NCBI GenBank assembly: GCA_039028615.1
Contig: JBCCHT010000017.1
Coordinates: 96,001 to 160,000, forward strand
Reading direction: 5' to 3'
DNA: 64,000 bases
From: Myxococcota bacterium
GTDB lineage: Bacteria > Myxococcota_A > Polyangia > Nannocystales > Nannocystaceae
The translations under genes were made by a program, and so were the position numbers. Positions within the stretch are counted from its first letter, which is position 1. Each line of letters starts with the position of its first letter. The notes beneath the pieces were generated by a model. It saw nothing but the letters and a program-made list of their open reading frames with translations, had not been told where the DNA came from and ran no database searches. Shown piece by piece: positions 1 to 64,000 of the stretch.

Positions 1-1
1 G

Positions 2-679
2 GTGGTGGCGCTCGAGCACACCGACGCCCTCGTCGAGCTGTTGTCCGAAGAGGGCTCCGCGGTCGTGCCCGCGCACCAGGTGCTCTTCGCCGATGGCCTC
101 GCCGAGGTCCTGGCCGGACCTCGGCCCCGCGAGGTCGGCTACACCCGCTCGTTCCCCGCGAGCGCCCCCGACACACCGCGCTTTTGGTCCGCGGATGCGA
201 TGTTCCAGCTGCTGTATCACGGGCTCGTGTTGGTGGGCCGAGCGGCGGGCGGCGGCGTCGCGACGGTCGAGCAAGCGCGGATCTCCGGCACCTCTCGCCC
301 TCGCCGCGTCGACGCCCGGTTGCAGTACGCATCGACCACCGCCGAGCTGAGCCTGGACTTCGCGGGCTCGGCCGATGCGTTGCGGCTCACTCTGGGCTCC
401 GATCGAGCGTGGGCCCGGGTCGGCCGCGACATCACCACCACCCACGGCGGCATCGCTCGCCCCTACGAACGACAGCGGGGAGAGCTGGCCGGGATGCTGA
501 CCGCGTTCCACCGAGTCCTTCGCGGTGAGTCCCCCGAAGGCCTGCCCACCGTGGCAGAGGCGCTCGATGTGGCCGCGAACGCGCGCGCGGTCGTCGATGC
601 CCTGTTGCAGTCCGAGCCCCGCCTGGCCCGGGCTCCCAACGCTCCTCGCCACGCGCAGACCCTGCATCGCGCCCGTTGA
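2..679 (+). CDS. 5'-truncated protein, C-terminal part resembling the Gfo/Idh/MocA oxidoreductase C-terminal domain
   Basis: Open from the window edge. Ends in a 'LTAFHRVLRGE..GLPTVAEALDVAANARAVVDAL' helix typical of Gfo/Idh/MocA C-termini. Stop overlaps the next start (TTGA). Confidence 0.5.
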   Translation: MVALEHTDALVELLSEEGSAVVPAHQVLFADGLAEVLAGPRPREVGYTRSFPASAPDTPRFWSADAMFQLLYHGLVLVGRAAGGGVATVEQARISGTSRPRRVDARLQYASTTAELSLDFAGSADALRLTLGSDRAWARVGRDITTTHGGIARPYERQRGELAGMLTAFHRVLRGESPEGLPTVAEALDVAANARAVVDALLQSEPRLARAPNAPRHAQTLHRAR

Positions 680-2427
680 CCCGCGTCATCCTGGTGGGCG
701 ACGGCGTGGTGGCACGTCGATGGGCGGCGCTGATCGAACGTTCCCCGCGGCTGGAGCTGGCCCGACACGTGGCCCTGCGAGACTTGGACGCGGCGCTCGA
801 GGGCACTCCCGATGCGACCGTCGCTGCGGCTGTGCCCCCGCGGGCGGCCTTGGAGGTGGTGCAACGGCTGATCCAGCACGAGCGAGCCGGGCTCGTGCCC
901 TCGCCGTGGTTCCGCGGATTGGCGCGCATGGTGGACAACGACGGGCCCGCGAAGGCTTGGGGTGCGATCCAGGTGGCGAGCGGCTGGAACACGCTGCCCG
1001 GTGTGCGATGGCTGTCGCGTCAGGTCGCGGGAGCTCGGCACGTGTCGCTGGAGATCGGCGGCGTGCCCGGCTGCGACGACGGCGATCTGTGGGAAGTGCT
1101 GACCCGCGCCGCTGCCGTGCTTCGGCGGTGGACCGGTGACGGCCGCGTCACGCAGCTGCGCTCCCGCGGCACCGCCGAGCTGGAGTTCACGGTGGAAGGC
1201 CGAGTGAGCGCCAACCTTCGGCTCCGCACCCAGGGGCCGCGGCTGAGCGGCGTGGTGGACGGAGCGGCGGGACGACGCTGGCGACTCGACTGGCAGCCGG
1301 ATCGAGAAACACGAGAACGCAGCGCGGGGCGACGCGAAGCCGATCGGCACGTGCCCGACGCCGATGTGCGGGCGCTGCACCAGCTGCTCGATCCGAACGC
1401 AGCGGGCGGAGACTCGCTGCGCCGAGCCGCCGACGATGCGCGCTGGATGGAGCGTGAATTCTCCGACCTGCGCCTTCCCATCAGTCGCCGCGCCCTGGCG
1501 CACTCGACCCGGATCCGGGGGCAACGGCCGACCGATCTGCCGGGCGCGCTCGGGCTGCGCGGCCCCGCCCTCGATGCGCCGACCCCCGCGGACGCGCTTT
1601 CGGTCGAGCTACCGACGCTGCCCCTCGAGCTCGCCGCCCTCCGAGCGGGCATCAAGCCCGTCGCCTTCTTGACGCTGAAGCCTTCGGAGGAGGCCGCGGT
1701 CCGAGACGCCGTCACGGACTTCACCGTGGAGCGACGCGAGCGAGGCGTGCTGGTCGAAGCGCAAGACCAGTGGATCGACGACCGAGACCGCGGCGAGCGA
1801 CGCGTCGAGCTGTACATCTCGGCCGACCCGGACGCAGCCGCGACCACCGCCCGGCTACAGGCCGAGGGTGACCCCAGCCGATCGATCACCGAACTCGGCG
1901 CGCTGATGGGCTACCCCGCGTGCTGCGTGCAGGCGTTCGCGTCGCTCGACGATCGCAGCAACAACTCCCGCAATCGCTACTGGACCGCCGCCTGCACCGA
2001 GCACCCCGGCCCCTGGCCGTGGGAGCTGAACAACTTGTTTGCCACGCTGGTGCCCTTCTTTCCGTGCAGCTACCGCTGCGAAGCCGCGCTCGCGTACGCC
2101 CGCGCCACCCTGGCCGAGGCCGAGCGAGAGCAGCCGGGACTGACCGCGCGGCTCCGCCACGTCCTCGCGCGCCCCGTGCTGTACTTCGACCACGAGCACC
2201 AGGTGGTCATCGAGCCCACGGCCGAGTACGACGGCTCCCCCGGCCCGGTGCCGATCGCCGGGGCCACCGTGCCCACCTGGGTGAGCGCGGCAATGGCTCG
2301 TTTCGCCAGGGCCATCGGCGCATCGGGACGCCTGGAGCTGACGGACGCCGAACTACGCCTGGGTACACAGACCCTGCACCGCACCGACCCTGCGCTGGGC
2401 CTCGTCGCACCCTTCGGCACGGGGTGA
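676..2427 (+). CDS. Fusion of a degenerate Gfo/Idh/MocA-like Rossmann region and a DUF483-like domain
   Basis: N-terminal VILVGDGVVARRW. C-terminal LMGYPACCVQAF and FFPCSYRC motifs match DUF483-type proteins. Confidence 0.65.
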   Translation: MTRVILVGDGVVARRWAALIERSPRLELARHVALRDLDAALEGTPDATVAAAVPPRAALEVVQRLIQHERAGLVPSPWFRGLARMVDNDGPAKAWGAIQVASGWNTLPGVRWLSRQVAGARHVSLEIGGVPGCDDGDLWEVLTRAAAVLRRWTGDGRVTQLRSRGTAELEFTVEGRVSANLRLRTQGPRLSGVVDGAAGRRWRLDWQPDRETRERSAGRREADRHVPDADVRALHQLLDPNAAGGDSLRRAADDARWMEREFSDLRLPISRRALAHSTRIRGQRPTDLPGALGLRGPALDAPTPADALSVELPTLPLELAALRAGIKPVAFLTLKPSEEAAVRDAVTDFTVERRERGVLVEAQDQWIDDRDRGERRVELYISADPDAAATTARLQAEGDPSRSITELGALMGYPACCVQAFASLDDRSNNSRNRYWTAACTEHPGPWPWELNNLFATLVPFFPCSYRCEAALAYARATLAEAEREQPGLTARLRHVLARPVLYFDHEHQVVIEPTAEYDGSPGPVPIAGATVPTWVSAAMARFARAIGASGRLELTDAELRLGTQTLHRTDPALGLVAPFGTG

Positions 2428-2433
2428 CGTTGA

Positions 2434-4278
2434 TTGACAGTGCCACGTGCCCATGCGCAGGATCATTGGGTGCGGAGCGTGCGGATCACCGTCTTCCAGC
2501 AGGACGACCCGCTGTACCGGTTTTGCAATCGACGAGGCGCGGGCGGTCGTGATGCCGTGCCCTGGTCGGAGCTGATCTCCCAGGTCGAAGGCCTGTCCGA
2601 GGACACCAGCGTCACCTTTGCGGGCAGCGACCCCCTCGAGCACCCCGACTTCGCCCGCCTGCTCGAGCAATGCCCGCCCCAGGTCGAGGGTCGCAAGCTG
2701 CTCACCGACGGCTTCGGGCTCGCCCACACCGCGGTCATCGATTTCCTCGAGCGCTGCGGCGTCGGCGAGGTGCACGTGGTGATGCCCACCGTCGACCCGG
2801 ACCTGTGGGGCAAGCTCATGCGCAGCCTGGTGCGCTTCGAGGCCTGCGCCAAGGGCCTGGAGAACGCGGCGCACAGCAACCTGTCGACCTACGTCGTCGT
2901 GCCCCTGCTTCGGCCCACACTCCCGAAGCTCGAGGCCCTGCTCGACCGGCTCGACGAGCTTCCGATCAACGGAGTGCTCGTCGCCGTCCCCGAGATGGAG
3001 CGCGTGCCTCCGGCGCTGCGCCGCCACCTGCTGAGCTACCCCGAGGCCAGCCGCGCCATGGCCCGCGTGTTCGAGCGAACCCGGGCCATGCGACGCGAGA
3101 TCGGCATCTTCGAGCGCCAGCTCATCCCGCCCTGCGCCGCCGACCAACAGCTCGACCGCTACGGCGACCTGTTCAACCAACGACTCAAGCACCTGTCCAC
3201 TCGCGGCGCCCAGGGCATCCGGCGGATCACCGCCTGTGGCACCTGCGAGCTGGCGTCGTCGTGTCCCGGGGTCGACGACGCCTACGTGCAGACCCGAGGC
3301 CAGCGCGAGTTCCGACCCATCACCGTGGCCGAGGCCAACGGCTGGTACACCAAGCCCATCAATCGCCTCGAGGAGATCCAGTACACGCGGGTCTCGCCCT
3401 TCGAAAGCCAGCACACGGGCAAGCGCGGGCTGCTGCGGATCAACGGCCACTGCAACATGGGCTGCTCGTTCTGCTTCGTCGACCTCAGCCACCCCGACGT
3501 GCCCGAAGAGCGGCTGCTGGCCGAGGTCGATCGACTCGCCCACAGCGGCGTGACCCACCTCGTGCTGTCCGGGGGCGAGCCCTCGCTGCACCCGGGGCTG
3601 GCGCGGCTGATCGCTCGCGCCCGCGAGCACGGCATCACCGACGTCGAAGTGCAGACCAACGGCGTCAAGTTTTCCCGACGCGAGTACACCGAGCGCATCA
3701 CCGCCGCGGGCCTCACCACCGCGTGCGTGTCCCTTCACAGCTCCGACGCGGCCGAGTCCGACGCGATCACCAAGCAGCCCCGCGCCTTCGCCAAGACGGT
3801 GCAGGCCATGCACACCTTCCGTGAGCTCGGGGTCTGGACCCGCGTCTCCCACGTGATCAACAAGCTCAACTACGAGGACGTCCCGCGCTTCGTGCGTTGG
3901 CTGCGGGCCGAGTTCCCCGAGGGCATGTTGGACATCTGCTTCGCCCGCGCGCAGGAGATCAGCAGCCAGTCGTCGCCGTGGATCCTGCCCTCCTTCGAGG
4001 AGATCAAGCCCCACGTCAAAGACGCGCTCGATTTCTGCCTCGACAACGACATCACCTTCTCGGGGCTCATCGGCCAGGGCGGCTATCCCCCGTGCATGCT
4101 CGACGGCGACCTCCGCTACTACGAAAACGCGATGGACCAGATCCACCGTGATGCCGGAGGCGCCCGCGATTTCGTGAAGGCGGATCGGTGCTCGCAGTGC
4201 TCGTTCGATCAACACTGCGTGGGGGTCCGCCGGGCCTACGTGCGGCGGCACGGCGACGAGGAGATGCGCCCGTTTTGA
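2434..4278 (+). CDS. Tandem double-domain radical SAM protein (HxsC-like modules); start may be GTG 2479
   Basis: C-half has CNMGCSFC, GGEP, QTNG, YPPC and CxxCx5CxG. N-half has FAGSDP, LTDG, IPPC and CGTCELASSCPG but no CxxxCxxC. Confidence 0.85.
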   Translation: MTVPRAHAQDHWVRSVRITVFQQDDPLYRFCNRRGAGGRDAVPWSELISQVEGLSEDTSVTFAGSDPLEHPDFARLLEQCPPQVEGRKLLTDGFGLAHTAVIDFLERCGVGEVHVVMPTVDPDLWGKLMRSLVRFEACAKGLENAAHSNLSTYVVVPLLRPTLPKLEALLDRLDELPINGVLVAVPEMERVPPALRRHLLSYPEASRAMARVFERTRAMRREIGIFERQLIPPCAADQQLDRYGDLFNQRLKHLSTRGAQGIRRITACGTCELASSCPGVDDAYVQTRGQREFRPITVAEANGWYTKPINRLEEIQYTRVSPFESQHTGKRGLLRINGHCNMGCSFCFVDLSHPDVPEERLLAEVDRLAHSGVTHLVLSGGEPSLHPGLARLIARAREHGITDVEVQTNGVKFSRREYTERITAAGLTTACVSLHSSDAAESDAITKQPRAFAKTVQAMHTFRELGVWTRVSHVINKLNYEDVPRFVRWLRAEFPEGMLDICFARAQEISSQSSPWILPSFEEIKPHVKDALDFCLDNDITFSGLIGQGGYPPCMLDGDLRYYENAMDQIHRDAGGARDFVKADRCSQCSFDQHCVGVRRAYVRRHGDEEMRPF

Positions 4279-6221
4279 GCCCGCGCCGCATCGCGTTCCT
4301 GGTGTTCCAGAGCCTACGCAAGGGGTCGTATCTCCACGACGGGGAGATCTCGATGCTCTCGGGGCAGCTGCGGCTCGAGGGGGCCGACAACGAGGTCGTG
4401 GAGGCGGTCTTCGACGGCGCCAACGAGACCGAGAACACCGCGGTGCTGTCCCAGCTCGCCGACGCGCTCGCCGAGCATGCGTTCGACGTCCTGGTGTTCC
4501 ATCGCATCTGGGATGCCACCTTGCCCGGTCGGGTCCGCGAGCTGCTGGCGGCGCGTGGCCAGCAGCCCTTGTTCGTGCTGCATCCCACCAAGGAGATCGA
4601 CTCCACCGAGCCCTACGACTGCGTGCTGGGAGCCTCGCCGCTGCAGGCTCTGCGCGCCATCGCCAAGGCCCCCGATCCGCTCGGGCTTTCGGGGCTCGCG
4701 GGGCTGTCGTATCGCGATGCCGAGGGCACGCTGGTCGACAACCCACCCGCCGAGCCCGCGCCAGTCCAACCTCGCTGGGAGCGGACCTCCAACTTTCGCC
4801 GCATTCGCGTCAACCCCGAGGCCGCGGGTCGGCCCCCCGCGGCGGTGATCTACGGCAACCCCGGCTGTCCCTATCGCAAGCCCGTGTCCACCGTCGAGGT
4901 CTGGCGACGCCTGTCCCTCGATCCCGAGACCACCAACACCCGCGGCTGCGCCTTCTGTGACGTGAACCTGTCCGAGGACTGGCGCCACGTGCCCGAGATT
5001 GCCGCGCACTGCGTGCGGCAGATCGGCCAGGTCCAAGCCGATCTGCCCGACGCGTACGAGATGATCCTGCTCGATCAGGATCCCTTTCCGTACCTGCCCG
5101 GCCTCGTCCGGGGCCTCGCCGCCCAGGGGGCCCGACCGCTCCACCTGCTCATCCAGGCGCGCGCCGACCTGTTCCTCAAGCGCACCCACAAGTTCGAGGA
5201 AGCGCTCGCGCTCGCGCGCGACGGCGGGCATCGGCTCAGCCCCTTTTTGGTGGGCATCGAGAACTTCCACCAGCCCACCCTCGATTTTTACAACAAGGGC
5301 GTCACCGTCGAGACCAACGAGCAGGTGCTGCTCTACCTGCGCGAGGTCGGCCAGCGCTTTGCCGACGTGGTCGACCTCGACAAGATGTCGCCCGGCTTCA
5401 TCCTCTGGCACCCGTGGGTGACCATGGAGTCGCTACGGGTGAACCTCGAGGCGCTCGCCAACACCGAGCTCATGCGGTTTCGGCGAGAGGTCGTGCTGTC
5501 GAAGATTCGCCTCTATCCCGACATCCCGTTCTACTGGAAGGCCAAAGAAGACGGCCTGCTGCTTCGCTCCTACGGGGCCGAGGGTTTCGATTCGGCGGAG
5601 CGCTACGGATACAGCGAAGAGCACCCCTACCGCTTCGAACGCCCGGAGGCGCAGGCGGCCTATACCCTGCTCGCCGAGTTCTCGAACAAGCACGGCGCGG
5701 TCGACGAGCTGCCGCTGCTGGCCCTGGTGCTCGACTGGGTCGAGGCGCGCCGCGAGTATTGGGACGACGAACGACAGCTGGGTCTACGCCAGCCGGATGC
5801 GCTGTGTGAGCGCTTCGAGAGCGACCACGGCGGAGACATTCGGGCGCTGCGTCGCGGTCGAAGCGGTGGCGGAAACAAGCGCGACGCCACCGAGAGCCAG
5901 CGCCGAGAAGTGTTGGCGCTGCTCGGGGTGTCGGGTACGGGCACGCCGATCGGCTCGGGGCAGTTCGAGCTGGCGCGCATGTTCTGCCAAGACGACCGAC
6001 GCGAGCTGCTCTTCGCGCTCTCGGGACAGAAAAACCGCGTGTCCAGCGATCCCCGCTCGGCCGCGTTTCGGTTGTTCATCGCCCCGCGCTCCTCGAAGCC
6101 GCACTACATGCAGACGCGCGAGCTGAACCTGAGCTACTCGGTGCCCGGCGACGACCCGGCGGCCATGGCCGAGGTGGCCCTGCTCTGCGAGCGGATCGCC
6201 GCCGCCGAGGCTCAGGGATGA
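4275..6221 (+). CDS. Radical SAM protein with class B (cobalamin-binding-type) layout and a Cx26CxxC motif
   Basis: GCPY...RGCAFC, LLDQD, ARAD, VGIENF, YNKG and GFILWHPW motifs. TTG start overlaps the upstream TGA. Confidence 0.75.
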   Translation: MSPRRIAFLVFQSLRKGSYLHDGEISMLSGQLRLEGADNEVVEAVFDGANETENTAVLSQLADALAEHAFDVLVFHRIWDATLPGRVRELLAARGQQPLFVLHPTKEIDSTEPYDCVLGASPLQALRAIAKAPDPLGLSGLAGLSYRDAEGTLVDNPPAEPAPVQPRWERTSNFRRIRVNPEAAGRPPAAVIYGNPGCPYRKPVSTVEVWRRLSLDPETTNTRGCAFCDVNLSEDWRHVPEIAAHCVRQIGQVQADLPDAYEMILLDQDPFPYLPGLVRGLAAQGARPLHLLIQARADLFLKRTHKFEEALALARDGGHRLSPFLVGIENFHQPTLDFYNKGVTVETNEQVLLYLREVGQRFADVVDLDKMSPGFILWHPWVTMESLRVNLEALANTELMRFRREVVLSKIRLYPDIPFYWKAKEDGLLLRSYGAEGFDSAERYGYSEEHPYRFERPEAQAAYTLLAEFSNKHGAVDELPLLALVLDWVEARREYWDDERQLGLRQPDALCERFESDHGGDIRALRRGRSGGGNKRDATESQRREVLALLGVSGTGTPIGSGQFELARMFCQDDRRELLFALSGQKNRVSSDPRSAAFRLFIAPRSSKPHYMQTRELNLSYSVPGDDPAAMAEVALLCERIAAAEAQG

Positions 6222-6225
6222 GCCC

Positions 6226-6696
6226 CTACTGATTGCTGTTGCCGCTATTGCTGAGCGGACACTGCTCCAGCTTCTCTAGCATCTTGGAGATCTGCGTCTG
6301 CGTCATGACGCCGAACGAACACGCTCTTCGCTCCCCCTCGGAATTCGACGTATCGTTCCTGCACTCGGTGAACAGCTCCAGCTCGCGTTGAGAGTACTGG
6401 CGCATCGTCTTTTGCTCGGAGATGTTCTCGACCATCTTCTCCGTCGTGTCCTTGGGCAGGTCGCTCCCCAAGGCCGTAAAGGTGCCGTTCACCGCCTTCA
6501 TGCCGCCGAGCCAAGCCGACTGAGAGCAATCTTTGGGATCGATGTCGTCGAGCTTCTTGGCCATCTCGTCGCGGTTCGGGGTCTGGCTACTCGACGCCGG
6601 CCGCACGATGCCCTTCGCTCGGACGGCGGACGACGGGCGCACCGCCCAGGCAGCGCTCCGCGACACGGGACGGGTCAACACGGGCAATTTCTTCAT
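6226..6696 (-). CDS. Hypothetical 156-aa protein with an MKKLPxxxxPVxR leader-like N-terminus
   Basis: GAGGAG RBS before ATG 6696. Natural amino-acid composition with four Cys. Confidence 0.65.
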   Translation of the reverse strand: MKKLPVLTRPVSRSAAWAVRPSSAVRAKGIVRPASSSQTPNRDEMAKKLDDIDPKDCSQSAWLGGMKAVNGTFTALGSDLPKDTTEKMVENISEQKTMRQYSQRELELFTECRNDTSNSEGERRACSFGVMTQTQISKMLEKLEQCPLSNSGNSNQ

Positions 6697-6828
6697 CCGA
6701 CTCCTCGCTCCTCGCCCCCCTGCGAGCGCAGGCCGGGTGCGTTGCCGCAGCATCTCCCGCCCTGCGGTGGCGAGCCACCCCCCGTCCGGGGGGCCGCGAC
6801 CACGTGACCGCGCTACCATGGCCTCGGC

Positions 6829-7332
6829 TTGTCTTCGCTCGACGATCGCCTTCGCACCGTGCTGCCCGCCGCGGCCATCGAATCGCTCGATGTCTCGCGC
6901 GAGTTCGTCGGCCAGCGCGGGCTCGACCTGCTCAACCTGATCCTGGCCCAGACCAACATCGACGAGTTCCGCATCTACCGTTGGCAGAGCAGCCGCCTCG
7001 TCGTCGTGGGGAGCTTCGACCACTGCTACTACCACGAGGTCGCGGTGCACTTCGTGGACGTGGTCGCGACCCAGCTGCCCGAGTACATCAGCGCGCACCG
7101 ATTCCGAGTCGCCACCGCCGAGGAGCGCGAAGCGTTCTTCGAATGGGTGGGGCTCCCCGAGCCCGACTCGACGGTGGTCGCGATCGATGGCAATGCGGGT
7201 GGTGCCGACCGGGTGTTCTTCGTCGCGGCCTCGACGATTGAAGTCGATCCCGGCCTGGTCTTCTACTACGACCGCGAGGCACAGCAGCCGCTGTTGCCCG
7301 GGCAGCGCGTGGAGCTCCGCGAAGAGGCGTAG
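6829..7332 (+). CDS. Hypothetical protein (GSFDxxYYHExxxxF motif)
   Basis: Strong GC3 bias and globular composition. Confidence 0.65.
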   Translation: MSSLDDRLRTVLPAAAIESLDVSREFVGQRGLDLLNLILAQTNIDEFRIYRWQSSRLVVVGSFDHCYYHEVAVHFVDVVATQLPEYISAHRFRVATAEEREAFFEWVGLPEPDSTVVAIDGNAGGADRVFFVAASTIEVDPGLVFYYDREAQQPLLPGQRVELREEA

Positions 7333-7339
7333 CCCCGCC

Positions 7340-8242
7340 CTAGCGCACGAAGAGCAGGCCCTGCTCGCCGTTCAGCTCGGCGCCGCGCCAGCAATCGTTG
7401 TGCGCCAGGCCCCACCCGTTCGCACGCAGGCCGAAGCCGCTGGACCCCATGTTGTCGCGGAAGAAGAACACGTCGTCGCGCTCGGTGTAGCCGACGTAGT
7501 CCAGCATTCGAGGCGGGTTGGTGGGCGTGCAGTCACCCAGCAGCGTCCCCGCGAACGCGGTCGCCAGCGGCTCGTCCGCGTAGTTCTCGATGAAGTCGTC
7601 CGCGACCCCGAGCCGATACGCCCGCTCGAAGGGCAGCGATGCGTCGCTCGTGCGGTCGGTGACCAGCAGCTCGGTGAACGACAGCCCTCGCGACCATGCA
7701 TCGAGGGAGTACGCGTCGTTCATGTCTTCGACCGATCCCCGGGCCGTACGCCAGCCGAAGGGCTCCGACGCAGCCACGGGCGCGCTTCGACCCACCAGGG
7801 TCCAGCCGCCGCCCTCGAAGTCCATCAGGCAAAACGCCTCGTAGTCGACGCCCTCGGCATCGACCAGGGTGTGCACCCCCGTCGGCGTCGCGCCGTCCAT
7901 GGCGAGCAGCTCGGCGCACGAGTGAGCTGCCTCCGGTTCCGGACCCGTGGAGGCCGAGGTGGTGTCGGACGGCTCATCGGTCGTCGACGAGGCCATCGCA
8001 CCCGTGGACGCATCGTTCATCGGCCCCGTGGTGACGTCGGGCGTGGTGGCGCCACCCGACGAGCCGTCGTCGGGAGAAGCGGCGGTGGTCCCGGACGTCG
8101 ACGCCACGGCGCCCGTGCTCGAATCGCCGTCGATTGCCGCCCCCCCGCCGTTTCCGGCCGTATTGAGGGTGCACGCGGTCGTCGCGAGCAACACCGCAAC
8201 TCCCCCCACCAGAGTCCGCCCCGCCACGGCCCCATCATGCAT
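7340..8242 (-). CDS. Lipoprotein with a fibrinogen-like (CxMxxxGGGW) domain
   Basis: Lipobox-like TTAC, Ser/Thr linker, HSCAEL...[14 protein letters not shown]. Start uncertain. Confidence 0.75.
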
Positions 8243-8546
8243 CAAATATCGCGAGCCGCTATAGGACTGCCCGGCCAGGCTCGACGGAATTCGCACACCC
8301 GAAACGCCGCCGAAGCTCACTTGCGAATTCGCTCTGCGGAGCGCAACGAACTGTCGCCGCACTCCCTGTGGGCCGCGCGGCTAGGGCCAGCATCGTCGGG
8401 TCTCCTCGCACGCACGAAGCCCATGGGTGACGACGGTTCGAGTCACGAGGGGGTCGGACATCACGATCGTGGACACGTGAACCAGGCCCCCTCGAGAATC
8501 TCGCTCATCGGCGGCCGACATCTCCCAGATCCGGTGATCTGCTATC

Positions 8547-10739
8547 GTGCCGCCGATGCGATCGCGGGCGCGGGCACGGCTCGATGAGGACGTGCGAGAG
8601 CCCGGCCTCCGCCCGCTCGTCATCGTCGTCACGCGCCTCCTTCCGCTGCTCGGCGTGCTGTTGGCGACGCTGTGGCCTCACCGAGCGATGGCGGCCCCCG
8701 TGATCCCCGCCGGCCAAGAAGCGCGGATTCAGAGCCTGTTTGCGCCGTTGGGGCTGGGCGAGCGGGTCACGGACGCGTGCACGCTCCGCAACATCGCCAT
8801 CGAGCCCTCGCGCATCGTAGTGGGCGTGCAGCTCGACGACGACCGCGAAGCGCGGATGGAGCTGGACCCGCCTGCCGACCTGTTTGGGGGCGACCGAGAC
8901 CTCCCGAGCTTCGCCGTCTCCTTCGAGGGCGACGACGAGCCGCAGCTCCGACGGTGCCTGACCGCGGTCCGCGATGCCGCTGCCGACAATGACGACGGGC
9001 AATTCTGGCAGTCGATCGCCGTCGCCCCCGGGAGCAACGAGGTCCAGCGAGCGAAGCAAGGGGACACAAACGGGGACACGAAGGGTGAGGCCGTCTCGAG
9101 CCAGCCCGCCGAGCAGCGTCGGATCAGAGATTCGCTGTCGCTGCTGACCCGTCCATGGGGCGACGACGGCCTCTTTCGCTTCGGCCTCATGGTGCTCGTG
9201 CTCGCCGTCGTACTCGTCGCCACCACCCGCCGCGACGGCACGCGCCCTGCCGCCCTGCTCGCCGCCACTAGCCTCGGCGCGTGGGGTGTCCGAGCGTGGC
9301 TCTCTCCCGCAGTGGCCATGGCGCCCTGGCCCTACTCGCGGGTCATCGCTCCCGCCCAATCGACGATGGGCAGCTCGCTGCTGTCCTCGCTGTTCCCCGA
9401 CGGCATCGCGCTGACGTCGCTCGTGTTCGGCTCCGTATGGGCCTTTGCCCTGCTCGCCCCGGTCGCCGTGTACCTGCACGGGCGCTACCTGCTCGCGGAC
9501 CCCAAGCGCGCCCTCGGGGCGGCCTTCATCCTCGCCGCGCTCCCCCTGCACATTCGCTTCTCGCAGACCGACACCGCCTTCATCCCCTCGATCACCACGA
9601 CCGCGCTGGTGTTCGTGCTCATCCACATCGTGACCCGCGAAAAGCAGGACTGGGCCCGCATGTCGGCGCTCGTCCTGCTGCCGGGCGCGATGACCATGAT
9701 GTTCGAGATCCGCCCGCTGAACATCATGTACATGCCGCTGATGCTGGGCACCTGCGTGGTGCGAGGCTGGAGCGATCTGGACAAGCGCTGGGTGGTGGCG
9801 GCGGCAGGCCTGGTCAGCGTCGTGACCTTCGGCATCGGCGTCCCCACCCTGCTCGACGGCTTCGCCAACGAGGTCGACGAGGGGCTCAGCTTCGCCGTAC
9901 TCGTGCGCTCGCTCGGCGTGCTCTTCGACTGGGAGTACAACATCCTGCTCAACCCCATGTTCACCCCCACCGGGGTGCTCGCCCTCGCCGGGTTCGGGGG
10001 ATGGTCGCTGGTCCGAGGCGGCGAGCGGCGCGTGCTCGCGTTCCTGGTGCTCTGGCTGATGATGTTCCTGGTCGCGCACGCGTACATCGTGCCCGTCTCC
10101 CCCGCGATGCAGGCCCGCTACCACCTGCACCTGGTCACTCCCTTCGTCATGCTGGCGGGGTGTGGCCTCGCCGCGCTCCCGCCGGGACGGTGGCGGACGG
10201 CGATCCTCGCCTACATCGTCGTCGCTCCGCTCATCCACTCGTCGTTCATCACCGACACCGGGTACAACGACATGCGGGAGTTCCAGTTCGTGCAGCGCAC
10301 CGCCGCGCTCGTTCCCGACGACTGCACCGTGCTCGAGTACAGCGGCCAGCTCCCGAGCGACGCGCGATACCAGCGGATGACCACGACCGTCCACGAGGGT
10401 AAGCAGAAGGCCCGAGTCGTCAGCGCGCCGACCCACGACTCGGGCGTCACCGAAGGCGCGAGCGACCCGCTGGTCCCCGAGGTCCGCGCGCTGGTCGAGC
10501 GACCCCCGCAGTGCACCTATCTATACGTAGGCCTCGCCTGCGAGGGCCTCAAGGCTCCCGACGACGATCTGCACCCCGCCTGTGAGGCCATGCTGAACGG
10601 ACTGGAGTGGGAGCTCGTCGCCGAGGAACGAACCCCCTCGCGGCTGTACGATGGCCACTACCGCCCCGGCTACGCGTCGGGGCACCCCGACCACGCCCAC
10701 TTCCGCCTCCTTCGCGTCACCGGATCGAAACGACCGTGA
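8547..10739 (+). CDS. Polytopic membrane protein, GT-C/ArnT-PMT-like glycosyltransferase candidate
   Basis: Many hydrophobic segments, LPLHIRFSQT, EIRP and QARYHL motifs, soluble Cys-containing C-terminal domain. Start uncertain. Confidence 0.65.
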   Translation: MPPMRSRARARLDEDVREPGLRPLVIVVTRLLPLLGVLLATLWPHRAMAAPVIPAGQEARIQSLFAPLGLGERVTDACTLRNIAIEPSRIVVGVQLDDDREARMELDPPADLFGGDRDLPSFAVSFEGDDEPQLRRCLTAVRDAAADNDDGQFWQSIAVAPGSNEVQRAKQGDTNGDTKGEAVSSQPAEQRRIRDSLSLLTRPWGDDGLFRFGLMVLVLAVVLVATTRRDGTRPAALLAATSLGAWGVRAWLSPAVAMAPWPYSRVIAPAQSTMGSSLLSSLFPDGIALTSLVFGSVWAFALLAPVAVYLHGRYLLADPKRALGAAFILAALPLHIRFSQTDTAFIPSITTTALVFVLIHIVTREKQDWARMSALVLLPGAMTMMFEIRPLNIMYMPLMLGTCVVRGWSDLDKRWVVAAAGLVSVVTFGIGVPTLLDGFANEVDEGLSFAVLVRSLGVLFDWEYNILLNPMFTPTGVLALAGFGGWSLVRGGERRVLAFLVLWLMMFLVAHAYIVPVSPAMQARYHLHLVTPFVMLAGCGLAALPPGRWRTAILAYIVVAPLIHSSFITDTGYNDMREFQFVQRTAALVPDDCTVLEYSGQLPSDARYQRMTTTVHEGKQKARVVSAPTHDSGVTEGASDPLVPEVRALVERPPQCTYLYVGLACEGLKAPDDDLHPACEAMLNGLEWELVAEERTPSRLYDGHYRPGYASGHPDHAHFRLLRVTGSKRP

Positions 10740-13072
10740 GCCCCTCGCGACCGCCCCCACGTGAAAACCCCGGGTCAGCGCCCCTGGAGCCCGCCCCCGG
10801 CTGGCTGTCGCGGATCGCCGACGCTCCCGTGACTCGCGTGCGCGTTCGTCTCGGCCGTGGGTTGGTCTACCAGTTCCGCACCGCGGCGGGCGGGCGCTTC
10901 GCACTGAGCCTGCCGCTCACGAACGACCGCCGTGGTCTGTGGTGGGACCAGGCCAAGTTCAAGGTCGTCGGCGACGGCGAGCCCGTGCGCCCCTACCTGG
11001 CCCGCTTCGCGGCCGAGCGCCGCGATCCCGAAAGCTCGATCGAGCGCGACATCCTGCGCCATACGATCGTGATGGACTTCCTCAAGGGAGGTGTCATGCA
11101 TCGCACGAGCGCGGCGTCCGACGATCTGCGCCCGCTGATGGAGCTGTTGTCGACCCTCAGCCTGGGATCGATCGAGCCCCCAAAGCGCTGGACTGACAGC
11201 GAGGACCCTTTCGTCGTCGCGGCCCGTACCTTCATCGATCTGCTGGTCCGAGGTGATCTGCTGCCGCTGCTCGATCCGCTCCCATCAGCCGTCGTCACCG
11301 ACCGCGGAGGCGAGTGGCTGCACGTGCTGTCCGCCACGATCAACGGTGACATCGCCGGCCTCCAGCGCCTCGCCGCGATGGATCCGCTCCCGGGCAAGGG
11401 CACCCCGCTGGCCTCGTTTTGCGGCAACGTCTTCAAGCACACCGGGTTCATCGAATCGGCGCTGCGCTTGCTCGAGCAGGGGCACCAGCCCACTCCGTCC
11501 CGAAGGTGTGAGCGCTGCATCGAGCTCGCTCAGCTGTTGCTGCAGCTCGGCGACGCCACGCGAGCCCACGTTTTTCTCCGCGAGGCGACCTTGAACGCGG
11601 GGAACGACCCCGAGCAGCTCCTCCGCGCCGTGCGGGAGCTGATGCGAGTGGAGGCCATCGACGATGCCTATCACGTGCTGTCCCAGGCGGCCCCGCACAT
11701 GGACCGTGCCCCCGAGGTGCTGTTTTGCCTGGCCGAGCTCCAGCACGTGGCCGGGCACGTCGACAAAGCTCGCACCACCCTCGATCGCATCGGCCACATC
11801 GCACCCGGCCGCCACGACGTCGCCCGCGAGCGCGCTGCGCTGGCCATGACCGAGGAGAGATTCGAAGACGCGCGCACCATGCTCCAGCAAGTGCTCGTGC
11901 AGCACCCCCGAGATTGGGTCGCGAGCACCTGGCTGACCGAAGCGCACCTTCGCCTCGGCGACATCGAAGCCGCCGAGCAAGCGCTCAAGGATGCTCGTAG
12001 CGTGCACGACAGCCCCATCCACACGCTGCTCCAGGGCGCCATGCTCAGCCTGGTGGAGCTGCGGCGCCACGACGAATTCAAGGAGCTGCTCGCCGACTGG
12101 GACGAGCCGTGGTCGATCGAAGACGCCGCCCAGAGCCCGGGGCCGCACCCCGCTCGCGACTACGTCTTGTCCATCCTCCCCAGCTTCCGTGGATCTCGGG
12201 GGGAAAACCTCACCCGCGTGTCCCCGCTCGCCGACGGCCCCACCGGGGTCCGGCCGGTCGCCACCAGCAAGCGAGACTCTCGCTCCGAGAGCCGCCAAGC
12301 CTCGGCCGAAGCGGTGAAGTCGATCGTCCTGCGGCCCCCCGAGGCGGTCTTCGAGGCCTTCGAGCAGATCATCGCGCAGTATCCCGACTCTCCCCATCCG
12401 TGGTGTTACCGCGGTGAGGTGCGACTGTGGCTCGGGGACTTCGACGGGGCCATGGCCGACTTCGACGCCGCCATGCTCCGCGACAAGGCACGCTGGGCCT
12501 TCATCGGTCGCGCCGCCATTCACCTCATGGCCGGTCGTCGCGAAGAAGGCCTCGCCCAGATCGACGCCTGCCAGAAGAGCTTCGATGCCGTCCCCAGCGC
12601 CACCACCCACATCTACCTGGGAGAGGCCGACCGCAAAGAGGGCAAGCTCGACAGCGCCTTGACCGAGCTGCGGGAGTCGGTGCGCGTCAAGCCCGGGCGC
12701 ATCTCGGGGTGGATCAACCTCGCCCTCACTCACCATGCGCTCGGTCAGCCCGAGTCGGCCACCGAGATCTCGGCCCGCGTCTGCCGAGTCGCGCCCCGCC
12801 TCGTCCGGGATGCCGCGGCTGCGGCGGGCTTCGAGCTGCCCCCGGCCACCACCGCGTGGATCCCCTCCACCGAGCAGCTCGCCCCCGTGCTCGAGCGATC
12901 GTTGGAGATGATGCGAGGCAATCGCTCCTCGCACACCGTGACCTACTTCGACCGTGACGGCGTGTTTCGCCAGGCCCGCGACGCCGAGTCCTGGGTGGGG
13001 CAGCTCGCCGGTCTACGGCTGCCCGTGTGGGAGGAAGCGCGGCGACGCGCCCTCCACGGCACCCTGCTCTAG
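10736..13072 (+). CDS. Tetratricopeptide-repeat protein
   Basis: Repeated TPR helices (e.g. PHPWCYRGEVRLWLGDFDGAMADFDAA, THIYLGEA, GWINLAL). GTGA overlap with the upstream gene. Confidence 0.8.
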   Translation: MSPSRPPPRENPGSAPLEPAPGWLSRIADAPVTRVRVRLGRGLVYQFRTAAGGRFALSLPLTNDRRGLWWDQAKFKVVGDGEPVRPYLARFAAERRDPESSIERDILRHTIVMDFLKGGVMHRTSAASDDLRPLMELLSTLSLGSIEPPKRWTDSEDPFVVAARTFIDLLVRGDLLPLLDPLPSAVVTDRGGEWLHVLSATINGDIAGLQRLAAMDPLPGKGTPLASFCGNVFKHTGFIESALRLLEQGHQPTPSRRCERCIELAQLLLQLGDATRAHVFLREATLNAGNDPEQLLRAVRELMRVEAIDDAYHVLSQAAPHMDRAPEVLFCLAELQHVAGHVDKARTTLDRIGHIAPGRHDVARERAALAMTEERFEDARTMLQQVLVQHPRDWVASTWLTEAHLRLGDIEAAEQALKDARSVHDSPIHTLLQGAMLSLVELRRHDEFKELLADWDEPWSIEDAAQSPGPHPARDYVLSILPSFRGSRGENLTRVSPLADGPTGVRPVATSKRDSRSESRQASAEAVKSIVLRPPEAVFEAFEQIIAQYPDSPHPWCYRGEVRLWLGDFDGAMADFDAAMLRDKARWAFIGRAAIHLMAGRREEGLAQIDACQKSFDAVPSATTHIYLGEADRKEGKLDSALTELRESVRVKPGRISGWINLALTHHALGQPESATEISARVCRVAPRLVRDAAAAAGFELPPATTAWIPSTEQLAPVLERSLEMMRGNRSSHTVTYFDRDGVFRQARDAESWVGQLAGLRLPVWEEARRRALHGTLL

Positions 13073-13169
13073 CGTGCTGAATCTGCGAGGTTGAGCGCCA
13101 TTCGGTGGCGCGATAGATTGGTCGGCGGAGCATCGTCGTGCCCTTTGCCCAACGCCAGCAGGTCGCCGC

Positions 13170-14891
13170 GTGACTCGAGTCGGCCTCAAAGTCCTCGACG
13201 TCCCGGAGCCCAGCGCCCGCGACCTCATCGAGGCCTCGACCGTCACCGCGCAGAGCTCGGGGCATCAGTTCGAGATCCAGCTCGGGCACATGTGCAACAA
13301 CCGCTGTGTGTTCTGCGTCAGCGGGCACCTCAGCAAGCGGCGAATGGTCCGCCCGCTCGACGCTCAGCCGATCCTCGACGTCATCGAGCGAGCCCGTCGC
13401 GAAGGCGCCGTGCGCCTGGTCTTCCTCGGCGGCGAGCCCACCATTCAGCCCGCCTTCTTCCCCGCGCTGAAGCATGCGTCCAGCCTCGGCTTCGAGGAAA
13501 TCGTCATCTTCACCAACGGGGTACGGCTCGCCCAGAGGGACTTCATCGATGACTGCTTGAAGATCGGCCGCTTCACCTGGCGGATCTCCATTCAGGGCGC
13601 CAACGAAGCCGCCCACGTCGCGGTCACCAAAAAGCCCACCTCGTTCCAACGCATCATCACGGGCATCGACAAGCTGCGCGAGCGAGGCCAGCGGGTCACC
13701 GCCAACATGTGCGTGTGCGAGGAGAGCTACCGCTCCCTGCCCGACTATCCCGGCCTCGTCTCCAAGCACGGGATCAAGCAGCTCCACATCGACATCGTTC
13801 GCCCCCAGAGCAGCGGCATCAAGACCGACGAGTACCTGCGGGAGATCATGCCCAAGTATTCGGTCATGGCCCCCTACTACGACGAGATGCTGCAGGGCTT
13901 CGACGCCTGGGACCCCAACTTCGACGTCAACATCGGCAACCTGCCGTACTGCGTCCTTCCGCAGTGGGGCCACCGCATCCACCACGGCGGCGAGAACACG
14001 GTCACCCAGTCCACCAGCTCGTCGGGGCTGGAGAACGAGGCGCGCAACAAGTACGCCGTGCACAACCGGCAGCGCACCTATACGGAGCGGTGCACCGAGT
14101 GTGCCTTCGCCGATCGCTGCTCGGGCGTGTTCAAGGACTACATCCAGGTCTACGGCGACGACGAGTTCCAACCGGTCAGCCTCGAGCGACTGCGGAGCCT
14201 CGACCCCGACCAGAACAACTTCACCGTGCTCGTCGCCCCCTTCGTGGCCGAGCTCGAGAAGTCCACGCCGCCGAGCGGCTGGACCTCGTCGCGAAACTTC
14301 ACCGATGCCCGCAGCCGCTGCGTAGAGCTTCGGTTCGAGCGCAAGGGCAGCGCGGTCACTCTGTTCTTCGCCCCCGCCGCGGGCAGCGACACCCAGCGAC
14401 CAGCCACCGCCTTCACCACCGATCAGTTCCGCCTCGACCTGGGCGTCGAGGGCTGGTGCGATGATGCCGATCTCATCGCGCTGGTGAGGTGGGCCTTCGA
14501 GACGTCGACCTGCGACGACCGGGTCAATGCGCTCGGTGAGGTCGACGAAGCGCAGGTGCTCGCCGCTCGAGGTGAGCACCCGGCCTTGGGCCGCAGCCGG
14601 GCGCGGATGCATCGGCTCGTGCGTGCGCTGCAGCGGACGGCTCGGTTCGCGGCGTGGCGCTACGAGGGCTACGAGCGCAGCGCCGACGGCAACTCGGCCA
14701 CCGTCAACGTGGGCGGACCCGAGGGCATGGGCGTGTCGCTGACCATCTCCGCCACCACCAAGGCGGGGCGCAGCGCCGTGGATGCGACCTTCGCGTTGGC
14801 CGAGGGCACCGACGAGAACGCGGCTCGGCCCGCGATCCAGGCGATGGTCGCCGCCATGAAGCGGCAAGAGTCTCGGCCCGGCCGCGGCTGA
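13170..14891 (+). CDS. Radical SAM protein, HxsC-like, with C-terminal extension
   Basis: CNNRCVFC, LGGEPT, FTNG, LPYC and CTECAFADRCSG. Confidence 0.85.
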   Translation: MTRVGLKVLDVPEPSARDLIEASTVTAQSSGHQFEIQLGHMCNNRCVFCVSGHLSKRRMVRPLDAQPILDVIERARREGAVRLVFLGGEPTIQPAFFPALKHASSLGFEEIVIFTNGVRLAQRDFIDDCLKIGRFTWRISIQGANEAAHVAVTKKPTSFQRIITGIDKLRERGQRVTANMCVCEESYRSLPDYPGLVSKHGIKQLHIDIVRPQSSGIKTDEYLREIMPKYSVMAPYYDEMLQGFDAWDPNFDVNIGNLPYCVLPQWGHRIHHGGENTVTQSTSSSGLENEARNKYAVHNRQRTYTERCTECAFADRCSGVFKDYIQVYGDDEFQPVSLERLRSLDPDQNNFTVLVAPFVAELEKSTPPSGWTSSRNFTDARSRCVELRFERKGSAVTLFFAPAAGSDTQRPATAFTTDQFRLDLGVEGWCDDADLIALVRWAFETSTCDDRVNALGEVDEAQVLAARGEHPALGRSRARMHRLVRALQRTARFAAWRYEGYERSADGNSATVNVGGPEGMGVSLTISATTKAGRSAVDATFALAEGTDENAARPAIQAMVAAMKRQESRPGRG

Positions 14892-14907
14892 GCGAAGCTC
14901 GGCCGGC

Positions 14908-16407
14908 TCAGTCTCGTCGGCGCCGCGATAGCGCCAACAATCCGAGCATCAGGCCGAGGGATCCGGGGGTCCCACCGTCGCGGAACCCGACCGTGCAGCA
15001 CGACACCCACTCTCCCGAACGCGGGCTTTCCGGCCCTGGTTCGACCGCAGGCGGCAAACTGACCTCCTCGGTTGCCGCCGCGCCCTCCTCCGCCGAACGG
15101 AGCGCGGACGGCCTAACCCCGGCGGCCGCTTCATCTTCGAAGCGATGCTCCGTGCACTCCGGTGCAGCTCCGTCCGAGCGGGTCGCGTTCAGAATCTCGA
15201 TCCAGTCGGAGGTGGACAGTTCCCCCTCGTCGAGACCTGCGAGTTTGCACTCGGCACGGCTGATGAACTCCACCAGCTCGCCCTGATGCTGAAGGTTCAT
15301 CATCAGCCGACGAGCAACGCTCTCGCGAGCGGGAAAGGACTTCGGTTCGTTCTGCGACCACCCATACTGCATCTGTGAAGGAGAGGCTCGGGTCAGCGAA
15401 CGCAGAATGTCGTCGTTGGACCTCTGGACGTCGCTGAGTAGCTTCTCTCGCCAAGGGTTCTTTCCCGCTCGGAACTCGGCGTTGGTGACCTCATACAGAG
15501 CGGCAAACCCCTCTTCGAACCAACGCGGGCCCAGAGCGTCCGCCGAGGACCGAAACGCGTGCACGAGCTCGTGACGCAGGGTGCCAAACTGCCCGGGCTT
15601 GGCCCGATACGCGACCGCATGACTCCGCTCGTCGTAGTAGCCGAACATCTCGGCCTCGGTACACATGATTCCATCATTGACCAAGGCATGCTCGGCCAGG
15701 CGAGACGACGCGTCGTAGTGGTGGATCTCGATCCAAGCGTCGATAGGTGGAGGATCGAAGGCCTCGAAGTGCTCGAGGAAACGTGCGGCGTGCGTACAGA
15801 TCGCTTGCGGGTCTACGGTCGAGATAGCCACGAAGGGTGAGCACACTTCATGCTTCGCTTCAGGGGCTTGATACCGAGACAACGCGCGCTCGACCACCGT
15901 GTCCGCGGGATCCGATAGCGCGAGCCGCCGAACTCGCGGCATCTCGTCTGTGCGAACGATGCACTGTCCAAAGTAGTGCCCCCGTTCGCGGAGCTTTCCG
16001 CTGTGGTGCGAGCGAAACGCAACCTGCACGCCGTTTTCATCCTGGCTGGACCTACGCTCGGCCAAGGCGCCTTTGCAGGTCTCGCTCACCGCATCGAGCC
16101 ACTTTATCGTCGCAGCATCACCCCCGGCGAACACGGCCCGAGCTTGGCGAATCAGGCCTCCCCCATGTTCGACCTCGTTATCGCTGACCTCCCACCGCGG
16201 TGATAGGCATAGTGCCGCACCGTAGTACGCGGCGATGCCCGGGCTCAGCTCGTCGAACGTGGCTCGCCTTCCATGGACCGCCTCCACGGAGTCCCGCATC
16301 GCGATGTAGCGCTTGCCTTGGAAGTCCTTCCATACTGCATTGACGTCGACGGCCTGCGGCGCGGAGGGGCCGATGGCCGCCATCAGAGCCAAGGCGGCTA
16401 GGCTCAC
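14908..16407 (-). CDS. Secreted gluzincin-type metallopeptidase-like protein with a MYXO-CTERM sorting tail
   Basis: Signal peptide. HELVH followed by WFEEGFA. C-terminus CCTVG...GLMLGLLALSRRRRD. GTGA overlap with the upstream gene. Confidence 0.7.
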   Translation of the reverse strand: MSLAALALMAAIGPSAPQAVDVNAVWKDFQGKRYIAMRDSVEAVHGRRATFDELSPGIAAYYGAALCLSPRWEVSDNEVEHGGGLIRQARAVFAGGDAATIKWLDAVSETCKGALAERRSSQDENGVQVAFRSHHSGKLRERGHYFGQCIVRTDEMPRVRRLALSDPADTVVERALSRYQAPEAKHEVCSPFVAISTVDPQAICTHAARFLEHFEAFDPPPIDAWIEIHHYDASSRLAEHALVNDGIMCTEAEMFGYYDERSHAVAYRAKPGQFGTLRHELVHAFRSSADALGPRWFEEGFAALYEVTNAEFRAGKNPWREKLLSDVQRSNDDILRSLTRASPSQMQYGWSQNEPKSFPARESVARRLMMNLQHQGELVEFISRAECKLAGLDEGELSTSDWIEILNATRSDGAAPECTEHRFEDEAAAGVRPSALRSAEEGAAATEEVSLPPAVEPGPESPRSGEWVSCCTVGFRDGGTPGSLGLMLGLLALSRRRRD

Positions 16408-16949
16408 GGGCCCGTCTCCGCGGTCGAGGGCTGCTCGGCCCCTCCGGTCGTCGGTTCCGGTGACGCAGCGGGGGGCGCCATCAACATGCCCGGAGGCGGA
16501 GCGTCCGCGGCCAGTCCCCGAGACGACGTCCGACCAGACCTGGGCCCCTGCCACTCGGCGGGAGGCAGAGCATCGGCTGCCGCCTGCGAAGGCGATTCGG
16601 GCGAAGGCTGGCCCGTGCTGCTCCGAAACGACGCCTCCGAGCCTTCGGCCTCCTGCGTCGACTTGGCCTGCACGTCCATCCCTCCCTCGTGCCGCGTGTT
16701 GAGCGACCAACCCACGGCGGACGACCCCAGCAGCACGAACAGCAGCCCGGGGGCACTGCCTTTGAGCTTGGCCATCTTGCCGTCGAACTGAAACTCGCCC
16801 TTCACGCCCTGGAGCAGCGACGTGTGCCCCATCCACACGATGAACGCCCCGGCACAGATCCCGAGCACTCGAATCACGCCATTGGAGATGATCGAGGCGA
16901 TCTGGATGTCACGGTTCGCCGGGATCAGCTCCTCGAGTGGAATCGGCAT
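16404..16949 (-). CDS. Hypothetical membrane protein (2 TM + Pro/Ser-rich tail)
   Basis: GGAG RBS, two hydrophobic segments, SAPGLLFVLLG. Confidence 0.65.
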   Translation of the reverse strand: MPIPLEELIPANRDIQIASIISNGVIRVLGICAGAFIVWMGHTSLLQGVKGEFQFDGKMAKLKGSAPGLLFVLLGSSAVGWSLNTRHEGGMDVQAKSTQEAEGSEASFRSSTGQPSPESPSQAAADALPPAEWQGPRSGRTSSRGLAADAPPPGMLMAPPAASPEPTTGGAEQPSTAETGP

Positions 16950-17130
16950 TCTCCATCAGCGTATCAGCTCGACCCCATCACTCTGCAGAACAACTCAGGA
17001 CATGAGTTCGTCAACACAGCCCAAACTCGGCCACTTGGATGAACACCGCCTTTGCCACATCGACGATTCGGTCGTCGAGGCAGAACCCGAAGACCCGCGA
17101 TCCTCGTGTCGTTGTAATCGTATGAAATAT

Positions 17131-17649
17131 CTACGCACGCATCCGCGCGACGACCTCCGCCACGAAAGGGCCTTTGGCCTGCGTATATGCCTCGCGGTCG
17201 TACGCGAACCGTGCCGCGAGGTTCTGCTTGAGCGCGGCATAGCGCCGCCGTAGATCCGCGTCTCGCAACAGGGCACCGCGAAAGAACAGGCGCTCGCGAA
17301 AGAGCCGACTGCTCACGGGGATCAGGTGCACATGATGGGTCCGAACCTCGTCGCTCGGTTTACAAAACCAGTGCATCACGTCCGCTTTGTAGGGCCAGTA
17401 GGTGTAGCCATGCTCAGCCTCGAGCACCGCGATCGCCGGACGGCTGTCGTCGAGGCTCCGCGTGGGCACCATGATGTCGATGACCGGCTTGGCGCACAGG
17501 CCGGGCACCGCCGTGCTGCCCACATGCTCGATGGGACCCGCGAGCCAGCTCGCGAGCGAGACCTGCAGCGCATCGCGCTCGCGCGCGAATCGTCGCGGCC
17601 ACGCGGGGTCGTACTCCACCACTTCCACGCGGTGCGGTTCGTCGCTCAC
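17131..17649 (-). CDS. GrpB family protein (nucleotidyltransferase-like)
   Basis: VVEYDPAWP, IEHVGSTAVPGLCAKPVIDI, RTHHVH and YTQAK motifs. Confidence 0.9.
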   Translation of the reverse strand: MSDEPHRVEVVEYDPAWPRRFARERDALQVSLASWLAGPIEHVGSTAVPGLCAKPVIDIMVPTRSLDDSRPAIAVLEAEHGYTYWPYKADVMHWFCKPSDEVRTHHVHLIPVSSRLFRERLFFRGALLRDADLRRRYAALKQNLAARFAYDREAYTQAKGPFVAEVVARMRA

Positions 17650-17746
17650 CGCCCGATGCTACCAAGCGGACCCAACCGTCGTTCTGCGGCGATCTGAACG
17701 AAGATGCGGTTTTTTAAGTCGCCGACCTCGCGAAGAGGAGGCCACA

Positions 17747-18286
17747 ATGATCGGCATGAACTATTGGAAGCTTGGATTGATTGGACTGGGAGTGTGGCTG
17801 ACCGCCTGTGGAGACGACGGCAACGCGGGGGACTCGACGACCAGTACGACCTCGGCCGAGACCACCATCGCTGCGACGCCCGCCTCGACGAGCTCGGGCG
17901 CAACGTCGACCACGGGCACGACCGCCCCCGTGGATGGCTCGGGCACCACGACCGGTTCGACGGGCACCACGGGCGACTCCAATGCCGTGGAGACCTGGGG
18001 AGACACCGATGTGGAATCCTGCTCTGGGTTCCCCGAGAGTTCCTGTCAGACCCACCCGCTGTGTTACCCGCTTCGAGGGCGAACGATCGTCGAGACCGAG
18101 GAAGGCGCCTGCTTGGGCCCGGAGGAGTACATCGACTGCTGGCCCAACAACATCCCGTGCGACACCGCGATCACCTATGTGTGTGACCGGATCGATACCC
18201 CGGTGGTGCAGCTGCCATCGGCCTGCATTCCCTGGGAGTGGATGGAGTGCAAGCCGCCCGCCCGGGACCTCGAGCCCTGCCCTTGA
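17747..18286 (+). CDS. Lipoprotein with a Thr/Ser linker and Cys-rich C-terminal domain
   Basis: GAGGAGG RBS, LTACGDD lipobox, ten Cys in the last ~80 aa. Confidence 0.8.
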   Translation: MIGMNYWKLGLIGLGVWLTACGDDGNAGDSTTSTTSAETTIAATPASTSSGATSTTGTTAPVDGSGTTTGSTGTTGDSNAVETWGDTDVESCSGFPESSCQTHPLCYPLRGRTIVETEEGACLGPEEYIDCWPNNIPCDTAITYVCDRIDTPVVQLPSACIPWEWMECKPPARDLEPCP

Positions 18287-18303
18287 GCTATGGTGGCTCC
18301 GCC

Positions 18304-19035
18304 ATGGGCCACCGCGACGACCAGTACTGGGCGGAGTTTTTCGGGATGGCGCCCGAGGACTGGAGCAGCCGCGGCGTGTCGTTTCGGCCTCATGTGCGGC
18401 TCGCGGGGTTTCGCGGGCTGTGGTGCTTTCGCCGGGCCCAGCGGGTCGTGGTGTCTGCACCACCCGCGTGGGTGAGCACGCTGCGACAGCGATGGGGTCG
18501 GTGGGACCTCGATCGCTTGCTGGACCCGTCGGCGTTGCAAGACTCGCTCGGAGACGACTGCGAGCGGTGCATCGGCCCCGCCTTTCAGGGCTGCCTCGAG
18601 GTCGAGCCTCGTCCCGAGCCCCCGTCGCCCCACGTGCGGCCCGTGACCGCGGCCGACCGGGCCGCCATCGAGAACTTCGAACGACGATGCGGCGCCGAGG
18701 CATGGAGCACGAGCAGCCTGCAAGACGCCACCGCCTTTGCCCACGTCTATGCCGACGGTCCGACGATCACCGCGATGGGCGGCCTCCGGGGCAAAGGCGA
18801 GGGCGTGGGTGATCTGTGTGTCCTCACCGATCCGCACCACCGAGGCCAGGGGCGAGCGACCGCTGCTCTGTCGGCGGTGACGCGCGCCGCCGTGGAGCAT
18901 GGAACCCACGTCCTGTACCAGACGCTCGAGGCCAACGTCGCCGCCGTACGCCTCGCGTTCGCCCTCGGCTTCACCCGCTACGCCAACCACGTCGCGGTTC
19001 GACTCCGACGCGACCGACCCGGCGACACCGCCTAG
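18304..19035 (+). CDS. GNAT family N-acetyltransferase
   Basis: VLTDPHHRGQGRA acetyl-CoA motif A and NVAAVRLAFALGF. Confidence 0.8.
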   Translation: MGHRDDQYWAEFFGMAPEDWSSRGVSFRPHVRLAGFRGLWCFRRAQRVVVSAPPAWVSTLRQRWGRWDLDRLLDPSALQDSLGDDCERCIGPAFQGCLEVEPRPEPPSPHVRPVTAADRAAIENFERRCGAEAWSTSSLQDATAFAHVYADGPTITAMGGLRGKGEGVGDLCVLTDPHHRGQGRATAALSAVTRAAVEHGTHVLYQTLEANVAAVRLAFALGFTRYANHVAVRLRRDRPGDTA

Positions 19036-20228
19036 CGGGTCCAGTCGAGCGGGGCGGGAGGGTTGTCCACCGCCACATCGCCGAAGTTGTGCACCGTATC
19101 GAACGTGGCCGGGATGACCGGGGCCCCCGTTCGATCGATGAAGCCGGCCTTGTCCGTGTCGTTGTCGAAGTAGATGGCGCGATCGAAGTGGAAGTCGAGG
19201 GCCCGGAACTCCAGCTCCAGGACCACCGCCCCTTCGCGATCGATGTAGGTCGTTCCCCCTCCGCCCTCGCGGAGCACCGAAGCCCAGCCCTCGGAGAACG
19301 AGCGAACGGCGAAGAACTGCGGCTCGAGGATGACCCGCCCCGTAGTGTCGAGGAGACCCCAGCGCTCACCGACCTTGACGAACATGCGTTCTTCGGAGGC
19401 ATCGGTGATCTCGTCGTACTTCTGCTCCACGACGAAGCGGCCCGTCTTCTCGATCACGCCCACGTGGGCGCCGGGGAGGCCCGCCCACGCCACGCCATCG
19501 TGGAAGTTCCCGCAGGCGTCGTAGCGAACCGGGATGGCGACGGTGCCATCGGGCGTGTACCAACCACACTGGCCCTCGGCGTTTTGGGCACACGCGAGGC
19601 CATCGAAGAACCGGCACAGCTGCTTGAACTCCCCGCGGGGCCAGCTCACGACCCACTTCCCGGTCGAGGTATCGAGCCACCCGAGCGAGGGCTCCCCGTC
19701 CGCCATGCCCACCGCGACGACCCGCCCTTCACGAACGTTACCGACTTCTTCGAAGTCCTTGCCGACCTGGGTGCCGTCGAGCCTCTCGAGGTGCTGCCCC
19801 ATCATCCCCCGCACCGACACCACGCCCTCGCGGGCGTGAACGATGGACGGATAGTCGCGATCGGAGACTTCCTTGCCTTCGGCGTCGATGAGCCGGTACA
19901 GGCCGCCGACCGCGAAATCACGACCGTCGTCCTTCCGAAGCTCGCCCGCGTTCGCGATGACCATCGCCACCCCCGAAGAGAAGGGATACGCCATGTCCCA
20001 GGCCTGCTCACCGAAGGCCGGGCTGCCATCGAGCGTGATGAAGGTCGAGCGCTGGTCGACCCGCACCGCCGCGAGCACGGTGGGACCCGGCGCCTCCGCG
20101 GTCGGCGACTCGGACTCGACCACCACCGATTCGGGCGTCTTCGCGGCGGGCTCGGAGGAGCGCGAACACCCGACGAAGAGCGCCGCCGCGACGCCGAGCC
20201 CATGGATCGCCAGCCGGAGGACACGCAT
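19032..20228 (-). CDS. WG-repeat lipoprotein
   Basis: FVGC lipobox. Repeats such as GFIDRTG..VIP..FD, WGLLDTTG and FSEGWA. Confidence 0.85.
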   Translation of the reverse strand: MRVLRLAIHGLGVAAALFVGCSRSSEPAAKTPESVVVESESPTAEAPGPTVLAAVRVDQRSTFITLDGSPAFGEQAWDMAYPFSSGVAMVIANAGELRKDDGRDFAVGGLYRLIDAEGKEVSDRDYPSIVHAREGVVSVRGMMGQHLERLDGTQVGKDFEEVGNVREGRVVAVGMADGEPSLGWLDTSTGKWVVSWPRGEFKQLCRFFDGLACAQNAEGQCGWYTPDGTVAIPVRYDACGNFHDGVAWAGLPGAHVGVIEKTGRFVVEQKYDEITDASEERMFVKVGERWGLLDTTGRVILEPQFFAVRSFSEGWASVLREGGGGTTYIDREGAVVLELEFRALDFHFDRAIYFDNDTDKAGFIDRTGAPVIPATFDTVHNFGDVAVDNPPAPLDWTR

Positions 20229-20369
20229 GGCCGCAGCCTAGCTCGGGCCTCTCGGAACGCCAATCCGAACCGTCCCACGGCAAGATAGGCCGGTTTCGCC
20301 CTCGACCCCTCCGCCAAGCTCCCCATCGCCGTGTCATCGACTGCGCCCCGCGGGTCAATGGGCTGGGTG

Positions 20370-22097
20370 ATGACCCGTTTTCGAGCCCTCGAATCGAGCG
20401 AGCAGCGCTGGAGCCAGACCCGAGCCCGCGTGTTGGCCGTGTCGACGCTCGTGCTCGCAATCGCGTGCGGAGACGACAGCCAAGCGCCGATGATGGACTC
20501 CGACGAGACCGGCACCGAGGGCACGAGTGCGGGCCTCGAGAGCACCGACGAAGGCATCGCCGACAGCAGCGACGGCTCGAACGACGAGAGCAGCAGCGGG
20601 GGCCCGGCCGAGCCCGAGTACGGACCGTCCTACGCCGTCGTCGTCAGCTCGGGGCCCTCTCTTCCGGTCCTGCAGGTCATCGACGTGACCGAGCCGGGCG
20701 TCGTGCCGGAGCTTCATACCCTGGTCGAACGCACCGCGCCCGACGAGGCGATCCGTGGCGCACTCCAGACCAACACGTGGTCGGCCTACGCGGTCCGCAA
20801 CGGCTTCGACCATCGGCTGGTGCTGCACGATCTCGTCGCGGAGCCCCTGGGGCCCGTGATCGAGGTCGGCGGCCTCCCGGCGGGTGCCCCCACCTTGCAC
20901 ATGGACGAGGCTCGCACCCTCTTGGCCGTGACCGTGGCCGAGTCCGCGGGGCAAGCCGGCGAGGGCTTCATCGTCGACCTCGAGGGCGACCCCAGCACCG
21001 CCGTGCCCCTGCCCGACGCCCCCGATCGCCTCTCGCTGAGGCTGTCGCCCGATGCCCGGTGGCTGTGGGGTTTCGGCAACGACGGCGACCTGCCCGGGCA
21101 GGCATGGGTGGCCCCGATCGTCGACGGTACCCCCGAGCCGTTCACCGCCTTGACCGCCTTCACCGAGCAGGAGCAGACCTACGGTGCGTGGTCCGTGATG
21201 GGTCCCGACAGCGCGCTGTTCGGCGTGGGCCCCGGCAGCTCGGGCCTGGTGCACGCCGACGTCTCGGACTGGCCCGCCACCACGGTCACCGAGCTGTTCC
21301 CCATCGATCCCTCGAGCTGGGGCAACTGGGTCTTCGCTCGAGATGCCTCCCAGGTGATGAAGCTCGACGGCCCTCCCGGCGCCCGCGACTTTCACTTCGA
21401 CGCCGAGCTCGTCTCCGTCGTCGACGGCGTTCCGCAACCGGTGATCGAAATCGATCTTCCGAGCGCCTCGATTCACGAAGCGTTCATCACCCCCGACGGT
21501 GCCTTCGCCTTCTTCACCACCGTGTACCAGGCCGGCCTCGACCAAGTGCAGGTCGCGTGGCTCCACGGCCCCGACCCCGGCACCCCGCAGCCCATCGGCA
21601 CCGTGCCCTACAGTTTTGTGCTTCAGCCCGATCCGGTCCTGCTGCTCGACGGCTGGGCGGTGTGGATCGCGGGCGTCGGCGGCCTGCAGGGTGTGTCGAT
21701 CGACGGCGACACGCTCAGCGCCGCCCAGCAGCTGACGCCGATGAGCGACGTCGTGAGCTCGGTCGACGTCATCGGCCAGCGCGTGTTCTATTCGGTCAGC
21801 GATCCCGCGGGCGCCCACGTGCCCCAGGCCCTGTGGATGCTCGACCTTTCCGGTAGCGAGCCCTCGGAGCCGGTCGCGGTACCGCACCCGCTACCGAAGG
21901 GCATGTCGGCCACGACGGGGTACGCATCGCCGTCGCAGGACCAGTTCTTCTACGGGACCTTCGAATCGGGCGGACCGGGGCAGCTGAGTAACCGGGGCCT
22001 GTGGAGCCGGCACGCCGACACGGCCGGGAGCGAGATGCTGCTGCTCGAGAGCACCGACCTGTGGGGGTTCAACGTCCTGTCGCCGCCGCTTCGGTGA
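20370..22097 (+). CDS. Lipoprotein, predicted beta-propeller (TolB-like repeats)
   Basis: AIACGDD lipobox, acidic linker, LSPDAR/ITPDG-type repeats. Confidence 0.7.
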   Translation: MTRFRALESSEQRWSQTRARVLAVSTLVLAIACGDDSQAPMMDSDETGTEGTSAGLESTDEGIADSSDGSNDESSSGGPAEPEYGPSYAVVVSSGPSLPVLQVIDVTEPGVVPELHTLVERTAPDEAIRGALQTNTWSAYAVRNGFDHRLVLHDLVAEPLGPVIEVGGLPAGAPTLHMDEARTLLAVTVAESAGQAGEGFIVDLEGDPSTAVPLPDAPDRLSLRLSPDARWLWGFGNDGDLPGQAWVAPIVDGTPEPFTALTAFTEQEQTYGAWSVMGPDSALFGVGPGSSGLVHADVSDWPATTVTELFPIDPSSWGNWVFARDASQVMKLDGPPGARDFHFDAELVSVVDGVPQPVIEIDLPSASIHEAFITPDGAFAFFTTVYQAGLDQVQVAWLHGPDPGTPQPIGTVPYSFVLQPDPVLLLDGWAVWIAGVGGLQGVSIDGDTLSAAQQLTPMSDVVSSVDVIGQRVFYSVSDPAGAHVPQALWMLDLSGSEPSEPVAVPHPLPKGMSATTGYASPSQDQFFYGTFESGGPGQLSNRGLWSRHADTAGSEMLLLESTDLWGFNVLSPPLR

Positions 22098-22115
22098 CGA
22101 CTGAGCCACAAACGA

Positions 22116-22148
22116 ACGAACCCGACGGTCTCCGACCGTCGGGTTCGT
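22116..22148. terminator. Hairpin between convergent genes, probable bidirectional terminator
   Basis: Perfect 15-bp inverted repeat ACGAACCCGACGGTC-tcc-GACCGTCGGGTTCGT. Confidence 0.75.
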
Positions 22149-22187
22149 GTTCGAGGGAGGTCAGCCTCCCTCGCTCCTACGCCGCGC

Positions 22188-23933
22188 CTACCAGCGGTAG
22201 GTCAGCAACAGCCGCAGGTCGCGGAGGTTCTGGATCCCGACCTGTCCCTGCGCTTCGTTCGGCTCGATCTGCCGGTCACGCCAGATCAGCGTCGTGTAGA
22301 ACACGTTGCGCCACAGGTAGACGTGGGCCGCGACACGGTACTGCAGCTCGCGCAGCTGACGACGCAAGTCCGAGCCGAGCTCGGCGGGGGGATCTTCGAA
22401 TTCGGTGGTGAGGTACTGACCGAAGTCGGCGGCGACCATGAGCCGCTTTTTGATCGGCAGCACGCCGAGCTGGGCGTTGTAGGCGAACTGGTAGTTCTTG
22501 AAGTTGAGCTCCCGCTTCGCGTAGCCCTCGGCCAGCAAGATCAACCGCCGCCAGCGGACCACCGTCTGGATGTTGGCGGCGGGATAGCGCTCCTGCGCCC
22601 GCTGGTCGTACTTGGCACCCACGGCCACCGCGACGGTGGTCGGAGCGGGCGTATAGAGGAAGGGCGAGTCCCAGCGGCTGTAGTAGCCGACGATGTTCAT
22701 CCAGCTCTGCGCACCCACCGACCAGGTGTAGTTGCGGTTGTCGTCGGGGAAGAAGCGACCGCCGATGTTGCCGTTGAAGCGACCGGAGCCGCCGCCGATG
22801 AAGGTGCGGTAGAGGAACTTGCCCTTCTTGTCGAGCGGACCGCCCACCTCGACGGCAGCACCGTTGCCCTGCTCGAAGGCGTTGTAGACGTAGAACGCCG
22901 GGTCGGCGAGCAGGCGCTTGTGCACCGAGCGAACGAGCTCGAGGGAGAGGCCACCGCCGCCGGAGTTGACGTTGAGGTAGTGCCCCTTCTTGCCCAGGGG
23001 AACCTGGAAGAGGGCGAAGGTCATGCGGGGCGTTCGCTCGGCCCGCATGGAGAGCAGGAAGAACGAGTTCTGGATGAAGGGCATCTGCCCCAGCACCCGC
23101 ATCTGGATCGAGCTGAACTGAGTGTCGAAGCGCTCGAACTCGCCGTCGTTGCGCTGGGCCTCGGCGTCGTTCTGGATGACGGCGCTCTGCTCGAGACGGG
23201 CCACGACGGAGAAGCGGAAGTCGCCCTCGCCCTGGCAGACGGTCACCGCGGTGTCGATGCGACAGCCGAGGTCGTTGCAGTCGATGTTGCCGTCGCCGTC
23301 GTTGTCGATGCCGTCGGAGCAGAAGTAGTTGTTGCGCTCACCGTCCGCGTCGCCGCCCACGCCGAGCAAGTCGTCGGGGGTCTGGCCGGGCTCGAGGCCC
23401 ACGGAGCTACCGTCGGTGACGACCTTGGTGCCGCCGGTCGTGGTGGTCTTGGTGTCGCCGCCGGAGGTGCTGGGCGCGGGACCAGCGAGGTCCCAGGAGC
23501 CCTTGCAGGCGTCGGTCTTGCCGCAGTCGAAGTCGTCGCAGTCGACGTAGCCGTCGGAGTCGTTGTCGACCCAGTCGCTGCATCGCGCGTCGTTGTACTC
23601 CTCCTCGCCGTCGGGCTGGCAGGCGGGGTCCTTCTTGCAGTCGGCGTCGCCGCAGTCGAAGACGAGGTCGCCGTCGTTGTCCTGGCCGTCGTCGCAGACC
23701 AGCTCCTTGGGGCGCGGGGTGTGCTGCGCGGGCGAGCTCTGGTCGGGAGCGCTCTGCTCCGGGCTCACCTGGGCGGGGGTGTCGGGCTCGAGCTCCACGG
23801 AGCCGAGGCCGAGCCCGGGACTCCACGGTGACGCATGAACCACGCCGGGCAGTAGCAGGGCGCACAGGCCCAGGCAGCTCAGCCACGAGAAGGGGTGCAG
23901 GGCACTTTGCCTCTGAATCATCGGTTCGTTCAC
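22188..23933 (-). CDS. Outer-membrane beta-barrel/porin-like protein with 3 N-terminal CxDxxDNDxDxxxDCxDxxC repeats
   Basis: Signal peptide, three Cys/Asp repeats, amphipathic beta strands, C-terminal beta-signal LRLLLTYRW. Start GTG 23933 or ATG 23921. Confidence 0.75.
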   Translation of the reverse strand: MNEPMIQRQSALHPFSWLSCLGLCALLLPGVVHASPWSPGLGLGSVELEPDTPAQVSPEQSAPDQSSPAQHTPRPKELVCDDGQDNDGDLVFDCGDADCKKDPACQPDGEEEYNDARCSDWVDNDSDGYVDCDDFDCGKTDACKGSWDLAGPAPSTSGGDTKTTTTGGTKVVTDGSSVGLEPGQTPDDLLGVGGDADGERNNYFCSDGIDNDGDGNIDCNDLGCRIDTAVTVCQGEGDFRFSVVARLEQSAVIQNDAEAQRNDGEFERFDTQFSSIQMRVLGQMPFIQNSFFLLSMRAERTPRMTFALFQVPLGKKGHYLNVNSGGGGLSLELVRSVHKRLLADPAFYVYNAFEQGNGAAVEVGGPLDKKGKFLYRTFIGGGSGRFNGNIGGRFFPDDNRNYTWSVGAQSWMNIVGYYSRWDSPFLYTPAPTTVAVAVGAKYDQRAQERYPAANIQTVVRWRRLILLAEGYAKRELNFKNYQFAYNAQLGVLPIKKRLMVAADFGQYLTTEFEDPPAELGSDLRRQLRELQYRVAAHVYLWRNVFYTTLIWRDRQIEPNEAQGQVGIQNLRDLRLLLTYRW

Positions 23934-26002
23934 TCCCGCCGTCCGGTCGCGCAGTACCCCAGCTCGGGGCAAACGGTGACCTCGGCGTTGTGGCTGCAAT
24001 CGAAGTCGTCGCAGTCGGTAAAGCCGTCGTTGTCGTTGTCCAGGCCGTCGGAGCAGCGCTGGTCGGTCTCGTCGTTGCTCAGGCCCAGGCTCTCCTGGCA
24101 GACCTGGCGCACGGCGACGTCGTCGTTCTGCGAGCAACCGAAGTCACCGCAGTCGATGAAGCCGTTGCCGTCGTTGTCGATGCCGTCGGTGCAGCTGGCG
24201 ACGTCGTCCTCGAGCACCGCCTCGCACAGCTCGATGAGCTCGGGATCCTCGGTCTGCGAGCACGAGAAGTCGGCGCAGTCGATGAACCCGTCGTCGTCGT
24301 TGTCGATGCCGTCGCTGCACTCCTCGACGCTGTCCTCGGAGGGACACAGGTCCTGGAGCTCGGGATCGGTGCTCATCGAGCACGAGAAGTCGGCGCAGTC
24401 GGCAAAGCCGTCCTCGTCGTTGTCCTCGCCGTCACTGCACTCGGCGACGGTGTCCTCGGCCCCCCCCGCGGGGTCGCCGGGGTTCTTGCCCCCGCCGCCG
24501 TGGATCGGCCCCTGCGGCAGCAGGGTCGCGGCCGAGCCGCACAGCTCCTGGAGGACGGGGTCGTCGCTCATCGAGCAGCCGAAGTCCTCGCAGTCGATGA
24601 AGCCGTTGCCGTCGTTGTCGATGTCGTCGTCGCAGGTCTCGGGGGTGTTCTCTTGCGGGCAGACGTCTTCGATGCCGGGGTCGTTGCTCTGCGAGCACGA
24701 GAAATCCATGCAGTCGATGAAGCCGTCGCCGTCGTTGTCGATGCCGTCGCTGCAGCTCTCGACGCTGGCCTCACAGGCGGCCAGCACGGCGGGGTCGCTG
24801 CTCTGCGAGCAGCCGAAGTCCTCGCAGTCGGTGAAGCCGTTGCCGTCGTTGTCGAGCCCATCGGTGCACTGCGACAGCGAGCTCTCCTCGCCGTTGCAGT
24901 GGGCCATGAAGTCGGCGCCGGGGTTCATCCCGCACTCGGGGTCGTCGCAGTCGAAGAACCCGTCGCCGTCGTTGTCGCGGCCGTCGGAGCAGTCGGCGAG
25001 GGTCTCTTCGAGATCGTCGCAGATGGTCAGGACGTCGGGGTCTTCGCTCTGCGAGCAGTCATCGTCTTCGCAGTCGATGAGGTTGTCGCCGTCGTTGTCC
25101 TGGCCGTCGCGGCAATCGTCGAAGGCGATCTCCTGACACAAGGAGAGCACCTCGGGGTCGTCGCTGCGCGAGCAGCCGTAGTCGGCGCAGTCGATGTAGC
25201 CGTCGAAGTCGTTGTCGAGCCCGTCGCGGCACGCGTCGGGGCCGGTCTCGGGCGGAGCGCAGGCTCGCGTGGCCGCACAGGACTGGTTGTCGTCGCGAGC
25301 CAAGACCGCGCAGCAGTGCTCGCCCACGAGGTCGGGATCGTCCTCGAGCCCCAGGGCCTCCAGCGCCGCGAGGTACTCGGGGCTGTCCTCGATGCACTCG
25401 AGGTCGCAGTCGTCCTCGCAATCGACCTTGCCGTCGCCGTCGTTGTCCTGGCCGTCGCCGCAGCTATCGTTGCCGCCCTCGGCACAGACGTCGACCAGCG
25501 GGCTGCGGCTGCAGCCGAAGTCGCCGCAGTCCATGAACCCGTTGGAGTCGTTGTCGATGCCGTCGCTGCACAGCTCGTTGGTGACCTCGCGCAGGCAGCC
25601 GGTCTCGAAGACGTCCTGGCACTTGCGGTCACCGCAGTCGAACTGACCGTTGAGGTCGTTGTCGACGCGGTCGGAGCACAGGGCGAGCTGATCGCTGCAA
25701 TCGCGCCGGGTCGAGCCGTCCTCGAGGGTGATGGTGGGGCAGCCGAAGGCCGGGTCCTCCGGGGTGTCCACGGGGAACTCGGGGACGATCTCGCCGCAGA
25801 CGGTGCTGAGCGTGAGGCAGTCGGGATCTTGGCAATCGATCAGGCAGTCGCCGTCGTTGTCGAGATCATCGGTGCACGAGAGCTCGTCGTTCTCGTAGCC
25901 GAGAACGGGAAATGGAGGCTCCTCGTAGCACGCGGCACCGATGCCGTACGCTGCGAGCAGGGGCAGGGCCATGCCCGAGAGCGCGCGCCTTATTTGAGAC
26001 AT
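23930..26002 (-). CDS. Lipoprotein with 14 Cys/Asp-rich putative Ca2+-binding repeats
   Basis: GAAC lipobox and 14 copies of CxD(G)xDNDx(D/N)GxxDCxDxxC. Confidence 0.85.
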   Translation of the reverse strand: MSQIRRALSGMALPLLAAYGIGAACYEEPPFPVLGYENDELSCTDDLDNDGDCLIDCQDPDCLTLSTVCGEIVPEFPVDTPEDPAFGCPTITLEDGSTRRDCSDQLALCSDRVDNDLNGQFDCGDRKCQDVFETGCLREVTNELCSDGIDNDSNGFMDCGDFGCSRSPLVDVCAEGGNDSCGDGQDNDGDGKVDCEDDCDLECIEDSPEYLAALEALGLEDDPDLVGEHCCAVLARDDNQSCAATRACAPPETGPDACRDGLDNDFDGYIDCADYGCSRSDDPEVLSLCQEIAFDDCRDGQDNDGDNLIDCEDDDCSQSEDPDVLTICDDLEETLADCSDGRDNDGDGFFDCDDPECGMNPGADFMAHCNGEESSLSQCTDGLDNDGNGFTDCEDFGCSQSSDPAVLAACEASVESCSDGIDNDGDGFIDCMDFSCSQSNDPGIEDVCPQENTPETCDDDIDNDGNGFIDCEDFGCSMSDDPVLQELCGSAATLLPQGPIHGGGGKNPGDPAGGAEDTVAECSDGEDNDEDGFADCADFSCSMSTDPELQDLCPSEDSVEECSDGIDNDDDGFIDCADFSCSQTEDPELIELCEAVLEDDVASCTDGIDNDGNGFIDCGDFGCSQNDDVAVRQVCQESLGLSNDETDQRCSDGLDNDNDGFTDCDDFDCSHNAEVTVCPELGYCATGRRE

Positions 26003-26970
26003 GCTGCGCGGCCCGTGCCGAAGCGCCGTTTGAAGTCGATGTGCACCATGCAGGAGCTGGGCTGGCCTTCGGCGTTGCCCAGGCGTCCCGACGACACGTA
26101 GCCCATCATGTGGCGCTGCATCTGCTCGCGCTGGTCGGGCGGGATGTCGCGGCCAATGTGGCGGTGCTCGGCGAACTCCTCGACCATGCGACGCAGCGCG
26201 GCGTCGTCGAGGGACTCGATGATGGCGGCCACCGCCGAGTCACCGCGCAGGGCCGCGATCACGTCGTCGACCATGGCCGGCTCGACGTCGTAGCGCATCT
26301 TGCAGACCTTGCGGCACTCCGAGTACTTGTTCTTGTGACGCCACTTCACCGAGTGACCGTCCTCGGTGGACACGAGCCGGTTGTAGGTGCCCTTGCCCTC
26401 GGTGTCTTCCTCGGCCGAGTGCAGCGAGGTGAGGATGAAGTCGGGCACGCCGTGCGACCAGATCCCGCGCCGGGCCTCCATGGCCTCGCGCTGCGCCGCG
26501 ACGTACTCGGGGCGCCCGGGCTCGTCGTCGATGGTCAGGGTGTGGGCCATGCCGCGGCGAATGAGGTCTTCGGCCAGCGTGGGGCAGTCGACGAGCATGC
26601 GGCCGTAGGTGTCGAGCGCCCCGTCGGTGGTGCACTCCCAGTAGCCCTTGCGCGCGTGCAGGGCCGACATCTTGGCGATGACGTAGAGCTCTTTTTCCGT
26701 CCAGCTGCCCCACTGGTGCACGGGGCCGTAGGACTCGAGCGTGTTGTAGCCCGCGAGGCGAGCCTTGGCGCCCTGCAGATCGCCGGACAGCACGCGGAAG
26801 CTGTCGCCGTCGTTGAAGGTCACCTGGACCAGCTCGCCGTTGAGCAGGACCTTGCTGCGGGGCTCGGCTGCGTCGGCCGGCCGCGGTGAGCTCAGAGTCA
26901 GGCCAACGAACAGGGCCAAGCCCAATCCGCTGCGCCGGGAGAGTCGACGAGTGTCGTCGTGCATTGCCAT
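25990..26970 (-). CDS. Secreted thermonuclease (staphylococcal nuclease family)
   Basis: AAGGAG RBS, signal peptide, NDGDSF, ARLAGYNTLE, DTYGRML and AMEARRGIW motifs. Confidence 0.85.
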   Translation of the reverse strand: MAMHDDTRRLSRRSGLGLALFVGLTLSSPRPADAAEPRSKVLLNGELVQVTFNDGDSFRVLSGDLQGAKARLAGYNTLESYGPVHQWGSWTEKELYVIAKMSALHARKGYWECTTDGALDTYGRMLVDCPTLAEDLIRRGMAHTLTIDDEPGRPEYVAAQREAMEARRGIWSHGVPDFILTSLHSAEEDTEGKGTYNRLVSTEDGHSVKWRHKNKYSECRKVCKMRYDVEPAMVDDVIAALRGDSAVAAIIESLDDAALRRMVEEFAEHRHIGRDIPPDQREQMQRHMMGYVSSGRLGNAEGQPSSCMVHIDFKRRFGTGRAACLK

Positions 26971-27275
26971 GCTCCTTTGGGAGCGGGCCGCACCGAGGTC
27001 CTCACGAGCGCACGCCCGCGGTCTCGGATTGCTTGCTTCCGCCCCTTGCACCGCGCGCATCATGGACGAAAGCGACCCGCGACAGCAAACCCCAAATCGC
27101 GCTCCGCGCGGCGGTGTGTCGTCGGGGCGTCGACGAGGTTACGTGGGGTGAAATCGCAATGATCTGCGATCACTGGCCATCGCCAGGCAAGCGCCATCGT
27201 AGGCCCCAGCCCCCAGTCTCGGGCGAGATCGGGCGTTTTGCCTCCCGGCCGCGGAGCCAGCGCGGACGCCAGAGA

Positions 27276-27686
27276 TCAGCCGTTGACGACCCCGTGGGGC
27301 ACCAGCTCGGCCAAATAGGGCGCTAGATACTCCACCGCCGACTCCCGCCGATGCACCACCCGGTAGGGATGCGCGGGGGACTTGAGCCGGAACATCACCC
27401 GGATCGCCCCGCGGACCATCGCCGAAGGAATGATGAGCGCCAACGCGGCCACGTGCGCATTCAGACGATCTTCGTTGGCCCGAGCAAACCGGTCGAACGA
27501 TTTGATCTCGGCCCACTCGAACCGAGACGTGTTCGTCATGTCGACCTGCATGCAAAACCGTTCGGCCCGATCGAGCGTCGCGCTCAACCCGGTCGCCACC
27601 TGCTGCACGGTCTCGGCATCGACGACCCGTGAGAAACGCAGGACGACCAACGGCCACGCACTCACGTCGACGAGCGTTCGAGTCAC
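27276..27686 (-). CDS. STAS/SpoIIAA-like (STAS/SEC14) small protein, paralog 1
   Basis: VDVSAWPLVV...IIPSAMVRGAIR...YLAPYL. GGGAG RBS. Confidence 0.7.
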   Translation of the reverse strand: MTRTLVDVSAWPLVVLRFSRVVDAETVQQVATGLSATLDRAERFCMQVDMTNTSRFEWAEIKSFDRFARANEDRLNAHVAALALIIPSAMVRGAIRVMFRLKSPAHPYRVVHRRESAVEYLAPYLAELVPHGVVNG

Positions 27687-27716
27687 GACGACTCCCTCGC
27701 TCTCGCTCGGCCGAGC

Positions 27717-28142
27717 CTACCCATTGGCGGCAGCCCGGGGGCTCAGCTCGGAGAGATACGGTGCGATGTACTCGAGCGCGGCATCTCGCTCGTGCACGAC
27801 TCGGTACGGATGCCCGGGCGCCTTGAGCTTGAACAACACCCGAATTGCCCCGCGCACCATCGCCGACGGAATGATGAGCGCGAGCGCGGCGACCTGCGAG
27901 TCGAGGCGCTCTCCGTTGGCCCGAGCAAAAGCGTCGAAGACTTTGATCTCCGACCATTCGAACCGAATCGTCGCCGTCATGTCGACCACGACGCAAAAAC
28001 GTTGCGCCCGATCGAGCCCCGCCACCAGACCAGCCACGATGGCCCGCGCCGCATGGGCATCGACGATCTTCGGACCCCGTACGACGAGCGTAGGCCAAGC
28101 ACTCTCGTCGACGAAGTCTCGGGGCAAAGAGCCTTCCGACAC
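27717..28142 (-). CDS. STAS/SpoIIAA-like small protein, paralog 2
   Basis: VDESAWPTLV...IIPSAMVRGAIR...YIAPYL. Confidence 0.7.
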   Translation of the reverse strand: MSEGSLPRDFVDESAWPTLVVRGPKIVDAHAARAIVAGLVAGLDRAQRFCVVVDMTATIRFEWSEIKVFDAFARANGERLDSQVAALALIIPSAMVRGAIRVLFKLKAPGHPYRVVHERDAALEYIAPYLSELSPRAAANG

Positions 28143-28319
28143 GACTTCAGGCTATCAGCTGACACCCGACAGAAGATCACCAACGTCGTCATCAATTCGG
28201 TCCACTTCGGCGACTCGCGCCCTCCATGCATGCATGTACGAACAAGCCGACACCATCACATCTAGCGATTCGTCAGTCGGTGTCGCACTGCATCGCAGTT
28301 GGTGAAGCGCTCGAACGAA

Positions 28320-28757
28320 TCAGCCGTTGGCGGCCATGCCCTGTCGAAGCTGCGCCAGATACGGTTCCATGTACTCGAGGGCTTCACTGCGATGTTGCAG
28401 CACTCGATGGGCGTATCCCGGGGAGTGAATCTGAAACAGCACCTTGATGGCCCCCCGCACCATGGCCGAGAGAATGACCAGCGCGACGGTGAACAACAGG
28501 GCATTGTGACGCTCTTTGCTCGCACGAGCATAGGCACCAAATGCCTTGAGTTCCTTCCAGTCGAGGCGTGTCGACTGCGTCAGATCGACCTCGAGACAGA
28601 ACGGCTCACCTCGATCGAGCGCTGCGTCCAAGCCAGTGGTGATGCCGACCACAGACGCCTGATCGAACACTGGTGGTCCTCTCAGGACGACATGTGGCCA
28701 TGCACTGTCATCGACATAAACCCAAGGTTGTGTCCCCCGCGACACCTTTTTCACCAT
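28320..28757 (-). CDS. STAS/SpoIIAA-like small protein, paralog 3
   Basis: VDDSAWPHVV...VILSAMVRGAIK...YMEPYL. Start uncertain. Confidence 0.65.
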   Translation of the reverse strand: MVKKVSRGTQPWVYVDDSAWPHVVLRGPPVFDQASVVGITTGLDAALDRGEPFCLEVDLTQSTRLDWKELKAFGAYARASKERHNALLFTVALVILSAMVRGAIKVLFQIHSPGYAHRVLQHRSEALEYMEPYLAQLRQGMAANG

Positions 28758-28851
28758 ATCAGGTTTCGCCTGACCATAGTGCATTGAAGCCGTCGCCAAT
28801 TCGGTCCGGGTCGGTGACACAGGGCCCACACCTACGCGGGGGTACGCGGTG

Positions 28852-29583
28852 CTACTCGGCCAGCTCCCACGGCATGTAGCGAAGGGTCAGCATGACGGCG
28901 AGAGAGGCCTCCATCGTGACCGGGTCGAAGCCCTCGGTGATCCATGCCCGTTCGGGACGACCCATCACCATCGCCACCTTGGCCGTCTCGCCTTCACGCA
29001 GCTGCACCACGGGCACGGGCAGCAGTCGCTCGACGCGTTGGAAGTGCGTCACCCGCGTGAGTACCTCGATGCTGAACTCTTCGTCGCCGCCCGTCTGCTT
29101 CAGCGCTCCGACAAAGTTCCCGGACAATGCGGCGCGGGTACTGAAGTTCCACGGAGGCAGGCCGCGGGACTTGGCCACGCAGTCGAGTGAGATCTCGTCC
29201 CCGTTCTCATCGAGCACCGCCCGGTAGTCGCCCGCGTTCGAGGCCCGTCGCTGCATCGTGCACGAGGTGGTCCAGCTGCGCTCGGTGGGCGCATCGAAGA
29301 TCAATCCCGCGCGATGCTGCGTCACCGGACGAGGGACGTCTTCGCGCGCGAGCGGACCGTCGGGATCGGGCGCCTCCGTGCGCACACCGACGTCGTGGAT
29401 CTCGTAGGGCCCGAGGGCGAAGCCTCCCTTGCGGCGCTCTCGCGTCAGCTCGGTGCCCTGCTCGACCAGCGTGGGATCGACGACCTTGAGCGCGGGCCGC
29501 TGCGTGAGCGCGCATCCGAGGCTCGTGACGAGCGCCCCGACCATGAGGCCACGGGCCGAGATGCCCTGCGAACGCCGGTTCAT
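28852..29583 (-). CDS. Hypothetical lipoprotein
   Basis: SLGC lipobox after a hydrophobic stretch and GC3 bias. Confidence 0.65.
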   Translation of the reverse strand: MNRRSQGISARGLMVGALVTSLGCALTQRPALKVVDPTLVEQGTELTRERRKGGFALGPYEIHDVGVRTEAPDPDGPLAREDVPRPVTQHRAGLIFDAPTERSWTTSCTMQRRASNAGDYRAVLDENGDEISLDCVAKSRGLPPWNFSTRAALSGNFVGALKQTGGDEEFSIEVLTRVTHFQRVERLLPVPVVQLREGETAKVAMVMGRPERAWITEGFDPVTMEASLAVMLTLRYMPWELAE

Positions 29584-29970
29584 GGGCGCACGATAGCGCA
29601 CCGACAAGACGAGACATCCCCTACGCGACGGTCCGACGATGGACGGCCCCGAGGCGGCGCCAACCAGTCGCGATCGCGCCGCGAAGAGATTCACCCCTCT
29701 CCCGCCGTGACGCGAAGAATGGCTACACCCAACCAGCGGGCGTCGCCTCCGTGGACCGAGCCTCGCCTGCCGTCGCGTTGGGGGATGCTCGAACGAACAC
29801 CATGCCCGTGCCCTGTTTCACCTGTGTGAGACAGGCCGTGAGGGTCCGGCCCCCCCAAAGCGGCCCTCGCGCAGGCGAATGTACGGGATCGAGCGAGGTC
29901 CGAAACCCAACCGGGGATCGCCGGGTCAACTCTCATGAGTGCTGAAGCCCCATCGGGTGGGCATCAGGTC

Positions 29971-30016
29971 GCGAAACCCCGGCGCTGCCCTTCAGTCGGG
30001 GTTTCGCGGCTCTTTT
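29971..30016 (+). terminator. Intrinsic terminator-like hairpin upstream of the RND operon
   Basis: GCGAAACCCCGG...TCGGGGTTTCGC stem followed by CTCTTTT. Confidence 0.5.
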
Positions 30017-30144
30017 GGTTGGCCGGCGAGGACTCGTCACCCGGGCGCATCGACGGGCCGGCAGCACGGCTGCCCTACGCCGCCCGACGGCGCTTGCAGG
30101 TCGCCGATTGCGGGCCATGATCGCCCGCGAGCGCTTCGCCGAAC

Positions 30145-31359
30145 ATGCCTCGAATTCGCAGTGCCTTGTTGCCGCTCGTGGTCGTGGCCGCGGGTGTTTC
30201 GATCGCGGGTTTCCTCGTCGCCAGCCGCCCCCAAGCCGAGCAGCGAGAACCCGAAGATCCGGTGACCTTCGTCCGCACGAAGGTGGCCCGGCCCGGACCG
30301 CACCAGGTCTCGATCGCGGTCATGGGGGTGGTTCGAGCCGAGCGCGAGGTCACCCTGCAGGCCGAGGTCGCGGGGCGGGTCGTGCAGCACTCCGATCGGC
30401 TCGTCGACGGCGGGCTCGTCGATGGCGGCGACCTGCTCGTCAAGCTCGACGCGCGCGACTACAGCTCGGCCGTCGACATGTCCAAGGCCGACCTGGCTCA
30501 GGCGCGGCTGCAGGTGCGCGAAGAAAAGGTGCAGCGCCAAGTCGCCGAGGCAGAGTGGCGCGACGCCCCCGACGATTTTTCCGATGACGCCCGGGCCTAC
30601 GTCATGCGCGAGCCTCATCTCGACGCGGCCCGGGCCGCCGTCAGCTCCGCCCGCAGCCGCATCGACAAGGCCAAGCGCGACGTCGGCAAGACGGTGATCC
30701 GTGCCCCCTTCGATGCGGTGGTCGTCAGCGAGAACGTGGAGATCGGGCAGCTCGTAGGTCCGCAAGCGCCCGTCGCCCGCCTCGCCGGGGTCGACCGGTT
30801 CTGGATTCAGGCCTCCATTCCCGTCTCTCAGCTCAAGCACCTCGAGATTCCCCGGGTCAGCACCGACCAGGCCAAGGGCTCCTCGGCCACCATCATCGAT
30901 CGCGCGGCGGGGGAGCTCGACCGCGAGGGCTACCTGCTGCGCCTGCTGCCCAAGGTCGAAGAGCGCGGGCGCATGGCGCAGATCATCATCGCCGTCGACG
31001 ACCCCATGGGCCTACGCAAGCCGCTGGGCGAGCGCCCCACCCCGCTTTTGGTCGGGACCTACGTCGAGAGCCAGATCGCGGGCAAGACCCTGCCCCGCGT
31101 CGTGTCCGTGCCGCGCCGTGCGATGTACGACGACACCCACGTCTGGGTCGTCGACGGCGAAAGCCGCCTGCGCTCCCGCGAGGTCGAGGTCGTGTGGCGC
31201 GAGCGAGGCCAGGTCTTCGTGAGCGACGGCCTGACCGAAGGCGAGCGCTACGTCGTCAGCGGCCTGCCGCTCGCCACCGAAGGCATGCCCGTCGAGCTCG
31301 AAGAAGAGACCGCGCCCGGCTCGAAGTCCGAACAACCTCCGCCCCCCGAGAGCCCCTAG
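30145..31359 (+). CDS. RND efflux periplasmic adaptor (MFP) subunit
   Basis: N-terminal TM, EVAGRV, lipoyl-like GDLLVKLDARDY, TVIRAPFDAVV and VSDGLTEGE. Confidence 0.92.
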   Translation: MPRIRSALLPLVVVAAGVSIAGFLVASRPQAEQREPEDPVTFVRTKVARPGPHQVSIAVMGVVRAEREVTLQAEVAGRVVQHSDRLVDGGLVDGGDLLVKLDARDYSSAVDMSKADLAQARLQVREEKVQRQVAEAEWRDAPDDFSDDARAYVMREPHLDAARAAVSSARSRIDKAKRDVGKTVIRAPFDAVVVSENVEIGQLVGPQAPVARLAGVDRFWIQASIPVSQLKHLEIPRVSTDQAKGSSATIIDRAAGELDREGYLLRLLPKVEERGRMAQIIIAVDDPMGLRKPLGERPTPLLVGTYVESQIAGKTLPRVVSVPRRAMYDDTHVWVVDGESRLRSREVEVVWRERGQVFVSDGLTEGERYVVSGLPLATEGMPVELEEETAPGSKSEQPPPPESP

Positions 31360-31369
31360 TCACCAGAGC

Positions 31370-34300
31370 GTGCCCGTGGCCGTGCCCGAACAACAGCTCG
31401 AGCCCAAAGACCGCAAGGGCGTGGTCTCGTGGTTCACCCGCAACCCGGTCGCCGCCAACCTGCTGATGTTGGCGCTGCTGCTCGGCGGGATCATGGTCGG
31501 CATGGGAGTCAAGCAGGAGGTCTTCCCCGACTTCAAGCTCGACATGGTCTCCATCTCGGTGCCCTATCCCGGGGCCAGCCCCTCCGAGGTCGAAAAGGGG
31601 ATCATCGTGGCCATCGAGGAAGCGGTGCGCAACCTCGATGGCGTCGACCGGGTGACCTCCTCTGCGCAAGAAGGGGGCGGGCGCGTCTACGTCAGCCTCG
31701 AGCTGGAGGCCGACGCCAACAAGCTGCTGGCCGACGTCAAGAACGCGGTCGATCGGCTCACCTCCTTGCCCGAGGAATCCGAGCGCCCCACCGTCTCGCT
31801 CGTCACCAATCGGGTCGAGGTCATCTCGCTCATCCTCTATGGCGACCAGGACGAGGCCTTGCTGCGCTCGCTCGCCGAGTGGACCCGCGACGAGCTGCTC
31901 CTCGATCCGCTGGTGACCCAGGCCGAGCTGATGGGCGCGCCGCCGCACGAGACCTCCGTCGAGGTGCCGCTGGCCAAGCTGCGCGAGCACGGGCTCACCC
32001 TCGAGCAGGTCGCCGCCACCATCGGGGCCTCGGCCATCGAGCTGCCCGGCGGCGCCATCAAGACCGACGCGGGCGAGGTCCTGCTGCGCACCGCCGAGCG
32101 ACGGCAGCGCGGGGTCGAGTACGCCGAGCTGCCCGTCGTCACCAGTCCCACCGGCACTCAGGTCTCGCTCGGCGACATCGCGTCCGTGCGCGAGACCTTC
32201 GCCGACACCGAGCAGGCCGCCTACTACGATGGCAAGCCCGCGATCATGCTCAAGGTCTATCGCTCTGGCGATCAGACCCCGATCGAGGTCGCCGACGCGG
32301 TCAAGAAGCAGGTCGAGCGCATCGAGGCCCGCCTGCCCGAGGGGGTGCACGTCGCCATCTGGGCCGACTGGTCGCAGATCTACGTCGAGCGCATCGACCT
32401 TTTGATGCGCAACGCGTACATCGGCCTCGCCCTCGTGCTGCTCGTGCTCGGGCTCTTCCTCGAGCTGCGGCTGGCCTTCTGGGTCACCATGGGCATCCCC
32501 GTGTCCTTCCTGGGCTCGCTGCTGCTCATGCCGGCCATGGACGTCAGCGTGAACATGCTGTCGCTGTTCGCGTTCATCGTCACCCTGGGCATGGTGGTCG
32601 ACGACGCCATCGTGGTGGGCGAGAGCATCTACGAGGCCCGACAGCGGGGAGAGCCGCGCCTGCGAGGTGCCATCCGCGGCGCCCGGCAAGTCGCCATTCC
32701 CGTGTGCTTTTCGATCGCGACCTCCGTCGTCGCGTTCATGCCCATGCTCTTCGTGCCCGGCTTCTCGGGCAAGTTCTACCGGGTGATCCCCAGCATCGTG
32801 ATCTCGGTGCTGGTCATCTCGCTCGTCGAGTCGCTGTGGGTCCTGCCCGCGCACCTCGCCGCGCTCAAAGACCCGAAGAAAGAGGGCTTCTACGCCGCGC
32901 TGCACCACCAGCAACAGAAGGTCAGCCGCGCCCTCGAGCGCTTCGTTCGCAACATCTACGCCCCCGTGCTGAAGGTCGCGCTGCGACGACGCTACCTGTC
33001 GCTGGCGATCGGCGTCGCCATCTTGATCGCCACCGTGGGCTGGGTCGCGGGCGGGCGCATCATGTTCCGCTTCATGCCCGAGATCGACGGCGAGCTGGTG
33101 GTGAGCGGCATCGAGATGCCCTACGGCACCGCCCCCGCCGAGACCGAACGCGTGCGCCGCTACGTGATGCAGGCCGCAATGAAGGTCGTCGCCGAGACCG
33201 GCGAAGAAGGGATCGTGCGCGGTCGCTTCAGCCAGCTCGGCACCCCCTTGCCCGGCGATCCGGGCGTGGCCAACCGCGCCGTGGTCGGGGGCCATATCGC
33301 CAACGTGCAGGTCTTCCTCGTGCCTTCCGCCGAGCGCACGATCTCCGCCTCCGAGTTCCTCTCCCGCTGGCGCAAGGAGGTCGGTCGGGTCGCGGGCGTC
33401 GACAGCATGCGCTTTTCGCTGGCCATGGGCCCCAGCCCCGGCGCGCCCATCAACGTCGAGCTCAAGCACACCGACATGGACGTGCTCGAGGAGGCCGCGG
33501 CCGAGCTCGCCGAGACGCTCACCACCTACCCGAGCACCTGGGACATCAACGACGGGTTCTCGCAGGGCAAGCCTCAGCTCGACCTCACCATGACCAACAA
33601 GGCCTCCGTGCTCGGCCTGAGCGCGGGGGATGTCGCCCGCCAGGTGCGGGCCGCCTTCTACGGCGCCGAGGCCCTGCGCCAGCAGATCGGCCGCAACGAG
33701 GTGCGGGTGGTCGTACGCCTGCCCGAGGACGAGCGCCGCTACGTCCACGACTTCGAGAACCTGCTCATTCGCACGCCCACGGGGGGAGAGGTGCCCCTGC
33801 GCGAGGTCGCCGAGATCCGCCGCGGGCGAAGCTGGCCGGTCATCAACCGGGCCGAGGGTCAGCGCTTCGTCGAGGTCACCGCCGACGTGCGCATGGGCGA
33901 GGCCGATCCCAACGCGATCTTGGCCTCGCTCGAGGCCGAGCACATTCCACCGTTGCTCGCGAAGTACCCCGGGCTTCAGTACGAGTTCGGAGGCTCGCAG
34001 CGCGAGCAGGCCAAGGCCATGGGTGCGCTCGGGGCCGGCGGTCAGCTGGCGATCATCGCCATCTTTGCTCTGCTCGCGATCCCCTTCCGCAGCTACACGC
34101 AGCCCATCATCGTCATGGCCGCCATCCCCTTCGGGCTCGTCGGCGCGATCATGGGCCACGTGATCATGGGCTTCGACCTCAGCATGATCAGCGTCATGGG
34201 CATCATCGCCCTGTCCGGCGTCGTGGTGAACGACTCGCTCGTGCTGATCGACGCCGCCAACGTCTACCGACGAGAGGGGCGGTCGATCTTCGAGGCCATC

Positions 34301-34615
34301 CACGCCGCCGGGATCCGCCGTTTCCGCCCCATCATCCTGACCTCGCTGACCACCTTCTTGGGCCTCATGCCCATGATCACCGAGACCTCGGCCCAGGCTC
34401 AGTTCCTGATCCCCATGGCAGTGAGCCTCGGCTTCGGGGTCTTGTTCGCGACCTTCATCATCTTGCTGCTGGTGCCCGCGTACTACTTGATCCTGCACGA
34501 CATCCTCGCGGCGCTCGGTCGCGACGAGCCCGTCGTGCTGCCGCCGTCGGATGGGGAGGGTGGGCAGAGCATCGAGCCGCGGACCGGCATGACCGTGCCC
34601 GCGCCCGCCGAGTGA
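31370..34615 (+). CDS. RND efflux permease (AcrB/AcrD/AcrF family)
   Basis: 1081 aa. NPVAANLLM, GMVVDDAIVVGE, GVVVNDSLVL and RFRPIILTSLTT. Confidence 0.95.
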   Translation: MPVAVPEQQLEPKDRKGVVSWFTRNPVAANLLMLALLLGGIMVGMGVKQEVFPDFKLDMVSISVPYPGASPSEVEKGIIVAIEEAVRNLDGVDRVTSSAQEGGGRVYVSLELEADANKLLADVKNAVDRLTSLPEESERPTVSLVTNRVEVISLILYGDQDEALLRSLAEWTRDELLLDPLVTQAELMGAPPHETSVEVPLAKLREHGLTLEQVAATIGASAIELPGGAIKTDAGEVLLRTAERRQRGVEYAELPVVTSPTGTQVSLGDIASVRETFADTEQAAYYDGKPAIMLKVYRSGDQTPIEVADAVKKQVERIEARLPEGVHVAIWADWSQIYVERIDLLMRNAYIGLALVLLVLGLFLELRLAFWVTMGIPVSFLGSLLLMPAMDVSVNMLSLFAFIVTLGMVVDDAIVVGESIYEARQRGEPRLRGAIRGARQVAIPVCFSIATSVVAFMPMLFVPGFSGKFYRVIPSIVISVLVISLVESLWVLPAHLAALKDPKKEGFYAALHHQQQKVSRALERFVRNIYAPVLKVALRRRYLSLAIGVAILIATVGWVAGGRIMFRFMPEIDGELVVSGIEMPYGTAPAETERVRRYVMQAAMKVVAETGEEGIVRGRFSQLGTPLPGDPGVANRAVVGGHIANVQVFLVPSAERTISASEFLSRWRKEVGRVAGVDSMRFSLAMGPSPGAPINVELKHTDMDVLEEAAAELAETLTTYPSTWDINDGFSQGKPQLDLTMTNKASVLGLSAGDVARQVRAAFYGAEALRQQIGRNEVRVVVRLPEDERRYVHDFENLLIRTPTGGEVPLREVAEIRRGRSWPVINRAEGQRFVEVTADVRMGEADPNAILASLEAEHIPPLLAKYPGLQYEFGGSQREQAKAMGALGAGGQLAIIAIFALLAIPFRSYTQPIIVMAAIPFGLVGAIMGHVIMGFDLSMISVMGIIALSGVVVNDSLVLIDAANVYRREGRSIFEAIHAAGIRRFRPIILTSLTTFLGLMPMITETSAQAQFLIPMAVSLGFGVLFATFIILLLVPAYYLILHDILAALGRDEPVVLPPSDGEGGQSIEPRTGMTVPAPAE

Positions 34616-34624
34616 CACGGTGGG

Positions 34625-35119
34625 TCAGCGGTCGAGCGACGCGCGAAGGTCTGCGACCGCCGCCTCGATCTCGGGCTTCAACCGCTCGGGAAATGCGACC
34701 GACTTCGTCTGAATCAGCGCATCGGGGCGCGGCCCGACCGACAGCTCGATCTCGAGCTTTAGCCCGTCGACACGAATCCCCGCGAGCTGGCTATAGAACT
34801 CGGTGAACGCGTGGTGGTTCTTGCCGATGAACAGCCCCGACTTCGCCAGGAGCAGTTCCCGGCCCTCGTCGTCGGTCCAGCGGGTATAGATGGACGAAGG
34901 GTCGGCGACGGCCGCCTCCCAGGCTTCATGCTGAATGCGACGATTGAGGACGATGACCTGGCGCAGGCACAGCCCGCCCGTCAGCACGCCCGTCACTACG
35001 AAGGACCACGCGAGCAGCTGGTCGGGGTCCGGCGCGGCCGCGAGCATGAAGATGCCGCCGAACGCGAGCCCGAAGCCGACGATCATGGCCATCGCGTAGA
35101 GCAGGAGCCTCCCCAGCAC
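34625..35119 (-). CDS. Hypothetical membrane protein (2 TM)
   Basis: Two hydrophobic helices then a soluble domain. Start uncertain. Confidence 0.6.
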   Translation of the reverse strand: MLGRLLLYAMAMIVGFGLAFGGIFMLAAAPDPDQLLAWSFVVTGVLTGGLCLRQVIVLNRRIQHEAWEAAVADPSSIYTRWTDDEGRELLLAKSGLFIGKNHHAFTEFYSQLAGIRVDGLKLEIELSVGPRPDALIQTKSVAFPERLKPEIEAAVADLRASLDR

Positions 35120-35150
35120 GACGAGGAGTGTACCTCGGGTGGGCGGGGAG

Positions 35151-36584
35151 TCAGCCGACCACGCCGAAGCGCAGGTCGATCGCACGACGCCGATAGCCGA
35201 AGATCCGCCGCAGCGTCTTCGCGACGAACATCCAGTTCGCCACACGCCCCAGCAGCCCCAGCGGCGGCGCGTACCAGACCCGATCGACCATCAGCGTGCG
35301 GTCGCCGTCGGCCTCGAAGCGGTGCTCGTGGTACCAGCAGCGATAGGGCCCGCGCAGCTGGGCGTCGACGAAGCGCTGCCCTTGCTCCCAGACCTCGATG
35401 TTGGTCAGCCACCCCATCGGCACGGGGCCCAGGCGAATCTGGTAGGCGATCTGGGTGCCCGCGGCCATGTCGAGCTTGCCGGGGGTCTGGATCTCGAAGC
35501 CGAGCCCGGACGGGGTCATGACGCCGAGGTTCTCGGCGCGGCAGAACAGCTCGAAGACCTCGGCCAGCGGGGCACCGATCAGCGTGCGCTGCTCGAGCAG
35601 GTAGCGAGGTCGCCGACGGCTCAGGTAGTCCGACTGCGGAACATCGACGGCGGGACCGATCTGCACGTGGGCATGGCCCCGGTCGACGGCATCCGCGAGC
35701 ATCGCGTCGAGCTGGGAGAAACGAAAAGAGAAGCCGAGTTCTTCCAGACGGCGCGGCACCACGCGCTGGCTGGCGAGCACGATCGCCGCCGCATCGCCCA
35801 ACGCCAGGCGCAGCGCGAAACCGGGGACCTTCAGCAGCATCGGCCGACCCAGCGCCCGCGCCAGCGCCTTGGAAAAATCGCGATTGGAGACCGCGCAGGG
35901 ACTCACCGCGTTGATCGCCCCTTCGTAGCGCTCGTCGGTCAGCGCCTGCACGACGAGCTCGACCAGATCCCGCAGGTGAATGAGGGGCATGAACTGGCGC
36001 CCCGAGCCGATCGCCGCCCCCAGGCCCGCGGCGAACGAGGGGCGCATCGTCGCCAACGCACCGCCTTCACCGTCGAGCACGACTCCGATCCGCAGGGTGC
36101 ACAACCGAACCCCGTGCTCTCGCGCGCCTTCGGCTGCGCCTTCCCACTCGCGGCACAGCTGTGCCAGGTAGCCTTCGCCGGGCGCCGAGTCCTCGTCGAG
36201 CACCTCGTCGCCGCGATCGCCATACCAGCCCACCGCGCTGCCCGAGACCAGCACCCGAGGTTTCGAACTGGCGCTCGCCATGGCGTCCACCAGGCGCTGC
36301 GTCACCCCCACTCGGCTGCTGCGCATGGCCTGGCGATGATTCGCCGTCCAGCGTTTGGCCACGGGCGCACCCGCGAGGTTGACCACCGCGTCGACCTGCT
36401 CCATCGCGCGGGCCAGGCCCGCGTCGCCCTCGTCGGTGGGCAAAAGCTCGACCTGAGCCCCCAGCGTGCCCGCAGCCGCGACCGGATTCCGAACCCACGC
36501 CACCACCTGGTGACCGTCGCGTTGCAGTCGCAGCGTCAGCGCACGACCGACCAGGCCCGTTGCTCCGGTGATCAAGATCTTCAT
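35151..36584 (-). CDS. TIGR01777-family NAD-dependent epimerase fused to a C-terminal SRPBCC domain
   Basis: MKILITGATGLVG, VVNLAGA, SAVGWYG, SQRVVPRRL. Then VFELFCRAENL..MTP, FVDAQLRGPY..WYHEH. Confidence 0.9.
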   Translation of the reverse strand: MKILITGATGLVGRALTLRLQRDGHQVVAWVRNPVAAAGTLGAQVELLPTDEGDAGLARAMEQVDAVVNLAGAPVAKRWTANHRQAMRSSRVGVTQRLVDAMASASSKPRVLVSGSAVGWYGDRGDEVLDEDSAPGEGYLAQLCREWEGAAEGAREHGVRLCTLRIGVVLDGEGGALATMRPSFAAGLGAAIGSGRQFMPLIHLRDLVELVVQALTDERYEGAINAVSPCAVSNRDFSKALARALGRPMLLKVPGFALRLALGDAAAIVLASQRVVPRRLEELGFSFRFSQLDAMLADAVDRGHAHVQIGPAVDVPQSDYLSRRRPRYLLEQRTLIGAPLAEVFELFCRAENLGVMTPSGLGFEIQTPGKLDMAAGTQIAYQIRLGPVPMGWLTNIEVWEQGQRFVDAQLRGPYRCWYHEHRFEADGDRTLMVDRVWYAPPLGLLGRVANWMFVAKTLRRIFGYRRRAIDLRFGVVG

Positions 36585-36694
36585 GGCTCGCGTTGCCCTC
36601 GTCCAGGTGCCTACCACGGAACCCCGACCGAACAACCAACCCCGCGCTGCGAGGGCTCAGCGGGGGTCTAGCCCCCGCCTCGCCCGTGGCCGCG

Positions 36695-37894
36695 TCAACG
36701 CAGCTCGCGGCTCGATTTGCCGAGCAAGCGGCGCGCGATGATGAGCTGCTGGATCTGCTGCGTCCCCTCGAAGATGTCGAGGATCTTCGAGTCCCGCGCC
36801 CACTTCTCGAGCAGCTCGTCCTCCGAGTACCCGAGCGCCCCGCACAACGAGACGCACTGCAGCGTGACCTCGTTGGCCATGCGCCCGGCCTTGGCTTTGG
36901 CCATGGAGGCTTGCATGGAGTTGGGCTGGTTGTTGTCGGCCATCCACGCCGCCTTGAGGGTCAGCAGCCAGGCGGCCTCGAGCTCGGCTTCGAGTCGTTG
37001 CAGCTCGGCCTCGGTGGCGTCGAGCTGCCAACGCGGGCGACGCCAGCGGGGCTCCATGCGCAGCAGCTCGCGAGTGCGATCGAGGGCGGCCCGAGCAACG
37101 CCCGCGGCCATGGCTGCGACCACGGGACGGGTGTTGTCGAAGGTCTGCATGACCCCGGCAAAGCCCTTGCGGGTCTGGATCTCCTCGGAGCCGAGGATGT
37201 TGGTCCGCGGCACTCGGCAGTCGGTGAAGTGAATCGTGGCGGTGTCGGAGGCCCGAATGCCGAGCTTGTGATCGAGGCGCACGACATCGAAGCCGGGACG
37301 GCCGCGCTCGACGACGAAGCTCTTGATGGCCGCCCGACCCTGGTCGCGATCGATGGTGGCCCACACGACGACGAGGTCGGCCCGCTCGCCGCAGGTGACG
37401 AAGATCTTCTCGCCGTTGATGACCCACTCGTCGGTGGCCTCGTCGAGCCGCGCAGTGGTGCGAATGGCGGCGGAATCCGATCCGGTGCTGGGCTCGGTGA
37501 TGGCCATGGCCGCCCACTTGCCGTCGAAGCGCTCTTTTTGCTCGGGGGTGGCCACGGCCGCGATGGCGGCGTTGCCCAGGCCCTGGCCGGGAATGGTGAG
37601 GAGCAGGCCGAGGTCGCCCCAGCACAGGGCCTCGACGTTGAGGACGGCCGCCATGTTCTTGCCGTTGCGGACGCCCTTGCGCTCGCTCTTCTCGCGCTTG
37701 ATCTCGGTGGCCCCGATGGAGCTACCACCCTTGGCCATGCCGTCGACGATGGCGCGTAGAGAGTCGAGCTCGACGGGATAGTCGTGCTCGGCGCGGTCGT
37801 ACTTGCGAGAGATGGGGCGAAACATGCCCTGGGCGACGTCGCGGGCCATGGTGGCCACGCCGCGCAGGCGACGGGGAATCTCCAGGGAAATCAT
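36695..37894 (-). CDS. Acyl-CoA dehydrogenase (FadE23-like)
   Basis: AMAITEPSTGSDS, NGEKIFVT, KLGIRASDT and DIFEGTQQIQ. Confidence 0.9.
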   Translation of the reverse strand: MISLEIPRRLRGVATMARDVAQGMFRPISRKYDRAEHDYPVELDSLRAIVDGMAKGGSSIGATEIKREKSERKGVRNGKNMAAVLNVEALCWGDLGLLLTIPGQGLGNAAIAAVATPEQKERFDGKWAAMAITEPSTGSDSAAIRTTARLDEATDEWVINGEKIFVTCGERADLVVVWATIDRDQGRAAIKSFVVERGRPGFDVVRLDHKLGIRASDTATIHFTDCRVPRTNILGSEEIQTRKGFAGVMQTFDNTRPVVAAMAAGVARAALDRTRELLRMEPRWRRPRWQLDATEAELQRLEAELEAAWLLTLKAAWMADNNQPNSMQASMAKAKAGRMANEVTLQCVSLCGALGYSEDELLEKWARDSKILDIFEGTQQIQQLIIARRLLGKSSRELR

Positions 37895-39204
37895 GCGACG
37901 AGGCCTCCGGAAAGAATGGAAACGGCGCGGAGCTGTCGGTACCAGCGCTCGACGGGATGGTCGCGGACGAAGCCGTGACCGCCGAGCAGCTGCACGCCGT
38001 TGCTGCCGACCTTCATGCCGTGATCGCTGCACAGGATGTGGGCGAGCTTGACCTCGCGATGGAAGTCGAGCCCCCGCTCGGCTCGGGCCGCGGCTCGCCA
38101 GGTGGTGAGCCGCATGCCGTCGACCTCGGTGGCCATGTCCGCGATCATGAACGCCACCGCTTGCTTGTGGGAGATCGGCTCGCCGAAGGCCTCCCGCTCG
38201 TTGCAGTACTCGATGACGTAGTCGACCACCGACTGAGCCGTGCCGACCGCCAAGGCACAGACGCCGAGCTTGGCCAGGTCGAGCAAGCGCGCGTGGTCGT
38301 ACTCGGGCGAGACGCGGGTGGAGCCGTCGAGCATGACGCCGTCGAACTCCAGCGTGCCCAGCTGCGCCGAGGCCAAGCCCATGGTGCGAGCGGCGGTGCG
38401 GGTGAGGCCCGCTCGTCCGCCGGGGACGACGAAGGCGGTGGGGCCCTCGCCGTCGACGGACGCGGTCACCAGGAACAGATCGGCCGAGGTCGCCATCGGC
38501 ACCATGACCTTGGTGCCGACCAACCGATAGCCGCCGTCGACCTTGGTGGCGCGGGTCTGAGGATGCGAGGGGTTGGACCGCGGCCCCTGCTCGTCGATGG
38601 CCAGCGCGGCGACGGGAGCGTCTTCCTCCGCCATCGCGGCGAGGTAGCGGTTTTGCTGGTCGACGGTGCCGAAGTCGGTGAGCGCGGCCGCGAAACCGCG
38701 ACCAGACAGCGCCGCCAGGGCCAGCCCCATGTCGCCCCAGGCCAGGTCTTCGGCCATCAGCACGCTCGAGAGGATCTCGCGGTGCTCGGCCGTGCCGCCG
38801 AGAGACTCGGGAATGACGTCGACGGTGAGCCCCAGCTCACCCGCGGCCTCGAGCACCTCGGCGCCGCGCTCGGGATGCATGTCGGCATCGTGCGCGGCGG
38901 GCCGTACCGACTCTCGCGCGAAGCGACGCAGGACGTCGCGCATCATCTGCTGGTCTTCGGTGGGGGTCAGGTCGAAGGCGTCGGAGGGCTTGCCCTCGCG
39001 CGGCTTCAGCTTCGACCGCTTGCGAAGCTCACCCAGCGGAGCGAAGGCGCGACCGGCAGACTTGCCCGTGCGCACCGCCTCGCTCGCCGCCCGGTGGAGC
39101 AAGCGCTCGGCGATGGGTCGCAGGCCGTTGCGATCGGCGAACTCGGACCCGGCAAAGCGGGTGAGCGCAGCCAAGAATGGACGGGTGGATAATCGGCGCG
39201 ACAA
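37891..39204 (-). CDS. Acyl-CoA dehydrogenase (FadE24-like partner subunit)
   Basis: FDLTPTEDQ, REAFGEPI and GVQLLGGHGF. ATGA-coupled to the downstream ACAD. Confidence 0.88.
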   Translation of the reverse strand: MSRRLSTRPFLAALTRFAGSEFADRNGLRPIAERLLHRAASEAVRTGKSAGRAFAPLGELRKRSKLKPREGKPSDAFDLTPTEDQQMMRDVLRRFARESVRPAAHDADMHPERGAEVLEAAGELGLTVDVIPESLGGTAEHREILSSVLMAEDLAWGDMGLALAALSGRGFAAALTDFGTVDQQNRYLAAMAEEDAPVAALAIDEQGPRSNPSHPQTRATKVDGGYRLVGTKVMVPMATSADLFLVTASVDGEGPTAFVVPGGRAGLTRTAARTMGLASAQLGTLEFDGVMLDGSTRVSPEYDHARLLDLAKLGVCALAVGTAQSVVDYVIEYCNEREAFGEPISHKQAVAFMIADMATEVDGMRLTTWRAAARAERGLDFHREVKLAHILCSDHGMKVGSNGVQLLGGHGFVRDHPVERWYRQLRAVSILSGGLVA

Positions 39205-39276
39205 CGAGCGCAGGCTATCACGTGCCGCGCACGCAACTCGCCGCCGGGCGCCTCGCCCGCGGCGACTCTCGGCCGG

Positions 39277-40077
39277 CTACGGGAGCAGGCTCAGGCTACC
39301 CCGAGGGGACTCCTTCGCCTTGTCGAGATCGGCCTTGGGCTGCACCGCCGCCCCCGTGTTGATCCGCAGACCCCCGCGGTCCTTGGGCATCGGCTTGGCA
39401 TCCGAGGGAATGGCGCTGGGTACGGTCCCCATCGGACTGCCGGGCTTGGGCCCGGGCTTCGTGGGCGAGCCCGCCTTCTTCATCTCGATGACGTACTTGG
39501 TCTCCGACAGCGGCAGCTCGACGGCCTTGGCCTCGGAGTTCTCGAAGCCCGCCTTGGTCGCCCACACGCGCACCGACGTGGCGCCGTCCTTGATGGCGAG
39601 GGAGAACTGACCGTCGCCGTCCGTGGTCCGCTTGACGACGCGATCGGGCAGGTCGAAGGTGACCTCGGCCCCCTGGATCGACTTGGTGACGTCGCCTTGC
39701 AGGTGCACCCGACCGTTGAAGACGTAGACCTCCGGCTCGGTGGGTCCGGCGTGGCAGTCCTCGCCGACGATGCCGTCGACCGCCACGAAGTGCACGACGA
39801 GGAAGATACCCGCGACGCCCGCGGCCGCGATCTCACCCAGCGCCTTGAACTTGAGCCGCACGTCGATCTGCAGACCGCCGACGACGCCCCACAGAAGGAG
39901 TGCGGCCCCCAGGGCGAGCACGACCGCGAGCACATGGCCCTCGGTCCGGTCGACGCAATCCTGAGCAAAGGACAGCGACAGCACAGTGATGAGCATCGCC
40001 CCCCCGATGCCACAACCGATCCAGCGGGTGATCATGCGGGTCTTCGCCGTGGATGGATCGTTCGTCGAATCGGACAT
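39277..40077 (-). CDS. Membrane-anchored protein with a carboxypeptidase regulatory-like (Cna-B-type) domain
   Basis: Three hydrophobic segments then GRV...IQGAEV...TTDGDGQF...ATKAGF. Confidence 0.65.
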   Translation of the reverse strand: MSDSTNDPSTAKTRMITRWIGCGIGGAMLITVLSLSFAQDCVDRTEGHVLAVVLALGAALLLWGVVGGLQIDVRLKFKALGEIAAAGVAGIFLVVHFVAVDGIVGEDCHAGPTEPEVYVFNGRVHLQGDVTKSIQGAEVTFDLPDRVVKRTTDGDGQFSLAIKDGATSVRVWATKAGFENSEAKAVELPLSETKYVIEMKKAGSPTKPGPKPGSPMGTVPSAIPSDAKPMPKDRGGLRINTGAAVQPKADLDKAKESPRGSLSLLP

Positions 40078-40282
40078 GGCGGGTACTGAGGCGACTATAG
40101 CGCTGCGGTGGGCCCCAATGCACATAAGTGACAACGGCCATCGAGCCGGGCACCACCATGACGGTGGGCGCCCCGACCGGCGTTTTGCGGCGTCTCGCGT
40201 GTATCCGTGGCGATGCGACGCCATTGGGACAGTGGCCCATCGGCACCTCTTTTCGTGGCGACTCGAGTGCTAGCAAGTTCGT

Positions 40283-40726
40283 ATGTCCAAGGCCAAATCC
40301 GACGACCATGCGGAGTTCATCGAGCGCTTCTAACGGGAGGTGTGGACCGAGGGGCGCAGAGAATCGCTCATCGCCCTGACCCCGAAGGATGCCGTCCTCC
40401 ACAACCTGGGACCGGAGCCGATCGTGGGGCCCGACGGCGCGGTCGCGTTTTGGGAGGCGGTGAACGGCGCCTTCGAGAAGTTCGAATTCGAGCTGCACGA
40501 GTCGATGTCCGAGGGCGACCAGGTCATGGCCCGCGGCACGCTGAGCTATCGGCATCGCGCCAGCGGTCGGCCGATCCACATGCACGGCTTCCTGTCGATT
40601 CGCTTCCGCGACGGCCTGGTCGCCGAGCTGTGGCAGTCGTGGGATCTGCTCGGCGTGATGATCCAAGCCGGCGCCGCCGAGCCCGACGCCTTCGCGGCGA
40701 TGCTCGCCGCGGGCACGCCGTCCTAA
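40283..40726 (+). pseudogene. SnoaL-like/ester cyclase (NTF2 fold) gene interrupted by in-frame TAA at 40331
   Basis: MSKAKSDDHAEFIERF*REVWTEG...EGDQVMAR...FRDGLVAELWQSWDLLG. Confidence 0.7.
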
Positions 40727-40728
40727 CC

Positions 40729-40761
40729 AAAAAACGTGCCACGACACGAAGTCGTGGCACG
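40729..40761 (-). terminator. Intrinsic terminator of the vWA lipoprotein gene
   Basis: 11-bp stem CGTGCCACGAC/GTCGTGGCACG with an A6 run giving a U-tail on the minus strand. Confidence 0.75.
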
Positions 40762-40790
40762 GAGCGCGTCGTTCGCTGTGCGCTCTGTCC

Positions 40791-42059
40791 TCAGGCCGGC
40801 GGAATACAGGCGTAGTCGATGTCGAGGGCGGAGGCGATGTGGGCTTGTTCGCAGGTCATCGAGCACAGCTCGATGGAGGTGAAGGGTGCGGCCTCTTCGA
40901 TGTAGCGCCAGCCGATGCCGTCGGGGCCACACTCGTCGACCCGCGCCACTTCGTCCTCGCCCACGCGCACCGTCAGCTGGCCCTCGAACTCGGCGTCCTG
41001 GCCGAGGTTGATGGTGCAGCTGAGCTCGTCGGCGATGCCCTCGAGCGCGACCAGGAGCGTCTCCTCGTCGCTGGTATTGTAGAAGGCCTCGTCGCCGCCC
41101 TGGGGCACCCCGCCCGCGAGCGCGATCTCGTTGAGGCGCTCGTAGGGGTTGTCGGCGGGGAAGCTGCCGACCTGGTCGAGGATGTCGACCCCGATGACGT
41201 AGGTGGGCACGCCGTCGGCCGCCGCCATCGCCACCATCGGCTCGAGACCCGAGTCGTACTGGATGAACACCTCGTTGCCCGTGGTGCCGTCGAGGCAGTT
41301 GGCCGCGCCGTCGGTGACCAGCACCACCGCCTGGGGACGACCATCGGCGACCGCCTCGAGGTGATCGAGCACGACCGACAGCCCCGCGCTGGCCGGCGTG
41401 CCCCCGAACAAGTCGAAGGTGTCCGCGGCCGGCAGCGCACCGACGATGGCATCCGCGTTCATCGGACCCACCGGGCTGTTGACCTCGGCATCGACGAAGC
41501 ACGCCGTGCCCGAGCCGTTGTCGGTGAGCGTGTCCGAGGGGAACAGCATCATGCCCCACTCGATGCCGTCCTCGATGTCGTGGGTCAGCGTGTCGACGAC
41601 GCTGTGGAGGCTGTTCCAGCGGGTCACCGCCGGGGTCACCGGGTCGGCGTCGTGATCCCACGAGTTGTCGACCATGCTGAACGACTTGTCGAGCAACAGG
41701 ACCACCTGGGGCTGCTCGACCTGGAGCTGGAGGCTCTCGACCTCGCAGGGCGGCGGCCCGTCGTCGCCCGCCGGCTCACCGCTGCTGTCACCGTCGTCGT
41801 CACCGGGGTCGTCCCCCGTGGGATCGTCCCCGCTGGTCGAATCGACCGTGCCGTCATCGGAGCCCGAATCCGCCCCCGGGTCATCGGGGTCATCCGCGGT
41901 ATCGGGGTCGTCGGGCTCACCCGTGCTGCCGGGCAGGTGGATCCCGGGATCCTCCTCCATGACCCCGTCGACGGTGATGTCGGTACAGGCCGTCGCCAGC
42001 AGGCTCAGGCTGGCGATCAGGGACACCGTCAGGGTTCGGCTGGCGGGGGGGAACACCAT
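40791..42059 (-). CDS. vWA-domain lipoprotein (CglB-like architecture)
   Basis: ATAC lipobox, Asp/Gly linker, MIDAS LLDKSFSM, GGTP and VLVTDG. Confidence 0.85.
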   Translation of the reverse strand: MVFPPASRTLTVSLIASLSLLATACTDITVDGVMEEDPGIHLPGSTGEPDDPDTADDPDDPGADSGSDDGTVDSTSGDDPTGDDPGDDDGDSSGEPAGDDGPPPCEVESLQLQVEQPQVVLLLDKSFSMVDNSWDHDADPVTPAVTRWNSLHSVVDTLTHDIEDGIEWGMMLFPSDTLTDNGSGTACFVDAEVNSPVGPMNADAIVGALPAADTFDLFGGTPASAGLSVVLDHLEAVADGRPQAVVLVTDGAANCLDGTTGNEVFIQYDSGLEPMVAMAAADGVPTYVIGVDILDQVGSFPADNPYERLNEIALAGGVPQGGDEAFYNTSDEETLLVALEGIADELSCTINLGQDAEFEGQLTVRVGEDEVARVDECGPDGIGWRYIEEAAPFTSIELCSMTCEQAHIASALDIDYACIPPA

Positions 42060-42378
42060 CACGGCCTTAGATTAGCTCGCTGTTTTTATGTAAGCCAACA
42101 AACTTTTCATAATGTTTAACCTGATTTGGTTACATGTTGACGGTCGATTAATACTCACGCGGTTTCGTTTTAGAACTAAAGTTGGATATCGGGGTGCACC
42201 TGCTGGTTACAGGGACGCAGGGTCTGCGCAGACCGGATGACCAGCCTTCGACTCGATGGTCGATCCACCCGCGAACCGACGACCCGGGAGGGGCTCCGAT
42301 GCGCCGTTTCGAGAGCGCCCCGTGGCCCGGGAGGTCGGTGTACCCGACGGTGCGACACAACATGTTCGCGCTTCGCCC

Positions 42379-42405
42379 GGAACCTCCGCGCCTCGCGGTA
42401 GTCTA
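42379..42405 (+). promoter_or_regulatory. ECF (sigmaE-type) promoter upstream of the ECF sigma gene
   Basis: GGAACC-N16-GTCTA, resembling RpoE-type -35/-10 elements. Confidence 0.65.
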
Positions 42406-42420
42406 GACCGGCAACCCCCC

Positions 42421-43113
42421 GTGACAGCCACGGCCAGCGACGAGCGACCCCTGACGATGGAAGCAGCGGACGACCCTGCCGCTCCGCGTCAGGCCCCCAC
42501 CCCGGCCGAAGAGCGGCAGCACGCCGACCTTCGAGATCGGCGCTTGGTTCGGCGCCTGCGACAAGGGGACGAGCGCGCGTTCGAAGAGCTCGTGCGTCTT
42601 TATCAGCACCGGATCTTCGGGCTGATGCTGCGCATGATCGGCAACCGCCAAGAAGCCGAAGATCTCGCGCAAGAGGTCTTCATCACCGTGCATCGGGCCA
42701 TCGGGCAGTACCGCGGCGAAGGTCGCTTCTATACCTGGCTGTACCGCATCGCGAGCAACACCTGTAAGAACCGCATCAAGTACCTGCGCGGTCGCAACTT
42801 CCACCGCAGCGTGCCGGTCGAGGACACCCCCGAGGCCCACGACCCCGGCGACGGTGGTCCCGCCGTGCGCCTCCAAGGGCAAATCGCGGGGCCCGAGGCC
42901 ATGACCGAGGGCGCACGATTGCAGTCCGCCATTCAGCGCGAGCTCGGGCAACTCGACCCCGAGCACCGCCTGCTCATCATCCTCCGCGACATCCAGGGCC
43001 TGTCCTACCAAGAGATCCTCAACATCACCGGGCTTCAGGAGGGCACGCTCAAGTCGCGCCTGCACCGCGCCCGCGTCGCCCTCAAAGACCGCCTGAGCAA
43101 CTATCTGGAGTAA
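42421..43113 (+). CDS. ECF RNA polymerase sigma factor (RpoE-like)
   Basis: AFEELVRLYQ, AEDLAQEVF, FYTWLYRIASN, GLSYQEI and GTLKSRLHRAR. Start GTG 42421 or ATG 42457. Confidence 0.92.
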   Translation: MTATASDERPLTMEAADDPAAPRQAPTPAEERQHADLRDRRLVRRLRQGDERAFEELVRLYQHRIFGLMLRMIGNRQEAEDLAQEVFITVHRAIGQYRGEGRFYTWLYRIASNTCKNRIKYLRGRNFHRSVPVEDTPEAHDPGDGGPAVRLQGQIAGPEAMTEGARLQSAIQRELGQLDPEHRLLIILRDIQGLSYQEILNITGLQEGTLKSRLHRARVALKDRLSNYLE

Positions 43114-43182
43114 GGGCCTCCCAAACCCACCAAAAAGGGTGCCAACCCAGCCCGTCCACACTACTCTCGAGGAGTACCCGCC

Positions 43183-43611
43183 ATGCCTTCCACTCAGGAC
43201 ACCAGCGCAGAGCTGATGACCGCCTACCTCGACGCCGAGCTCGGCGACGAGGATGCCGCGGCCTTCGAGGAAGCGCTGGAGCACGATCCCGAGACGAAGT
43301 CGGAGCTCGAGCAGCTGCGCCGGGTCATGTCGCTGGTCTCGACCCTCCCCGACGTCGAGGCCCCGCCCGACTTCTACGACAAGGTCAGCAAGCGCATCCG
43401 CAAGCGCCAGCGCTTCGCCCTCGACAACAACGCGTGGATCTTGATCTCGCTGCCCTTCCAGGTGCTCAGCATCATCGTGATCCTCACCGTCGCGGGGCTG
43501 TACATGATGGCGGAGCTCGAGAACAAACCGCAGAGCTTCGAGCGCGAGGCCATTCCGGGCACCATGCCCGATGGCAAGGCCGGGCCCGGCCCCGCACCGG
43601 TTCAGCCGTAG
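43183..43611 (+). CDS. Putative single-TM anti-sigma factor
   Basis: GAGGAG RBS, LMTAYLDAEL..FEEAL, one TM, directly downstream of the ECF sigma. Confidence 0.8.
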   Translation: MPSTQDTSAELMTAYLDAELGDEDAAAFEEALEHDPETKSELEQLRRVMSLVSTLPDVEAPPDFYDKVSKRIRKRQRFALDNNAWILISLPFQVLSIIVILTVAGLYMMAELENKPQSFEREAIPGTMPDGKAGPGPAPVQP

Positions 43612-43626
43612 CCGTCAAGCGCGGGG

Positions 43627-44676
43627 CTACGACGCCCCGAGCCCGAACCGCTTCTTCACGCACTCGATCGCCTCGCTGCGATCCGCGGGGACCCACTTGC
43701 GCCTCGACCCCTCGATGGCCAGGCGTCCCCGCGAGCACATCGGGGAGAAGGCAAAGTCGATGTCGTCGAGGTCCCGCTCGGTTCGCAGCACCCGCAGCGA
43801 GACCGACTCGAGCACCATCCCGGTGTCATCGACCCGAAAGCGAGCGATGGCCACGGGCGAGCCCGCGTCGCAGCTGCATCCGAACGACTCCCGCCACCCG
43901 CAGATCGTCAGCGTGTCGGGCGGTAGGGGATGTCGAAGGCGCACGAAGTACCCGCGGTCCTCGTCGACCTCGCGCCAGCTCGTCGAGGTCTCGATGCGGG
44001 TGCCGACCTCCAAGGTGCCACCGTGCCACCTCGGGCCGAGCACGCTGGTGACGTAGTCGTGGTGGCTCAACATCGTCCTGAGGGTTCGCGTCCGCGTGAC
44101 ACCGCAGTGTTCGCATCGCATGGGACCCCACAGGTCGGTCCAGGGCGAGGGTGGCCCGAGCCCACCCCCCTCGAAGCCCTCGAAGACCTCCGCCAGGGCT
44201 TCACGCAGCCGCCCCGCCCGCTGCTCGGGTGTGAGGGCAGCCAGTTCCTCTGCCGACGCAAACATGCCCGCGAGATCGGCGAGGTCGACATGCGCCCCGA
44301 CGTCGTCTTCGAGCGCGTCGTACAGATCGATCGACTCGAGGGTCGCGCTCGGGCCCGCATCGTCGATGGCAAAGCGCAGCACGATCACCAGTGGCCGCCC
44401 GCAGGGGCACACACGCATGTCGTCGAGATCGACGAGTAACGCCAGCCGCCCCGGCGGCGACGGTTCCTGCACCCGCCACCAGTCGTAGTCCCACGACGGC
44501 TCGGCCAGGATCGTCGAGGGGGGAAAGCTCAGGGGCTGCTCGACCCCCACCGCGAAGCGACGACCATAGAGCCCCCCGAAGTCGGGATCGAAGACCTTGG
44601 TCTGCCCGAGCAAGAAAATGAAATCACCGCACGCGGGACATTGAACTTTACCCGCGTAGGTATCGTAGGCACCCAT
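43627..44676 (-). CDS. Hypothetical protein with two tandem CxxC...CxC domains
   Basis: CPACG...CPCG and CEHCG...CSCD in two alignable halves. Confidence 0.7.
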   Translation of the reverse strand: MGAYDTYAGKVQCPACGDFIFLLGQTKVFDPDFGGLYGRRFAVGVEQPLSFPPSTILAEPSWDYDWWRVQEPSPPGRLALLVDLDDMRVCPCGRPLVIVLRFAIDDAGPSATLESIDLYDALEDDVGAHVDLADLAGMFASAEELAALTPEQRAGRLREALAEVFEGFEGGGLGPPSPWTDLWGPMRCEHCGVTRTRTLRTMLSHHDYVTSVLGPRWHGGTLEVGTRIETSTSWREVDEDRGYFVRLRHPLPPDTLTICGWRESFGCSCDAGSPVAIARFRVDDTGMVLESVSLRVLRTERDLDDIDFAFSPMCSRGRLAIEGSRRKWVPADRSEAIECVKKRFGLGAS

Positions 44677-44912
44677 CGCTTCGACCGATGCTCGACTGTA
44701 GCAGGTCCAGGTGAGACTCGAACCCGTCCGCCACGGGTCCCGTCGCCCGCATCGAGGTCCGAGGTCGAAGGCATGGAAAGATCCGCAGTTCGACTCGCTC
44801 GTCAGCGTGGTCGCGGCGATCGAAACCCGGCTTCCATGGCCCCGACGGCTGCGCGGGCGAAACGGCAGGCTAGACTGTGTAAGCCGCGGCGAGCTGCCGC
44901 GTCCGAACCCCC

Positions 44913-45962
44913 ATGAGTCTGGTCCCCGCGCTCCTCGGTACCCTGGCCTCGGTCGGGGCGCCCGTGGTCGAGGTGGGCGATCACGACCCCCCGCAGCCGA
45001 TCGAGCTGCGCTGGGACGCGCCCTCGAGCTGCCCCTCGTCCGATGCGGTCCGCGACGAGATCGCGACCCTGCTGGCCCGCAGTCGCAACCAAGGTGAGGC
45101 CGTGCGCGCGGAGGCCACGGTCGTCCCCGACGGCGAGGCGTTTCGGCTCCGGCTCAGCGTCGTGACCCGCTCGGGGCGGGACGAGCGGAGCATTCGCGAT
45201 CCGAGCTGCGAGCCGCTCGCTCATGCCACGGCGCTGGTGGTGGCGACGCTGATGGATCCCATCGCGGTCTCGAACCACATCGAGGCGCTCACGCCCGCCG
45301 ACACTCTCCCTCGCGAGCCTCCCCCGTCCTCGCTCCCGGAGCCTCCCTCGACACCGCCGTCGAGCACCGAGACCCCGCCGCCGCGGGTGACCGCCAGTGA
45401 CCGACGCGACGACGCACCCGCGCCGAGCCCCTCTCCTCGGACCGGCGTCCGCCCCTCGCTGCGACTCGAGGGCTTCGTCGGCGCGGCGATCGTGCCCCCG
45501 GTCGACGGAGGGCTCGCCTTCGCGGTGGGCATGACCCGGCCGCAGCTCCGTCTCGAGCTCGGCGCGGCCTATGCCGTGCCACAGTCTCGTGCGCACCCGG
45601 TGCTGGCCGATGTGGGCCTGCAACTCCAAGCCTTCTCGGGGCAAGCGCGCGGCTGCTGGGTGCCGGCGACGGGGGCGTGGGAGTTCCCGCTGTGCCTGGC
45701 GGGTGAAGTGGGAGCGATGGTCGCCCGCGGGCAGGGCTCGGCGGTGCAAAACCCGACCAACGAGCTCAGCCTGCAGCTAGCCGCGTTGGCCGAGGCCCAT
45801 GTCGCCTGGCGGGCCACCGAGCGTTTTGCGCTGTGGCTGGGTGCGCAGGGGGTGCTGAACCTGGCCCGGCCGAGCTTCACCGTGGGCACGCTGGCGCCGT
45901 TCTTCACCGCGCCGGTCGGCGGAGGTCGCGCGAAATTGGGAATCGAGCTGCGTTTTCCGTGA
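44913..45962 (+). CDS. Hypothetical exported protein with a C-terminal beta-barrel-like region (myxobacterial ECF-associated type)
   Basis: LRWDAPSSCP, Pro-rich linker, amphipathic strands ending LGIELRFP. Confidence 0.7.
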   Translation: MSLVPALLGTLASVGAPVVEVGDHDPPQPIELRWDAPSSCPSSDAVRDEIATLLARSRNQGEAVRAEATVVPDGEAFRLRLSVVTRSGRDERSIRDPSCEPLAHATALVVATLMDPIAVSNHIEALTPADTLPREPPPSSLPEPPSTPPSSTETPPPRVTASDRRDDAPAPSPSPRTGVRPSLRLEGFVGAAIVPPVDGGLAFAVGMTRPQLRLELGAAYAVPQSRAHPVLADVGLQLQAFSGQARGCWVPATGAWEFPLCLAGEVGAMVARGQGSAVQNPTNELSLQLAALAEAHVAWRATERFALWLGAQGVLNLARPSFTVGTLAPFFTAPVGGGRAKLGIELRFP

Positions 45963-47302
45963 GCGCATCACGAAACTCGGGCGAGGTGGACACTTCACCC
46001 AAAGCCCCCGTGCAACGCTCCAGCTTCTATCAGGAGAACTTTTGGTTCGTGTGGTCGTGCCTGCGACGGCTCGGCGTCGCCACGGCCGACCTCGAAGACG
46101 CGACCCACGACGCGTTCCTGGTCGCGCATCGCCGCCGGGCCGAGCTCGCGAGCGCATCGAGCCCGCGGGGCTGGCTGTTCGGGGTCGTACGTCGCGTGGC
46201 CTCCAATCATCGACGGGGGGTCGGGCGCCACGATCGACGCCTGGCCGCCGTGCGCGACGTGGGCCCCCGCGCCACCCGACCCGAGCGCGACCTCGAGCGC
46301 ACCGACGCCGCCCGGGTCGTCCGCCGCTTCCTCGATGGGCTCGACGAGCCTCGCCGCAACGTCTTCGTGCTGAGCGAGCTGCAGCAGATGACGGCCAAGG
46401 AAGTCGCGCAGCTGCTCGACATCAATCCCAATACCGCGTCCGCGCGGCTGCGATCGGCTCGCAAGGCCTTCGATCGATTCGCCGAGGACGTGCGGACGGA
46501 AAACGGCTGGGACGGACGCGCTGCGGTGGCCGAGCTGCAGCAGACGCCACGGCCCTCGCGAGAGGCCCGCAAGAGGGTTGGGAGCGCGCTGGCGGTGAGC
46601 CTGGCGTCGGCTCCCGGCCGGGTCGCGGCGCCGGGTCTCGCAGGGTTCGCCAAGGCAGCGGGGCTGGCGTTGGCGCTCGGAGGCGGGGCCGTGGGCATGA
46701 TCGCGGGCGTCGCTCGGCTCACCCACGAGCCCTCGTCGACCGCGACGGTGCAGCAGCCGACCGCCGACGCCTCGACCCACCCACCATCGACCACGCCGCC
46801 CGAGGCCCCCGAATCCGAGGCTCCACCGCCCCCGTCCGACACGATCGGGGGGCTCGCCCACGAGGACACCTGGGCCGAGCCCGCCAGCGACATCTCTGCG
46901 CCCGACCAGGTCCCGGCTCGACGAGCCGCTGCCGCCCCCTCGACGACGAAGCCCACGCCCGCGCCCAGCTCGAATGCACCGAAGACCGCCTCACCGAGCA
47001 CCGCGGCGAGCCTTCAAGCGCAGACCCTGCGGTTCGGCCAGGCCCGCGCCGCCCAATCGCGAGGCAACGCCGCCGCTGCGCTGCGCCTCGCCGCCGACTA
47101 TCGCGAGCGCTTCCCGGCCGGGGTGTTCCTCACCGAGCTCGAGATCATCGAGATCCGCGCCCACTGCACCCTCGGCGACACACCCCGCGCCCGCGCTCAG
47201 CGGGAACGCTTCATGAAGGCACACCCCGGCTCGCCCCACCTGGCGGTCATCGACGAAACTTGTGCCGGCTCGGTCACGAAAACGGGCTCGGGTGGAGACT
47301 GA
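45959..47302 (+). CDS. ECF sigma factor with a fused TM, Pro-rich linker and TPR-like C-terminal extension
   Basis: FVWSCLRRLGV..DLEDATHDAF, RGWLFG, NTASARLRSAR. Then a hydrophobic helix and YRERFPAG...IRAHC. Confidence 0.85.
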   Translation: MSASRNSGEVDTSPKAPVQRSSFYQENFWFVWSCLRRLGVATADLEDATHDAFLVAHRRRAELASASSPRGWLFGVVRRVASNHRRGVGRHDRRLAAVRDVGPRATRPERDLERTDAARVVRRFLDGLDEPRRNVFVLSELQQMTAKEVAQLLDINPNTASARLRSARKAFDRFAEDVRTENGWDGRAAVAELQQTPRPSREARKRVGSALAVSLASAPGRVAAPGLAGFAKAAGLALALGGGAVGMIAGVARLTHEPSSTATVQQPTADASTHPPSTTPPEAPESEAPPPPSDTIGGLAHEDTWAEPASDISAPDQVPARRAAAAPSTTKPTPAPSSNAPKTASPSTAASLQAQTLRFGQARAAQSRGNAAAALRLAADYRERFPAGVFLTELEIIEIRAHCTLGDTPRARAQRERFMKAHPGSPHLAVIDETCAGSVTKTGSGGD

Positions 47303-47311
47303 ATTTCATCG

Positions 47312-48541
47312 ATGACACGCATGATGATTCGGCCCTCCATCGCCTCCGCCCTCGTCGCCAGTATGTGGCTGACCGGGTGCGTGCTCGAGATCAAGTCCAG
47401 CGGTGAGCTCGACGACGACGGTGATACGGGCGCAGTGGACGACACCGAGTTCGAGGCGAGCACCGAGAGCACGGATGGCTCTCCGGGAGGATGCATCGGC
47501 GACTGCCCCTCGCCGGCCGAGCCCACGTGGACTCGCGTCGTAGACACCGAGACCGGCTCGGTGTTCTCCTGCGACGTCGAGATCGACCCCATCGGCCGCG
47601 TCGCGCTGGCCTGGCGCACGGGGGGCACCGACGCGTACCCCAACGGACGCACCGGGATCGACCTCATCGCCCCCGATGGCTCGCTCCTCGAGAGCACGGT
47701 GGTTGAGGGTCAGGTGTTCTCCAAGATCGCCTTCGCCAGCGACGGCACCCTGCGGGCCCGTGGCGCCTCCATCGTGGGCAGCGGCACCGATGGCCAGTGG
47801 GCCATGGCGCTGGACGACGCGCTCGATCCCACCTGGCAGATCGACTACGCCGAAGCCGGCGGTTTCGGGCAGTGCGACTTCGGGACGAGCGCGGCCCTGA
47901 TCGACGCGACCGATCACCTGGTGACCTACAACTACGCGTGCGCCGGAGTCGTCTGCCCGCAGTCCATCGTGCGCCGCCATGCCCCCGACGGGTCCGTGCT
48001 CTGGGAAACCAACGTGGGTGGCAACCCCGGGCTCCTCGACACCCCCGTCGCCGTCGGGTCGGATCAGAGCGTCTTCCATGCGGGCACGTACCTGTACGAC
48101 GACACGAGCGCCACCATCGAGCTGCGCAAGTTCTCCGCCGACGGGCAAGAGCAGTGGACCCTCTACACGGACCATGAGCTGGCCGGGCTTTGGGGTGACG
48201 CCGAGGGCGGGGTCTACATGGTGGCGTCGGACTTCAACGGCTTCGCCCAGCTGCAGCACGTCGATGCCGACGGCATCCTGCTGTCGACATCCGATCCCTT
48301 GCCGCCCGGCCTCCGCGTGTTCGCCCCCGCGGCCGATGACTCCGGCTTCTTCGTCGCCCACGAAGGCCAGCTGCAGCGCACCAATCTCGATCTGGCTCCG
48401 ATCTGGTCGGCGCCCATCGAGCCCGGCCAAGGCAGTCTCGACGCGTTCGCGGTCTCCGACGGCGAGGACACCTTCGCCCTCGCCGGCTCGAAGACGGGCG
48501 AAGGCAACAACTACTGGCTGACGATGATGGCCACGCCCTAG
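47312..48541 (+). CDS. Lipoprotein, predicted beta-propeller
   Basis: LTGC lipobox and repeated xDGxxxW motifs. Confidence 0.7.
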   Translation: MTRMMIRPSIASALVASMWLTGCVLEIKSSGELDDDGDTGAVDDTEFEASTESTDGSPGGCIGDCPSPAEPTWTRVVDTETGSVFSCDVEIDPIGRVALAWRTGGTDAYPNGRTGIDLIAPDGSLLESTVVEGQVFSKIAFASDGTLRARGASIVGSGTDGQWAMALDDALDPTWQIDYAEAGGFGQCDFGTSAALIDATDHLVTYNYACAGVVCPQSIVRRHAPDGSVLWETNVGGNPGLLDTPVAVGSDQSVFHAGTYLYDDTSATIELRKFSADGQEQWTLYTDHELAGLWGDAEGGVYMVASDFNGFAQLQHVDADGILLSTSDPLPPGLRVFAPAADDSGFFVAHEGQLQRTNLDLAPIWSAPIEPGQGSLDAFAVSDGEDTFALAGSKTGEGNNYWLTMMATP

Positions 48542-48604
48542 ACGCTATTTGAAACCCCTCGCGTGTCGCGGGTCGTTGCCGGCCTCCAGATTCGGCTCTC
48601 CCCG

Positions 48605-48715
48605 CGCATCATCACGGAGATCATCGAGCCAAAGGCGACCAAGCGTTTCCTGGCCGCGATGGATCTTCCAACCGAGATGCACGAGGTGAGCGTCGCGCGT
48701 CCGCCACGAGCGTAG
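48605..48715 (+). mobile_element. Possible remnant of an IS91-like transposase C-terminus
   Basis: Startless frame RIITEIIEPKATKRFLAAMDLPTEMHEVSVARPP* resembles the IxDPxxIxxILxHLGLPTE...ARxPP tail of IS91-family transposases. Confidence 0.35.
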
Positions 48716-48841
48716 TTCGGAACGGACCCGCGCCTCGAGGGGCAAAGCTGAGCGTGAGTCTGACGCCCTGGGTCAATCGGGGCACCTCGAATTTCCGCGC
48801 ATTGTTGAACGGAATCAGGCTCGGTGGGGACTCCTGATGCG

Positions 48842-49525
48842 ATGTCCCTCGCGACTTCACCGACCGACCGCACCGCCGCTCCCCTGGACTCTGGCACGCC
48901 AGAGCAAAATCTGGCGGGTCTGTTCGGGTATGGCGCGGAAATCGCGTGCTGCGCCGCCGCGATCGTATCGCTATGGGTTTTGTTTCCGAATGCTCGCCAC
49001 TGGATTGCCCTCCCCGTCGGGCACCTGGTCATGAGCTGCGGGCGAGCGTTCATGAACGGATCTCAAAATCAGATCCGGTGGCCCACGATCATCAACGAGT
49101 TCGGGTCGATCTTCGGTATGGCCGCGATCGCCTTTTGCGTCGGCCTCGATCTCGGTCTGCTTCCGCAGCGCCCGAGCACCCCCCTCGTTGCGGCCGCCCT
49201 CGTGTCTGTGGGGTTCGGTGCAGCGCTCACCCGGCCGGGGCTCGACTACACCAGCTTTCGTCGGCGCAGGATCATGCTGATGATCCCGGTCGCGAGCGTG
49301 ATGTGGATCCACGCCCTCGTCACGTCTCTGTCCGGAGGACCGGGGAGTTCACTCGTCGTCGCGATCGTGGCGATTCAGGTGGCGGTACTGTCGTGGTCAT
49401 TCTCGCACCGCCTTGCCAGCCGCGGGACGAGAACGGGCCCCAGCGCGTACATCCCGATCTGGCGCTACGGGGTGCTCTTTGTGGTCCTGTCCCAATGCAT
49501 CTCGGCCGCATCGCGGCTGGGTTGA
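48842..49525 (+). CDS. Hypothetical polytopic membrane protein
   Basis: About 7 hydrophobic segments. Weaker GC3 bias than its neighbours. Confidence 0.55.
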   Translation: MSLATSPTDRTAAPLDSGTPEQNLAGLFGYGAEIACCAAAIVSLWVLFPNARHWIALPVGHLVMSCGRAFMNGSQNQIRWPTIINEFGSIFGMAAIAFCVGLDLGLLPQRPSTPLVAAALVSVGFGAALTRPGLDYTSFRRRRIMLMIPVASVMWIHALVTSLSGGPGSSLVVAIVAIQVAVLSWSFSHRLASRGTRTGPSAYIPIWRYGVLFVVLSQCISAASRLG

Positions 49526-49697
49526 TTGCGAGTCACCGAGCACCGGTTCTCGACTTCGCGAACACGACCATCCGCGGGAGCTTGGCGCGTAGATCGTCCT
49601 CCCGGCCACGATATGCGATTGTTCGATGAGAGCGAACACAGAGGTCGACATCGCTTGCTAACGCTCATCGCTTCGTGGGCGTAGGTTGGCCATCGTC

Positions 49698-50636
49698 ATG
49701 ACTAGCTCGGTCGTCCCGCTGTGTTTGGGTGTCCTGCTCACCGCCTGTGCCTCGCGCCCGAGTGAGCCGTCGGCGGCCGCCCCCGCGGAGCCTGCCGTCG
49801 AGTGCCACGAGGTGGACACCAGCATCGCCCCCGAGATCCTCACCTACGAGGAGGGGGGCGTCACCATCCACAGCTTCATCGCGCCCGACCACAGCGTGCG
49901 CACGGCCACCCACATCATCGAGACCGACGATGGCCTCGTGGTCATCGACACCCAGCTCTTCCGCGGCTATGCCCAGCAGTTCCGGGCCTTCGCCGACCGC
50001 CTGGGCAAGCCCATCACCCATGTCATCGTCTCGCACGGTCACCCCGATCACTACTTCGGGCTCGAATACTTCGAGGACCGACCCACCTACGCGCTGGCCG
50101 AGACCCGCCTGGACATGAAGCAGCGGCACCGCTTCCACCTGCGGATGCATCGCGAGACCGAGGGCGAGTGCGACGCGGTGACCGACGCGGTGCGCTTCGT
50201 CGACCACGATCTGACGCCCGGACCGCAGACGATCGGTGGCGTGGACCTCGTGTTCGAGCAAGTCGTCGACGCCGAAGACAACGACCAGCTCGTGGTGCGG
50301 ATCCCCGCCGCCAAGACCTTGATCCTGCAAGACCTCATGGCCACCGACGTCCACGGGTTCACAGCTGCCGGGATGATCGACCGCTGGATCGAACGCCTAC
50401 GCCCCTACGCCGACGCCACCGAGTACACCCACGTGCTCGCCGGGCATGGCCACCCCGTGGGCAACGAAGGCATCCGCGACATGATCGCCTACCTCGAAGC
50501 CTCCCAGCAGATCTTCGACGAAGTGAGCACCCGCGAACAATTCCTCGCCGCCATGCGCGAGACCTTCCCCGACCGAGGCGGCCAGTACCTCGTGGACCTC
50601 ATGGCCACCATGAAGTTCGAAGAGCCCGAGTCCTGA
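49698..50636 (+). CDS. MBL-fold metallo-hydrolase lipoprotein
   Basis: LTAC lipobox, VVIDTQ, SHGHPDH and LAGHG. Confidence 0.88.
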   Translation: MTSSVVPLCLGVLLTACASRPSEPSAAAPAEPAVECHEVDTSIAPEILTYEEGGVTIHSFIAPDHSVRTATHIIETDDGLVVIDTQLFRGYAQQFRAFADRLGKPITHVIVSHGHPDHYFGLEYFEDRPTYALAETRLDMKQRHRFHLRMHRETEGECDAVTDAVRFVDHDLTPGPQTIGGVDLVFEQVVDAEDNDQLVVRIPAAKTLILQDLMATDVHGFTAAGMIDRWIERLRPYADATEYTHVLAGHGHPVGNEGIRDMIAYLEASQQIFDEVSTREQFLAAMRETFPDRGGQYLVDLMATMKFEEPES

Positions 50637-50771
50637 CGGGCAGCGGAATCATCTCGCGAGCACCTGGCCTCGAACGCACTGAGTCACTTGGTTCCATGGC
50701 GGATCAACGCACACGACGTAGTGCCTCGACTTTCGTGGCCGACGACCGACACGTAGCGTAGACTGGAGTTC

Positions 50772-51014
50772 GTGACCGCCGTCGCCGAGAAGATCCTCAG
50801 GGGAGCGCTCGCGCTTCCGGGCAACGAGCGGCGCCGCATCGCCGAGCTGTTGTTCGACAGCATCTCCGAAGACTCCGTCGACGAACTCGAGTCGGCGTGG
50901 GTCGCCGAGGCCGTACGTCGCGCCGACGAGCTGGAACGTGGCGAAGCAGAAGCCCTCGACGGCGAATCCGTGCTGAACGATCTCAAGGCCCGGTTTCAAA
51001 GCACCGACCGGTGA
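50772..51014 (+). CDS. Addiction-module antitoxin (TIGR02574-like)
   Basis: ALALPGNERRRIAELLFDSI...AWVAEAVRR. GTGA-coupled to the toxin. Confidence 0.8.
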   Translation: MTAVAEKILRGALALPGNERRRIAELLFDSISEDSVDELESAWVAEAVRRADELERGEAEALDGESVLNDLKARFQSTDR

Positions 51015-51328
51015 AGCGCTACGCGATTCGCAAGGAGGCGGCGCTCGAGCTCGCCGAGGCGGCCGCGTGGTACGAGCACGAAGCCGCAGAGGGCCTCGGC
51101 GCGGCACTGCTCGCCGAGTTCGAAGCCAGACTCGAAACGGCCCTGAAGCTTCCGGGCGCGGGGACCATCGTCGCGACCACGACGGCCGGAACCCCCGTGC
51201 GTCGCTATCGGCTCCAACGTTTCAAACGCTACGCGATCTTGATGGCGGAGATCCGCGGTATGCCGACCGTGCTCGCGTTCGCCTGCTCCAGTCGCAGACC
51301 TGGCTACTGGCACGAGCGACTCGGCTGA
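51011..51328 (+). CDS. RelE/ParE-family type II toxin
   Basis: EAALELAEAAAWYE...GLG..L..F, RRYRLQRF.YAI and RRPGYW. Confidence 0.85.
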   Translation: MKRYAIRKEAALELAEAAAWYEHEAAEGLGAALLAEFEARLETALKLPGAGTIVATTTAGTPVRRYRLQRFKRYAILMAEIRGMPTVLAFACSSRRPGYWHERLG

Positions 51329-51375
51329 GGCAGCGTGCTGGCAGGCCAACGGGCCATCCGCTACACCGTAGGGAC

Positions 51376-53319
51376 GTGCTCTCGCTTGCCCCGTACTCGC
51401 GGAACCGTCTGTTGACCTGTGGCCTGCTCGTGGCCATTGCCGGGTGTGGGCCCAAACGGGCCGAAGATGGCACGCAGGCCCCAAACCCGACGGAGCCGGC
51501 TCCGGCGGAGGACCGGGTCGAGAGCCCGGCGCAGATGCTGCCGAGCGACACGATGGCGATGGTGTGGATGGAGCAGCCGAGGCTGCTGCTGGAGGGGCTG
51601 GTGGCCGGGGGAGCGCTGGACTCGGGGCTGATTCCCATCGACGAGCTGCGCAGCGGGCTGGTGGAAGCGTGGGGGCAGGACGTGTCCCGCACCGAGGTGT
51701 GGAAGGAAAACGGGTTCGATGTGGACGCACCCGTGGCCATCTCGATGGGCCCCTTCCCCACGGCCCCCACGACGATGTTCGTCAGCCTCGAGGACCGACA
51801 GCGAGCACTCGAGTTCGTTCGCCGAAGCTCGGACCGGGCCGGCAACCGACGCATCGCGGGCGAGCGCGACGGGGTGCTCGTCTGGGAATTCGAGATCGAG
51901 CCGCGGATCATCATGGTGGTCCGCGGCAACGTGATGGCGCTGGTCTCGGGCATGACGGCCGACAACCCGCACATCGACGTCCTGGCCAGGACGGCTCCCG
52001 AACAATCGCTGGCGACCCAGGAGGTCTACACCGACGCGATGACGGCACTGAAGCCGGCCGAGCTCAATGCGTTCATCAACCCCCAGTCGCTCGTCGAGGC
52101 GCTCGCTCCCGCCATCACGGCGTCGTTCGAGCGACCGTCCGCGGCCGAGCTGGTCACGCTGATGCTCACCCAGGGGATCGGCGGCATCGGGATCGGGGCG
52201 TCGTTGATGGGCTCGGAGCAGCGGCTCGAGGTTCGGCTCAGCGCGGACGAGACGTCGACGATTCGCCGGCTGCTGACCCCTCGCACCGAGCCGATCCAAG
52301 TCATCAGGACCGCGGATGGACCGATGCTCTACTGCATGGCCAGCCAGTTCGACCCGGACGTGGCGGCGCGAGTGCTGCCCGTGCTGGTGGCCGAGTGGAG
52401 CGAGTTCGGCGAGGAGCTCGACGCCGACCAGCGGGCGGTGCTGGGCGAGTCCATGGCCGGCGGCTGGGAGTTGTGCGTGACCCAGGCGGGGGAGTTCGTG
52501 CCCGAACGAGGGCTCATGGCCGTGCAGCGAAGCATCGACACCACGGTCGCGGTGTCCACGGTCGACGACGCGGCCGCGAAAGAACTGCTCGGTCTGATCT
52601 CGCAGTTCGACGATACGTCGGAAGGGCCCGACGGGCGCATCGCGATCGAAGGCGAGGACACCTCGCGCCCGCTGCTCGCCGACGCGGTGGGCTCTCGGCT
52701 CGTGATCAGCACCAACCCCGCCATGGCCGCTCGCATTGCGAAGGGCACCGCGGGGTCGGTGCTCGACACGCTGAGCGATGGCCCGGTCGCGAAGCTGCTC
52801 ACGACCCCCGACGGAACGACGAGCGCAGGCTATGGCATGGGCGCAGGCATGCGCTGGGTCGGCGCCACGATGCGAGCGAGCCGCACCGATCCGATGATCG
52901 AGCTGCTGGCCGACCCCGAGGTCCCGCACTCCGAAAAGAGCACGCAAAGGCGGGCCGAGCTCGAGGCCGCCCACGCCGAGTTCATGAAGGTCCACCCGCT
53001 ACGGGGTGAGAACATCGTCGAACGGATGGTGCCCATCGGAGATGCAGTGGGTCCGGTGGGCTTTTCACTGCACGAAGACGACACCGGCCTCACGCTCCGG
53101 GCGGTGCCGTCCATGGGCCCGCGCGGCCTCATCAGCGTGATCGAGGCGATGCGAGGGGCCGCCCCCGGGATGGCGGCCGCGGTCGATCCCGAGATCGAGG
53201 CGAAGGTCGCCCCCGCCGAAGCGCGCTTCCTGGAAGCCCGCGACGCCTACATCCAGATCCGCATCGGCGACCACATCAACGCCATGCCCATGCCGGCGGC
53301 GCTGGGCGAAGAGCCCTAG
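51376..53319 (+). CDS. Large lipoprotein (DUF3352-like)
   Basis: IAGC lipobox, QMLPSDT, GFDVDAPVAI and SLATQEVY. Start uncertain. Confidence 0.6.
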   Translation: MLSLAPYSRNRLLTCGLLVAIAGCGPKRAEDGTQAPNPTEPAPAEDRVESPAQMLPSDTMAMVWMEQPRLLLEGLVAGGALDSGLIPIDELRSGLVEAWGQDVSRTEVWKENGFDVDAPVAISMGPFPTAPTTMFVSLEDRQRALEFVRRSSDRAGNRRIAGERDGVLVWEFEIEPRIIMVVRGNVMALVSGMTADNPHIDVLARTAPEQSLATQEVYTDAMTALKPAELNAFINPQSLVEALAPAITASFERPSAAELVTLMLTQGIGGIGIGASLMGSEQRLEVRLSADETSTIRRLLTPRTEPIQVIRTADGPMLYCMASQFDPDVAARVLPVLVAEWSEFGEELDADQRAVLGESMAGGWELCVTQAGEFVPERGLMAVQRSIDTTVAVSTVDDAAAKELLGLISQFDDTSEGPDGRIAIEGEDTSRPLLADAVGSRLVISTNPAMAARIAKGTAGSVLDTLSDGPVAKLLTTPDGTTSAGYGMGAGMRWVGATMRASRTDPMIELLADPEVPHSEKSTQRRAELEAAHAEFMKVHPLRGENIVERMVPIGDAVGPVGFSLHEDDTGLTLRAVPSMGPRGLISVIEAMRGAAPGMAAAVDPEIEAKVAPAEARFLEARDAYIQIRIGDHINAMPMPAALGEEP

Positions 53320-53329
53320 ACGCCCGGCC

Positions 53330-53896
53330 TCACTTCAGCCAAGGTCGAATGTCGACGACCTCCATGCCGGCCGCCCGCGCGGAGTCGAGGCCGGGCTCGC
53401 CGTCCTCGTAGGCACGGCAGTGGGTCGGGTCGACGCCCAGGCGCCGGGCCGCTTCGAGGAAAGTGTCGGGCGCGGGCTTGGGCCGCTGCACGTCGTCGGT
53501 CGCCACGATGGCCTCGAACCAATCGCGAATCCCGATCGCCCCGAGGGTCGCCTCGGCCAGCCGTCGCACGTTGCCGGTCGCCACCGCCATGGGCCCCTGG
53601 CCACGGAACTGACGGGCGACGTCGACGACGGGCTCGATCGGGCGCACGTGGTCGACATGCCGAAGGAATTGCTCGTCCTTGTCGACGGCGATGGCCGCCG
53701 CGTCGATGGTGCGCCCCTGCTCCCGGGCGAGCATCTCGATGATCTGCCGCGTCGACATACCGGCGCAGGCGTAGAAGCGGTCCTCGGAGAACACCAGGCC
53801 ATGCGGGCGCAGGGCGTCGGTCCACGCGACGAAGTGGGCCGGCATGCTGTCCGCCAGAGTGCCGTCGCAATCGAAGACCAGGGCGCGGGGGCTCAT
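53330..53896 (-). CDS. HAD-family phosphatase (YqaB/beta-PGM-like)
   Basis: FDCDGTLADS, VATG, KPAPDTF and YEDG. Confidence 0.9.
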   Translation of the reverse strand: MSPRALVFDCDGTLADSMPAHFVAWTDALRPHGLVFSEDRFYACAGMSTRQIIEMLAREQGRTIDAAAIAVDKDEQFLRHVDHVRPIEPVVDVARQFRGQGPMAVATGNVRRLAEATLGAIGIRDWFEAIVATDDVQRPKPAPDTFLEAARRLGVDPTHCRAYEDGEPGLDSARAAGMEVVDIRPWLK

Positions 53897-53996
53897 CGAG
53901 CTTGGGGTACCGCAACGAAGAGGGGCTCGGCAACGGCTCGCTGAGAGTCCGTCGTCGAGCCCCGACAGGTCGAGCCCGGTGCCGCGTGAGCGCGGC

Positions 53997-54911
53997 TCAC
54001 TGCGTCGGCATGAACACGTCCGCCCCGGAGCTCCCGGAGGTCGGCAGCAACGGGCTGGGCGGGCTCGGCTCGCGGTTGCGCATGAACACGCCGGGCGCAG
54101 CCTCGGCGTCGTTCGCAGGCAGGAGCACAGCGGGCGCCGGAGCGCTGGGCTCGGCGGCGACTCGCTCGGTCAGGAACACGGCGGGCGGGACCCGGGCTCG
54201 CTTGGCCGGCATGAACACCGCGGGAGCGGAGGCCCGCGTGGGCATGAACTCCGCCGACGAGACCGGCTCGGGCTCGGGCTGCGTGGGCACGGGGTCGATG
54301 GTCGCCATGGGCGGCAGCGGGGGCGGCACCTTCGTCCAGGTCTTGGACATGAACACGTCCTGGGGCCTGCCGTCGCGCGAGGGCATGAACGGGTTCGCGC
54401 CCGTGGCGGCCGGCTCGGCCAAGAAGACGTCCGAGCTCACGGGGAAGGTGGTCATGAACACGTCCCCCTTGGCGCGCGGCGGGCTCGGCAGCAAGGGGCT
54501 CGCCTCGGCCGTGGTCTGCGAGCCGAGGAACACGGCCGCACCCGAGGTCGACAGGAGCATGCCGTCACCCGGAGTGCTCGCGAGCAACGCGGGCTCGGAG
54601 GACAGCAGGTCGGTGGTCATGGTGATGTGGGAGCCCGACCCGAGACGCACGGTGGCGCGCCACGGGTGGTAGCCCGGTGCCGTCACCTCGATGCGATGCT
54701 CACCCGCGGGCACCTCGACCTCGACCGGCGCCCCTTCGTAGGTGGCTCCATCGATGTCGACCTGCGCCTCGAGGATGGTGCGAACTTCGAGTGTCGCTGC
54801 CGCGGGCTCGTCGTCGACGTGGGTGGGCGCGGCATGAACCACCGCGAGCGGCAGCATCAACCCGAGCCCTGCGAGGGCCAGCGGCCATCGTGCGGAGCAA
54901 ACCGAGTCCAT
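53997..54911 (-). CDS. Secreted PEGA-domain protein with a Pro-rich tail bearing repeated VF(M/L) motifs
   Basis: Signal peptide. AQVDIDG...VPAGEHRIEVTAPGY PEGA signature. Confidence 0.8.
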   Translation of the reverse strand: MDSVCSARWPLALAGLGLMLPLAVVHAAPTHVDDEPAAATLEVRTILEAQVDIDGATYEGAPVEVEVPAGEHRIEVTAPGYHPWRATVRLGSGSHITMTTDLLSSEPALLASTPGDGMLLSTSGAAVFLGSQTTAEASPLLPSPPRAKGDVFMTTFPVSSDVFLAEPAATGANPFMPSRDGRPQDVFMSKTWTKVPPPLPPMATIDPVPTQPEPEPVSSAEFMPTRASAPAVFMPAKRARVPPAVFLTERVAAEPSAPAPAVLLPANDAEAAPGVFMRNREPSPPSPLLPTSGSSGADVFMPTQ

Positions 54912-55182
54912 GCGTGAAGCCCGATCGTGGCGTCCCATCGATGGCAAGTTTGGACCAGATTGAGCGATCAGCTACCGAATCCTGCGTCGCGGGGCGTTGT
55001 AGGCCGCGGAGATCGGGGCGTGAACGACGACGCTTCGAATGACACGCAAAAGGCGCGGCGGCGTATTGAATCCCGAGATCGAGATCGCGCAGCAACCGCA
55101 TCAAAACAACGTTCTTCAACAGGTAAAAGCGCAGGGTCGAGCTGCGGCCGTGCAGGTCAATTCATTGACGAAAACGCGGGCG

Positions 55183-55782
55183 TCAATCGAAGCACGATTG
55201 CCGGGGCGTGACCGCGAAGCCCAAGCCCGCGGCGATGCCCGTCACGCACTCGGACGTGGTGGTCGAGATGGTGATCTCGCCACCGTTGAACTCACCGCTG
55301 CTGCCTCCGCCGTTGCCCTCCCCGTCGCCGAGGTACTCCGCCCCCCACTGCGTGACGTCGGTGCCGACTTCGTAGGTGCCCATCTCGAACAACCCTTCGA
55401 AGATGTAGACGCTCTGCGTAGCGAAGGTCTCCCCGTTGAGCGAGCCGACATCTTGGAACAGCACGTTGCAGTCGTAGTGGGGATGGGTGGCGAGCACGAG
55501 GACACCGTCGGCCGGGTCGGGCATGATGCCGAGGCGCTCGCCGATCTCGGGGATGCCGAACTCGAACGCGGTGGTGAAGTGCCCGTACCAGGTCGAGCGA
55601 CCACGGTCGGCGGGCAGACCGACGGACTCGCACGACAGCGGGACCTCGGGCTCCGTCAGGGCTTCGTCTTCGTCCGTGGCTTGGGTGTCGCTGCAGCCGC
55701 TGAGCATCGCGACGGCCATGCACACGCACGATCCGATCAACTCCAGTCGCCGCCTCCGCCCCACGTGCGTCGATTCCATCAC
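55183..55782 (-). CDS. Hypothetical lipoprotein
   Basis: LSGC lipobox and GC3 bias. Confidence 0.65.
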   Translation of the reverse strand: MMESTHVGRRRRLELIGSCVCMAVAMLSGCSDTQATDEDEALTEPEVPLSCESVGLPADRGRSTWYGHFTTAFEFGIPEIGERLGIMPDPADGVLVLATHPHYDCNVLFQDVGSLNGETFATQSVYIFEGLFEMGTYEVGTDVTQWGAEYLGDGEGNGGGSSGEFNGGEITISTTTSECVTGIAAGLGFAVTPRQSCFD

Positions 55783-55971
55783 CCATGATCATGGACCGCG
55801 CGAGCAAAAAGAGCACCCCATCGATCACCGTGAAACGAGCCCGGCTCGTTCTGGTACCGAACGCTGGTTCATCGTCGGATTCGAGCGACACCCCTCCGGG
55901 GTTCGTCGGCCCCATCGCGCGGCCGCAGTTGTTGTCGCAGCCGCCCCGCGCCCGGTGATATCCTGCCTCCA

Positions 55972-57138
55972 ATGCGTTGGCTTGCGTGGATCGGAGGACT
56001 GGGGATCGGGGCACTGGCGGGCTGGGCCTGCAACGGGGGCGCGAGCGATTGCAGCATCGGGAGCCAGGGCTGCATGTGCACCGCGGGAGGGGCCTGCGAC
56101 ATCAACCTCACCTGCGTCAACGGGACCTGCGTGATGATCGACTGCCCCGTGGGTGCGCTGAACTGTGCCTGCACGGGCGGAGGCTCGTGCGACCCCGGCC
56201 TGACCTGCGAAGACGACATCTGTATCGACGGTGACGGCACGGGCCCGGGCAACGTCTCGACCACGGGCAACGACGACGACGACTCGCTCGACGACGGCAC
56301 GGGGCCCGAGTCCGACTTCCTTCTGCCCTGCAATCAGCTCGGCTGCACCCAGGTCGACATGCTCTTCGCCCTCGACTCCTCGCTGTCCATGAGCGAGGAG
56401 ATCGGCGCGCTCAGTGCCTCGCAGGCCTTCACCTCGATCGTGTCCAACCTCGAGGGCCTCAACTGCGGCGTCGAGTATCGGATCGGCCTGACCAACGACA
56501 ACGACGGCGGCTTCATCGGCTTCGGGGCCAACGGCAACCCATGGTTCGACTCGATGGAGATGACGCCCGAGGAAATCTCGTCCGCGTTCTCCACCGCGGC
56601 CGGCACGGTGCTGGGCAACGGCGGGACCTCGGCCGGCTGTGAGCACGTGCTGAGCTCTTCGCTGTCGACCTTGGCCTTGGACACCACCGGCTTCTTGCGC
56701 AGCGACGCCCTGCTGGTGCTGGTGATGGTCACCGACGTGGACGACTACGGAGCGTACGACCAGGCGAACTCGGGTGGGCCCTGTGCCGGGTTCCTGTGCA
56801 CCGAGTCGCCGCAGCCCGTGTCCACCATCTACGACCAGCTGGTCACGCTCAAGGGAGGCACGCCCGAGGCCTTGGCCACCATCGTGGTCGCGGGCGACCC
56901 CACGATCATGGAAGGGCTCAACACCTGTCAGCAGCCGGCCACGTGCTGCGGCGGCGGGCTCGAGTGCGCCCAGGCGCATCACGCCCCGCGGCTATGGGAG
57001 TTCGCCCAGATGCAGGCGGGCACCAATGGGTTCACGGGCAACATCTGCGACGGGGCGAACCAGGTGCCGCTGCTCATCCAAGACGCGCTGGGCAACAACA
57101 TCGACCTCGCGTGCCAGAGCTTCGAGCCCGAGGGCTGA
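55972..57138 (+). CDS. Lipoprotein with Cys-rich repeats and a vWA-like domain
   Basis: GWAC lipobox, two CxxGxxxCxCxxxGxC repeats, FALDSSLSM and MVTDVDD. Confidence 0.8.
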   Translation: MRWLAWIGGLGIGALAGWACNGGASDCSIGSQGCMCTAGGACDINLTCVNGTCVMIDCPVGALNCACTGGGSCDPGLTCEDDICIDGDGTGPGNVSTTGNDDDDSLDDGTGPESDFLLPCNQLGCTQVDMLFALDSSLSMSEEIGALSASQAFTSIVSNLEGLNCGVEYRIGLTNDNDGGFIGFGANGNPWFDSMEMTPEEISSAFSTAAGTVLGNGGTSAGCEHVLSSSLSTLALDTTGFLRSDALLVLVMVTDVDDYGAYDQANSGGPCAGFLCTESPQPVSTIYDQLVTLKGGTPEALATIVVAGDPTIMEGLNTCQQPATCCGGGLECAQAHHAPRLWEFAQMQAGTNGFTGNICDGANQVPLLIQDALGNNIDLACQSFEPEG

Positions 57139-57384
57139 CCCCGCGTCGATAGAGACGACGTCAATCCGTTGAGGGCCACGAGCCCCATCGGGTCGTGCTC
57201 GACCCCAATCCGTGCGTCACGAAACGCGTCGGCATACCTCGCAAACCCGACGATCCATTCGAAGGGCGCACGGTGGTCGTAACGATTCGCCCTCCGCAAT
57301 GTGAGCACAGGCCGATCGCCAACGGCCGATCGCACGCCGTTTCGCCTGGGATCCTGTGGTTCAATGTGAGGCGGAAGGGGATGG

Positions 57385-58812
57385 ATGATGAAAGGTGCTC
57401 GATTTTCTTGTTGTCTAGCGGTCAGCTTGTGCTCGTGGGCATGCGGCTCCGTCGATGAAGCCAGTGACGGTGACGGAGGCGCGAATGTGACCACGTCGCC
57501 GCCGAGCAATGACGGCAATGCGGAAGAGACCTCCGATTCGAATGCCGGCTCGGGTGGTGGCGACGACGAAGGTGGCGGTGCCCAGACCTCGAATGCGACC
57601 GCGCCGGGAACCGGCGATCCCCCCGGAGACGGTGGCGACGGGACCGGTGCGCCCCCGGTGACCTTCGACGTCGGCATGATGCCCGACGGCGGCGGCCAGG
57701 GCTTCTGCATGCCCGGTATGGGCGGCGGAGATGGAGGCGGCGGCAGCAAGGAGCCCGAGTTCTCGTTCCTGTGGGCCTGCAACAGCACCCAGGGCACCAT
57801 CTCGAAGATCGACACGCAGACGGTGACCGAGGTCGGGCGCTACTACACGCGACCCGACCTGGCCGGCAGCCCCTCGCGAACCTCGGTCAGCCTCTCGGGT
57901 CATGTGGCGGTGGCGAACCGCTCCGGCGGCGTGACCAAGTTCTACGCGACCACCGAAGACTGCGTGGAGAGCAACGGGACGCCGGGTATTCAGACGTCGA
58001 CCGACAACAACCCCCTGCCCTGGGATCAAGAGGAGTGCCGGGCGTGGCACATCCCCTTCGACTACGACAGCCAGCGACCGGTGGCCTGGGCTCCGGGCGA
58101 GTGGAACCAGAGCACCTGCGAGTGGGAAAACGAGCTGCTGTGGTCGGCCGGGCGTTGGGGCCAGACCGACACCGAGGTCGTGCTCATCGACGGTGAGGCG
58201 GGCGTGGTCCTCGACCAAGTGGCCATCCCCGGGCTCAAGGCCGACCAGTTCGGGCTCTACGGGGCCGCGGTGGATAGCGAGGGCAACCTGTGGACCTCGG
58301 GCTGGGCGACGGGCAACCACCTCGTGCGCGTCGACATCGACACCATGGCCGTGCAGGTGTGGGACGGACCGTCGTCGACGGGCCTGACCTCGCACTGGTA
58401 CGGCATGACCGTCGACGTCAACGGCTACGTGTGGAACTGCGCGAGCCGAGTCGCCCGCTTCGATCCCGTCACCGAGGACTGGACGGTGAGCAACGACCTG
58501 GGCAACTTCGCCGCGGGATGCATGGCCGACGGCGACCCCGATGGCTTGCTGTGGCTCGGGACCTCGGGGGTGATCCGCGGCATCGATCGCGAGACCTTCA
58601 CCATCGTTCACGACTGGCCCGTGCCCAGCAACTACGGCGTGAGCATCGACTTTTACGGCAACGTGTGGGCGGTCAACGGCAGCGGGGCGCATCGTGTCGA
58701 CCCGGATACCGGCACCGTGACCTCCTACAACGGCCTGACCGGTGCCTACACCTACTCGGACATGACCGGATTCGCCCTCAACACCGTGGGCGGCGGCGGA
58801 CCCAGCCGCTAG
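57385..58812 (+). CDS. Lipoprotein with a Vgb/NHL-like beta-propeller
   Basis: Lipobox, Gly-rich linker, TISKIDT, PSRTSV, YGAAVD, YGMTVD and YTYSDMTG. Confidence 0.8.
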   Translation: MMKGARFSCCLAVSLCSWACGSVDEASDGDGGANVTTSPPSNDGNAEETSDSNAGSGGGDDEGGGAQTSNATAPGTGDPPGDGGDGTGAPPVTFDVGMMPDGGGQGFCMPGMGGGDGGGGSKEPEFSFLWACNSTQGTISKIDTQTVTEVGRYYTRPDLAGSPSRTSVSLSGHVAVANRSGGVTKFYATTEDCVESNGTPGIQTSTDNNPLPWDQEECRAWHIPFDYDSQRPVAWAPGEWNQSTCEWENELLWSAGRWGQTDTEVVLIDGEAGVVLDQVAIPGLKADQFGLYGAAVDSEGNLWTSGWATGNHLVRVDIDTMAVQVWDGPSSTGLTSHWYGMTVDVNGYVWNCASRVARFDPVTEDWTVSNDLGNFAAGCMADGDPDGLLWLGTSGVIRGIDRETFTIVHDWPVPSNYGVSIDFYGNVWAVNGSGAHRVDPDTGTVTSYNGLTGAYTYSDMTGFALNTVGGGGPSR

Positions 58813-58974
58813 TCCGCGTAGCACCGCGGGGGCGAGCGTCGCCCTCGCGGGACACTTCCGTTCGGCCCACCGACCGCGACCTCTCGTCCCGATCCGGAGA
58901 CAGGTCGCGGTCGTTTGTGGACCGGTCGCGTCAATCCGAGTGCCGCGAGCCCGATCGCCGGCTACGTTGAGAGC

Positions 58975-59862
58975 GTGAGCCTGCCCGCCCCGCTCTTCGC
59001 CCCGGCTCGGCTACGCCCCGTCGCGCTCCGGGTGACCTTCGCCATCGGCTTGGTCTTTGCGATGTTCGCCATGCGCATGCTCGCGGTGCTCGAGCCCGGG
59101 CCGTGGGTCGGCGCAACGCTGGCCACCACGGGCATGATCACCTGGATGGGGGTGCTGGTGCTGCGCAAGCCCATCGTCACCCGCGACACCGCGCACGGTC
59201 GCATCACCTTCCTGGGCGCTCTGCTGGGGGTCGCCACGGCCCCGGTGGCCTACTTCACGGGCTTCGTGGTGTTCGGCGGAGCCCCGAGTGCCCTGCTCGC
59301 GTTGCCCATCGTCATGCTCCTCGGCGCGCCGATCGGCCTCATCGCGGGGACCTTCTTCGGCCTGGTGGCCGCGATGCCGCTGTCGGCCGTGGCCTTCGCC
59401 ATGCGTAACCCTTCGCCGCAGTCGGCCGACCGGGCCACCGCCCTGCTGGGCGCCTGGGCCCTGCTCATCCCGGCCCTGATCGTGGTGCTGACGCCCGACC
59501 CGCCCTCGTTCTACGGCTGGAAGGCCAACCCCGCGTACATGACGATGCAGTACGTGGGCGCCGCGGCGCTGGGAGGGCTCGGCCTGTTCCTGCTGCTCGC
59601 GGCCCTGCGACGCCTGAGATGGCGGCAGCAGTTCATCGAGCGCGTGGTCGCGGGCCACGAGCCCGGCTGGGCCCTGCTCGAGGCCCCCGAAGGTCGCCCC
59701 CGCCCCGTGGGGCTGGAGTGCATCGACTCGAGGTCGAAGGAGCGCTCGGTGTTGCTGTGTCGGTGCGACGAGCTGGGCCAAGGCGCCTATCGGCGCGCCG
59801 ATGCCCTGCAGCCCGTGGCCTGGGTCCCGCCCGGCTGGGTCGACACCGCCAGCCTGGGCTGA
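58975..59862 (+). CDS. Hypothetical membrane protein
   Basis: Six or more hydrophobic segments and a C-terminal GAYR motif. Confidence 0.65.
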   Translation: MSLPAPLFAPARLRPVALRVTFAIGLVFAMFAMRMLAVLEPGPWVGATLATTGMITWMGVLVLRKPIVTRDTAHGRITFLGALLGVATAPVAYFTGFVVFGGAPSALLALPIVMLLGAPIGLIAGTFFGLVAAMPLSAVAFAMRNPSPQSADRATALLGAWALLIPALIVVLTPDPPSFYGWKANPAYMTMQYVGAAALGGLGLFLLLAALRRLRWRQQFIERVVAGHEPGWALLEAPEGRPRPVGLECIDSRSKERSVLLCRCDELGQGAYRRADALQPVAWVPPGWVDTASLG

Positions 59863-59877
59863 CCGCGGGGGCCCTGG

Positions 59878-60228
59878 CTACTGGCCTTCGCCTTCGACCC
59901 GCTTGAGCCGGACACCGTTGACCACCATCGTCCACTCTCCGTCGAGCTCGCGGGGGGTCTCGGTGACCTCGAACTTGGTCTTGACCACCATGACCCCGAC
60001 GATGAAGTCGTCGTCCTGCCAGCCCTGCAGCGGACCTTCGATCGACGTGCGGCCCTTGCCCTCGACCTTCTCGTAGGTCACGTGACCCTCGGGGCGGATG
60101 ACCAGGTCCATGCCCGGGCCGACCCAGTGGCCCGCGAACTCGGCCTTGTCCGCGGGCAGCGGCTGGCCCTTGCACGCGGTGAGCACCAAAACGCAGGAGA
60201 TCAGCACGGCCTGGGCGATGCTTCGCAT
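59878..60228 (-). CDS. Small lipoprotein
   Basis: LTAC lipobox and beta-rich domain. Confidence 0.75.
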
Positions 60229-60284
60229 GCCCCCACCCTAGCGCGAACGAGGGGCGAGTCGAACACGACCCGCCCCTGCCGCGG

Positions 60285-60707
60285 CTACGCGTCGCGCCAC
60301 AGGGCGGCCATGGCCCCCTGGGTGCTGAGCACGAACATCACGGGCATCGCGGCCTGGCGCGGCACCTTGAAGCCGTCGACCAGGACCTTCGAGGTCATGG
60401 CCGAGATGGCCGAGCCGCCGACCAGCTGCCCGCCGACGCCCCAGGCCCAGTTCTTGAAGTCCAGCTGGGCTTGGGTCGGCAGGGCGCCCCACAGCTCGGC
60501 GAGCTGCGTCGGCGACGGGTGGTGACCCACCGCCACGTTCAGCCCGGCTCGCATCGCCTGGGCGGTGATCGAGTTGTGGAAGGTGATGGCCGAGTAGGCC
60601 TCTGCGCCTTGGAAGCCCAAGTTGCCCGCCGTGCGGCGCGCCCCGTAGTAAAGCTGCGGCGGCTTGCCGATCGCTCCGTCCCAGACCCCAGTAAAAAATG
60701 GATGCAT
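60285..60707 (-). CDS. Hypothetical 140-aa protein
   Basis: AAGGG purine-rich RBS before ATG 60707 and GC3 bias. Confidence 0.55.
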
Positions 60708-60783
60708 CCAGCGTCCCCTTTCGCGGGGGTAAGCATAACCCCTACAGAGGGTGAAACCGACGAGAATCGACGCCAACCACGTG

Positions 60784-60809
60784 AAAAGGGGCCCCGAGGG
60801 GCCCCTTTT
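60784..60809. terminator. Intrinsic terminator downstream of hppA
   Basis: AAAAGGGGCCCC-ga-GGGGCCCCTTTT inverted repeat. Confidence 0.8.
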
Positions 60810-60853
60810 GCTCATCGCCGGAACGAATCCCGGCGATGCGTCTCGGATGAAGA

Positions 60854-63058
60854 TCAGTTCACGATGAACGGAGCGATGACCACGGCGACGACGGTCATCA
60901 CCTTGATCAGGATGTTCAGGCTGGGACCGGCGGTGTCCTTGAACGGGTCGCCGACGGTGTCGCCGATGACCGAGGCCTTGTGGCGCTCGGAGCCCTTGCC
61001 GGTGTTGACCTTCTCGTCGAAGTCCTTCTTCTGGTCCTCGACCTGCTTCTTGGCGTTGTCCCAGGCACCGCCCGCGTTCGACATGAACAAGGCGAGCATG
61101 ACGCCCGAGGCCAGGGTACCGGCGAGCAGACCACCGAGGGCCTCGGCCGACCAGTAGCCAGTGATGACCGGAGCGGCCAGGGCGAGGACGCCCGGGGCCA
61201 TCATGCGCTTGATGGAGGCCTGGGTGGAGATCTCCACGCAGCGCTTGACGTCGGTCTCGGTCGCAGCGGACAGGACCTGCTCCTTCTCCTCGTCGGTGAG
61301 GGCCCGGTCCTCGTCCTCGGCCTTCTTGACGATGAGCAGCGCGGGGCGAAGGACCTTGATCTCGCGGAACTGGCGACGAACCTCTTGGATCATCTCCATC
61401 GCCGCGTCGCCCACCGCCTTCATGGCCATGGCCGAGAAGAGGAAGGGCAGCATGGCGCCGACCAGGAGGCCGATGAGGACCTCGGGGTTGGTCAGCGCAA
61501 CCTTGGCGCCAGTCGTCTGCTGGTAAGCGGCGAACAGCGACAGGGAGGCCAGCGCGGCGGAGCCGATGGCGAAGCCCTTACCGATGGCTGCGGTGGTGTT
61601 GCCCACGGCGTCCAGGTTGTCGGTACGACCGCGAACCTCGGGGGGCAGGCTCGACATCTCGGCGATACCACCCGCGTTGTCGGCGATGGGGCCGTAGGCG
61701 TCGACGGCGAGGCCGATGCCCGTGGTCGAGAGCATGCCCAGCGCGGCCAGGGCGACGCCGTACAGGCCGGCGTAGTTGTTGGCCAGGAAGATGGCGCCCG
61801 CGATGATCACGATGGGAAGGGCGGTGGAGCGGAAGCCCACGCCGATACCTGCGATGATGTTCGTGGCCGGACCGGTCATCGACTGCTCGACGATGCTGTC
61901 GACGGGCGGCTTGTTCTTCGAGCAGTAGTAGCCAGTGATGAGGCCGATGGCGACACCGGAGCCGAGACCACCCGCCATGGCGGCGACCAGGTTGATCGTC
62001 TCGATGTTCTGGATCTTGCCGCCGATGACCAGCTGCGCGGGGTGACCCCCGGCGGAGGCCTGACCGAGGAAGTAGTCGATGATGAACCAGGAGAGGATCA
62101 GCATGACGCCGGCAGCACCGAAGGAGCCGCCGTCGAGCGCGTGCTGAGGGTTGCCCCCCTCTTTGGTCCTCACGAAGTAGGTCGCGATGAGCGAGACCAC
62201 GATGCCGACCGCGGCGATGACCAGCGGCAGCAGGACCAGCTCCATGCGAGCACCCGCGGCGACCGCACCGAGCATCATGGCGCCCACGATGGAGGCGACG
62301 TAGGACTCGAAGAGGTCGGCACCCATGCCAGCCACGTCGCCGACGTTGTCACCGACGTTGTCGGCGATGGTGGCGGGGTTGAGGGGGTGATCCTCGGGGA
62401 TACCGGCCTCGACCTTGCCCACCAGGTCAGCGCCGACGTCGGCGGCCTTGGTGTAGATGCCACCACCCACGCGGGCGAACAGCGCGATGGACGAGGCGCC
62501 CATCGAGAAGCCGGCGAGGAGGTTGACGACCTTGTACAGGGGGCCGTCGAAGGCCTGGCTCTCGACGTTCTCGAGACCGCCGAACTGGCCGTTGAAGACG
62601 AAGAACAGGGCGCCCAGGCCGAGCAGGGCCAGGCCGACCACGCTCATGCCCATGACCGCGCCACCGCGGAAGGCCACGATGAGGGCGGGGGCCAGACCAC
62701 CGCGAGCCGCGGCTGCCGTTCGCACGTTGGCCAGGGTGGCCACCTTCATGCCGGCGTAGCCCGAAGCGGCGGAGCACAGCGCACCGACCACGAAGGCGAC
62801 ACCGATGAGGGGCGAGCCCTTGCCGGTCGAGACATTGAGGCCGACGAGCACGCCGGCGACGACCAGAACGAACAAGCCGAGCACCTTGTACTCGGCCGAG
62901 AGGAACGCCATGGCGCCCTCTTGGATCTTGCCCGCGATGGTTTTCATCTCGTTGTTGCCGGCGTCCTGTTTACCGACCCAACCGGCGGTAACGAACGCGT
63001 ACACCAACGCAATGACACCTGCGATGGGAGCGAGGAGGAGTAACGTCTGACTGTCCAC
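60854..63058 (-). CDS. hppA: Membrane-bound ion-translocating pyrophosphatase, K+-dependent type (probably Na+)
   Basis: [39 protein letters not shown] (Ala determinant), GGAWDNAKK and [11 protein letters not shown]. Confidence 0.95.
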
Positions 63059-63103
63059 GAAGACTGGTCCTTTCCGAGCGAGCGGCTACATACCAAAAAA
63101 CCC

Positions 63104-63724
63104 TTAGGGGGTGGCAGCCGATCCCCGGGGGGGAGATTGTTGATTGATGGTGTTCATCGCCGCTTTCACGCCCTCGGTCATGACCGCAGTCACGGCCTCT
63201 TGGGCGCGATCGACGAGATCGGGGAGGTTGGCGGCATCGATGGGGTCGAAATCGTCGAGCACCCATTTGCTGACGTCACCACCTCGAGTGGGACGTCCGA
63301 CTCCGACGCGGATGCGTACGAAATCGCGAGAACCGGTCAGCGCAATGATGTCTCGCAGGCCGTTGTGGCCACCGTGGCCACCGCCTGCCTTGACCGCGAC
63401 ACGGCCGAAATCGAAGTCGATCTCGTCGTGAACGACGATCGTGCGCTTCGGCCCGACCCGGTGAAATTGGGCCGCGGCGACCACGCTCTTGCCGCTGCAG
63501 TTCATGTACGTCTGTGGCATCACAGCCACGACGCGGTCACGCCCCACGGAAGCCGTGGTCATGCGGGCGTGGAACTTCTCACGCCATGACACGCCGACCC
63601 CAGGAGTGAGGTGGCGGTCGATCCAGCGTTCGACCACCATGAACCCCACGTTGTGGCGATTGTGTGCATACTCGCGGCCTGGGTTGCCCAGACCGACGAG
63701 TAGCCATGGTGATGCGTCCGCCAT
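63104..63724 (-). CDS. pth: Peptidyl-tRNA hydrolase
   Basis: LLVGLGNPG..Y..NRHNVGF, TYMN, VVHDEID and GGHNGLR. Confidence 0.97.
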   Translation of the reverse strand: MADASPWLLVGLGNPGREYAHNRHNVGFMVVERWIDRHLTPGVGVSWREKFHARMTTASVGRDRVVAVMPQTYMNCSGKSVVAAAQFHRVGPKRTIVVHDEIDFDFGRVAVKAGGGHGGHNGLRDIIALTGSRDFVRIRVGVGRPTRGGDVSKWVLDDFDPIDAANLPDLVDRAQEAVTAVMTEGVKAAMNTINQQSPPRGSAATP

Positions 63725-63775
63725 AGCGGGTTGGGCCGCGCGCTCCCGAAGGGAGCCGCGACCAGGTCACCAGAA

Positions 63776-64000
63776 TTACTTCTTTTCCTCTTCTTCGCCC
63801 TCGTCCTTCTTGGCCTTGGGCATCTCGACGAGGGCGAGCGGCGAATCGGGACGCTCGCGGAAGCTGGTGTTGGGCAGCGAGACGTCGGCGATACGGATGG
63901 TGTCACCCGCATCGAGGTTGCCCATGTCCACGACGAGCTCGACGGGCAGGTCGCCGGGCTTGGCCGAGACCTTGACCTCGCGACGGAAGGTCTTGAGCTT
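63776..64000 (-). CDS. rplY: 50S ribosomal protein L25/Ctc, C-terminal part (5'-truncated)
   Basis: REVKVSAKPGDLPVELVVDMGNLDAGDTIRIAD, acidic/basic tail, conserved position upstream of pth. Confidence 0.9.
   Translation of the reverse strand, partial: KLKTFRREVKVSAKPGDLPVELVVDMGNLDAGDTIRIADVSLPNTSFRERPDSPLALVEMPKAKKDEGEEEEKK

Follow-up and report, generated by a model that had tools for sequence, protein, structure and literature searches.

What does a secreted nuclease do in an operon with a lipoprotein built of acidic repeats and an outer-membrane barrel? The locus lies in a 64,000-nucleotide window of a Myxococcota genome (contig JBCCHT010000017.1, positions 96,001 to 160,000), the whole stretch of DNA analysed here, and was read in a first-pass annotation as a cell-surface complex that digests extracellular or prey nucleic acid and imports nucleotides or phosphate. 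The recovery of prey DNA and RNA by predatory or lytic myxobacteria has been sparsely investigated, and we know of no classical porin that is specific for oligonucleotides. The repeat family and the staphylococcal nuclease (SNase) fold are already known; for the nuclease-lipoprotein-porin combination, no published description was found in a literature search that was thin on subscription journals.

The features of the cassette are collected in Table 1. The three genes, the 13-nt overlap between the first two and the 15-bp hairpin were confirmed in the open reading frames and the sequence, with the hairpin placed between the operon and a convergent gene (20331-22097). The 4-nt overlap reported between the lipoprotein and barrel genes requires GTG 23933 as the barrel start and becomes an 8-nt gap if translation begins at ATG 23921, the start of the ESM Atlas record. 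The strong ribosome-binding site at the front of the operon is present but probably serves a different codon, as AGGAG lies only 1 nt from ATG 26970 versus 7 nt from ATG 26964, and the latter is therefore the probable start of the nuclease, for which the ESM Atlas record begins at residue 3. The putative promoter of the studied locus matches the consensus at 7 of 12 positions and was missed by a strict scan. The same -35/-10 arrangement was identified in 42 of 69 upstream regions, compared with 4.3 +/- 2.0 in shuffled sequences (the pattern was picked after inspection of the sequences, and related upstream regions are not independent), with a spacer of 17-18 nt in 40 of these 42. A conserved sigma70-like promoter of the housekeeping type probably drives the cassette.

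Table 1. Coordinates of the cassette and its signals within the window
Feature	Position	Strand	Basis and details
SNase-fold nuclease gene	25990-26970	-	ORF, 326 aa; probable start 26964
Predicted repeat lipoprotein gene	23930-26002	-	ORF, 690 aa
Outer-membrane barrel gene	22188-23933	-	ORF, 581 aa; start GTG 23933 or ATG 23921
Ribosome-binding site AGGAG	26972-26976	-	Sequence; 7 nt before ATG 26964
Putative sigma70-type promoter	27059-27088	-	-35 TTGCTG, 18 nt, -10 CATGAT
Hairpin, probable terminator	22116-22148	-	15 pairs, 3-nt loop, U-rich tail
Barrel domain, 16-stranded	22191-23219	-	Structure prediction
3 acidic double-disulfide repeats, N-terminus of barrel protein	23231-23696	-	NF033662 x3

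The cassette of three genes is strictly conserved. Of 41 relatives, 17 have the barrel; all of these 17 also have the nuclease, for which there was one further, weak stand-alone match. In a survey of 301 Myxococcota genomes, the barrel was present in 44, spanning 14 families, and the 44 best nuclease matches came from exactly these genomes; the nuclease gene lies just upstream of the barrel gene (no more than 4 kb away, contig and strand being the same) in 42 of them, the other two being interrupted by contig breaks. The order nuclease-lipoprotein-barrel was found in 70 of the best 80 of 204 GTDB loci, the remaining 10 being cut by contig ends, without a single exception. The co-conservation on which the first-pass annotation depended thus extends, as fixed order and co-occurrence, to all intact loci examined. 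Members of the cultured genera Plesiocystis, Enhygromyxa and Paraliomyxa carry the cassette (among the same best 80 of 204 loci).

The flanking genes, in turn, vary freely between loci. From 109 selected neighbour proteins, 96 were scanned (the rest had been scanned earlier or were shadow frames), and these 96 included no Pho or Pst gene and no nucleotidase, phosphatase or nucleoside-transport gene recurring beside the cassette. An apparent cluster of 27 neighbours was rejected, as this frame runs antisense across the start of the nuclease. No fusion of the nuclease was found in searches that were weak, and an apparent lipoprotein-barrel fusion (P0124) was dismissed as a frameshift artefact, since part of it is out of frame and a signal peptide lies inside it.

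The first gene product belongs to the SNase family (PF00565, E = 8e-6, 26.7 bits against a cut-off of 21). Its structural model (pLDDT 96) matches the SNase OB-fold plus three helices, the best 50 Foldseek rows all being staphylococcal nuclease (E of about 2e-5, target TM 0.54-0.65), and its DxYGR stretch aligns to thermonuclease; a search of the single sequence against solved structures gave no match. Across 54 of 54 nucleases, D19, D21, R36, N41, E44, Y87, R89 and six cysteines are invariant, among them the equivalents of the catalytic Asp21, Arg35, Glu43 and Arg87 in SNase numbering. This invariance is hard to explain without catalysis. The Ca2+-ligand position Asp40 is occupied by Asn in all 54; the same substitution occurs in 5 of 20 ordinary SNases (20 parsed of 30 loci), so that it is compatible with membership of the family, and a literature search found no paper on the effect of D40N on the calcium dependence of SNase. 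The N-terminus carries a hydrophobic signal in 66 of 67 homologues, with no Tat signal and no lipobox, which indicates plain Sec/SPI export without a lipid anchor. A C-terminal extension of 150 residues and six conserved cysteines, forming three probable disulfides, complete the protein, and in a phylogenetic tree the cassette nucleases (35) are separated from stand-alone ones (19) with a support of 100/100. The initial description as a secreted thermonuclease-type enzyme is supported by the fold, the retained active site and the Sec signal, and the protein is predicted to be an exported nuclease. Three other SNase genes are present in the studied genome.

The second gene product is a predicted lipoprotein with 189 Asp and Glu, 21 Lys and Arg and 65 Cys residues. 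Its lipobox is non-canonical (GAAC, Cys25), but homologous N-termini have a cysteine that follows a hydrophobic segment and precedes the first repeat by about 19 residues. The counts of 14 repeats here and three in the barrel protein were upheld both by motif and by profile (319.5 and 87.1 bits against a cut-off of 41), the profile being that of an already curated family, NF033662 (acid_disulf_rpt), so that the motif is not new; no paper on this acidic double-disulfide repeat was found in the literature search, which was thin on subscription journals. Against solved structures, the lipoprotein matched human Teneurin-4 in its C-rich domain (residues 834-871, PDB 7PLP, E = 6.7e-4), which binds three Ca2+ through nine side-chain ligands (PMC9058538). 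The repeats share its cysteine spacing and retain nine of the nine ligand positions in 4, eight in 5 and seven in 8 of the 17 copies, with 7-9 kept in the lipoprotein and 8-9 in the barrel protein; they differ in having four cysteines rather than six in a 1-3, 2-5, 4-6 pattern, and in forming tandem arrays of 5-18. Homology to a solved three-Ca2+ domain, together with ligand conservation, therefore supports the Ca2+-binding character first proposed for the repeats, although the first Glu and the last Asp ligand are often absent from those of the lipoprotein, which may thus bind fewer than three Ca2+. Matches of the lipoprotein to calmodulin were attributed to DxDxDG composition, not EF-hands. 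The repeat number in the barrel protein is three in nearly every homologue in which the region is present. Of 121 genomes from the phylum, 103 have matches to the family, which is frequently present dozens of times, and this wide spread makes the suggested role as a DNA mimic unlikely.

The third gene product consists of a signal peptide, the three repeats and a barrel ending in Trp. In the AlphaFold2 model, this domain has 16 strands, a helical loop after strand 5, the terminal Trp581 and no plug, consistent with the beta-barrel originally proposed. Foldseek combined with VIA retrieved 16-stranded porins (Z 20-22, 6-12% identity), with chitoporin as the top Foldseek row and the anion channels OprP, OprO and Omp32 among the closest; the scores for OmpT, OprB, OprO, OprP, chitoporin and PorB differ by no more than about 1 Z unit, so that the fold does not identify the substrate. 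The suggested likeness to OprO/P holds in part: both are among the matched folds, ESM Atlas assigns Porin_O_P (0.96) and hhalign against 28 PF07396 porins gave 95.5% (E = 1.6e-8), but, even with E values up to 10 allowed, not one of the 32 barrels matched the PF07396 profile, and the cassette barrels are absent from the PF07396 matches of 41 genomes. The barrel profile had no match among solved structures, and no relative was found in viral contigs. At 80% conservation or more, the 32 barrels have 20 basic and 11 acidic positions (median net charge +7), and their polar strand faces, as set by hydropathy rather than coordinates, have 11 conserved basic and 8 acidic ones. Loops L3 and L4 are highly conserved, the periplasmic turn T4 is long and conserved, and L3 presumably folds inward, judging from the fold match. 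A 16-stranded barrel with an in-folded L3 is shared by all classical porins and is not diagnostic of Porin_O_P. Judged from the model, the protein appears to be a porin with kinship to the OprO/P class, its lumen being basic and conserved.

Given these components, we place at about even chances the reading that the cassette is a digest-and-import unit at the outer membrane, which would cut environmental or prey DNA and RNA and take up the resulting anionic pieces by way of its own porin. The repeat lipoprotein, together with the three repeats of the barrel protein, would tether the Sec-exported, unlipidated nuclease to the membrane; folded with Ca2+, the repeats would act as a spacer or scaffold, and they may retain the ion close to a Ca2+-dependent enzyme; and the pore would let in short oligonucleotides or nucleotides. 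PhoD and PhoX phosphatases and a CNT nucleoside transporter, all encoded elsewhere in the studied genome, could process the imported pieces; a UshA/CpdB-type protein (5_nucleotid_C) had no match in this genome. Purine auxotrophy was rejected as a driver, PurE being present in 40 of 41 genomes. Several findings weigh against this reading: the fold match leaves the substrate undecided, the barrels give no PF07396 match, Asn replaces the Asp40 ligand, nucleotide-processing genes do not recur among the neighbours, and the genome has three other SNase genes. In classical porins the N-terminal domains point into the periplasm, as do outer-membrane lipoproteins by default, and we therefore lean modestly towards a nuclease on the periplasmic face, under the pore, over one at the surface. 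The surface location initially assigned is not borne out by a plain Sec/SPI nuclease without a lipid anchor, as the default topology puts repeats and nuclease in the periplasm; homologue P0126, with a lipoprotein-type signal before the repeats, fits an inner-leaflet anchor. A bolder version, which we regard as rather unlikely, has a dedicated nucleic-acid porin threading single-stranded DNA, RNA or oligonucleotides to a Ca2+-dependent nuclease that the teneurin-like Ca2+ repeats would clamp underneath the channel, and would constitute a TonB-independent "capture and shred" feeding device of predatory myxobacteria.

Other functions can be assembled from the same parts. The barrel and lipoprotein could anchor or export the nuclease for trimming the extracellular DNA of biofilms or swarms, with import incidental; a nuclease in soluble form has to be tethered if it is to remain local, the repeat is common in large proteins of the phylum, and type II export is possible since three secretins are encoded in the studied genome. 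A mutant in the Bdellovibrio SNase Bd1934 still degraded prey DNA and differed on biofilms (PMC3593177). However, the barrel is a porin by fold, lacks POTRA and TPR domains for export and has a helical L3 that is long and conserved, a feature of narrowed-pore channels, and its apparently basic, conserved lumen suggests a transported anion; we consider matrix remodelling unlikely. Phosphate scavenging under Pho control, with DNA digested outside and the barrel serving as an OprP/OprO-like Pi/PPi channel induced by phosphate starvation, would agree with the Porin_O_P assignment, the hhalign score, the OprO/OprP folds and the apparently Arg-rich lumen. This extension of the first-pass annotation is nonetheless improbable: SNase yields 3'-nucleotides, not free phosphate, separate PF07396 porins are present in 39 of 41 genomes, a conserved -35/-10 promoter is found instead of a clear Pho box, and the 96 neighbours scanned include no Pst or Pho protein. 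Pho-box matches in 10 of 69 upstream regions against 4.3, scored with the E. coli consensus, are explained in part by kinship and in part by the TTGTCA -35 box.

More doubtful still is a complex for adhesion or envelope structure, stabilised by Ca2+, whose SNase domain binds nucleic acid or another phosphodiester but cuts little, while a small anion goes through the porin or the porin acts as a scaffold. The invariant Asn at the Asp40 position, the large disulfide-bonded extension and the probable housekeeping promoter would suit such a complex, as would the structural role described for the teneurin counterpart (PMC9058538), but the other catalytic residues are invariant in 54 of 54 nucleases and Asn is a common SNase variant. 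The least probable reading is a transformation route, in which DNA enters through the barrel, is nicked or trimmed by the nuclease in the manner of EndA/NucA and has one of its strands taken in by ComEC, perhaps with power from ExbB/ExbD. It draws on 14 distinct loci with ExbB-ExbD-ExbD directly upstream of the cassette, 12 of them with ComEC directly downstream on the same strand and the other 2 ending at contig ends. All 8 family-labelled loci of this kind belong to one family (f28), so that the linkage probably reflects one event; no other locus among the best 80 of 204 has ComEC beside the cassette, and ComEC of the studied genome is on another contig. Moreover, duplex DNA is too wide for a 16-stranded porin whose L3 folds inward.

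The proposed digest-and-import unit has partial precedents. SusC/SusD utilisation loci likewise combine an outer-membrane channel, a lipoprotein and a hydrolase in one operon; in contrast, the cassette has no 22-stranded TonB-dependent barrel, no plug and no SusD fold, and its three proteins matched no Pfam family of the SusC/SusD kind. With PF00565 enzymes such as Bd1934, the nuclease shares fold, Ca2+ and phosphate ligands and Sec export, and it differs in the Asn at the Asp40 position, the three probable disulfides, the 150-residue extension and the linkage to a porin and a lipoprotein. The barrel resembles OprP/OprO (PF07396) and Geobacter ExtI in its 16 strands, presumably in-folded L3, apparently Arg-rich lumen and remote profile similarity, and departs from OprP/OprO in identity (8-9%), the three N-terminal Ca2+-type repeats, the nuclease partner and the lack of a clear Pho box. 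The OprP-like ExtI, encoded in a conserved cluster, is described as affecting selenite reduction, without a phosphate-starvation response (PMC5877670). The Vibrio chitinase and chitoporin VhChiP follow the same logic of a polymer hydrolase with a substrate-specific 16-stranded porin (PMC3558487), whereas the cassette has a proposed nucleic-acid substrate, 6-9% identity, an added repeat lipoprotein and no periplasmic binding protein or ABC transporter.

The cassette provides a first functional setting for NF033662, a very common, unstudied Myxococcota module that resembles a Ca2+ domain of animal teneurins. As it comprises three single-copy, always-linked genes in cultured genera, the question of what it does is directly testable.

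The three genes, the 14 and three repeats and the 15-bp terminal hairpin of the cassette reported in the first-pass annotation are all present in the window sequence (see the table). The ribosome-binding site placed before the nuclease gene is also there but fits ATG 26964 better than ATG 26970, and the 4-nt overlap between the lipoprotein and barrel genes holds if the latter starts at GTG 23933, whereas its Atlas record begins at ATG 23921. The genes are probably co-transcribed, judging by their tight junctions, the hairpin that follows them and a sigma70-like promoter that is conserved upstream. The promoter pattern, picked after the sequences had been viewed, occurs in 42 of 69 upstream regions, the kin among which are not independent, compared with 4.3 in shuffles, and a strict scan missed it at the window locus. 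The nearest named relatives among the best matches listed are Nannocystaceae. Just upstream lie three tandem small look-alike genes, for which no recurrence beside the cassette was seen among neighbours; the convergent gene on the other side may share the cassette hairpin.

Features of the cassette and its surroundings (window positions unless a homologous locus, L, or a genome and contig, G and C, is named; f28 is a family label)
Feature	Position or loci	Strand	Remark
Gene 1, nuclease ORF	25990-26970	-	SNase match, PF00565
Gene 2, lipoprotein ORF	23930-26002	-	14 copies of curated repeat NF033662
Gene 3, barrel ORF	22188-23933	-	3 copies of curated repeat NF033662
Hairpin, 15 bp	22116-22148		3' of the three genes
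Three tandem small genes	27276-28829	-	136, 141, 169 aa; weak DUF7793 matches, below cut-off, in two
Convergent gene, predicted lipoprotein	20331-22097	+	588 aa; no match in Pfam / NCBIfam scan
Second, unlinked lipoprotein-like protein, same genome	G000:C1:610349-612319		9 related repeats; Cu-binding_MopE match
Porin gene, PF07396	G013:C1087:4620-5069	-	immediately 3' of the cassette barrel gene, convergent; one genome
Exo_endo_phos-family gene	L120:3053-4078 and 7 other loci		two genes upstream of cassette
Second ordinary SNase	L113:1387-2100, L136, L138		near cassette
Fourth repeat lipoprotein	L077, L078, L082, L084, L100		downstream
Fourth repeat lipoprotein	L120, L121, L123, L129, L134, L144	opposite	upstream
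ExbB-ExbD-ExbD, cassette, ComEC	L032, L035-L037, L039, L040, L042, L050	one strand	f28

Of 41 relatives, 17 carry the barrel, and the nuclease turned up in exactly those genomes apart from one further weak, stand-alone match. A phylum-wide search of 301 genomes placed the barrel in 44, spread over 14 families and 29 of 209 genera, and the 44 best nuclease matches fall in these same genomes, the two genes lying less than 4 kb apart on the same contig and strand in 42 and on different small contigs in the remaining two. A GTDB scan yielded 204 barrel loci, and the best 80 of these showed no exception to the order nuclease-lipoprotein-barrel, which was seen in 70, the other 10 ending at contig ends; the co-conservation on which the original proposal depended is thus borne out. 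The flanking genes vary between loci, and 96 flanking proteins scanned included no recurring Pst, Pho, nucleotidase or nucleoside-transport gene. Given this fixed linkage and these variable flanks, the cassette is a self-contained unit of three genes. Repeat number ranges from 5 to 18 in the lipoprotein and is nearly always three in the barrel; in 11 loci, from two groups, the cassette adjoins a fourth gene, for a smaller repeat lipoprotein with 5-6 repeats in those counted.

The nuclease is an exported, unlipidated, predicted enzyme, with a hydrophobic signal in 66 of 67 homologues, an AxA-type site in 60, and no Tat motif or lipobox among the 67. Its structure model (pLDDT 96) matches SNase structures. 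The equivalents of Asp19, Asp21, Arg35, Glu43, Tyr85 and Arg87, in staphylococcal nuclease numbering, are invariant together with six cysteines in all 54 sequences, and the protein is probably catalytically active. The Asp40 position is Asn in all 54, as it is in 5 of the 20 ordinary SNases parsed from 30 loci (10 unparsed). Related stand-alone nucleases (40-50% identity) occur without the barrel, in varied neighbourhoods; in a tree whose rows were selected by similarity to the query, cassette and stand-alone forms (35 vs 19 rows) occupy separate branches (100/100).

In a PDB sequence search the lipoprotein scored best against the C-rich domain of Teneurin-4 (7PLP, E 6.7e-4), a domain with three bound Ca2+, whose ligands are acidic residues (eight) and an Asn (PMC9058538). 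Each of the 17 window repeats keeps 7-9 of the nine ligand positions; the seven core positions are nearly always Asp, Asn or Glu across homologues, and the first and last are better preserved in barrel than in lipoprotein repeats. Because the ligand positions of a solved three-Ca2+ domain are kept, Ca2+ binding by the repeats is, at the sequence level, well supported. NF033662, the acidic double-disulfide repeat, has matches in 103 of 121 phylum genomes (55 above cut-off), often dozens per genome, and, being so widespread, is a general extracytoplasmic module and an unlikely DNA mimic, a role suggested for it at first.

The third protein, originally called a beta-barrel, is modelled as one by AlphaFold2, with 16 strands, the fifth of which is followed by a helical loop (pLDDT 68.9 on average, and about 70-93 for most of the barrel). 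Foldseek retrieves 16-stranded porins (chitoporin, E 4e-11; Omp38; Omp32; OprP, 3e-9), and in the VIA structure comparison OmpT, OprB, OprO, OprP and chitoporin are almost tied (Z 20-22, 6-12% identity). The ESM Atlas label is Porin_O_P (0.96) and the barrel profile, compared with 28 PF07396 porins, scores 95.5% (E 1.6e-8); the Pfam PF07396 model itself matches none of 32 barrels. The barrel is a distinct porin family, remote kin of the O/P class, of which OprP is a phosphate-specific, 16-stranded trimer (PMC4849052). Positions conserved at at least 80% include 20 basic and 11 acidic ones, and the barrels have a median net charge of +7. Conservation is strong in loops L2-L5 and in periplasmic turns T1 and T4, suggesting that the substrate is a defined anion and that there may be a docking face on the periplasmic side.

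We put at about even the chance that the cassette is a digest-and-import unit for nucleic acids. The nuclease would cut these, the products would be imported through the barrel, the Ca2+ repeats would hold the nuclease at the porin as a tether or spacer, and enzymes encoded elsewhere would handle the products downstream; PhoD, PhoX and a CNT transporter are encoded in the window's genome away from the cassette, and no UshA/CpdB-type domain was found there. The periplasmic side is the default for a porin N-terminus, a lipoprotein and a Sec-exported enzyme. The surface placement in the first-pass annotation is unproven. In the barrel homologue P0126, the three repeats are preceded by a signal of lipoprotein type and an additional N-terminal domain. 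Secretins present in the genome make nuclease export beyond the outer membrane possible.

Surface display for eDNA remodelling, with Bdellovibrio Bd1934 as a precedent (PMC3593177), appears unlikely. Phosphate uptake under Pho control is less probable still, weakened by the sigma70-like promoter (42/69 regions), the lack of Pho neighbours among the 96 flanking proteins and the separate PF07396 porins of 39 of 41 genomes; such porins can moreover be phosphate-independent, as in Geobacter ExtI (PMC5877670). Lower again we rank a non-catalytic scaffold, a poor fit to the invariant nuclease active site. The least probable reading is DNA uptake with ComEC: ExbB-ExbD-ExbD lies upstream of the cassette in 14 distinct loci, 12 of them with ComEC downstream, but this linkage is confined to one group (all 8 family-labelled loci are in f28), and ComEC is unlinked to the cassette in the window's genome. 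Several f28 nucleases are missing a helical insert of about 70 residues.

Each of the three parts belongs to or resembles known families. Our literature searches found no description of the fixed nuclease-lipoprotein-porin combination, and the available portion of a study of Myxococcota MAGs notes secreted nucleases and mentions no such unit (PMC11495043). The cassette is real, strongly conserved and uncharacterised, a variation on the hydrolase-plus-specific-porin theme that may work in the manner of the Vibrio chitinase and chitoporin (PMC3558487). As for its repeats, a diatom or alga has been proposed as the source of the teneurin C-rich domain (PMC3278476), and Myxococcota are the phylum with most bacterial teneurin-like proteins (PMC13018210). 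Near-identical motifs abound in Myxococcota (for example, the NF033662 repeats at 23231-23696 in the window), and a bacterial origin of the domain is worth testing.
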